A stretch of DNA of 62,483 bases, the filler included, from Collodictyon triciliatum (Eukaryota), in the NCBI GenBank assembly GCA_043381765.1. It is 7 parts of 7 records of this genome, joined end to end, with 100 filler letters (N's around TTAATTAATTAA, not from the genome) between each part and the next. Parts side by side here need not be neighbours in the genome. Positions count along the whole stretch, not along the records: positions 43,349 to 53,832 come from JBHJMP010003382.1; 6 more parts are not named here. One strand, 5' to 3'. Below, in pieces: positions 1 through 62,483 of the stretch (positions are counted from its first letter, which is position 1; each line of letters starts with the position of its first letter). Both the position numbers and the translations under genes were made by a program. Below the pieces are notes generated by a model, which saw only the letters and a program-made list of their open reading frames with translations, had not been told where the DNA came from and ran no database searches.

Positions 1-195
1 ATTCTATTTTATTCTATTTTATTCTATTTTATTCTATTTTATTCTATTTTATTCTATTTTATTCTATTTTATTCTATTTTATTCTATTTTATTCTTTTTT
101 ATTCTATTTTATTCTATTTTATTCTATTTTATTCTATTTTATTCTATTTTATTCTATTTTATTCTATTTTATTCTATTTTATTCTATTTTATTCT
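1..195. repeat. 10-bp tandem repeat (ATTCTATTTT)n
   Basis: About 19 near-perfect copies at the window/contig start. Confidence 0.97.
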
Positions 196-469
196 GTGTA
201 TATGTCGACACCCAAGCCAAAAAAAAATTGGTATGAGATTCTATCCCAGTCCAGCCCTAGCTTACTTGCATTTGCTAATTTATTGTCCTCCACAGTCGTA
301 TAATTTGCTGTTAGACATAGACAGGAACTTTGCCCTGTTATCTGCTCACGTATGTCAAACATTTTTTACTCAATAAATAAACAAACGAAAAAATCAAAAA
401 GAAATATTTGGGAAAAAAGAAAGTATGTAGTGTGGTATATGCCATCCAAAGTACTATCTGAATAATTAG

Positions 470-1149
470 GTTTCGCCAAGGGATATCGAAAAGACCCTGA
501 ATGAGCTCATGAAACTAAATAACGAGGCTGTTGGTGGAAGCTCTTCGCGCAGTGGACAGCAAGTTTGGCCACCCTCCAACTCTTCAAGAACCATAATTGT
601 CTTTACTCTTCTTGTTTTCTTAAAACATATTTCTCATTCGGCTCTTAGTATCTGCTTCACAAGTATGAGGTATATATCACAGCCTCGTTACGAAAGAACT
701 CTCCTAAAGAACAATAAATGCACCGCAGGTCTCAACCCCTGAGCAGATTGAGAGAAACAACAGAGCCATCAACGTATTATGACACAAATATTGGGATATA
801 ATTATGCTCTATTTGATTATATATCCACAACAATGACCGAAGCATCGCAAATACTTAAATACATTTCATCTCACAAGGCTATTCAAGAGAGACTAAACCC
901 TTCATCCATCAGTACTTTGAGAGGCATCATACACGTTGTGGTAAGGCAGCACTCCCACAAAGTTAAAACCGTTTTACCCAGCAAGCCTCCCAAACCTGCC
1001 GAAAAGGCAGTATCTGTTACATATTATACGCGGCAACGTCATCTTGATTTTTTTCACAGGTCCTTGTTGCGACTGCCTTCCTATACCACGACTGCCAATC
1101 CTGCGCCGTTGGAGGCATATGCTCTAAGCTCCGTCTGTGCGGCTTCTGA
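470..1149 (+). CDS. 3' exons of a hypothetical protein (5' part missing)
   Basis: GC-richer blocks bounded by AG/GT join in phase 0: VSPRDIEKTLNELMKLNNEAVGGSSSRSGQQ|VSTPEQIERNNRAIN|AIQERLNPSSISTLRGIIHVV|VLVATAFLYHDCQSCAVGGICSKLRLCGF*. No family recognised; frame of the last exon is uncertain. Confidence 0.4.
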
Positions 1150-1958
1150 AAGGGAACCCAGGAATTCAGTGATTATCATCATCACATGCGAGAGCGATGA
1201 ACCCCACACTTGCCTCTGACTTCTTTGGTTGGGACAGATTAAACCCAGATTAAAAAAATGAAGGACCAGCCAAAACGAGAGAAACCGCGTGCGTGACGGG
1301 AGAAAGGGCGGAAGGAAGGCTCAGAGTTGGTATTCCATATCTGGATATTATACGGAATTTGTATATATAACAATAAAATTTTCAACAATCTATTATTGAA
1401 CATTAAACAGATGAATAAAATATGGCTATAGTACTGATTACAAACTACATGTTTAAAATTGTTATCCATAATGGGCAAAATGAACACAACATAGCTACAA
1501 GGATTGTGGCCTCCTCCCTTATATGTACAATCAGCCACACAGCAGCATCATAGCCTAATACGGACATCCAGATTAATATACTTTAATTGAAAAATAATTT
1601 TTAATGTCAACAACTTCGTCCGGAATTAATCTACACATGTGGGTCTCCATGTAGCCACTTTATCCAAGTGCGCCATCATCCGCTATGCCCCTGGCTCATG
1701 TGCGCTACAAACTCCAAGTCTTCCGAACCAATTCAAACGTTCTCGCAGCAACGCGCCTTTGGGGCGATCATCACCGATCACACAAACACCCAAGAAAACG
1801 TCAAGTCTAATCAGAGTACGCACACAAATCACGCCTGAAACCCAATCAAAGGATGCGACGAATTCTAACCAATCCCGACAATCCCATAAAAAATGCAAAA
1901 AAACTCAATGCTATGGAATCACCACAAATCCACTCAACTTGCAAACACGCGTAGAAGA

Positions 1959-4900
1959 ATGTTCAAAAGCGTCGACCTTGAACAGGTTTCTGTCTCGGAG
2001 AAGGTTAGACTTTTGCCAAACTACGCCAAAGCCACTCCTCTTCTTTTTTTTTTCTTCTACTGTGCAGCCGCTTCTCTTCCTCCGATCATTATTCCCTCTT
2101 TGAACGAAGTTTTTTTTCCTTCTTTCTCTTTTTTTTTTTTTTTTCAGAATTCATTATTAAAACGTTATCCATGTAAACAAAACCGCACACCACACAGTGG
2201 CAAACTATTTGTCCAACTCTAACTTACAACATACAAACAAAGGGCTCGACCTCCAAGGGCCGCACCTTCTACGAGTATGTGATGGTTTTTGCGAAGAACG
2301 AGCCGGAGTCGTCCTTCGAGACGATTGTCAAGAATCTCCACGGTGCTGGGCTTCGTCTTCAATACACATAGTCTGGTTCCTCCCTATTCCCCTCTCAAAC
2401 TTTTATATTCTTTTCTTTTCCTTTCCTTTTCACTTTATTTCCTATCTCTGTCCTCTCTTTGTTTCCTCTCTTTGTCTCCTCTCTTTGTTTCCTCTCTTTG
2501 TTTCCTCTCTTTGTCTCCTCTCTTTGTTTCCTCTCTTTGTTTCCTCTCTTTGTTTCCTCTCTTTGTCTCCTCTCTTTGTCTCCTCTCTTTGTTTCCTCTC
2601 TTTGTCTCCTCTCTTTGTCTCCTCTCTTTGTCTCCTCTCTTTGTCTCCTCTCTTGATTGCCCTTCTACTTGGATCATATTTGTATTTGTTCGATCAATCG
2701 TTCTGCACCCTCATTTTCTTTGCGACGCAGCTCCCGTGACGACGATGAAATCTTCCTGCGTATTGGTTGCGAAGAAGAGCGCCTGGATACTCAGGCCGAG
2801 CTTATAGGGATTCGTTTGCCTCTTAACGAGAAAGAAGGAGTAAGTTCAACTGCCTATTGTAATTATCTCAAAATCGTTTCAGAAAAAAATAACTTTATCT
2901 TACTACTGACTTTCACTGTGCTCCTTGTTCGTGTCTTTGTTCTTGTATTCGCAATTAATAGTGTATTGAAATAATACCACATTAATGACCAAAGAAAGAT
3001 ACAATTGTTTACTATGATTTCATTTCTCACTGTTATCTGGCCAATCACATTAGTAACGGATGACTGACGTCTCATTACATATTTCCACGATATATTTCAC
3101 ACTTCACAACTACCTTGGGTCGCTCTGTCTTCTCTAAAAAAAAATAATGTCTTTGCTCAGGTCACCGCAACAGGCTCAGCTGCCTTCACTATTGAAAACA
3201 AGGCCGAGTTTCGCGGGTACAACTTTGAAGATTCGTCCAAACCATTTTTCAGCTCGTCCAAGAGACAGCAGATTATTCTTTCCATCATCGCTTCTCCACC
3301 AAAGAAAGGCGGTGCTGGTCTTGGTATGGCCAATCATCTACTTGTCTCACCCAATAACACACATAGAATCCTACCTCAATCACCTTTCGAGTGGTCAATA
3401 TCAATGATTCTAGAATTTTTTATTTCTCCTTTCCTCTCTCTCGATACTTGGACATCATATTTCTCCCGTGGATTTTTCTTTACCTTTCTTGTGGTTGAAC
3501 ATGGATATAATCACATACGAAAAATCATTTGGGGCTGTTCTGACAAGTGAACCAATCCGTGATAATTTCAAACAGACTACGCGAAGCTCCTCTTTGACAA
3601 GAAGATTCTTCACTTTTTCCCTCTTCACGACTTTGATGACCTGGATAAACTCAAGGTGAAGTAGCTACCAATAGCTTCCTATCAAGTATGTAAATATCCG
3701 CTCGATTTGTTGGATTAATATATGGTTTCAGTCCAAGTGGGCTGGGCTCGAACAACTGCGAAATGTTACTCGCATCCTCGATCAACCTTTGGATGAAGTT
3801 CGCAACTACTTTGGTGAATACGTTGCCATGTACTTTGCCTGGCTCGGTAAGTGTTACTTATGATTACTTGACCTTTTTTCTTGATATAAACCCATACAAC
3901 TTGAAAAGAAAAAAGACTTTAAATGAACCCTTTATCAAAATCATGAAATTAAAGGAAAACGAAGGAAGATTACATAGCTAAATTATATAAACAACATGAA
4001 AATCCCTTGAAGGATTCTACACCCAGGCACTGGTACCCATTTCCATATTTGGCTTCATTGTGCTGATGGTCCAGTAAGTTTCCATTGTCTCCAAATGTTA
4101 TCCCCGATTGAGTAGAAGGAATCCTCCGTTTCATCATCACTTTTTATAATCTCATAAAAATCATATTTTTTTCCCTTTCACTCACATTCTCTTGTAGGAT
4201 TGGAGAAGGAATCGACAACGTCCTGGTTCCCATCTATTGTATTCTGCTCTCTCTTTGGGGTAAGAGCCATCTAAGCAAATTTGTCCCAATTAACGAAACG
4301 TAATGGAATTATGAATGTCACACTCACCTATGTAATTACGAAGCCACATTCTTCCTGGAATTCTGGAAACGCAGACAATCCACCCTTGCCTGGAAATGGA
4401 GTGCCGCTGGAGTGGAAGACGACGTATTCATTGCAATTTTCATTCAGTTTTTTTTTTTTTTGGTTACTAGTGTACCATTTTTATATCCTCCTACCAAAAA
4501 TTCGAAGAAGTTTCCAAAAAAAAAAAGAGTTGCAAATCATTAAATCCTCGAAGGAACCTGTTCGTCCCTCATTCGACGGAGATAGAGTTGTCAGCAGAAT
4601 TACCGGCGAGGAGGAGGTCCACTATCCAGCTCACAAACGCTACTTCAAACTGGCCGTCAGCTACCCCTTGATTATGAGCATCGTATGTTACACCATAAGA
4701 TACAATAATTGGAAATACAACTGCGAATCGCCTCTCTCTCTTCTCTTTGGAGAGAAAGATTAACGAATTTCATATTCCTTTATGCATATGAGTCTAACAA
4801 TAGAATGCTCCCCACATTATCTGAGTATCTTGCATTCATTCATATAGTTGTCTGCTGTGATTACCGCTACACTTGGCATTCTTGTTCTCCGTATCATCCT

Positions 4901-7900
4901 CGCACGGTATGTAGCCGATTTTTCATGGGGAGTTTTGTCTACCGAAAACAGGTCTCCCAAGTAGGCTTGAAATTCTAAAGTATGCTATTACAGCACATCG
5001 AGCATGTCCACCATCGGCCCTATCCTTGCTGGTTGCCTGAATGCTGTGTCAATTGTTATCCTTGATCAGGTTCGCTTCCCCCTCTTTATACGTTTTAGTG
5101 CAGTAGATTTTTTCAGTCTATCGGTAATTACTGACTGCGTGTTGAAACACCACGACGTCCATCATTAGCTCTACCTTAATGTCGCCTATCGCCTGAACGA
5201 ATGGGGTATATGGACAATAATTGCACTTCACGATATATATACATCCATGGTTGTCTGAATCATTTTTTTGAAACTCTACCAACTTCTAGAAAACTATCGC
5301 ACGGAAACCCAATTCGAAGACAATCTTATTGTCAAGAATTTCTTGTTCCAGTTCATCAATTCATACGTATCTCTATTCTATATCGCCTTCGCCAAGGTAT
5401 GTATCAATTTACGAGGATTCAGTATTCTAACGAAAATGAAATGTAAAATATAAAATGCTACGAATTCTAACCCAAATGAAAGTATGTTTCTATCGAGGGC
5501 TGTATAAGTAATTGTAAGGGTTCCCTTAGGAATCTGAGCCCGTCATCTTTGGAGAGAAAGATCAATGCAACGGCTCTTGCATGCAGGAGCTCCTTACACA
5601 GCTTGGTGAGTTCTCATTCACTCGCCCTTCCTTTTTTCCTATTCTTTTGCTGATGGTTCTTTTTGAGATATTGTCACTGGTCATGCCCACATAAATGAGC
5701 TGAATCTTTATTTTGAAGGGATGATACGTTAATATATTGATCCTTTGAATCGAATAAAAAAAATGTTAATATATTGATTGAAAAGTAACATACCTTCCCT
5801 TCTTGTATTCTAGCTACCATCTTCGCCACCAAGATGTTCGTCCAGCAAGCCATGGAGTCCCTTATTCCGTAAGTCTTTCAATAATTACCCCTCTTCTACT
5901 CATACAGTGAAGACTAATGGTAAGTATGTACTATACTAGCTTCTTTTGCACGTTATCAGACTCAATTATATTTACCTTGGTGTCATGCGCATGAGACAGA
6001 TACTTGAAGATGAGGATACTTACATGGAAGGAGAACCGCGACCTTGCTGCCGGCACTGAGCTCAAAGAGGTTAGTTTGTAAAGGCTGCCTTTTTCCCACG
6101 CGAATTTGTTTGCTTATCCTTTCGTCGACTAAGAAAATACAAGGATATTCTACCATCGTTTTCGTCTTTTCCTCTCTAATTAAGGATTTTATTTTAATTT
6201 ATTGGAGTTCTTTTGAATGTAATGAAGGGAAAACTAATATGTGTAAATATTTTAAACTAGAACGACGTCGACATTACCACGGAAGAATCTCAGAGCAAGC
6301 GCGAGACATACAAGAATGCATTTGATGACTACAATGAAATGATTATTCAGTTTGGTTACGTCACTTTGTTTGCCGCTGCATTCCCCATCGCATCTGCACT
6401 TGCTTTCGCCAATAACATCGTGGAAAGTAAGGCTCATCGTGAAGATTGACAGGAAATTATTTACATATAAATTTTCCTGGAGCGTGAATTATTTCATTCA
6501 TCAGACTGTGTTTTGTTCTGTTGGAATTGTTATTTATTTATTTTGTGGTTTTCTCTAAATCTCCCCTTAATCCTGTCAAGTTCGAACTGACGCTTTGAAG
6601 CTTTGCACATCATTTAAGCGACCTTTCTATCGCACCGTCGAAGATATCGGTATAGTTGTTTCCTTTTATTCTCTCTCTCTCTTTTTTTTTTTCAAGTGCT
6701 ATGAAAACTTACGATGTTAAAGGCCACTAGCAGTTGCGAAAAGCATATTTTTTTTTTTGTATCGTATTATGGTCAATTAAAAGAAAAATAGACTTGTTGA
6801 ACCAACAATCTTCTGCAGGAACGTACTATTACACCCTGGAGGTCATGTCTACTATTGCTGTGATTACCAACTGCTGTATTCTTGGTATTGGCTAATCTCA
6901 TTCCTATTGCAAATATACCGGATTGAACTCTTCGCTCCCGTGAGAATGAATAATAAAGGAATTGCATGTGTTTATTTCCCACCAAATTATATACGAAATT
7001 CTTTAGCCTTCACTTCCAACATCTTCGTCGACGAGGGTTACGTAGAGGAAGGTGATACTTCGAAGAAGATGTGGATTGCTCTGATCGCCGAGGTTTCTTA
7101 TTTCTGTGCGCAATATCTATCATCACACTCAGATGGCCTATAATTTTTAAAGCGATTATTCCATATAACTTACAATTGAGATATTGGTTGTCTTTGTTGT
7201 TTCTCTAATATCTTACATCGCCAACACTAGCACATCATCCTTATCCTTAAGTTTGCCATTTCTGTCGCTATTCCCGATGTAAGTCTTGGACGTATGGTTA
7301 TATGGACATGTATTTCGGTGTACCAGTGATTCCACAATATCAAAAAAAAAAAAATAATCGTGCTGCTTCTGTTATTAAGACCATTTGAATCGGCTGATTG
7401 CCGCAAAAAAAAAAAAAATGGATACTTTCTGTAACAGGTCCCGCAAGAAATCCGAGAGGAGATGCTCTGTGCCAAGTACCACCAGGTTTTACTTCTATAT
7501 GGCCTAATAACTGTATATTTTGCTGCGGAAGCAGGAACAAAGAACTTATGAAACCAATAACTGGGCATTGAGCATCGAAACCAGACAAACTGATGGATAA
7601 AAAACAAACAAAAAAAAAATACTAACTTTTACTCATGCTATGTGTGGAAACTGTAGGAGAAAACCATGCAGTCTGGTGACCGCAAAGAGAAGGAGCGCGC
7701 CAACATCGAGAGACACCAGGTAAACCTTATGCTCTTGAAATATTGATGGTGATTTTGTTCAGAATAAATAATAATCATAATAATCACAATAATAATGAAA
7801 GAGCATATAGAAGAAAATTAATAATAAAAACAAAAAGAAAAGAAGACTCACATGTTTTTTCAGCGCCATGCACTCACCCCTGCCCTCCCACAGAGCCGCA

Positions 7901-7992
7901 TGAACTTGTTGGGCGAGAGCGGGAAGTTCGACCAGTTCCAAGTCGACCGCAGCGAGTGGCTCAAGGACCCCGCCCCCAAGGACAGGATTTAA
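1959..7992 (+). CDS. Anoctamin/TMEM16 family Ca2+-activated scramblase/channel, about 25 exons
   Basis: Spliced model MFKSVDLEQ...KDRI* contains hallmark motifs [87 protein letters not shown] and NNIVEIRTDALK (TM7/TM8 acidic Ca2+ ligands kept). All introns GT-AG. Confidence 0.95.
2445..2653. repeat. 14-bp minisatellite (CTCTCTTTGTYTC-type) in anoctamin intron 2
   Basis: About 14 tandem copies; explains the low-complexity ORFs at 2197-2807. Confidence 0.93.
5728..5778 (+). mobile_element. Ultra-short LINE-tail insertion (family A), 23 nt with 14-bp TSD
   Basis: GTTAATATATTGAT (5728-5741) + CCTTTGAATCGAATAAAAAAAAT + GTTAATATATTGAT (5765-5778). The insert matches the 3' terminus of the LINE copies at 52876-53276 and 60609-60757. 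Confidence 0.85.
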
Positions 7993-8477
7993 ACCCACCC
8001 ACGCCGCCCCTGTCCTCTTTGCCTCTCTGTCCGAGGTCAACCGCACCCACAACCTTGCGTCATCCTCTCTTGCGCCTTAACTTGCTGGCCCAGTGTGCCT
8101 CAACCACTCTCGCCCCCTTTCCACCAGCCTTCCCGGACTCGAGAAACTTAAAGACAGACACGGCCTTTGGCTCCATGAGATTGCGAACCGGAATGTGCTT
8201 TTCTTCCTGTTGCTTAACACCTCCCGTCACATAGGAGATGCCATTCGAAGTAGATGTATCAATTCCAGATATGGGCACTCATAAGACCGCAGCCACAGAA
8301 TACTCTGCGAAGGCTTCTGTGTTTAGGACATGATGACCTTATGTGGAAATTACAAGGCGAAGAGCATTCCCAATCCTCCATCACCACACTTCCACTCTTG
8401 ATGGAGCTATGCGTCGGGCGCCGCCTTCGTTGCTACGTCAGTGTCATTCATCAGATGGTGCCCACATACGCGAAAGA

Positions 8478-8487
8478 CAAACAAAAC

Positions 8488-8518
<31 letters not shown>

Positions 8519-8577
8519 ACAAAAACAAAAACAAAAACAAAAACAAAAACAAAAACAAAAACAAAAACAAAAACAAA
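8478..8577. repeat. (AAAAC/AAAAAC)n microsatellite at contig end
   Basis: Direct reading. Confidence 0.95.
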
Positions 8578-8677
8578 NNNNNNNNNNNNNNNNNNNNNNN
8601 NNNNNNNNNNNNNNNNNNNNNTTAATTAATTAANNNNNNNNNNNNNNNNNNNNNNNNNNNNNNNNNNNNNNNNNNNN
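8578..8677. other. Artificial contig spacer 44N-TTAATTAATTAA-44N; also at 17262-17361, 25928-26027, 34592-34691, 43249-43348, 53833-53932
   Basis: Identical 100-nt structure six times; the palindromic linker has TAA in all six frames. Confidence 0.98.

Positions 8678-8774
<97 letters not shown>
8678..8774. repeat. (AAT)n microsatellite
   Basis: Direct reading. Confidence 0.97.
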
Positions 8775-8776
<2 letters not shown>

Positions 8777-8832
8777 CCAAATAAGAAACACTTTTAGATA
8801 TTAAAAAGCAACATCGAGAGGAACCCAGCCCA

Positions 8833-11384
8833 ATGACTTCGGAAGAGATTGATCAAAAAGAGCGCCTCCTTCAAGAGCTGGAAGCCATGCAGCTTTGGCG
8901 GAAGCCGAGCACAACTTCGATCGAAAAAACCGTCCGACTGAGCGCCTCTGGTCGACTCGCCGGCTCGTTTCCCAGAGGCATTCTTTACTTGCCGTGGTTG
9001 GTTCTCCTCGACTTGTCCAAAAACACACTCTCCGCACTTCCTGCGGAGTTTTCCCGGTTGTCGGCTCTCGCAAGCCTGGACATAGGGTCTAACCAATTCT
9101 CGGTGATACCTTCCTCGGTATCTACCTTTGTAAAGATGACGTGCTTGAGTATGCAACACAATCAGTTGGCTTTCCTTTCGGCTGGACTATCTAAACTGTG
9201 CCAACTACAAGCAATAAACGCCTCGTCGAATCAATTACAATCACTACCCACAGAAATATTCCTTCTGACCTGTCTCAACCATATGAATGTTGCATGCAAC
9301 TCTATTACGCATATGCCCGATGAAATAATGAGGCTTTTTTCTCTGAAGGTCTTTGTTGTCTCAAACAATAAACTTACTTCTCTACCGTCCAGAATATCTG
9401 CACTGACTCGGTTGGAACAACTTGAGCTTTCAAACAATCTCTTACAATCTTTACCCGATGGGATTCAAGATCTTAAATATCTTCGAGAATTAATGGTAGA
9501 AAATAACAGGCTATCATATCTACCACCTGGAATATCTGCACTGACTCGGTTGGAAAGCCTAAGTCTTTCAAATAATCAATTATCTTTATTACCCGACACT
9601 ATTCAAGAACTCAAATCTCTCCGAGAGTTATTGATAGAAAATAACTGCCTATCATGTCTACCACCTGGATTATCTGGATTAATTTCCTTGAAAAAAATCG
9701 GCCTTATGAATAATCGATTATCTTTATTGCCCGATGCGATTCAAAGTCTCAAATTTCTCAATGAGTTGGTGCTCGATGGAAACCACATAATCTCTATCCC
9801 TCCTGTAATATCCAATATGGTTGCTCTGTCTCGGATATCCGCATGCTCAAACAACATATCTTCAATCCCGAATGAAATATTTATGATGCGAGGATTGAGA
9901 GTTGTTCAACTATGTAAAAATCATTTACATTCCTTTCCGCGCTTGAATTCAAAGTGTGGGTACTTGCATCTCGATCTATCTGAAAACAGGTTTACATCCA
10001 TATATTCAAATATACCCCCGACGTTGAAATTATCAGAGTTTGATATATTCAATATGATTAATCGATTCAGAATTGCTAAAATGAAGAATTTAGCGTGTGG
10101 GCTTCATTGTCTAACCTTAATGAAAAACAGGTTGAACTCATTCCCTGCAGAAATCTCAAATCTTACGTCCTTGACAAGCATCGTTCTGAGTTACAATAAA
10201 TTCACTACCTTTCCTAACGAACTGACGCCCATGACGAAATTGTCTAGCATCGACATCTCTCATAACCACCTTACTGGTTTGGTGCTGCTAATCACTAAAC
10301 TTTCTGCACTGAGTCATTTTGTCATCAACGACAACATGGTATAAGTTTAATATGATGAAAAAAAAATACTTCCGTCAGTTTTTTTTTATTTTTGGTTCTG
10401 CTGACTAAATTTGAATTACAGCTTGAAGAGATACCTCCATATATCTCTGCCCTTAAAAGTCTGAGATACTTTTATTTCGAAAACAAAGAGAAGGAACTAT
10501 GCCCTCGAATTCCTTTAAGTATATCAAGTCTACCGTGTTGGACGACTTACACTACGAGAAACTCTGAGACTAGCCTTGGTTCATCATTTTTGAAAAAAAT
10601 TACATATTACGAAGCTGTAAGCGTAAATACGAAAATAAGAAATAATATGTCAATTTGTGCATAATACCATGACATTAATTTAATAATTGAAATATAGTTA
10701 CAATCATTTTAAAGTAATAAAGACTTAATTTTCTTGTCTTTTTTTCTTCCTTTTTTCCAGGATACTTATCCTTACGATGTCACCTTTTATATAGGAAGAA
10801 GATGTAATGGACAGAGAATGGGTCCCAACTCAACACCAGTGTCTCACTTGGACATCATTAAATTTTAAGGGCAAAAGCATATCCAAAATCCCGACAAAAA
10901 TCATGTTACTTGTGAACCTTCAATCTCTAGATTTCAGCAAAAATCCAGTGTGATATTATTTCATTGTCTCGCTATTTGGTATATCATGTCCAACCTTTCG
11001 TCGTTCATCACACTAATTTTGTCAAAAGTCCTAGTAAGAGATTTTATCCTAAAAAAAATTTAATTATTTATAATAACAAGATATCATGCTTACCCGAAGG
11101 TTTGTCAGTTTTGGTCGACTTGAGGACTCTGATAATTAACCAGACACAAGTAATCTTATAGAAATATTTTACAATGTTGCACGCATCAAAATATATTCTA
11201 AATTCTAATTTTTCTTTTTTTAAAACAAACAAATCAACAAACAAACAAACAGATCAGAGCCCTCCCTCAATGGATTTTCAATATGACTTTGATAGAGTCT
11301 CTGGACATATCTGAAACCCCAATACATCATTTGGAAAAAATTGATTTATCACCAGCTATAATAGCAAACGTTGAAAGTTTATAG
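8833..11384 (+). CDS. Leucine-rich repeat protein (LRR1), 5 exons
   Basis: Large first exon with about 20 23-aa LxxLxLxxNxLxxLP repeats. Further exons at 10422-10616, about 10794-10947, 11081-11149 and 11253-11384 continue the LRRs to TAG. Confidence 0.88.
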
Positions 11385-12397
11385 TGGAGATGATTTCTCT
11401 GTGCCACGAGTCACCTCAGTAATATTATGCTCTGGGAAAAGATAAAATTACTTCACTGGGCTCGCTATGACACCTGTCTATTTATTCACAAATTCAAGTC
11501 GCCCATGATCAACTTGTAATATTTACCAAAATGGTTCCGGTCCTTTCACATATATTTTCATTTGATTTGATGATGTTCCTTTTACCTAATCACCCCTCTT
11601 GTCTCTGAAATAATTTGATTAGTAAACCTATGAAATACTAGCTGTCTGTGTTGGTGAACCACGTCCACACCGAATAGTTGATTAAATACCTGATCTTTCA
11701 GCTATTATATATTGAGATATTGACTTTCTTGCGGCAGATTTACGGTGATTGTGTTGGGCTTGGTCACGGTTAATTTTTGAACAGTGAAGAGAGCAAAATA
11801 AAATTCACTTAAAAAAAAAGAGAAAGAAAGACAGTGTTATCTGATTACAAACACCAGGATTCAGACATAATAAGCGCATGATTCCAACCGTCATAACGCA
11901 CCACTTTTTTTCTGAGTCCAAGTAGCAAGAATGAAAGAAAAAAAAAAGCAAACAAAGCAAAACTGTACATTTAAATCTATCCATAATGAAAATACGTCAT
12001 CGTCGGTGTGAGAATAGAAATCACCTTCAGAAACACCTGACTCAGAGTTTATAGTGTGTGAACCTTCAATAGGCAGCAAGGATTGAGAGCAATCCAACAA
12101 TATTCTGGTTCATAATGGCTGATTTATATTTTTGAAAAGTAGCACAAGAACCAAATATGAATACAAATACCGTGAATTTTAAAGGGTCAAGTGAAATTGG
12201 GGCTTACATTCCTCACTCTTATTTACTGCCCTGAGGCTCCTCTAAACTCAGGTACAAAATATTATTCTTGAATTCGTGGTCGAAGCTCATGCACCTAGCA
12301 CAGTAGAGAAAGTGAAGTAGTATCATTTTTAATCCTTTTAAGTGCTACTTTCAAGATACAGTCATGATTGATTCATATAGCATGGTAAATACTTGAA

Positions 12398-13030
12398 GCA
12401 AACGCGTAGCAAAAGCTGGCAAAGTCTCCCAACAATGCACACTTTGCAGCAACGGTGATGAATCCATAGAGCACACATTTGTGCAATGTCCCTTCGCTCA
12501 AAACCTGCGCAAAACAGCCGGTGAGATTGTTCGACTGACACTCAAGACGGCTGCGTTATTGGCCCAATCCAGGCGATATTTGGAACTCTGCAACAGCTGC
12601 GTCCAGATGCAAAAACATTCTGGGCAGTGACGCGAGGCCATTTGCTATGGACTATGTGGATAGCGCGCATATACTCACGCAAAGCTTCAACACTCAACAA
12701 CCAGCCACACATTCCTGATAACAGACTGGGTGGCATCATACAAATCTCTTTCCTCAATAGCTTTCTTCGCCACCTGCACGTTCTCTACTACTCAGACCCT
12801 GTGAGAAGAGACATATGGAAAGAAGCTGATAAAGAGATTAAACCTCGCCGTGTCTCTCTCATGCAAGCACAAGACCCAGGCTACAGGCCAAATCGCAGGA
12901 TGCTATTCCTGATTACCGACTTCTTCTCCGCCACCCGGCCACCAAGTAGCGTCCATGCAAACAATGGCTAGCGAACCAAAGCAAATAACCCCACCATCCT
13001 GCACAAAATTGAAAGGAAGAATAAAAAAAA
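12398..13030 (+). mobile_element. 5'-truncated L1/Tx1-like LINE, family B (ORF2 C-terminus, 3' end, A-tail)
   Basis: zf-RVT motif CTLCSNGDESIEHTFVQCP, then TRGHLLWTMWIARI...FLRHLHVLYYSDPVRRDIW, homologous to 45362-45800. Frameshifted. 3' end near-identical to 43349-43554 and to the reverse complement of 33140-33310. Confidence 0.88.
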
Positions 13031-14880
13031 TTGAGAATAGCCCGGCATCCTGATAATATTTGCTGATACTATACTAAAAATTAAATCATAACCTCAATCA
13101 TCCAGGTAGTTGGAATAAATCCTGGAGAAACTTGCTTTTATCGTGGTCATTTAAAAGCTGGGTGACCGAGTATTACAAACCCTACTGGCCTCGACATACT
13201 GGTTCTGAACAGATATATGAAAGATTTTGTTCAACAAATTGCTCAAGCATGTGAAGAAAAAGGATTATTAAAAACATCAATAGCAATAATAACAATAACA
13301 ATAAAAATTAAAATAATGCTGAGACACTCATTCAACTAAAGAGAACCATTTATCATCGCATAAGTCGATAGTATTGTTTTTTTTTTTTTCGTCATCGTTC
13401 GTGGCGCTTCTCACGTAATCAGACTGAGATTGTGAACCTTCAGAAGGAGATTATTAATCAAGGATTTAAAAAATTGTTCGACACAAAATCGTATGATACT
13501 CACGCTCCTTTTCCTCGCTTAATAATTGATATGAAATGTTATCATATCTTATTTGAGATATTTGCCTCCTGTTATTTTTATACAATTTGCTCTTTTTGAA
13601 TCACAATAAAGCAAATCCTGTCCAAGTGAATAGGATTACAAAGCCCATTTGTCATTGTGCATGGTTTATGTACATGGCTTTAATTAAAAAGGAAAATTGG
13701 GAGGAAATCTATAAAGATCAGAAATACATTTAATTAAATAAAAAGCGCTTTATTCACTTTTTTAATTGTGAATTCTTTTAGTGATTACAACTAATAATAT
13801 GCTTACACGTAGTTTTCACCAAATTATGCTGATTCTGATCATACGCTAAAGTAGGTGTAATTTTATTCCTTTTTTTCTTATGAGTGACGATACCAAGTAT
13901 ATTTACATCAATCCTTTTAATATTTACGATACCACTCTTTAATAATATGCTTAGGATTTCACTGGGGCGCGGGTGACTGGTAAAACCATACCGACGGTCA
14001 TTGTATCTGACTGAACGGCACTGATTCTGATTGGGAATAAGGCTTATGCAACAGTTTTATTTTACTTTTGACTGATAATATTTTATGTTTATGGCAGTTC
14101 TTATGGTGCTCAAGATGCAGGATTAAAACTTTTTTATGATTCTATGTGATTTCTTAGTTGTGTTTTTTCTTATATATTGTTCAAGTTTCGGCAGGCACCT
14201 GGCAAAGCCGGTATAAAATATGCTAGTGCAATTCATAAAGCTGAAGTCTTGGCACAAAGGAAAATAATCGAAAGACTCGTGAGATTAGTGCAGTCCGTAT
14301 CTAGTCGCGTGAATTATTCGAATCATAATACCTGTAATCAACTGAAAGTATCGAATCGCTTTACAAAACACAATGATTACCCACTCGTGAAAGATGCAAA
14401 AAGGGCTTCAAGTGCGAATCTCATTTACACGAACAATTTTATTATAAAAAGAATGACTCACTTTCCATTTTCCATTTGCCGTTTTGTCAAATTAAAACCA
14501 CTTGCATGCGGCTAAACTCGACCTGGTGAGTTCCCAAGTCAGACAAACGCACATAATAAATCCCACATAAGGTTCCATTATAGGAAGAATTCGCTGGCAA
14601 AAGTGGGATACTAAAGCTCCACCCTGTCAAAATCACTGCTGCCTTGCGCTCTTTGTTTTTTTCTCGCTACCTCGTCACGCGTCATTCATTCGCAACGCAC
14701 TTTCTTTTCTCTGTGCGCACAACTGCACTGCTATCACTCGAGCAACGCCCATTCTGTGTGACTTGTCAAGTGCACTCACAAAAAAAAAAAAAAAAATGAT
14801 GTGTAATGCACTGACTCACAACCAGTCCACCCATCCACACAGCCCACCAGAACCCATCCAGAACGCCCACTCCTGTCACA

Positions 14881-16357
14881 ATGGCCGGCGAGGCTGCGCT
14901 TTTGAAGGAGGCTCGAGAAATCACCGGCTATGCCGACATCGCCTCTTTAAAAAACTCTACGAGTCTGGATCTCCAATTCAAAAACCTGGTGTCCTTTCCT
15001 CGTGGTATTTTTTTGTTTACTGGTCTCACGCATCTCAATGTTGGAAGCAATCAGCTGTCGTCGCTCCCTCCAGATATATCGTGTTTGACTGGTCTCAGTC
15101 GTCTTGGTGTTTGGAACAATCAGTTGTCATCGTTGCCGGCACAAATATCATGCTTGACTGGTCTCATAGAACTTTATGTTTATGACAACCAGCTGTCATC
15201 GCTCCCTCCAGATATATCGTGTTTGACTGGTCTCAGTCGACTTGATCTTGATCGCAATCAGCTGCCATCACTACCTCCACAAATATCGCGTTTGACTGGT
15301 CTCGAATGGCTTAATGTTAGCGACAACCCTGTATGTTTTTATTCATTTGTTATTACTATATTTATTCATACAGAAAAAGAAAGTAGCTGACAGCAATGAA
15401 CGCAGATGGAGGAGCTTCCTCCACAAATCACAGCGCTCACGAAGTTGATAAGGCTCTACATCAAAGACTATGGTACACAGACAATAAAGAGAGCGCCGAA
15501 AGGCATCAAAAAACTCCCTTGCTGGAAGTTCAACGGTTCAAGTGCTCTGCAACTGTACGAAACTGTAAGTAGCTGAAACCCCTTTTGGATTATACGTGGG
15601 TAGTCTTATCAAATATGCGTGTAGATCGACTCAATTGCACAGCCAGGATGGACCCCAAGCGAGAAGCAAAGCAGGTTCCAGTCATTAAGTTTGTACGGAA
15701 TGAGTCTAACCGCACTGCCGGAGAGCATATCGCTTTTGCAAAACCTGACTTTTTTGTGCCTTGGAAATAACAGAGTAATTTTTTTCTCATGTAATATTCT
15801 CTGGCTCATTTCTTGATGGCAATCTACACGATTTAGCTAACAGAGCTTCCCGAAACTATTTGCTGCATTACTTCGCTTGTGAGGCTCGACATATCGCTCA
15901 ACGAGGTTGGGGAAAAAAGTGCTATCACCTCCGAACAGTTGTTTTTTTTTTAAAAAAAAAAAGAAATGAAAAGAAAAAAGAAAAGGAAAGAGCTATGCAC
16001 TCAGTCTTTAAATAACCATTGAAGAGTATTTTTACATTCATCGAATCAGCTAACTAGCATTCCGGAGACCATCAACCAACTCTGCTGTCTTGAAGTGTTG
16101 GATGTAAAAAACAATAGAGTAAGACAGAACGCAAATATATCGATGATTGAACAGCAGATGTTAAATCTTCCTGATAACTCGCTTGTGTTGTATCTTTTTC
16201 TCTTAGCTTCGCTCATATTATCTAGGACATTTGTAATTTAAGCAAAAACAAAAAACAATAGATTCTGCAACTTCCGACATTCCACGCGAATTCAGAAGTC
16301 GTTCGTTCTGACGGGGCTACTGGGGAGGGAAACCAGGCGAAGTGTGCGCTATGCTAG
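14881..16357 (+). CDS. Leucine-rich repeat protein (LRR2) with C-terminal CaaX, 6 exons; paralogue of LRR1
   Basis: Exons 14881-15330, 15407-15565, 15643-15774, 15838-15906, 16050-16118, 16262-16357; ends ...NQAKCALC*. Shares with LRR1 the N-cap SFPRGI, the island exon (xEExPPxIxAL...LPCW...YE|gtaag) and intron positions. Confidence 0.88.
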
Positions 16358-16599
16358 GTACAATCTACCCTCCTATTACCATCCAAAATGCACTGCACGA
16401 TTCATAAGATTTTAAAAACAATTATCGATTAGGGAGCGCATCATCACCAATCACTCATCTGCACATTGGATGTAAATCACCTATGAAAGATTTCTTCTAT
16501 CAACTCCTTTATTTTTCTCTTCACACATTGTAAATCTATCCTTTGATGTCTCCGCATACGTTTCTCCCTCTTGAATGAGAAAAAAGAATAAAAATGTGA

Positions 16600-17261
16600 A
16601 GGGCTGGTTTAAGTGTGTCGAAGGCCTTGCAAGCTGCAGCCAGTTCTTCTGGTTCCAACACTGGCGCGGAAAACCCCCGAGTTTCAAGTAAGTCAGGAAA
16701 CCCGTGCAAGGAAGCCGCCTGCAAGTCTGTCTGATCGCACAGTATTTTTGCACGGTGTCAAGCAAGTCGTTTACAACAAGAACAAGGCCCGCAGGCTCAC
16801 CGATGCGCTCGCCTCCTTCTTGAAAGCGAACAAACTTTGGGAAGAGTCCATCCAATTGCGCTTACTGGACAGCGAAAGCCTTTGCCTGATTGCCTTCCGC
16901 ACTGCAGAGAACGCCCGAAAGCTTCTGGAGCTGAGGCAGGTAAGTTTGAGCGATATTATGAGCAGCTTCAGCAGAAGTAAACCAACAGAGACCTCGGTGA
17001 TGCTCTACCAATTACCGCTGGACGTATGGCCGCAACTCCTTCGTGAGGAGCTGAAGCCGTTCAGACCGACCCACGTGGAGATAAAAAAAGGACAAAGGCT
17101 TCTTCACAGACACGGCCGTGGTGAAGCTTCTTTGTCACAAGAACCAGCTCCCTGCAAAGTTTACGGTCATGGGCAAAAAGTGTCCAAAGCGCATCCTCAA
17201 AGAGTATCCACCAGCCGCGAACAACGAACGACAAGTAAAAGCCCCACAAAAGAATACACCA
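16600..17261 (+). mobile_element. LINE (L1/Tx1-like) ORF1 fragment, cut by contig end
   Basis: Intronless GC-richer ORF with two RRM-like modules (RTVFLHGV...CLIAFRT; TSVMLYQLPLDVWPQLLREELKPF...GFFTDTAVVKL) and a frameshift in an A7 run near 17085. Resembles Tx1/L1 ORF1. Confidence 0.6.
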
Positions 17262-17361
17262 NNNNNNNNNNNNNNNNNNNNNNNNNNNNNNNNNNNNNNN
17301 NNNNNTTAATTAATTAANNNNNNNNNNNNNNNNNNNNNNNNNNNNNNNNNNNNNNNNNNNN

Positions 17362-17545
17362 AAAAAAAAAAAAAAAAAAAATAAAAAAAAAAAAAAAAAA
17401 AGCAACAAAAAAAAGCAATAAAAAAAGCAATAAAAAAAGCAATAAAAAAAAGCAATAAAAAAAAAGCAATAAAAAAAGCAATAAAAAAAGCAATAAAAAA
17501 AGCAATAAAAAAGCAATAAAAAAGCAAAAAAAGCAATAAAAAAAA
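17362..17545. repeat. poly(A) plus (AAAAAAAGCAAT)n
   Basis: Direct reading. Confidence 0.93.
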
Positions 17546-17844
17546 GTATGACACAAAATAATGGATTCGAAGTGTGAGAATAACAGCCTATATCTCCTTC
17601 CCTTTTTCTATTGTGGAAAGATTATTATTTTTCTTTTGCTCGTTGTTTCTGTTTTCCTGCTGACTTAATGGCGAACCGAAATCCCACTCAAACCATATCT
17701 CTCCAACGCAACAGATGCAGCCGCGCTCAGCAGAAAAAAGAAACAAAAGCGCCACTTCGACAGACTCTTTTTGCCTTCACCCGTCCACTTATTGATCACT
17801 TATATTTTCTTGTGCGCAATATCACAGCCTCCCTACGCGGCAGA

Positions 17845-20800
17845 ATGGGGCTCTTTTCTCGCAAAAAGGATAAAGCAGACACGCAGTCCGAAACGAATAC
17901 AACACCACGGAAATCTCCAGTCGATGCAAACGAGGCGGCCTCGCAACAAAGCTTCTCAGCAAGTCAAATGCAATTACCGAGTAAGTCTCTTTTTTCCTCT
18001 TCTCATCATTTTTTTCCAACCCAATTCTTCCGGGGTTCTCTGTTCTCGTCCAACGCGTGTACCCGGTATGTCTTGGAGCATTAGTCATTTCTTTTTTTCT
18101 TTACTTTATGTCCTTTTCTTTTCCTTTTGCCAGACCTTATGCTAGCGGCAATCAAATACAATCGATTGGATCATATATCAACTCATTCTTACGTGAATTT
18201 ATTTAATATTGTCTCAGTAACCACAAAGATTTGCCGTCACACAGTTCACAATTTATATTGCACTTAATTTTTTTTTTTTATGATTGCACCGAAAGAATTG
18301 CACAATTCAAACCTTTTAAATGTGATATCTAAATACTTTACATCAATTAAGGACCAATGATAATTGTAATAATCGCATTTCATCATAAAGCTGGTTTCTT
18401 TATGAAAATATCTAATTATTTTTAAACGACAATATCAGTTGGATTCCGATCCAAACTTTCTTTTGGCTCCCCGCTGGATCAGCTCGAGATTCACAAAGGC
18501 GGAGCGGATGCCGGTGTCCCTGTCTTAGTTGTCATTATGGTCGAGTACCTCCGTCAATTCGGTTTGTCTGGACGAGCCTATCTAATTAATCCTATAAGTA
18601 TTAATAATTACATGCATATGTTCCTTGTAACCATTCTAGAGAAACGTGTCAATTTTTATCTTGGTGATATAATTTAAGTTTTTAAATCTAGGAATGAACA
18701 CACAATTATTGACATCTTCTGTGGTGAATCGCCACGATGTGGAAAGTGCGCGTGACCATCTTATTCAAAGTAAAAACCAAGTACCATGCAATAACCACTC
18801 TTTTATCTATCTTTGTCTCACTGACAATATGGACTAATATTGAAAAGCACTGAATTAATGTTCGCTGGCCAAAATGTATTATGCAGATAGATCCATTCGC
18901 TATCGTGAAAACCCTATTGTGGTGTTTGGATTGTTGCGTCTCTTCTTACAACAATTACCAATCCCACTTATCCCATACGATTACTTTGAAAAAATGATGC
19001 TCTTCCCAGGTTGACAGTATTCTAGAATTATTGAATGAAATTTACTATTCATATGGCTTTATCACCCTATCATTCATCCTGTAAATCTCCAGAAACGGTG
19101 GATGATGAGCACTTCAATAAAGTCAAAAAATGCATCAAATCTATTCCTATGACGCATTATTTTACGTTCAAGTGCATTATGAAATTTCTTGGGGAATTGA
19201 ATGGTTTTAGGTTGAGAACCCACCAGAAACAAGAAGATATTTGTAAGTAAATTTTGGTAACATGTCGATAAAGTGGATCAACTATATACCCTTAAAAGAA
19301 ACAAAAGCATGCAGAATGCATACCGAGAGTATTTTTTTGCCCATTTTTTCTTTATTTGATGTCATGGAGAAAACTAGAGGTAAAATATGATAGCCACTAT
19401 TATCATTTTTTTTGAAAAAAATACAAACATCAGCTCAAAATATCGTCGAAATCATCACGCATATTCCACGAAGCGATATGTCAGCATATCAAAGCAGAGT
19501 CGATTTCATCAAAAAAATATCCGAGATGGTCCTGTTGCATTACGACACTTTCTTTGAGGTTCGCTTATGTCTTCAATTTTGCCACTCGATGCAAGACTAT
19601 GTCACTTACCAGTGCCTAATATTATGTTGAACTTTATTGTGTAAATTTTATACACAGATATATCATTGCAAATTTGTATAATATATCTAAATATACTTTT
19701 CCTTAATGAATTCATGTCTATGACTCAAGGTGGAAGTATTCAACCCAGTTCCTTCGTCAACCCCAATGGGAGGTTCCTTAAACCGATCCCATGCCTCTCC
19801 CCGAACCTCATTATTTGGGGATACGTCCCTCGCACTGATGGGATTCACAACAGACCCTGAGCAGTTTGTTCCAGGAAGCGTGTCAAAATCTGATGTAATT
19901 GTATATTTGACGCTTGATTGCATCTGTACTGAATCTAGATATCAACACACATTGAAAGAAACATTCAATTTCTAGCAAGCATATATATCTCAATTAGGAG
20001 TGCAATATTAGTGATTTTCTAATTATTGTTATTATTATCATTTGCACTGAGTGACATCCTTTTTTTTTATCACATCATGGTTGCAATTTTAGTATTATCA
20101 CTAACATCTCGCATGAAAATTTATCTTTAGTCTTTTTCCAAACCACCCCAATACCCGCACACCTCATCGAACCAAAACTCGGTACTCGTAACGAGGCAGA
20201 ATTCGACCTTGAGTCTGACGCAAGGTGTTAGTGGAAATCCTGACGGCGTAACTTCCTCATCGCCCAGACAAACTGTTGAACACAATTTACCCCCAAATCC
20301 TTCATTGAAAAACGTATCAGCCATACAAGTGCCGTCAAAAACTCATGCACAACCAGAAATTCGACCTCAACTAGATACGCAGATGCAATTACAACCATCC
20401 ACATCACATGGAACAGATGGTATAGCACCACCACAAAACCAGTCAGATATACAGCCGCTTAATTCTACAGAGCCAACATATCAACCCTTCGCTCAATCAC
20501 AAGCATACTCTTATGGCCAAGTACCAAACGCAGCACAATCACAACAAGTGCAAATCAAAGTTCAAGACCAACTTCAATCGCCAGTCCATTATTATCCGCA
20601 AACTAAGCTCAGCACGAAACATCAGACGCCGAAATCTGCGATGATTCCGAGCCACATTCCTCCGCTTCATCAATCACAGATACAAAACTACTCAAATTCC
20701 ATACAAAAGATTGAGTCACCACCTTTCGCATTCAAGAAGCATACAGATCCTGCAAAATATTCTGGTAAGCTATCATTTGCGAGCATTGATGTATTTTTTT

Positions 20801-23328
20801 TCAAGTGCTTATTTGATACAAAGACTTGGGAATACTTCATATTTGATGCCGAATTTTTAATTTAATTTAATCTCTTTCTTTTTTTTTCGCAGAATTTTCT
20901 GTCGTTGCAGACCATGTGGCCAGACAGGCATTTGATGAGCAGACCATTGTACAGATTTCTAATCCGGTCCGCCGAATTCAACGACACAACTCGGGCGAAC
21001 ATGAAATCGAGCCAAACTACGCATACCGAAGTGTCCATGACTATCAATATGGAGGGAACGCTGTACCTATAGCCCCAGGACCACAAATGAGCCGCAAGTC
21101 CAGCGCACGTTCCTTAACGGCGTCTATGGATTCCTCACCTTCTCCTTCACCAACATTACGAGGCGGATGGAAGCCAAAGCCTAGGTCAAAGTCGCCATCG
21201 CCCACAAGTGCCAATCCATCCCCTCCAGCGGTCAAATCCCCTCCACATCCAAAGGAAGTCAAATACCATCGCCCAGATACAGAGGATGCCGCAGGAGTGG
21301 ATATCCATTCAAAGTCTGATATCCCCCATCAACAAAGCGATGATAATAAAGCTGGCACCAGAGTCCATACAGAAAAACATCAATTACAACCCAGGCATCA
21401 TCCAGAGTCACTTGACGGTGTTGTAGAAATTTATATGAGACAGGTCGAACATCTGCAAAGAGAAAACGAAGAATTACGTGCAATGACCAATCAATTGATT
21501 GGGATGAAGGATGAAAAGCACGCTTTAGACGCGGGTAGAAATGATGGGCAAGACAAAGGGACAAAAAATCGTCAAGTGAAATTTGATGACATGTTTGGAG
21601 ATAACGCAGATGCAGATTTACTTGGACTTCCAAATCTCGGGGATGACCACGTTTTACTTCGCAGAGCCCATGAAAAGGAACAAATCCCCTCTAGAGATTT
21701 TGAGCACCAGGTATCAATGAGTCCTCTCGAACAATTTTTTGTACAAAGACTTAAAGTTAATAATATTACCTTTCATATCAAGATGAACCATAATAGAATA
21801 ATTAAGTCGAAGTATTGTAACATAAGCAAATTTCAAAAAAAAAAAGGCTTTTCTTCTCAAGCTCAGAGTGGCTCGTGACACAAAAACAATCCAAGAGTTG
21901 ACTTCTCGAGTACAAAGCTCAGAAAAATCTATTCTCGAGCTCCATCATGAGGTATAATCCGAAGAATAAAATTTTCCTCCTATACTAAATTTAAGGAAAG
22001 GGAGGTTTTTTTTCTACCAAGCGGGAATAATATTTACCTTCATACCATCTAATTTGATCGCATTATTTTTTCTCATGAAGACTGTTGTATAATCATTTTC
22101 AAGATCGAGGATTTAATCAATCAACGATATTCAGCCGAAAGAATGTTTCGAGAATCCGAGCGTGAAAAGCACGCAATCGCCAACGAGCTTCAACAAGAAA
22201 GGTCTGCCTTAAATGGAAAAAAATCTGGACATACTTCCTTTTCTTTAAATTAAGCCGTTCATTTTTTTTTTTTTTGTTTTCCACTTTGTATTTTTTTTAG
22301 TGGCGATTCTCTGCATAGGACATACGAAATAATGATAATAGTAAGCTGATTTACCTTTATTTGTTTTAAAAATAATATCAGAATCTTGCGTGTAAAACTG
22401 GAGACCGAAATTCGAAGCTTGCACGAGAGACTCGGTGATGCGCAGTCGTCACAACAGGTCCTCATTTTCAAAGACAAACTTAGCACCCAGGCTAAACCGC
22501 ATGCAACCAGTGAAGGCGAGTCTCTTCCTGCTTACAAGGTGAGTTGTTTCATCATATTATCGAAGTATTGCACCAAAAATTGATTTCGAGAGTATCTATC
22601 TATCTATCAATCTATCAATCTATCAATCTATCAAATAATCTTATCCAACAGAGTTTGAAGGCGGTTTCCTCGGCTTTGTTTTCTCTCAATAAACTGTTGA
22701 AAATCTTATCCAACAGAGTTTCCAACCAAAAGCGAGCAATCCCAAGAAAGGAAACCACAGACGCGATGAAATCTCTGACGAAAGTAACGATGAAGACCAA
22801 AAAGGAACAGACGACAGTGACATCGCTTTGGAAGAACCGACAGGCGGACCGCAGCAAAGACGACTGCAGCAGAAAAAACAGCAGGAGCAACAACAACACA
22901 AGAAGGAAAAAAAGTCACAGGAAATGGTGATGTCCCGCCAGATTCGAAACTGTCCGCCAAGCAAAGACAACCTTGCAAATGACTTCAAATCAATCGCCGC
23001 ATGGAAAGAACATGACCGACATATCGCTACGAGCAAAGTTACATTCCAACTTGCACCACCACCACCACCCGAGAAAAAGACCCGACCAAGCACAGAAATC
23101 AAAGCTGGCTCCAACAGCCATAACATAGTATCGTCCGTGACAACAGCATCAACTCCTGTATCCACAAGGACAAAGACAAACACACAACTCCACCAAAGCC
23201 CAAGCTCAGCAAAAGCAACCCGTGTCGGCCCACCAGAGACTGAGCACCAGCGCTTTCTGCGGGAAACGCGAGATCTGATTCGACAGCAGAGCCAGCGCCT
23301 TTCTCGCATGCATCTCGACCCTACTTAG
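17845..23328 (+). CDS. RhoGAP-domain protein (degenerate catalytic site) with Pro/Ser/Gln-rich linker and coiled coil, about 13 exons
   Basis: Spliced: MGLFSRKK...SFGSPLDQL...GVPVLVVIMVEYLRQFGMNTQLL...IVVFGLLRLFLQQLPIPLIPYDYFEK...IKSIPMTHYFTFKCIMKFLGEL...VLLHYDTFFE (RhoGAP pattern), then low-complexity and coiled-coil exons. Confidence 0.8.
22637..22721 (+). mobile_element. 45-nt insertion flanked by a 20-bp direct repeat containing the splice acceptor
   Basis: AATCTTATCCAACAGAGTTT at 22637-22656 and 22702-22721; the insert carries AATAAA near its 3' end. Confidence 0.65.
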
Positions 23329-23696
23329 CCAATCAGCAAACTCTCGGTGCTGCACAACGTTTGGACTCTGCTGCAGCAGATTCGAATCCACTCGCTGCCG
23401 CATCCCTCGTTTTGACATGTGTCCGAGAACCCACCGCAGAAGCCTCATCGCTTGACAAACTTCCATTCTCTCCCCTCATTCCAAGTTTTGCCATACCGAT
23501 CAGAAAGAAAAAGGCATGCGTGAATATATTTTCTTCCATTCTTCCTGATACTCGTTTCGCTTCGGGCTTGTCTGTAAATAGATAACTGTCACAAATAAAA
23601 ATAAAAATAAACAACTTGCCTGTCACTGCAGCCGATCTCCTTCGACAACCTCTCTGACACAATCCCCTCCCCTTTCTTTTGCGCCTATCAAACAGA

Positions 23697-25656
23697 ATGA
23701 GCAAAGCGGCTTTGTCGCCGACTATGCCCGTCCATCAAAACACCCTGATTCTGCACACTTGCAAGTGCAGCTCACGCCAACGATCGCAAACAACGACTCC
23801 GACACTGGGCACGTTCATCCTGGCCAATCCACTTGCGGGCTCCGAGGAATGCGTGCTGCTTCGCTCAAGGCCAAAGAGGTCCGCACAGGCCGCACAAAAG
23901 TCCCCGCTAAGCGATCACTTTTGCTGCGCCGCACAAGGCTGCCTGCTTCTCAACAGCAAAGGCTTCACTCTCTTTCTCATCGATCAGGCCCACGATCATG
24001 CGCTGCTTCCGCTGCCGCTCTCTCCAATGGGCTCTCCTTACGCGCCTCTCGCCAATCCATCACCCCTGCTTCATCATCAGCATCAAATCCATTCCGTGTA
24101 TTCATCACCGATAGCATCGCCGAACGGCCCTTTGTCACCGTATTCATCTCCCTCTGTCCCGCCACGAACCTATCTCCCGCCATCACCGCCGATTCGTACG
24201 CATAAGAAAGAAACCTGCTCGCTTAGAGTGCTGAACCTGGATAATAATTCCATCTCGCAGCTTCCTGTCGGCTTGTCTCAGCTCTGCTCTCTAGAACGAA
24301 TTATTCTCAGCAACAATCGCATCTCAGACTTCCCTGAGGATTCCTTCAAGTATATGTCAAACTTGACGATGCTGTCTTTCAGAAAAAACTGCGTTACAAG
24401 TCTTCCATCGTCCATTAGCGGTGCTTTCAACCTAAAGCAGATGGCCGCTGATGGCAATTGTCTTTCGAGACTTCCTCGTGAGTTTGCCCTCTTGTCGTCT
24501 TTGCAAGTGCTGTCGATGAACTACAATCAATTACCTGAAATCCCAGAGCCGCTCTTTGCTCTGTCTTGTCTGCAGGAATTGAACCTTGGACACAATCAGA
24601 TAAATACCATCCCGGACCAGATCTCCATGCTCCGCACTCTTTGTATTCTAAATTTAAAGCATAATGCAATCCCGTGTATCAAAGTATCAATGGCTCATTT
24701 GGTTCGCCTCCAAAAACTCTTCCTGGGAAACAACATGATTACATCGCTCCCTGCAAACATGCTTTATTCAAAGTTGAATGCTTTATCTATCCTCTCTTTG
24801 CAAAACAACCTAATTTCCACCATCCCACCATCGCTTGCTGGGTTGAAAAACTTGAGAGACCTCAAACTTCATGAAAATCGCATTTCGTCAATACCACAGA
24901 CATTCAGTCGCTTGACGTCATTAAAGACAATCAGTTTTATGGTACGTGCGATTTTTATATTATTTTCCCTTTGTTTGATGGAAAGTGGATTTCGGTGCAT
25001 CAAAATTCACCTTACATTCCTTTCTTTTTCTAAAAAAAAATAGAAAAGACATGGCTTAAATACCATTTATTCACAAAATGCTTGGTTTCATAGAACAACC
25101 CTCTGAAACAACCCGATATCCAATTGGCTTGCTTCGGGAAGGACTCAATCATAAATTATGTATCAAGTAACTCGGGATGTGATTTCTACGATTACGGTTC
25201 TGGTACGTTACTCGATACCATGATTTTTTATTTTTATTTTTAGAAAAAAAGCATCAATCAGAAATGAAAGAAATCGTATGATATTCGATTTACTCATCAT
25301 TGTTCATGACCCATATTTGTCACTTATTACTTTTAATATAGGGTACAATGAATACAACCCGCCACCACATGATATGCAAATCAATTTTGACGAAATAAAA
25401 GATTTAAAGGTTCGTTTTGTTAGTCATAATTACTCATTTATGTCTCTAAATTTCCGCTCGCATAAAAAAAAATATCCTGGCGTGTATGTGTATCCGATTA
25501 AAACTATGCCATATGAAGGAATTTGCAGATGCCAGAACTGCAAAAATTCAGCTTGGTCTATGGAAGGATCTTAAGGTAGTCATCAAACTGTTCAATCACG
25601 GCTTAAACTTGGAAAAATTGACCGTGGAGTTTGCTCGCGAGTTTGAGATTCTGAAG
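23697..25656 (+). CDS. LRR + TKL-type kinase-domain protein, 3' part lost at contig end
   Basis: Pro/Ser-rich N-terminus, about 11 LRRs (24220-24941), cap exon NNPLKQP...GKDSIINYVS, then MQINFDEIKDLK|EFADARTAKIQLGLWKDLKVVIKLF...EFAREFEILK (kinase subdomains I-III). Confidence 0.8.
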
Positions 25657-25746
25657 TATGAACGTACCTTCTTTCTTCGATATAACTGGGCCTTTATGTG
25701 TATACGAATACTTAAATGCGCACAACTCTTACTTAAACTAGACACA

Positions 25747-25748
<2 letters not shown>

Positions 25749-25841
<93 letters not shown>
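25749..25841. repeat. (TTA)n microsatellite
   Basis: Direct reading. Confidence 0.97.
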
Positions 25842-26808
25842 GATGATTATACATTGGTGGGTGGCAGTTCCCCTTTTATCTTCTCACTTTATAAACAAAT
25901 AGCGATGTTTTCTGAGATACTGTTTACNNNNNNNNNNNNNNNNNNNNNNNNNNNNNNNNNNNNNNNNNNNNTTAATTAATTAANNNNNNNNNNNNNNNNN
26001 NNNNNNNNNNNNNNNNNNNNNNNNNNNATCGCACAAATGACATTACATTCATATGACTGCTACGAACGAGCGAGGAAACCATGAAGGCACAGCCCACGAA
26101 TCCCTCGAAGCCCAATCATTGCTCCAGCGTGACTTCCAGCTCTTTTTGTGGTCGCAAAAGCATGAGAAATTAAATTCCAGAAGAGTAAAAATTGTTCTTA
26201 ACATACTATACTATTATAGCAATACATATTTCACAGTTATTATAATATGATATAGTTTCGTTTCCATCGTCCTTTACAAACGTCCTCATTTCTGTGAAGC
26301 AAGCCCAGTTTTAAAAACAAGGCAACATATTTATTTTGAGATTGTTATGCATATTTCTTTTGATTCGAAGGCAGCTTGATTTATTTATTAGAATATAGAA
26401 TCACGCCGCGACTCAAACCCTCAACCCTTCTTTTTGTCAGGGGCTCGTGAAGTCACTTCATGACGTCACACAATAGAATCTTCTACAACGCCTTCCCACC
26501 ACTTTTTTTCCACATAAAGCCTGGGCCTATCCAACCAAGTATAAATGCAATAAGAGGCGCGGCTGCGATGACTCGCGCCTGCAATAAATTAGAACACAAA
26601 ATACAAAGCGAGACGAGGTATCCCGATTGCGGCCACAACCAACGAGAGCGCCAGACAGAACACAACTCAGAGGGGTGGTGTGGGGAGTCAAAACCTTCCT
26701 TCGTTTGGGACCGGCTCTAGTCGAACGGAGTCAGAACGCCGCGTTGCTATGAAGCAAAAAACACTCGCAGACTCACCATTCACCACAGATCAGCCAACCC
26801 CGGAAGCC

Positions 26809-29800
26809 ATGAGCACCGTAACATCTGCTGCCGACGCCACCGTGAAAACTCTGGCCAGAGAGTTTCTGTCCTTTGTCGACGCTTCTCCTTCGCCTTTCCA
26901 CACTGTCGGTAAGTATTGCAACGTTCTCGTCAAACACTTCTTTTTTCTTTTTCTTTTTCTTTTTCTTTTTCTTATTCATTCTCTTGTTTCCTCATATTTT
27001 TCCTCTGCCATTTGCGATCGTCTGCCCAGGAGTACATGAGACATCCCACGACAGCGCCATTCTTTTTCTTAAGTTACCCTTCCATAGAGACTGCGGTGAA
27101 CCTGCTCTCTGCCCACAACTTTGTGCACCTGTCCGAGAAGCAGTCTTGGGCATTGAAGCAAAAGGGACTTTACTATGTCACTCGAAACCGCTCCTCCATC
27201 ATGGCTTTTGCTGTAGGAGGGAAATATGTGAGCTGCCATTTGTTGCATATGCATATTCCCCCTATTACTCCTCCCTCTTTTTTTTTTTTCACAAGCGAGG
27301 TATCAGCCTTCCGTTATTTTCTATGGCTATCTTCTTTTGCACAGGAGACGACTACGATTACTTACCATGGCCTCGGCGCTGTTGACGTTATTGCATTTCC
27401 TTGCCCTCTTAATCACCTCATCTCCTGATCCTTTTTTCTCTCAAACCAGGAACCCGGAAATGGATTCTCCATCATCGGAGCTCATACAGACAGCCCCAAC
27501 CTGCGTGTATAACCCAAATAACATGATTATATACATTTATTTTTAAGCTTCACATTAGACAAATAGTCATAGGACGGACACTCAAACTATGTGACTGCAA
27601 TATTTACATTTATCACAATCCATGAAGGTCAAAACAAATTCTGCTTCAACCAAAAGTGGTTACTTGAGTCTTGGTGTCGAAACTTACGGCGGAGGTCTGT
27701 GGCACACCTGGTTCGACCGGTCAGTACCAATCAATGTAAACAAAGTGCCTGTTAACTTTCATCTCACTCATGGTTTATATGCACATACCCAGAGACCTTT
27801 CTCTTGCCGGTCGTGTCTTCATTCAAAATACCGATGGAAGCTTCTCCCACCGTCTTGTCCACATCAAGAGGTCTGGTCCAACCGACAACCCCATACTCGT
27901 TTGCATGACTTGTGTTCAGTGGAACTGAGGTTCAACAACATCATAGACCCATCTTACGCGTTCCTAATCTTGCCATCCACTTGACTCCTGCATCCGAGCG
28001 CGAGGCCTTCAAGTTCAATGCCCAAGTGGGAGAGAGGAATTACAAATGAATAGATAGTCATTTTCTAAAAATGCAACGAAAATATCGACCAATTTATTTT
28101 ATCTTTTTTTTTTACAGAATCACTTGAGACCAGTACTTGCATCTGCTATCCAAAAGTAATTTTAACATTCATTGAAGATTCATAAAGTACAGAGGAAGGA
28201 AATCAAAAGAACTTCCTGGCGTTACGCTAATAATTTGAATATTCTTTTTGATTTACAGCGAGTTGCTCAAGCCTAGTATCAGTGCTGGGGCTGGTTTCAC
28301 ATCCCGTCACCACCCAGCTGTCTTGGATCTGATCGCCAAGGAGCTTGAAGTTCAAGGTATCAGACCAGAAAATTCAGATTGACTGACCCACAATTATTGT
28401 GTATGGTTTATCTGTATCCGCCAAAGGCGCCTCATGCATGACGCCGATATACTAAAATTTATCAATCTTTTATTCATAAAGTCGACCAAATCAAGGAGGC
28501 AGAGCTGTCTTGTATGACTTCATTTCATTTCATTTTTTCCTTCCTCTGTCTTCGTTTCACAGTTACTATATAATTGGAAGTCTCGAAATGAATAATCTTG
28601 TCCCTATCATGACTTTTAATCGGTCCCAAAAGTGTTTGATGTTCAGAATGGTCAACTGGGCGGAATCTATGAAGAGTTTGTTCACTCTGCTCGCCTCGAC
28701 AATCTGCAATCTTCCTTCTGCGCTGTAAAGGTAAAGAGATACATACATCATCGCACGTTTCTATGTCTTTACCCTATACTGTGGATTTTTTTCTCGTTAT
28801 ATTCATGATATACTTAACTTGGCAGGCGCTTTTGGAAGGCTTGGATGATTTGGATGAGGAAACAAACATTCGCTTGGTTGCTCTGTACGACCACGAAGAA
28901 GTTGGCTCTCGTTCATTCCAGGTAAGACATATTCGCTTCATTTTCGGCAATAATTAACACTTTTTTGACGAATGCTGAAAGGTATGCTCATTGAGGTTTT
29001 TTCTCTGTACAGGGAGCTGGTTCCAATTTCCTTCAACAACTCGTTACAAGAGTGACAAACTCCTTCCCATCGACAGGAAACCTTGGGGTACGTCATTGCC
29101 AATAATTCACCAAAGTACATCTTGTAAAGAAATAGGAACATAAATGTTTTCATTTTGAAATGCATCCAAGACACCCATTCACAACTCAATAAAAATCCAG
29201 GAGTTGGTTGGAATTGCACTCCAGCGAAGTTTCCTTATCTCGGCTGATGTTGCCCACGCCTTGCATCCCAATTACAGGTGTTAATCCCTGACGAGTTTTC
29301 TATTTTATTTGTGGAGAGCAGTATGATAACATGCCTGTGCGCTAACCAAAACACTGTTATACATTATTTATCGTATATTTATTAATGTAACACAGTGAGA
29401 AGCATGACGAATGTCACCAGCCCGCCCTTCATCGTGGACCAGTTGTAAAAGTCAACGTAAAGCAGAGATGTGGGTTTTATCCTTTCCTTTTATTTCTAAG
29501 TTTATGAGCGGCATAATTAACGTAAATCGTGTATCTACAGATGCGACGAACTCTCTTACTATGCTCTTTATTTCCGAGCTGGCGGAGAAGAATGGGGTTC
29601 CCCTCCAAGTAAACACACAAATTCACACAGCTCCAATACATCATATTGGATTCGCTACTACCACAACACTTAAATTTAATCCCATAACCATTTTCCCGTC
29701 TTTTATTACCTTCGGTTCTTTTTTTTTCTTTTTTCTGATTATGTTTGGGAATCATGGTCATCATAAGTTATATTATCAATGGGTACTTTCGGTATGAATG

Positions 29801-30315
29801 CAGTTTTTCCAATCGCGCAACGACAGCCCCTGCGGATGCACCATCGGTCCGATTGTATCTGCAGCCTCAGGAATTCGTGCCATTGACATCGGTGCCGCCA
29901 TGTGGAGCATGCACAGGTATGTCTGAATCGCAAGTAACAATAGATTAGAAGGGGGGAAAAAATGTAAATAAAAGCATCTAGATATTCGCGCAGAAACATG
30001 ATTTTTTTTTATCTTACCTCTTATCGAAGCACGGGTTCAACCTAACTTGACTTTTTCATGTTTGACTAGCATTCGCGAGACTTCATCGACGGTTGACCTC
30101 GTCCACACTACCAAGCTGATGAAGGTAAGCGCGATGCCAAAGCCTGTCTGATACGAGGGGTGTAGATCATATTACTTCGGCGCTTTGTAGCTTTACTTTC
30201 ATGGTACTCCATGTATTCCTATTCTCATTTCGAATCTACGATGCATATCTCTTTGCTTGCACAGGTGTTCCTGCAACAATTCTCCCAGCTGGAGCCCAAA
30301 CTGTCGTTTGAATAA
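26809..30315 (+). CDS. DNPEP: Aspartyl aminopeptidase (peptidase M18), 18 exons
   Basis: Motifs [100 protein letters not shown]. All GT-AG. An upstream in-frame ATG lies at 26749. Confidence 0.96.
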
Positions 30316-30924
30316 ACAGCCTTGTGTGCCTCAGCGGCATTATAAACTACAGCCTCTTTGTGATATCCTCGGATTTGCATTTTTTTCTTTGTCCGCTTCG
30401 TTTCTGTTGTTTTTCTTTAGTATGAAAAGTTCCAAAAATGGATAGATTTTTATGGAAATTTAAATCATTTACAATTCTTGCAATCGCATTACGAGTATTT
30501 AGTCACTGAGAGATAAACATGAATAAAATTAATGCACTTGCAACAAATGCGGATGCTTCGTTCGAAATCTCTAATATCTTTTACGCCCTTGCCGGTGAGT
30601 CACCTCCAACCTCCACGTCAGCAGCGTTCCTCGAACACAGCCACGTGGCAGGTTGCAAGGCACAGCCGAACCAGCACACAGCATTATGAATGCACAGCGT
30701 GAGGAAAAGAGAAGAACAGTCCGAGCGCCAAACACAACAGATTCGCGAATCTTCTATTCACACTAAAACACCGACAGGTCTCTCTCTTTTTTTTCTTTTT
30801 TATGCAGAAGTATATATGAAACGCAAAAGCAGCACATTTCACGCCACCGACTGCTAAGGGAGAAAAAAAAATTAATTATAATTACAATAGTAATAACGAA
30901 AAGAAGCTGAAAGTACAGGATAAG

Positions 30925-32822
30925 ATGCTGACTCTGCAAAGGACGCCGCTCATGAGCTCCATCCAATTTCTCCGCCATCTCACGGCTGTGCGGCACAAGG
31001 ACTATCGCATGTGGAGTCTGCTGCCGGTCGAAATCCTTATCAGGGTCTTCTGCGCACTGGATTCCCTCGATTTGCTGCGATGCAGTCAGGTTTGCATTTC
31101 GTGGAGGCGCATTGCATCCGACGAGTCCATTTGGGCACAGATATTCCTGCAAGAACGTGTGCTGTGGTCCGTGGCCTCTGGATTACCCATCGACCGGTCT
31201 TGCGTGGAAACTCACACCCAGCAAAGTCACAGCCTGTCTCTCACAAGAGGCACAGTGGGTCAGAACATGGATGGTGGTCACGATACGACTGATTCGCACG
31301 TTGCGACCAGCATTCGTTTACACAGGGCAGAAACATCATTTCAAAGTCCGCTGAATCCCACCGAGAGAGTTGGTCGTCCATCACCACCAAATGTCATGAG
31401 GCATGAACATCGCGAAGGGGAAGGGCAAGACTCCGACACAGATTATGAAGGCCTCGTAAATCCGAATCGTTTGTTGAGGTGGGGACTGATGGCTGTGCAG
31501 TCAGCGCTTTGTGGAACTCAGGAGCGTGTCGAGATTTATCCTAGACGCATACGGTATTCTGGGCCATTATTTAGTGACCCATCATCATGGCGCTCATTCT
31601 GCATCCATAACCACGTTTCTTCCAGTCAATCTCAGTATCACATAACATTCATGCAGCCTTGGTGGGCTCAATTGCAGATGAGCAACATTTGTTTTGATTT
31701 GAGAAGAAACCAGCGCAGAGTCTTGGTCATTGGGGCTTCGGAATCAAAGAAGACTTTCCAACTGCTGTGGGATGAACACTCTCCGTTCCGTCTAAGAGGT
31801 CAGTATGGTTAATGTATCCCATGCAGTTTGTCTGTACATTCAATCCAAAAAAAAAGCCAGCTTAAAAAAACCTCGAATGTTTTTATGATTCTACCAAAGC
31901 AAAACTCACCCACCAACTTTTTTTTTGGGTCTCTGATAATCGCCTTTCTTGTTTTTTTTTATTTTTATTTCGGATGCTGAAGTTGTATCATTGCGAGCAC
32001 ATTATAAATCTCATTTTAATCGATAATTAATTAATGTTCTGCCCCACCTAATTAATTTTCCTTATTAGACCTTGGGCCTGGTCATGCTACCGGATTGGGT
32101 TCGGGATTGTGCTTCCGCGCTAATAACCTGGAGTTAATCATGCTGTCCTGCTATGCCACTCAAGTTTTAAAAAGGGTAAGTAATGGTCAAAATGTCATCC
32201 TATGAAGTATTTTACTTATGTTTTAATAAAATAAAAATCTACGCCCTGACCAGCTCATTTACGTTATTCTCCCCCCATTAGCAAGTTGCGTACTATCTCA
32301 CCATTTACTGATATTTACACAATTTTTGGTTTCACGTCAATTTTATGATGTTCTATGCAATAGAATACCGAAGCCTGGAATCAGCTTTGTGAAGGGGTCA
32401 ACGGACTTATTGTTCTCTTCGACGCGGTTTCGGACATACACACACAAGTCCAGCTCGAGCTTAACAACGCTTACGACTCTTTGCCAAAGGGAATTCCTGC
32501 GCTGCACATAGCTATCACAAATAACGACGGCTCCTGTGCTTGTGAGGTTAATTTTTAATATCTTACAGAATACGAGCAGCAACATATGCAGGTTGTAGCG
32601 TTAATCCAAAACGTACCACAGAGCTGATTTAATCATCGAAGATAATAATTCGATTCCTTATGACCCTCTTCATCCCTTCAGGTTGCCGACAAATATGAGC
32701 TCTATAGACTCGGTTTCTACTGGAGGCTTTACACTTACAACACAGACATGGCGACCAACTATCATCTCGAAAACGCCCTACATTGGTTCAGTGACTCGAT
32801 TGTAGACTTTGATGGATTCTAA
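30925..32822 (+). CDS. F-box protein, FBXO4-like (F-box plus C-terminal small-GTPase-like fold), 4 exons
   Basis: F-box LLPVEILIRVFCALDSLDLLRCSQVCISWRRIASDESIW. C-terminal RVLVIG...TGLGSGLCF...QLCEGVNGLIVLFD...LENALHWF resembles recalled FBXO4 motifs GIGSGV, KVCEVVDGFIYV and FLNGIEWI. Confidence 0.75.
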
Positions 32823-33139
32823 TGCATGAGCTCCCAATTATGTTTTTCTTGTAACAGTTGCGGCCAAATAAGCTTCTTTTTTTTTTTTTTAATAAATAAA
32901 AATGTATAATCTTCATTGGCAACTAGTACACACATTTATAGGAGGTAAAGCTAATGAAAATGAATCACAGAGTCAATAATTCTCTTCATTTCATTTTCAT
33001 ATTAGCTGTTTACTCCCTAGCATGTTTCAGGTACTCCATATCCAGGAATTCGGGCTGAAATTTTTATTTTCCTTTTATTGTCATTCTTCTGGGTGTCCTC
33101 TCAGCCGTATTTCGCTAATAATTTTATCATCATAGCCAT

Positions 33140-33865
33140 CACTCCATTGTTCTTCAATTTGCACAAGACGGTGGGGATGTTGGCTTTGGTTCGCTGGCTA
33201 TTGTTTACATGGACGCTACTTGGTGGCAGGGTGGCTGAGAAGTAGTCGCTAATCAGGAATTGCATCCTGCGCTTTGGCCTGTGGCCTGGGTCTTGTGCTT
33301 GGATTAGAGAGCGGTGATTTGGAAGGACTTGCGGGGTTCGTGCTTGTCTCCAGCTCGCGGTGAGCGGGTGTGTGGGTGATGCCTTGTGTTTCTCCCCACG
33401 GTTGATGTTTTGACTTTTTGTAGGGTGTCGGCGGCGATATTTCGTATCGAAGGAATTTGGAGTAGGCCATAGTCATCGAGAACTGCATAGACTGCCCAGA
33501 GTTAGACGAGCGTTCGTTCTTGAGGCGGAAAATGAATGGCGACGGGATGCCGTATGAGATTGGTCTGCGTGAGCGCCATTTTCCTTTGTTATTCAGGACG
33601 GCTGTGGTTGGCTGTGCATCTTGTGTGTGGAATGCGGTGGAGCCTGGCGTTGTGATGTATCAGCCGTCTTCTTTGAATGAGATTTCCCTGATGGTGGCTG
33701 CGTTGCCTTCGTGAACCTGTTCGATGATGCAGAAGCCTTTCTGGTTGTCCCAGCATATTTGTCCTGCTGCCAATGGCTCGTTCAATGGTATTGACGTTTC
33801 GCAGTGAGTATACAGAATCCGCCAACGCGAGAGCAAAGGCTCGGGTGTGTTTGGAGGTGGCCCAT
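33140..33865 (-). mobile_element. Degenerate, internally deleted LINE family B fragment
   Basis: The reverse complement matches the family-B 3' end (caagcacaagacccagg...aagtagcgtccatg...gcgaaccaaagc). Upstream it encodes MQFSMTMAYSKF...PTPYK and PTTAVLNNKGKW, homologous to 45900-46300. Confidence 0.85.
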
Positions 33866-34110
33866 ATGGCTATGAGGAAGAATTCTGAAGACTGTGTTTT
33901 CAGTTTTTTTTTTTTCTAAAATCAGCAGTTATCTCAAACTACATGTTCGAATTGAAAGACAAGATTATCCTTTTTTTTTTTAAAAAAAAAAAAACAGGAC
34001 ATGAGGATTAGCGATGGAATTACAATTAAAAAATTGAGATGTTGCCGCGAGGTATTTGGCTATGGCATTCCTTGTTCTTTTTGTATTGGTCATTCATTTA
34101 TTCCGACAGC

Positions 34111-34491
34111 TTATTTCTTCGCTTTGATCTGAACCTCTATATTCGTGATAGAGACGGGTGCTTGGGCAACATCGTCGTATTCATACCATTCCCTCTCGTG
34201 AAGGTCGACATTTTCAAACGTCTTCGAGTCCCCTGAAGTTTTTACGTGAAATCCATCCTATATGTAGTCCATTCGTATTGAAAGAATAAGAAGAGAATAT
34301 GGCATCACTTTTTGTATGGCACTAAAATGGCTTAAATGAACACTTGAGCTACTTACTCGAATATCCCATTCAATAATCTCCAACCCACGGCTTTCAATCT
34401 GAATCAGTGGCTTGAAAGAGCCAGCATCTTCCTCTGTGTACACAAGCATCGATTTTTCCACAATACTCATGTTGTGCTCGTGTTTGCAGTT
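34111..34491 (-). CDS. CZIB: CXXC motif zinc-binding protein (DUF866/C1orf123), last two exons
   Basis: NCKHEHNMSIVEKSMLVYTEEDAGSFKPLIQIESRGLEIIEWDIR|DGFHVKTSGDSKTFENVDLHEREWYEYDDVAQAPVSITNIEVQIKAKK*. Matches the DUF866 pattern ExRGLE...FxxxDLxExxWxxYDE. Intron 34356-34258 is GT-AG. Confidence 0.85.
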
Positions 34492-34496
34492 CTGAA

Positions 34497-34591
34497 ATGT
34501 ATGTATGTATGTATGTATGTATGTATGTATGTATGTATGTATGTATGTATGTATGTATGTATGTATGTATGTATGTATGTATGTATGTATG
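34497..34591. repeat. (ATGT)n microsatellite at contig end
   Basis: Direct reading. Confidence 0.97.
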
Positions 34592-34700
34592 NNNNNNNNN
34601 NNNNNNNNNNNNNNNNNNNNNNNNNNNNNNNNNNNTTAATTAATTAANNNNNNNNNNNNNNNNNNNNNNNNNNNNNNNNNNNNNNNNNNNNTAAAGGAAA

Positions 34701-34832
<132 letters not shown>

Positions 34833-34920
34833 ATCACCATCGTCATCAACATCATTTCAGCATCGATTTTCATTATGTCCCCCATTGTATCATAATACGC
34901 ATGTGTGTTTCTTTCTTAAG

Positions 34921-37648
34921 CTTTGAACCATCCATGTACTTCTTATTTACATTCTCCAAGCCTTGCCCCAGCAAAAAAGAAAGAAAAACTGACCGCCGCC
35001 TGTGCAGCTGGCTCGAAGACTCTCCAAACACACGGTCCAGCCACCTCACCGACTCTGCATCCTCCTCGTCTTCCTCTCCAGCAGTGCAAAGCGCGACCCC
35101 ATCCTTATCCACAAATCCAAACCCAAATCCAAACGCAACCCCAAACTCAGTAGGATACTCTATGTTTCGCTCACCCAGCGACGCCAATGTGGCAGCATCA
35201 AACTCAATGACCCGCTCCCCATCCTTGTCTCTGGGTATGTCTTTGGGCCAGACTCAGTATGTAAACTCGGCTTCGCATGGCACCGGCGCCTCACAAACCC
35301 AACCGCCGGCCTCGCAAAACCCGCCTCAGCAACATGTGGCAAAGGCTGGCAGAAGAGCAAGCGGCTCTGCGACATCCATCGGCCTGCCACCAATGAATCC
35401 TTCTCAAACCGCTTATCCCTCGCCTTCTGGCTTCTCTGCCTCAATAGAGAGCACGGCATTTGCTCCTCGAGTCGGGCAGCAAAGGCAAACCCCTGTCATG
35501 TCCTCGGTGAGAGGCTCTCTGAGTACGCGTAATCTGTCGGGTTATGCTCCTTCGTTCAAGACAATCGATTACTCTGAGCTTCAGATGGTGGACAGGATCG
35601 CCGGTGGGGCATTTGGGATTGTGTATAGCGGCAGGTAAACTGTGTCTTGGAGTAATATAAATGTTGTGTTTATACCTTTCTGAGACCAACTCGTTTAACT
35701 TGAATTTTTTAAAATAAAATGAAAATAAACATGTGTATTTCTGAAATTTTCTTCCTTTTTTATTTATTTATGGTCTCCCTCTTTGCTTAAAACAATATAT
35801 TTTTCTACTATTTCTATGTTTTGTCACCATTCAATTTGACTGTATGATATCATCACAATCGTTCTTATTTATATATATATTTGTTTCTGTTTTATCTGCT
35901 TCACCTAACAATTATCTGCCTCGCAGGTGGAATGGACAAATGGTAGCTGTGAAGACTTTCATTCAGACAAATGAAGACAACTCAGGTCCTTCCTCGGAAT
36001 TTACAAAGGAGGTCACAATTTTAAGGTGTCAAGAGCAAATCCTATTAATTTCTTCTCATCCCTTCTTGTCCCCTATCCATTTATATAATTGCACCTAATT
36101 ACATGTAGTCAAATGAGTCATCCAAATATCATCGTATTTCTTGGAGCCTGCAACCGACTTCCAAACCTAGTAAACATTCAAGCATCAACTCATCTGCACC
36201 CTTGAAACATATTGTTGTTAATTTACTCATTCTTATAGAATGTTGAGTGCTCCATGTCATTCTCCTTTTCCTTCCCCTTTCCCTTCCCCTTCCCCTTCCC
36301 CTTCCCCTTTTCCTTTTCCTTTTCCTTTTCCTTTTCCTTTTCCTTTTCCTTTTCTTTCCTTTCCTTTTCTTTCCTTTTCTACTAGCATTGATTTTGCACC
36401 CAAAAATAGTGTATTGTTACGGAGTTTGTACCTGGCGGGACGCTCTATACGGTAATACGAAATATTTATATATCCCTGCACTATACTCATATTTGATATG
36501 ATATTACATCAAGAACTATTTGTTTTCTTATTTCTTTGTTAATAATACAGAAAATAATTCAAATATGTCAACTATCATATACACACACCGTGGACTGTCT
36601 TATCTGACAATCAATCGCTCTAGTATTTGCATATAGGATCGAAAACAATAGACTTTTCCACAATCGTTTCGATGGCCTCAGATATTTCCAGTGCTATGGC
36701 ATATCTTCATTCCATGAGCCCTCCATTAATCCACCGAGACATCAAAAGCAACAACATCCTTGTTCGTTTTTCTTCTAATTGAATACTATACTTGCATTAA
36801 ATGTAGTTTAAAAGAATTCCTCTCCATTTGAATCAAATGGAGGGAAACTGTAATGAATGATAGTTTGATTTACTTTAAATAAAATAAACATATTATCATT
36901 CTAACGCAATCGGATCAAATCTGAATAATCCAACATAATTTATTTATTTATTTATTTATTTATTATTTATTTATTATTTATTTATTATTTATTTATTATT
37001 TATTTATTATTTATTTTAGTTGGACAGAACGACATGTAAATTGTGCGACTTTGGTGTTGCCGATTATGAGGGACAGAGAGTAACTGTTAAGCAAGAGGAA
37101 AATGTCCGCGGCACACCCGGCTACATGAGTCCTGAAAGTTTTGAAGGAAAATATTCAACAAAGACAGATGTCTACAGCTTTGGAATACTTTTATGGGAAA
37201 TGCATGTCTCCATATATCGAATGCATTGTGTGTGATTGTATATGATGTTCTGTGTCTTTTTTTTTTTCTTCTTCCATTGCCTTTTATTATTTTCGGTAAA
37301 TGATATTGCCCTTATTATTGATAATACGAACATCATTTTGCTGAAATAAAAATGATTCCTCGTAGATATACAAGAGATGGACTACCATTTGAACAGTACA
37401 GTGTGATGGAAGTACTGGAACGTGTCAGACGAGGGGATCGGCCGTGTATCCCAACAGTGATTGACTCCATATGTTCATAATCTATGCGAGGGCATGAACA
37501 CTTTGCAACCTCAAATATTAATAAAATTCATTAGATATGTCCAAGGAACTTGCAGCGCTTTATCCAAAAGCTATGGTCCCAAGACCCCAAAGAGCGGCCT
37601 ACATTCGCAGAGATTCAACAATTGTTACGAACCCTCACTGAACGATAA
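34921..37648 (+). CDS. Tyrosine-kinase-like (TKL/MLK-type) protein kinase, 5' part missing
   Basis: IAGGAFGIVYSGRWNGQMVAVK, EFTKEVTILSQMSHPNII, CIVTEFVPGG, IHRDIKSNNILL, KLCDFG, GTPGYMSPE, DVYSFGILLWEI, WSQDPKERPTF. Eight exons, one GC-AG intron. Confidence 0.93.
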
Positions 37649-38759
37649 ATGCTCTTGCTTATCTAGCGCTTATGCATCTTCTCCTGGCGGCTATATGACG
37701 CCTTTTTCCCCATTTGATTATGCAGACAATTAAATGTTATGAAAAACACTTAGCTTATCGGAAAATACTTGAATAAATTTAATTCTTCTCATTATATATC
37801 GCATTCAGCAACTGTTGCAAGTTAACGACATTGTTAACGGTAATTTGGATGATTCAGGTCAGTCCTTCGGGTTTTAAAAGGTCAAACTGATCCCCAAGGA
37901 GACGAGACTCATTAACCTCCTCAATCATATATTCTCTTTTCCACCATCGGTTTCTTATTCTTTAATCTATTTTTCTCCTTCCTTTCGCAAATTTTGTTGG
38001 TTGATGTCAATATATGCCGAATACTAAATACATATTGATATCAGTTATTGATTATTGTTGTTATTTCTTTTACAATTTTTTTTTCACTGCCAATTTTAGC
38101 TCATGCGGGGTTTATTTTTGGGGTGTAGTTTACAGTCGCCCAAACGAGAGGGGTATGGCACAATTCTCAATTCCTCAAAGAGGATGGCCAGTAATGTTTC
38201 TTTCCATATCTGTTGCTCTTACACTTAATCATTCTCGCTGATGGCGTCCGTTTCGATAATTTCCTGAACTCTGGCAATGACCTTTCATAGCAAGGCAAGG
38301 ATCACAAATTAGTAATCCCCATCGGCGATTGTCGTGTTTAATAAAAAAGAATCTACCCCATGCCCCTCAAATATAGGTCATTGCAATATCATTTTACATA
38401 TCGCTCTGGTACTTGGAATGAAGAGACTTACATGCGCCATATGGTTATTCTGAAGAAGATTTTGCGTTATAGCTTCCTGGCTCCGCGAGGTTGCTGGCCC
38501 GTTTGAACTCCGTAATGATTCTATCAATCGTTGTGGAGGAGGCCGATGGTAAAGACGCGGTTTACTCGGCAAAGAATAGCTCTCATTTTGGTTTCTTTTT
38601 TCGATGACAAGTTCCCCTTTCGACAAGTTCGTAATCATCTTTACAAAAGTACCTTTTTGAGAGAGAAAATAAATATTAGAACCAAATTTAAACAAACATT
38701 CATATCTACTGTAGTTTAAGCCTGGAAGGTGAACTAATAAGAAAAAAGTGTAATTGTGA

Positions 38760-39491
38760 GAAGTATGTTCGCTCTGGTGATTAAAGATGCTGCTGCAATC
38801 GCGGCAAGAAGGCTACCCACACAAATGCTTTAGCGATATAATCCATATCAAATATCTATTTTTAAGCTAAATATCTGTATAATCACTCAACTTTAATCAA
38901 GGAGAGAGCTGGGGGTTTTGATAAAGAAACCCTGCTGTTGAGAAAATTAGGAGGAACACAATCAAAACAAAAACAAAAAACAAAAATTGGAAAAGGAAAT
39001 AAAAAAAAACTCCATAAATATTATAAAAATAGTACAGACGAAAAAGAAAACATATATTTGAGAAAAAAGATGATCAAATATGAAACAACCAAAAAAAATA
39101 TAAAGAAAAACAATGGTAAGAAATATGGAGAAAGCACATAAGCGAATAAGTTCGCAAAAAAAAAAAGAAAAAGGTAAAGCAGTATGTGTAGAGGGAAAAG
39201 AAAAAATTAAGAGGAAGAGCAAAATGTAAAAAGAAAGTAAGACCTCAGCTATCTTGCACAAATTGAAAGATAGAATAAAAGAAAAAATGTTAGAAAGCTG
39301 AAGATGAAAAGAAGACAAAGGCACATAGGAAGACAAAGACAAAGACAAAGACAAAGACAAAGAAGGCATATATAATTCATGCTCCACCCACCAAACCCCC
39401 CAGCAACTGGTATAAAATCAATCCAGACTGGACACATGCCAATCACGAGGAGCTTCTGCTTTTCCTCTTTTCCGTCCACCGCTGCTGTCAT
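38760..39491 (-). CDS. Possible exons of a hypothetical gene or pseudogene
   Basis: MTAAVDGKEEKQKLLVIGMCPVWIDFIPVAGGFGG|RVSLSKPPALSLIK and IFDMDYIAKAFVGSLLAAIAAASLITRA. Joining them needs a 36-nt intron; no family recognised. Confidence 0.25.
39242..39287 (+). mobile_element. Degenerate about 45-nt LINE family-B tail
   Basis: atcttgcacaaattgaaagatagaataaaagaaaaaa versus family-B end atcctgcacaaaattgaaaggaagaataaaaaaaa (12996-13030); only a degenerate flanking repeat. Confidence 0.55.
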
Positions 39492-40051
39492 TTCCCCAAT
39501 AGCGAAACACTTAGTTCCGGTTGAACTCTACCAGCCTCAAAGCTGTTTTTAGACGCCAATAGCGGCGACACTTCCGCTGGATTTCTGCAAATGCAAACCC
39601 TTCGCCAGCATTCTGTCCGCAATTGGATTCATCACCGCCTCATCCGCTCCATCCTTCCTCCTGCAAGTTGCCTATTTCTCTCCAACGTGGTTTGTGTTCG
39701 CTTAAAAAAATATACGAATCTGGTTTTTGTTACCTAAATAGACATCATCAACTAAAAAGGTTCACAGTTTCTGTTTTTGGTCGCACCACATTTCGCTTCT
39801 TGTCGTCATGCCACGTCGCACATCGGCTTCAAATGGTAATATCTGGAATTTAAATAATAATTTTCTAAAATAACTTGATTGATGCCCAAATACTCATTTA
39901 TAGTGTATAATATGTGCATATGTATGTGCATAGGTATATTGTTGTATAAATGATAAATAAGGCATGATTGGTCAATAGTATTTCCGTTGAAGTCAACACC
40001 TGATCAACAGCTTTCGGTTCAATATATCACAAACAGAACGGACTTAGGCGA

Positions 40052-40157
40052 AGACAAAAGACAAAAGACAAAAGACAAAAGACAAAAGACAAAAGACAAA
40101 AGACAAAAGACAAAAGACAAAAGACAAAAGACAAAAGACAAAAGACAAAAGACAAAG
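40052..40157. repeat. (GACAAAA)n 7-bp repeat
   Basis: Direct reading. Confidence 0.96.
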
Positions 40158-40324
40158 ATCTGCAACACTCCAACGATCCTTTCCGACTCAGATAAGCAAA
40201 GGGCCACACGCTACAACCAAAGAGCCGCACAGGACGCAACTTTACCGATCGCGGGTCAACAAAAGGTTTTCGGCGGCTGCTCGAGTCAAACACAGACTGC
40301 TGGATACTGTAAGTCAGAGCCCAA

Positions 40325-43028
40325 ATGTCTGGCATCGAAATGGAAATAACCGCTGCAAAAAACCCAGCCCCGGACGAAATGGAGCGCAGAAGGAGAATGT
40401 TTCTTTCTCAAAAAGCGATGGATAAGAGTAAGTAGGAAGATTATGAGATTAACATATTGCTTCTCCTTTTCTTCTCACTTCTATAACTGTCAAAGTTACC
40501 AGTTTTTTTTTTTGGAAGTATACACAATCAACTACCTCATTTTTTCACAGTTCTTTTTTTTTTTAATTATTTACTTACTAGCTTTTATTCGATTCATAGT
40601 GTATTTATTTTTATTTTATTCTTTCATTCCTGCCATCCTGTTACCATCTCAGTCGATGTTTTATAACCAAGAAGGTATTTGCACTTGAATTTTGTTTACC
40701 ATACAACTTTTGTGCAGTGTCTCGTGGCCCAGGGGCATATAACCCCCACCCACCGCTCGCCGAAGATGTACAAAGTAAGAATTAAATAAATCAAACAATC
40801 GAGCATGTGTAATTATTAGCATACTGAATTGTAGATCTTATTGTGTAAATTTATCGTATTACATCTCAATTATATACCATTTTCCCTCCCAATTATCCCA
40901 ATTATTATGGCCAAACAGGATTGCTGAAAATAATGCTAATTGTATTTCAAAATGTTTTTTCTCAAGCTAAAAAAACATAGAGAATAAAGAATAATTCTAT
41001 GTATTTCCATGCATATTTTTATGTGACCCAAATAACCTTCCACCATCGGAATAGAATCATCACGATTATATGCCGCTGATTTTTCGTCGACGCCAAAATA
41101 TTCCGATGTAAATATACTTCATGATTTGGATTACAACATCGACCAGGGGACAAAGGAAGGGCTTTTTACACGAGTGCAACGTAATAAATTGCATCTTTCA
41201 TTTTACACAATAATTTTTTTCCTTTCTTTCGTTTCTTTCCTTGGTATATTTTTTTATATTCAATTATGCTCGTTTCTCTGGAAACCTTATTCTAAACCTC
41301 CTTATGTGCAAATCCAAACTTGAAACTTGATTTACTCATTCGCCGATGAATTCTATGAAACATTTTTTTCGTGCATTAGATTCTGGTATGAAGTACAGCA
41401 AAGCATTCGTATCAAAGAGTCATGACCTTCCAAAAGAAAGCGAGGAATATCCGTACACTTACGACCCGGACTGTGTATATATTTATGCTTCCCAACACAT
41501 TTTGATTTTATCTCATCAGTAACTCATCGTAATATATAAATATATATTTATAAAAACAGTCTCGTTTTCCTGAAAAATAAGGGATGAAGAAATTTTCTAA
41601 TTTAATTTTATGTATTCAATCCTAGGGAGTCAAAACATCATTATCTACTGGTGTTCAAAGTAACTATTAACCATCACAAAACGCAGTTTTCCTATCTCAA
41701 ATTTACCAGTCACTGAATCATAGTCTTTATAAAACCAACTACTGTGTTTCTTACCGACACCTTTATAGAATCTCCCAACAAAGTTAGTACAATGAAATCG
41801 TCTGTTCCTCGAACCCATTATGTGAGTCAAGCTGTCGACCAATTCTTGGATCCAGATTATGGGACAAAACAGTCGCTTGTCACTGGTGTTGAGCGTAAGA
41901 CACTATCTATAATCTATAAGCGTATCTTATTATATTCAGCTCAGGTTTCCCCCATTTTCTTCGTCTCATTTTTAGACTCTGATATGAAATATTCGGCTGG
42001 ATTTAGTGGAACACCTAGAGAACTTGTAAATTATCCATTGCATCTCTACTCGATACTGTTTGTATGAAATGTACTCGTGCATTTAACAATATCTAAATGC
42101 TAAATCAATCTTCAAACTTCAGAAAATTGCACAAAAGGGAATGGATGACCCTTTTAAATATGCAGACAACCTCGACTTTGGTCACCAAGCAACCATTGGG
42201 AGATCGGTAAAAGGTGAGAATGTATTTCTTTTGATGATTTACCTTTTTTTTTTTGGTCGCATAGACTTCATCCTATTGTAATTTACATTGACTCCCTGAC
42301 ATGCAACTCACCGATACGTATTTGTAATCGATCAGAAAGCGAAAGAAACTATGAGGCTGTATTCAAGACACAAGGAAGAAAATCCCCCAAAACTCCGTTG
42401 GCATACAACGCTGAGTATGAAACGAATCAGTACGACATACAACGCCGGGCTATTTGTAAGTTTAAGATTAGAAGTTAATACATTTACGGATGTATCATGA
42501 AGTATTTAGCTTCTTTTAAGAACCCTTCAGCTTTGGGTATGAATTATTTTTGTAATTGCACTTTTTCCAAATATTGAGCAAAACAATAAATCAACACATT
42601 CATCAACAGCTAAAATCATTCGCACTTAGCTACACCTAGAACATACTCAGTCGTGAAGAGCCAAACACCTCGGTTTCGTGTAGACCCTCCACCATCACAA
42701 GGAGAACATGGGGACTTGCATCTCGATGCAGCGACCAAACAAGGCGTTGCAACCAAAGCAGAAAAGAGTGCATTGAAATACTCACATGTTTTTTCATCCA
42801 CACCCCGATTCAAGGACCCGGTACCTGAGTACAGCGCCAAGTTTTACAATGTTGAGTTTGGCAATAAAAAGAGTGTCTTTCGAACCGTGTCCGATTCCAA
42901 TTTTACCTACTCTGCCATGCGTTCTGTCACGCCTCGCTTCGTAAAGACCCGAAAGCCCAGCGCACCTCCGTTGGGGACTTACGACATCAACCAAGGCAAC
43001 AACATGGACATCATTCAGAGAGTACAAA
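40325..43028 (+). CDS. Repeat protein with SHIPPO/ODF3 (STPG)-like motifs, probably axonemal/cytoskeletal; 3' end lost
   Basis: Spliced model has RGPGAYNP, APPLGTYDI and about 8 copies of a 42-45 aa unit Y-x-x-D-x-G-x-K-x-x-L-x-x-x-V-x-x-S-x-x-x-Y-S-x-x-F-x-S-x-P-R-F. Confidence 0.65.
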
Positions 43029-43143
43029 GTATGGCCATTTCTTTTTTTCAAATAGACTCATTTTCCCCTCCTTTGTATGCCTCCTTTTGGTATTTCGAAT
43101 CAAAAGAAATATTTTACCCACCAAGAGCAATTTTGATTTAATT

Positions 43144-43248
43144 CTCACTCACTCACTCACTCACCCACTCACTCACTCACTCACTCACTCACTCACTCAC
43201 TCACTCACTCACTCACTCACTCACTCACTCACTCACTCACTCACTCAC
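43144..43248. repeat. (ACTC)n microsatellite at contig end
   Basis: Direct reading. Confidence 0.97.
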
Positions 43249-43348
43249 NNNNNNNNNNNNNNNNNNNNNNNNNNNNNNNNNNNNNNNNNNNNTTAATTAA
43301 TTAANNNNNNNNNNNNNNNNNNNNNNNNNNNNNNNNNNNNNNNNNNNN

Positions 43349-43554
43349 TAAACCTCGCCTTGTATCTCTCATGCAAGCACAAGACCCAGGCTACAGGCCA
43401 AACCGCAGGATGCAATTCCTGAATACCGACTACTTCTCCGCCACCCGACAACCGAGTAGCGTCCATGCAAACTTTGGCTAGCGAACTAAAGCCAGCATCT
43501 CCACCATCCTGCACAAAAATGGAATGGAATAATAATAATAAAAAAAAAAAAAAA
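43349..43554 (+). mobile_element. LINE family B 3' end with (AAT)n/poly(A) tail
   Basis: Aligns by eye along its full length to 12839-13030. Confidence 0.9.
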
Positions 43555-45110
43555 GGTCGAAAATATTGTATTGACTGTATAGATTATTTTTTTTTGTATC
43601 AATGAAACCCCCTCTAATATCGTTGAAATTAACTCATGATTGGTTTTTCCAACTTGACTATTTTTAATTCATGCATCATTAAATATCATCTACGCCTTAT
43701 TAAAAGTAAAGGTAAAAATTAACTAGGATAGCAAAGAATCAGAATCTACCGTTTATTTGGAATCATAAAAATACATGTAGAGAAATTCCCAAATATGAGT
43801 CATACCTGAATCTGGTTGATTAAAGTATGATTTTGAGATTCAAGGAGTCAAGTTGAATGGACGACGGTCTTCAGCCTATTAGAATGGATAATTCATTATT
43901 TATGTTTCCAAAATTTTGAGTAGTACTGCAGTTGCTAATAAAAAAAAAATATAGGTATGTTTCTTCAGAGTCTGCAAAAATAATTTACAATATTCTTGCT
44001 GGTTCTGCTAATGCCTATGCTGAGCAAGTTATGCTGGTTTGCCGGCTGTTATATGTTATCTGTTGAATACTAGACATGCATAAGTCAAGGGTATTGGATT
44101 TGGAGTCGAATAGAATAAACGAATAGAAGGAATCTGATAGTAAAGGAGAGCAGGATAGTCGCGTGCACTTTCGCCACAAGGGGATTTGGCCTCCGATCAA
44201 ATTGAAGTCAGAGTCCTTGGCAATCGCACCTCTTAAAGGCTGTAACTATTCTCGACCCTATCGGTTGCATATTGATGAGCCACAAATCAAGATTCCATAC
44301 GCTGCTGGCCTGAACCCCTTAACCGACACGTGTCACTGCTTTCAACCAACATGCAACAACTACGGCGTCCTGTAAAAATTTTTAAAAGCCACTTCATTCA
44401 CTTGTATCGAATAAAGGAAAATATGTATAAATGAGGGATTTATTTTTTTCCACCAATAGGCGAATCCCATGAAAAAGGTCGAGTTGAGAAGAGAAAAGCA
44501 AACAGATCAAAAACCAACCTGAAAGCAAATCCAAGATCTAAGAGACGTTCTTAAAGCCTACGTTTGAAGTATCTCCATCGAAGTGACTTACTGTGGGCAG
44601 AGCAACCAGAGATTCAATCGCCCCTAAGCTCCTAGAAAGCATTACAAACTGCATGAGATTGGAACATAACTCACTTAAAATTCTTAGAAACCGCAAAATG
44701 ACAAATCAGCTAAAGCTTCAAAAATAAAAATAGTAGAATCAAGGATATTTCATATAGTGTGTATGCATGGCCAACGATGCTTTGCAACAGAAAGGCTCGG
44801 AAATCCGGAAGATGCCAGCTCTCCTTGGCTTTCGAATTGTTGTGATGATAAGGGCCCTAAAACCTTTGCAGGAAGGAGGAATAGTTGAATCTATTCTTAT
44901 TTGGATATGTAAATAAGTTTTCATGTGTTTTGAGTTTTGGTTGGTTGATGCGCAACATAAGCCAGGGATTATGCTGGGCAAGACTAGAGCCAATCTCATA
45001 AAGTTTTGTTGAAGGGACTCATCTTTGGCCCGTTCTTGTTTCTTTCATTTTATTTTTATTTGCCAGCTTTTGATAGACTACCCCATTCTCGATAAAGTCT
45101 TCTGACTTTC

Positions 45111-47900
45111 TTTTTTTTCCCTTCATTCGTTTCAGTAGTGGGGCAAGGACAGGTTACACAGAAATACATCAGTAAGCACTCAGGGAGGAAGCACGCGCAT
45201 AGGTTCGGAGAGGAGGCGATTATGGGTTGGGGTAAGGGGCGTGGCACTGCAAAGAAGTCATTGATAGCGGTCTGGATGGAGACAGGAATGTTACCAGCTT
45301 CGGGCAGCGAGCTTATGAGGCTTCGTATTTCATTTAGTATGACCTTTTGGTATTCTACCCATCATTCTCTTCGCGCTTTGTCTGAATAGCGAATAATTCT
45401 GATGTGTTTGAGTAGATTGCTCAGAAAGCTATACTCCGCAAGAAGCTCGGTTCTGTCTTGTGGAGTGGGTGAGTCGGGTGGATTGTTCGGGCGGCGAAGG
45501 GATATGCGAAGACTCCATGTGGTCCACAGCATATGCCCTCTCGTAATTGTCCAGAGCACTCTGTAATCATGTGACATTTGGGATTGTGGACCAAACAGGA
45601 TATTAACGTTTCCCATCGGGGCGGTTGAGTGAGGAATTCACATATAGCACGGTGTGCAAGGTTTGTGACCTTCTTCACTATCGGGCAGTTAATAAAAGTG
45701 TGCTCGATTGAGTCAATGTCGTTGTGACACAATGTGCATTCTTGGCTGATTTTTGCAGATTTAGCGGCTCGCCCACCAATCCATAACTCGCGATTGGCGA
45801 TGTTGAGCATCAGGGAGCGATGTTTTGGGAGGACTTGGGGTATTCTCGCTTGCCTCCAGCTGTGTGCTAAAGGAGGGTCGATGATGCCGATGGTTTCTGC
45901 CCACCTGTTCATTTTGCGTGCTTTGTATGGCGTTGGTGTCATAGTCTTGTGCTGAAAGAGCTTAGAGTATGCCATTCTCATAGAGAAATGAGATGACTCG
46001 GGGTTGTCTACTAGGTCTTGGTTCTTCAGCTGGAAGAAATGCGGCGATGGAAAGTCATCTAGTATTGAACGGTGTGAGCACCATTTTTCTTTGTTGTTCA
46101 ATACTGCTGTGGTTGGTTTCGCTATTGTCGATTGGAAGGGTGGTGCTTTCTTGATGAATTCAACGCTGCCATTCTTTAGTAGGTTGACTTGCCTCATGGT
46201 GAATGGCTTCGCGTGCTGCCTCTCAGTTATGACGCAAAATTCCCTGGAGGTCCAGCAGAGTTGTCCCACCAAAGCAGGCATATATAAAGATTCAGTCATC
46301 TCGGATTGTTCATGAAGGATTTTCCAGCGAGATAGTAGTGGTTTGGATGCGTCGGGAGGCGGGGCTGGGATTTCCCCTTCCAAGAATTTTTTCTTGAAGT
46401 CTTTGCATAATCGAGTGATGAGGTGCCACATCCCATCTTGCCAGAAGGCCTTGGGATGCACGAGCATATCTGACCACCATCGAAGAGTCATTGTTGTCCA
46501 CGCTGTTGTCGGGGTGATAAGTCCGAGACCTCCTTCCGCGGGTGGTTTGACCAACGTTCTCATATTATACTGTTGACGGGGTGTTGTGATGTAGTTCCTG
46601 CAGAGGTCATCGAATTCTTTCAGATGGACTTTGTTTATTTGGAGGTTGAGTGCCGTTTCTGCTAATTAGAATGAAGTTTTGGAATATTTGCTATATTTTT
46701 CCTGAGCCCTGGAACGTTGATATCCCATCTGCTTCCTGTGACTGGGTGCTGGCTGTTAGGAGTAGGGATTCTTCAACGCATATACCATGAAATCATCTCT
46801 GATTGTTGCATAATTACTGTTTCGTGCCTTGGTTGGGGCGTGTGGGTTTTCGAACTTTCCGTTGACCATTTGGGGTTAAGCTCTCCATTTCTAACATAAA
46901 AAGCATTTGCCAGTTGCTTTTTTTTCTTTGCTGTATTCTTTCCTTGCATGAGGGAATGGGATGCGTTTTTATCCCGTGCGTAGTCTTGTTCCGGTATATT
47001 CAACCTCTTCAAATGACGGTTTCCGGCGTTTGGGGCGACGTTGGATGAAGGGTTGGCTTGCGGGTTGCTTGCATATCTCTCCCAGCGTCTATTGCTGATA
47101 TTTGGTGACCCAGGATTCTTTGGGCTAGGGGTTGCGGCGCTCCACGGGAACTTTTTTGCGCGTAGATGGTGATGAAGTCAGATACTTTGTCTTCGACTTT
47201 CTCGTTGTATGTCACTAGAGCGTCATCCATGAAGTTACTGCCTGGGTGGGTGAAGTTGATTTCAATTGGAGGGGATTGTTGCTGGTAGGCGTTCATTATA
47301 GCTTTCCAAGTGGCGCCGAGCGGGATGTTTGTCGGTCGGGCTGCTTTGACCACGATCCAATTTGCGGTTGGGGTGTACTTGTAGTCAAACAGAGAGACGT
47401 CGCCTCCTTGGATGAAGGCGCTTGTGTTTCCTTTTTGCAGGAAGGCCAGTCTCAGGCCACTCGCTGTATCGGAAACCATTAGGGTGGTTCCTTTTAACGT
47501 TGCAGTTTCGCGTTCTCAGGACTTCGCTCAGTTCAGTGGCAAAGTTCACACGGTTTTCTCTGCTGAGCTCAGGCCAATACCCACCTTGGAGGCGGACTAT
47601 GCACTCGTCCGTGTAAAGGCCTTTCTTGGTCAAACTCTATTTTTTGAACGGGGCATTCGTTGCTTTCTTATGGATAGTATTTCGTTCTCTCGCGGCGCTC
47701 CCGTCTGTGATTGGAAATAAGCCAGTACCTTTGTCGTCCACAACGGATGAGGCAGTCGGTTGTGGTTCCTTTGGAAATGGATCAAACAATAGGACTATTG
47801 TGATTAAAGAAAACCTTATTATGTTAGAGGTAAGAGTGTTGAGTGGTGTTAAGGACTCACAGAGCTTGAGGAATCATAACTGCGCCAAAGATCTGATTAA
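45111..47900 (-). mobile_element. Internally deleted L1/Tx1-like LINE (family C): ORF1 remnant and ORF2 C-terminal half, no recognisable EN or RT core
   Basis: ORF2 motifs PPAEGGLGL and zf-RVT CTLCHNDIDSIEHTFINCP, LWTITRGHMLWTTW. Poly(A) tail at 45111-45118 after TGAAACGAATGAAGGG. Frameshifted ORF1-like frames at 47009-47700. The 5' boundary is approximate. Confidence 0.85.
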
Positions 47901-48922
47901 GCAATAGAACCTTGTTGTTGATAGAGTCTTTCAAAAAAAAATGCTTGATCTGAAAAAATCTGGTTATGTCACAGACTGTTGGATACGAGTAAAAGTGGAA
48001 TTTATAATATATTGGTTTGAATTAGTACATGCACCTTTCAAATACTACAAAACTTCATCAGCAGAAAATCATTTACACAAATCATAACTGTAGCATGAAA
48101 CATCAGAGAAGCAAAGCTTGATATTTAAAATTGTAAGGTGTATAGCGTTTTGTGTTGACATTTGCACAATTTATCTTACTGTTTAGCCTTTTCTGGATTT
48201 ATTTATTTGAGGGAAGAAAGATGGGTTGTGCGGTGATGGACTCCAGCTTTGTTACATCCCAACGCGTGGATGGACTTGGGTCTCGCATCATTGCCAACAT
48301 GCCATTTTTTTTTTATTTTTTTGTTAAAGGGCGAGCTGGACATACTTAAGCCCAAAGGTTATGAGGGAACAAAAAAGAGGAAAAAGTAATGAATTGAGCA
48401 AAACCTTGACCCTGAACCCAACGAAGAAAATCATATTTAACCATGACGAAGTATGAAATGAAGCAATAGCGAGAGATTAGGAAGTAAAAATCTACAAAAG
48501 TACAAGGAAAGTGATTGAAAGGCAAAAAAATGGGGATAGTGGAGAATAGAATTAAAAAAGGGCTCATTCAAGTTTCCTATTTGAATGGCCAAATATTCAA
48601 GCTTGAGTGGATTATTTTGATTTTATTTTCTCCTTTGATTGCGAGAGGTTCTTGATAACACTCATAGGTTATTGAAATTATGGGTCATGTAAGGATAGCT
48701 TTTCAGCAGGTTAAATGCCACTGAGTCAACCGTATCTTTGCATAAGAACGAAGTTCTTCAGACTGTCTATTTTCATGGACTGTAGATCGAAGAGCTAGTT
48801 AATTACTATATCAAAATGTTTCAAAGCTAAGGCGATGACAGCAAAGGGACGACCTTTCTCTGTGTCACTTGACAACAGTAACGTGAAGATTAAAAAAAGA
48901 AAATATAATAAAATGCAAACTA

Positions 48923-49071
48923 GTATGAGTGACTGTCGTGTTTTATCCACTCTAATTTTTTGCATAAGATATTGGCAGTTGGTGCAGATTAAGGACCTCT
49001 TTGGTTTTTCATGCAAAAAAATAAAATAAACACATCTTTGTAGTTTTCATGGCTTTTCAAGCGTCACAGAG
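48923..49071 (+). ncRNA. Candidate H/ACA-type structured RNA
   Basis: 15-bp G-U-containing stem (48932-48946/48964-48979), H-box-like AGATTA 48986-48991, weaker second hairpin, ACA 49066-49068. No target identified. Confidence 0.3.
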
Positions 49072-49128
49072 ATTGTAGTTGCGTTACCTGCTATATTCTT
49101 TTTTTGGACTCTGCACTTATAGTGTTTC

Positions 49129-49269
49129 TATCAGGTGTGTTGAAGTGCCTCAGCAACCTATCTTCGCCGTTTTTTTATTGTTCGGTTCTTGGGCTGATAA
49201 CATCAGATAATGTGCCTGCAAGAGTCTTATGATTGTGAGCTTAGTCTTGGTGCTGAGGTAGGTACAGTC
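49129..49269 (+). ncRNA. Candidate H/ACA snoRNA
   Basis: Hairpin, AGATAA (49205-49210), second hairpin (gcctgc/gtaggt, caaga/tcttg), ACA (49264-49266). Confidence 0.35.
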
Positions 49270-50943
49270 TATTTTTCTTTTTTCCTTATATTCTAGCTGG
49301 CAATTTTACATTTTATTAATTAAATGATTTGATTATTAAAGGTGTAGCGATTAAAAATCAGATACTTTGGTTTTGCAAAGTCGAGGAATGATAAAGGTGT
49401 ACTGATTATTTTGGTATTTTGCTGAATAATGCTTATTGTGTTTGTGTGCTGGATGGATGCATTACTATAATCTTCTTTCTTTAATACTATTGATTATGAT
49501 ATGTATTAAAAATTATTTAAGCTCAAAGGTAACACGGTATATAAAATGTACGATTTCCTAGTGCCCCTTGGATATGTTAATATTTTTGTTCGATGGGCAT
49601 CGGGCGAAGCAGGCATTTAAAATCCGAATCTATTATATGGAAATGTCACATAAAATAATGTTTTGGAACGGAATACCCAGACATCATTATACATTTATCT
49701 TTTCGTTATTTTCACTTTAAGTAACAAGGTTTATCATACACATCGCGACAAAGTAATGGGTTTTGGTCGCGCATCATTTCGAACCCAAATACCTTACCGT
49801 ACCTTAATCATTTAAATCTGGGTACTATAATCACAGAAAATAAAATATGATTCCCTTCGCTTACATAGGGAATGAATCATAAGTTGATTAAATCGGTTAT
49901 GGAAAACACAAGGATTAGCAACCAGAAGGCAAAAGTAAGGATGAAGCGAAGCAGGGCGGGCTGCCGAAGGTTTTTTCTCATTTAATCTGCGTAGGGAGCG
50001 AAAAAAAATAAAGAGAGCAGAGTGAAAAAAAAAAAAAAAGGAGCAATTTCGGTTGGGTTGAGCAACTGATAATAATGGGAAAATCTTCCAACTCATTCCA
50101 GAGGCTTTCACTGCCCAGATTACTGGCAGCGCACCCAACCAGAAAGCTGCGAGCGAATAAAAGATATCATTAGAAGTTTTTTAAATGTAAACATTCTCGA
50201 ATCTGCATCGCAACACCCCTCAATCAAATCGTTCTCGTCGATTCGATTACGAAAGAGGAAAAACTGGCACAAACATAACTCATTCATGGGCAGTATTTGT
50301 ATTGATTTTCTGTACCATCAGATTTTTAACATTTTGAGAAAACATAAACCTCGCATATTCTGTGTCTTAAGAAAAAGGAAAGAAAAATATATAGAAACCC
50401 AAACTGATGTGAAAGAAGGCAGCGTTTGATTCACTTTTGTATCTTATTACCTTTTTGTGGGAACTTGGTGGCTGCTGCAAGATAACGATTATTTTGAGTC
50501 ATTATATGAAGTAAAAAAACTCTTTTTTTGTGTATGAAGGCGATTGGGTTTGGTCAGCTCACTATGGCCTCTTTCTACTATATTATATTACTTGTGTTTC
50601 CTACCCTGATTGTTGAAGTGCTACATGACTTACTTTCACCACTTTTATCGTCGTATTCTTGGGTCGATAATTACAATGTCGTGCCTATACAGGTCTCTCT
50701 TAATGGCATGGTTTCTGATTGGCACTGAGGTAGATAAATTCGTGAGGTATATCAATAATGCTTTCGTAAAACCTAACCTTTCCAATTGCTCTTAATAATA
50801 CGTCGCATGTAATCAAAATGTTTATGATTCAACTTCTGAGTCATTTTTACGACTTAACACGGACTTGTGTGAAATTTTAAGACACAAACTGCATATTTTG
50901 CTTTATGAGTGAATAGCACTGATGAAGATTGTGCGCAGGGCTA

Positions 50944-51059
50944 GGCGTAATCATGATTTTTTTTATCATTTCTATGACCGAAAATTATGTGTGGTTTGTT
51001 CATTTTAGCTTCATGTGATAAAAGCTAAGATATTGAATAAATTATTATTTCACACAATG
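50944..51059 (+). ncRNA. Candidate H/ACA-type or pre-miRNA-like structured RNA
   Basis: Short hairpin, AAATTA (50982-50987), long three-helix hairpin (tgtgtgg/tcacaca, tttgttca/tgaataaa, ttttagctt/aagctaaga), ACA at 51054-51056. Confidence 0.35.
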
Positions 51060-51903
51060 GGGGGACTGATGAAGATACAGAGTGGATTATGATTGATTGA
51101 TATCGGATATTGATGATGCTTAAAGGAAAACAATCGCTTCACAAACACAAGCAAAAAATCAATGTATCCAGTTAAGAAATCTATAAGTGAAACTTACTAT
51201 ATATTGCAAAAATAGGCCTAAAAGTATTTATAATAGCAATTAAAAAATAAATGGGTAATTAATTATATAATATACATCAATATTAATTTACTAAGCCCTA
51301 TCAATTACATTTCTGCTGATGTGGAAATTGCAGCATCTGTAAAGTTTTTTTACATTTGGCGATTATCCTTTTTCGGCGTAACGGGTTTTCTTAAATCAAG
51401 AATCAAGTTTTTTTTTTCTTCGGCTCGTTTGATTGGGACGCATCTCGAGCTGCTTGGAGGTTTACGGACATGAACGCATTTGAATCCCTTGCTTAGAAGT
51501 CTTAATTTTTGGACTCGAATTGGTTACACTGTTGTGCTTGTTGTTGGGCGTTGGGAAGAGCTGAAAGGAACAAAAACAACTAATCTAACGAAATCCCTGT
51601 TGCTGAAGCCGGCGAAGTTAGTATTTGCCTGGGATGAAGCACGAAAGGTTGGCAATTGGGAGAGATCAGGAAAGAAAAACCTACAAAAGAACATAGAAAT
51701 GTCTGTCTAGAAAGAAGAACCAGAGGACAAAACAAAACAAAGAAAGAAAAGTTCAGCCAAACCCTTGGATGTTGGATGTTTAATTATCCAGACACTTTGA
51801 ATAAAGGTTTTTTTTTTGTGACTAATACTTGAACCACTCATATGTATTCGATTATTGTGATAGGCACCGATGGTTGCTTAGGAGGAGGAAATACCGACTA
51901 ATT

Positions 51904-62483: not shown

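What the first reader, a model, noticed from the sequence alone, without database searches (positions are those of the whole stretch)
45239..45274. Three divergent LINE families all end ORF2 with a PCNA-binding PIP box, close to a PIP degron in two
Seen: the ORF2 tails are otherwise hard to align but share one motif. Family C has QTAINDFFAVPR (45274-45239, minus, in frame past one premature TGA). Family A has QLAITDFF (53024-53001) and QFAITDFF (60619-60642). Family B has LFLITDFFSATR (12903), QFLISDYFSATL (33262) and QFLNTDYFSATR (43413), consensus QFLITDYFSATR. Known: the PIP box is Q-x-x-[ILM]-x-x-[FY]-[FY]; the CRL4-Cdt2 PIP degron adds TD at positions 5-6 and a basic residue at +4; human L1 ORF2p has a PIP box between EN and RT, not at the C-terminus. 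Inference: these elements may dock on PCNA through a C-terminal motif and could be degraded in S phase or at repair sites. I do not know of this being described for LINE ORF2 C-termini.
Basis: partly seen in the sequence, partly recalled or inferred. Interest (0 to 1): 0.82.

Follow-up and report, generated by a model that had tools for sequence, protein, structure and literature searches.

The report
C-terminal PCNA-docking motif on LINE ORF2
Several related L1-like jumping genes of an unnamed freshwater eukaryote end their reverse-transcriptase protein with a textbook motif for gripping the DNA sliding clamp PCNA, a likely second, independent way for this kind of element to recruit the clamp that human LINE-1 also needs.

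Summary
All six motifs sit at the stated coordinates. The window copies are decayed 3' fragments of related L1-like families. Their tails are homologous and align, so the motif is shared by descent, not convergence.

Database relatives carry Q-x-x-I-T-D-[FY]-F in one frame with the zf-RVT zinc knuckle, 7-14 residues before the stop. Of 21 tails covering the place, 13 fit the strict PIP pattern. The other 8 are one change, one deletion or a frameshift away.

Among four family representatives the motif is a conservation island: 4 of 8 columns invariant, against 0 of 35 flanking tail columns. Synonymous codon differences point to protein-level constraint.

An AlphaFold2 model puts the motif in a low-confidence tail just after a fold matching human ORF2p residues 805-1267 (Z 13.6). 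Distant full-length relatives have no PIP box anywhere.

Best reading is a selected C-terminal PCNA-docking box. Binding is untested. The degron idea is weak, because the +4 basic residue is present in families B and C but absent in A and D. I found no prior description.

The parts
45251..45274 (-). Family C PIP-like box QTAINDFF. With AVPR it runs to 45239, giving R at +4. Position 5 is N here but T in all 7 readable database relatives of C.
   Evidence: relatives
45056..45637 (-). Family C tail reading frame: two CTD helices, linker, motif. It is interrupted by TGA at 45361-45359 and runs on past the place where relatives' ORFs end (...SPN[LPS]).
45631..46665 (-). Family C ORF2 3' fragment (wrist/CTD with the zf-RVT zinc knuckle). 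It is 5'-truncated, aligns to about residues 811-1139 of the full-length relative P0008, and has a frameshift to the tail frame at about 45631.
   Evidence: Pfam PF13966 E 1.6e-07; tblastn
45107..45120 (-). A-rich run (GGAAAAAAAAGAAAG on the element strand), the likely 3' end of the C copy. This is inferred.
   Evidence: read directly
53001..53024 (-). Family A PIP box QLAITDFF. The A tail fragment is 52980-53294, and the stop after ...SPR is lost in this copy.
60619..60642 (+). Family A PIP box QFAITDFF in a very short 3' fragment, with stop TAG at 60664-60666, 7 residues after FF.
12903..12926 (+). Family B box LFLITDFF. L1 and F7 are private to this copy; other copies read Q and Y. SATR follows, and the stop TAG is at 12969-12971.
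   Evidence: read laying
12400..12971 (+). Family B ORF2 3' fragment: zinc knuckle, helices, linker, motif. A 1-base frameshift lies near 12554-12556, where other copies carry one more base.
   Evidence: table 4
33239..33262 (-). Family B box QFLISDYF (S at position 5, L at +4). This copy has an internal deletion that joins ...KHRSL directly to IQAQDPG..., removing the zinc knuckle and the helices.
43413..43436 (+). Family B box QFLNTDYF (N at position 4), followed by SATR. The stop TAG is at 43479-43481 and an A-run starts at about 43538. The copy is cut on its 5' side by a contig join at 43348.

Best explanation
The motif is a genuine, selected short linear motif. It is a canonical PIP box of the high-affinity 'TD' type, Q-x-x-I-T-D-[FY]-F. 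It sits in a flexible tail 7-14 residues before the C-terminus of ORF2p in one sub-lineage of L1-like (APE + RT + zinc-knuckle) retrotransposons, families A, B, C and D.

Inferred mechanism: the exposed tail plugs into the hydrophobic pocket and Q-pocket of a PCNA protomer loaded on DNA. That would tether the ORF2p-RNA complex to PCNA at the nicked target or at a replication or repair intermediate during target-primed reverse transcription. This is the role PCNA is reported to play for human LINE-1.

The motif was gained once in the ancestor of these families and then kept while the surrounding tail diverged.

Shown here: presence, reading frame, position, conservation pattern and predicted disorder.
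Inferred: PCNA binding and its role in retrotransposition.
For: 1. Pattern. 13 of 21 tails that cover the place (6 in the window, 15 from databases) fit Q..[ILM]..[FY][FY], and 15 of 21 have TD at positions 5-6. The 8 misses are:
- 4 single substitutions at a defined position;
- 1 one-residue deletion (P0020);
- 2 frameshifted copies (P0018, P0027);
- P0009, which reads Q-Y-F-N-T-P-F-F.

2. Frame. P0001, P0023, P0024, P0026 and P0003 (C) and P0015 (D) hold zf-RVT, tail and motif in one ORF. P0007 and P0029 overlap to show the same for A.

3. Conservation island. Among natural representatives of C, A, D and B, invariant columns number 18 of 62 in the two helices, 0 of 28 in the linker, 4 of 8 in the motif and 0 of 7 after it. 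Placing all 4 invariant columns of the 43-column distal tail inside the 8 motif columns has hypergeometric p of about 6e-4 (my arithmetic; descriptive only). Q1 is also the majority in B. The x positions 2-3 vary, as the PIP definition allows.

4. Protein-level constraint. B differs from A and C by synonymous changes at I (ATT/ATC), T (ACC/ACT) and F8 (TTC/TTT), and from C at Q (CAA/CAG). It also has F/Y at position 7, which the motif permits.

5. Accessibility. In the AlphaFold2 model of P0023, helices 275-300 and 302-324 have block pLDDT 86-91. Residues 329-353 are below 50, with a short helix at 336-342.

6. Context. The model matches human LINE-1 ORF2p (9k6g_A: Z 13.6, rmsd 3.6 A, 190 aligned, model 102-337 to ORF2p 805-1267; next unrelated entry Z 5.8). 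The motif therefore starts where the ORF2p fold ends.

7. Precedent.
- Human ORF2p binds PCNA, and the interaction is needed for retrotransposition (passages of PMC10830420; PMC5371812).
- The PCNA site works when supplied on either ORF2p fragment (passages of PMC4889948).
- The pogo transposase PIP box is conserved in Tigger and Lemi1 (PMC5371812).
Against: - No binding test of any kind exists; the complex job was not folded.
- All copies probably come from one organism or close relatives, and the families share ancestry. The effective number of independent lineages is therefore about 4-5.
- Family E (P0009) has N at position 4 and P at position 6.
- A B-like variant in two runs reads I-L-S-T-D-Y-F, with S at position 4 (loose ends). 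Neither can be told apart from decay.
- A and C share identical codons over six motif residues. Some nucleotide-level cause, or a recent exchange of 3' ends, cannot be excluded for that pair. Elsewhere in the tail about half of the identical residues also share codons.
- Variation among B copies in the laid runs is no clearer in the flanks than in the motif, and 38 rows of that table were not shown.
- For human ORF2p a 2025 paper argues that PCNA binds a non-canonical wrist site rather than the PIP box (passages of PMC7617806). The precedent itself is therefore under revision.
Confidence: 0.6

Rival explanations
1. PIP degron. In families B and C the box plus R at +4 makes ORF2p a CRL4-Cdt2 substrate. 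ORF2p would then be ubiquitylated and destroyed once docked on chromatin-bound PCNA in S phase or at repair sites. This would either be self-limitation by the element or restriction by the host.
For: - TD at positions 5-6 in 15 of 21 tails.
- K/R at +4 in 7 of 8 readable C tails and 3 of 4 B tails.
- The degron definition is a PIP box with TD plus a basic residue at +4, and such degrons lie in disordered regions (passages of PMC8871960).
- The tail is predicted disordered.
Against: - +4 is A, T or P in 0 of 5 A tails with K/R, and P in family D, which also has TN. The degron features are therefore not what is conserved across families.
- The basic +3 residue that matters in human cells is absent everywhere.
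- TD alone also raises PCNA affinity, so it does not need a degron to be explained.
- Presence of Cdt2 in the host could not be checked.
Confidence: 0.13
2. The conserved C-terminal peptide has a different partner or role. Candidates are an intramolecular contact with the RT/CTD, ORF1p or RNA binding, or another host protein that reads PIP-like motifs. On this reading the likeness to a PIP box is only formal.
For: - The bare PIP pattern is common: 14 in the six-frame translation of this window against 6.1 in shuffles.
- The human ORF2p 'PIP box' turned out to be a helix packed against palm and fingers (passages of PMC10830420). PCNA has been proposed to bind elsewhere on that protein (PMC7617806).
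Against: - The conserved positions are exactly the defined PIP positions plus TD, while positions 2-3 vary freely.
- The peptide is in a low-confidence tail, not packed in the model.
- Its position near the C-terminus in a disordered region is typical of PIP boxes. That typicality is from established knowledge, recalled.
Confidence: 0.2
3. The constraint is at nucleotide level, or there is no constraint. Either the 3' end of the RNA is what is conserved (for example as an RT recognition element), or the match is inherited chance in dead copies.
For: - A and C share 28 of 36 nucleotides across motif and +4, with no synonymous change in six codons.
- All window copies are decayed.
Against: - B keeps the amino acids with 3-4 synonymous changes.
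- The linker just upstream has 0 of 28 invariant columns.
- Each of the window's damaged motifs differs from its family majority at a different position. That is what decay from a functional ancestor looks like.
Confidence: 0.07

Closest known systems
Human LINE-1 ORF2p-PCNA interaction: PIP box at residues 404-419 of the tower/NTE, and the proposed PUB site in the wrist
   Same: - Both are L1-type ORF2p. The C-terminal fold matches at Z 13.6.
- Both show a motif of the form Q-x-x-[ILM]-x-x-[FY]-[FY].
- PCNA is a positive factor for retrotransposition (passages of PMC10830420, PMC5371812, PMC5478143).
   Different: - Here the box is in the last 15-22 residues, in a predicted flexible tail. It is not a helix between EN and RT packed on palm and fingers.
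- It is of the TD type.
- The nearest full-length relatives (P0008, P0010, P0014/P0031) have no PIP box at either place, so it looks like a separate gain.
- Whether families A-D also have an internal box or a PUB-like wrist site could not be seen, because only 3' fragments are held.
pogo / Tigger / Lemi1 transposase PIP box
   Same: - A protein encoded by a mobile element carries a canonical PIP box that binds PCNA (passages of PMC5371812).
- The pogo box contributed to the high-affinity PL peptide (passages of PMC4615156 and PMC4103810).
- From memory only: the pogo box is also C-terminal and of the I-T-D-Y-F type.
   Different: pogo is a DDE DNA transposase, not a reverse transcriptase, so there is no homology and this is an analogy only. 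The function of the pogo box is itself described as unclear.
PIP degrons of CRL4-Cdt2 substrates (Cdt1, p21, Set8)
   Same: PIP box with TD and a basic residue at +4, lying in a disordered region (passages of PMC8871960). Families B and C fit this pattern.
   Different: There is no basic +3. Families A and D lack +4 K/R. No evidence of turnover exists, and the host's Cdt2 was not examined.

Membership tests
Canonical PIP box (PCNA-interacting short linear motif) | Sequence pattern Q-x-x-[ILM]-x-x-[FY]-[FY] | tested here: met
   13 of 21 tails fit, and the majority form fits in each of families A, B, C and D. Family E (P0009) does not fit.
Canonical PIP box (PCNA-interacting short linear motif) | Lies in an accessible, usually disordered segment | tested here: met
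   In the AlphaFold2 model of P0023, residues 329-353 have pLDDT below 50 and follow helices at 86-91. This is a prediction only.
Canonical PIP box (PCNA-interacting short linear motif) | Physical binding to PCNA that is lost on mutating the aromatic pair | not testable with these tools
PIP degron (CRL4-Cdt2 substrate) | TD at box positions 5-6 | tested here: met
   15 of 21 tails. It is the majority in A, B and C. D has TN.
PIP degron (CRL4-Cdt2 substrate) | Basic residue at +4 (and at +3 in human cells) | tested here: inconclusive
   +4 K/R: C 7 of 8, B 3 of 4, A 0 of 5, D 0 of 1. No family has a basic +3.
PIP degron (CRL4-Cdt2 substrate) | Host encodes Cdt2/DDB1/CUL4, and the protein is degraded in a PCNA-dependent way | not testable with these tools
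   No genome is held for the window.
L1-superfamily ORF2p | C-terminal zinc knuckle (zf-RVT) and an ORF2p wrist/CTD fold | tested here: met
   PF13966 E 1.6e-07 on the window ORF and 4e-08 on P0023. Human ORF2p chains match at Z 13.6, 13.1, 12.9 and 9.2, against 5.8 or less for unrelated entries.
L1-superfamily ORF2p | APE endonuclease and RT upstream in the same ORF | tested here: inconclusive
   Seen only in the distant full-length relatives P0008, P0010 and P0014 (Exo_endo_phos + RVT_1 + zf-RVT). Every A-D sequence held is a 3' fragment.
Human-type internal ORF2p PIP box | [quoted passage not shown] | tested here: not met
   The box here is C-terminal. The full-length relatives have no strict or loose match anywhere. 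The N-terminal parts of A-D were not seen.

The most novel reading that the evidence does not exclude
ORF2p of families B and C carries a working PIP degron, so the enzyme is destroyed by CRL4-Cdt2 the moment it docks on DNA-loaded PCNA. That would be a built-in single-use timer, or a host trap, coupling retrotransposition to S phase. Sister families A and D escaped it by losing the +4 basic residue while keeping PCNA docking.
Probability: 0.12. Interest if true: 0.8.

Novelty: new variant of a known kind. Interest (0 to 1): 0.55.

Why it matters
PCNA is one of very few positive host factors reported to bind L1 ORF2p directly (PMC5478143). How it binds human ORF2p is now disputed: a buried PIP helix, or a non-canonical wrist site.

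A second L1-like lineage that evolved an unambiguous, exposed, separable C-terminal PIP box would be independent evolutionary evidence that clamp docking is a general need of L1-type target-primed reverse transcription. It would also offer a cleaner system for mutational tests. The variable +4 residue gives a natural contrast for testing whether clamp-coupled degradation acts on a retrotransposon enzyme.

Tried and rejected
- Own genome: none is held, so PCNA, Cdt2, DDB1 and CUL4 could not be sought.
- Complex prediction: the P0023 tail (alignment A2, residues 318-353) was sent with an archaeal PCNA reference as stand-in. 
- Motif-free profile A1 against metagenome contigs: no stretch was conserved enough to search with. 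Alignment A3 then gave 1 confirmed locus out of 163 pattern matches (L001).
- Same query A3 against prokaryote genome contigs: 0 relatives out of 55 pattern matches.
- phmmer of two tail peptides against PDB chains at E up to 10: 0 hits each.
- ESM Atlas: P0023 gave only generic zf-RVT clusters. The window's F-box ORF gave F-box clusters, commonest in Chordata. The host is not identified.
- Earlier findings of this scan: nothing by place, sequence or words.
- Run listing: most rows hold only small shares of the C stretch, and only X1-X4 were laid. I draw no conclusion on habitat or expression from the rest.
- Variation among B copies in the laid contigs: it does not separate motif from flanks, because the copies are dead and 38 rows were not shown. 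It was dropped as a selection test.
- dN/dS between active lineages: not possible, since DNA of the database proteins is not available.
- Taylor et al. 2013 (Cell): not held.
- Supplements of all papers are closed. Alignments of ORF2p across LINE clades in them may bear on the novelty claim.
Full report
WHAT THE WINDOW IS

The 62,483-base window is eukaryotic DNA. It is made of pieces of about 8.6 kb joined by N44-TTAATTAATTAA-N44 linkers, plus one 670-N gap. No whole genome is held for it. It carries LRR and F-box ORFs and several 3' fragments of LINE-like elements.

CHECK OF THE OBSERVATION

- C: QTAINDFFAVPR, 45274-45239 (-).
- A: QLAITDFF, 53024-53001 (-); QFAITDFF, 60619-60642 (+).
- B: LFLITDFFSATR from 12903 (+); QFLISDYFSATL from 33262 (-); QFLNTDYFSATR from 43413 (+).

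A wider scan for the core [ILMV][TSN][DN][FY][FY], together with tblastn using relatives' tails, finds no further LINE tail in the window.

The bare PIP pattern is not rare. The window's six frames hold 14, against 6.1 +/- 2.8 in 30 shuffles. One match alone would mean nothing.

WHAT THE COPIES ARE

The ORF at 45421-46665 (-) has a zf-RVT zinc knuckle (PF13966, E 1.6e-07). It aligns to residues 811-1139 of P0008. P0008 is a 1226-residue protein with Exo_endo_phos, RVT_1 and zf-RVT domains, and P0010 and P0014 have the same architecture.

The window's C copy is therefore a 5'-truncated 3' fragment of an L1-superfamily ORF2. It has a frameshift near 45631, a TGA at 45361-45359 and N for T in the motif. 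It also reads through the place where its relatives' ORFs end.

The tails of A, B and C are homologous, not 'hard to align'. They align over 100-130 residues at 32-40% identity and share the block [YI]SFL..L..H..[IV]L.YSD..R..W. The motifs fall in the same columns. The three families are thus sub-lineages of one clade, and the shared motif is by descent.

RELATIVES FROM ELSEWHERE

Three searches were made with queries that did not contain the motif:
- the 91-residue tail ORF;
- the 414-residue ORF, against 1.84 billion representatives, which gave 15 hits in all;
- a motif-free profile.

Cluster members were then listed. Together these gave 15 tails that cover the motif place:
- C: P0001, P0023, P0024 and P0026 read QTVITDFF AV[PS]R. 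P0002 reads QTAITDFF AVIR and P0003 QTAITDFF AVLH. P0025 reads QTVITDLF. P0018 is frameshifted.
- A: P0019 and P0028 read QLAITDFF; P0029 reads QLAVTDFF.
- B: P0020 reads QFLITDF-SATR, with one residue missing.
- D, a fourth family closest to B: P0015 reads QSVITNFF SIIPNPG and then ends. P0027 is frameshifted.
- E, a fifth family: P0009 reads Q-Y-F-N-T-P-F-F at the homologous place.
(Sequences.)

With the six window copies, 13 of 21 tails fit the strict pattern and 15 of 21 have TD.

Frame. In C and D the zinc knuckle, the tail and the motif lie in one ORF. For A, P0007 and P0029 overlap to show the same, and locus L001 shows the stop directly after ...PVLASPR. For B, contigs of four public runs carry one more base at 12554-12556. 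By my reading of the tblastn frames, that extra base would bring the window copy's two B frames into register. The same contigs read Q at 12904 and Y at 12922 in about 91-100% of the depth, which confirms the consensus QFLITDYFSATR.

The stop lies 10 (C), 7 (A), 14 (B) and 7 (D) residues after the aromatic pair.

The distant full-length relatives P0008, P0010 and P0014/P0031, and also P0012, have no strict or loose PIP match anywhere.

IS IT CONSERVED BEYOND ITS SURROUNDINGS?

I took one natural copy per family: P0023 (C), P0028 (A), P0015 (D) and the window's B copy. Invariant columns number 18 of 62 in the helical block, 0 of 28 in the linker, 4 of 8 in the motif (I, T, F, F) and 0 of 7 after it.

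Q and D are each kept in 3 of 4 representatives. The B copy's L at position 1 is private to that copy. Positions 2 and 3, which the PIP definition leaves free, differ between families.

At codon level, B keeps the residues with synonymous changes at I, T and F8 against A/C, and at Q against C. It also has an F/Y swap that the motif allows. A and C share codons across the motif. Elsewhere in the tail about half of their identical residues share codons too, so this is only a mild oddity.

The six window copies each deviate from their family majority at a different position. That is what decay after insertion should look like.

STRUCTURE

An AlphaFold2 model of P0023 was built on a 22-row alignment (mean pLDDT 64). 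It shows two confident helices at 275-300 and 302-324, with block means of 86-91. A tail at 329-353 has pLDDT below 50 and carries a short helix at 336-342 over the motif.

Foldseek ranks human LINE-1 ORF2p chains first (E 0.019-0.06). VIA-align gives 9k6g_A Z 13.6, rmsd 3.6 A, 190 residues aligned, model 102-337 against ORF2p 805-1267. Unrelated entries score Z 5.8 or less.

The motif (337-344) therefore begins where the ORF2p fold ends, as a short flexible C-terminal extension.

MECHANISM

The best-supported reading is a selected PCNA-docking box. The conserved positions are exactly those that define a PIP box, plus the TD pair of high-affinity boxes. The peptide is terminal and predicted to be flexible.

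PCNA is already a known positive partner of human ORF2p (passages of PMC10830420; PMC5371812; PMC5478143). In the human protein the PCNA site works when placed on either fragment (passages of PMC4889948), so its position is not critical.

A 2025 study proposes that human PCNA binds a non-canonical site in the wrist, not the buried PIP helix (passages of PMC7617806). That makes an exposed canonical box in another L1-like lineage more interesting. It also makes the human precedent less simple.

Binding itself was not tested, because the only complex job was not folded.

DEGRON

By the definition read in PMC8871960, B and C fit: TD plus K/R at +4, in 3 of 4 and 7 of 8 copies. A (0 of 5) and D (0 of 1, with TN) do not, and no family has the basic +3. 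The degron features are therefore not what selection has kept across the clade. I give this reading about 0.13.

NOVELTY

Five full-text searches returned only work on the human internal box, the pogo/Tigger/Lemi1 transposases and bacterial clamp-binding transposases. None describes a C-terminal PIP box on a LINE ORF2p. Supplements and Repbase/Dfam could not be searched, so the claim 'not in print' is limited to these searches.

I rate it a new variant of a known kind. Clamp docking by L1-type ORF2p is known. What looks new is a separately gained, canonical, C-terminal TD-type box.

VERDICT

Interest 0.55.

Noticed in passing
window 8578-8677, 17262-17361, 25928-26027, 34592-34691, 43249-43348, 53833-53932; also 51904-52573: The window is a chain of separate pieces of about 8.6 kb, joined by N44-TTAATTAATTAA-N44 six-frame stop linkers, plus one 670-N gap. 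Neighbouring pieces are therefore not necessarily neighbours in the genome.
   Followed up: partly
window 33230-33851 (-): This B-family copy joins ...SWRQARTPQVLPNHRSL directly to IQAQDPG.... It lacks the zinc knuckle and the two tail helices but keeps the PIP tail. The breakpoints share the residues SL[MI], which suggests a microhomology deletion or a template switch.
   Followed up: partly
window 12913-12942 (loose ends of contigs in runs X1 and X4, table 7): A B-like variant reads I-L-S-T-D-Y-F-S-[TA], with S at box position 4, and has a different, apparently shorter end. It may be a diverged subfamily or decayed copies.
   Followed up: no
window 8785-10344 (+) and 23658-25043 (+): Two long uninterrupted leucine-rich-repeat ORFs of 519 and 461 aa (LRR_8 E 1.9e-41 and 1.1e-31). 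An F-box-like ORF lies at 30820-31812 (+).
   Followed up: no
window about 43150-43248 (+): A (CACT)n-type microsatellite, read as THSLTHSL..., runs into the contig join just upstream of the truncated B tail.
   Followed up: no
P0009 (database protein, family E): A fifth related family has Q-Y-F-N-T-P-F-F at the homologous place. Q, T and FF are kept, while I4 and D6 are lost. This is either a decayed copy or a lineage that gave up the box.
   Followed up: no
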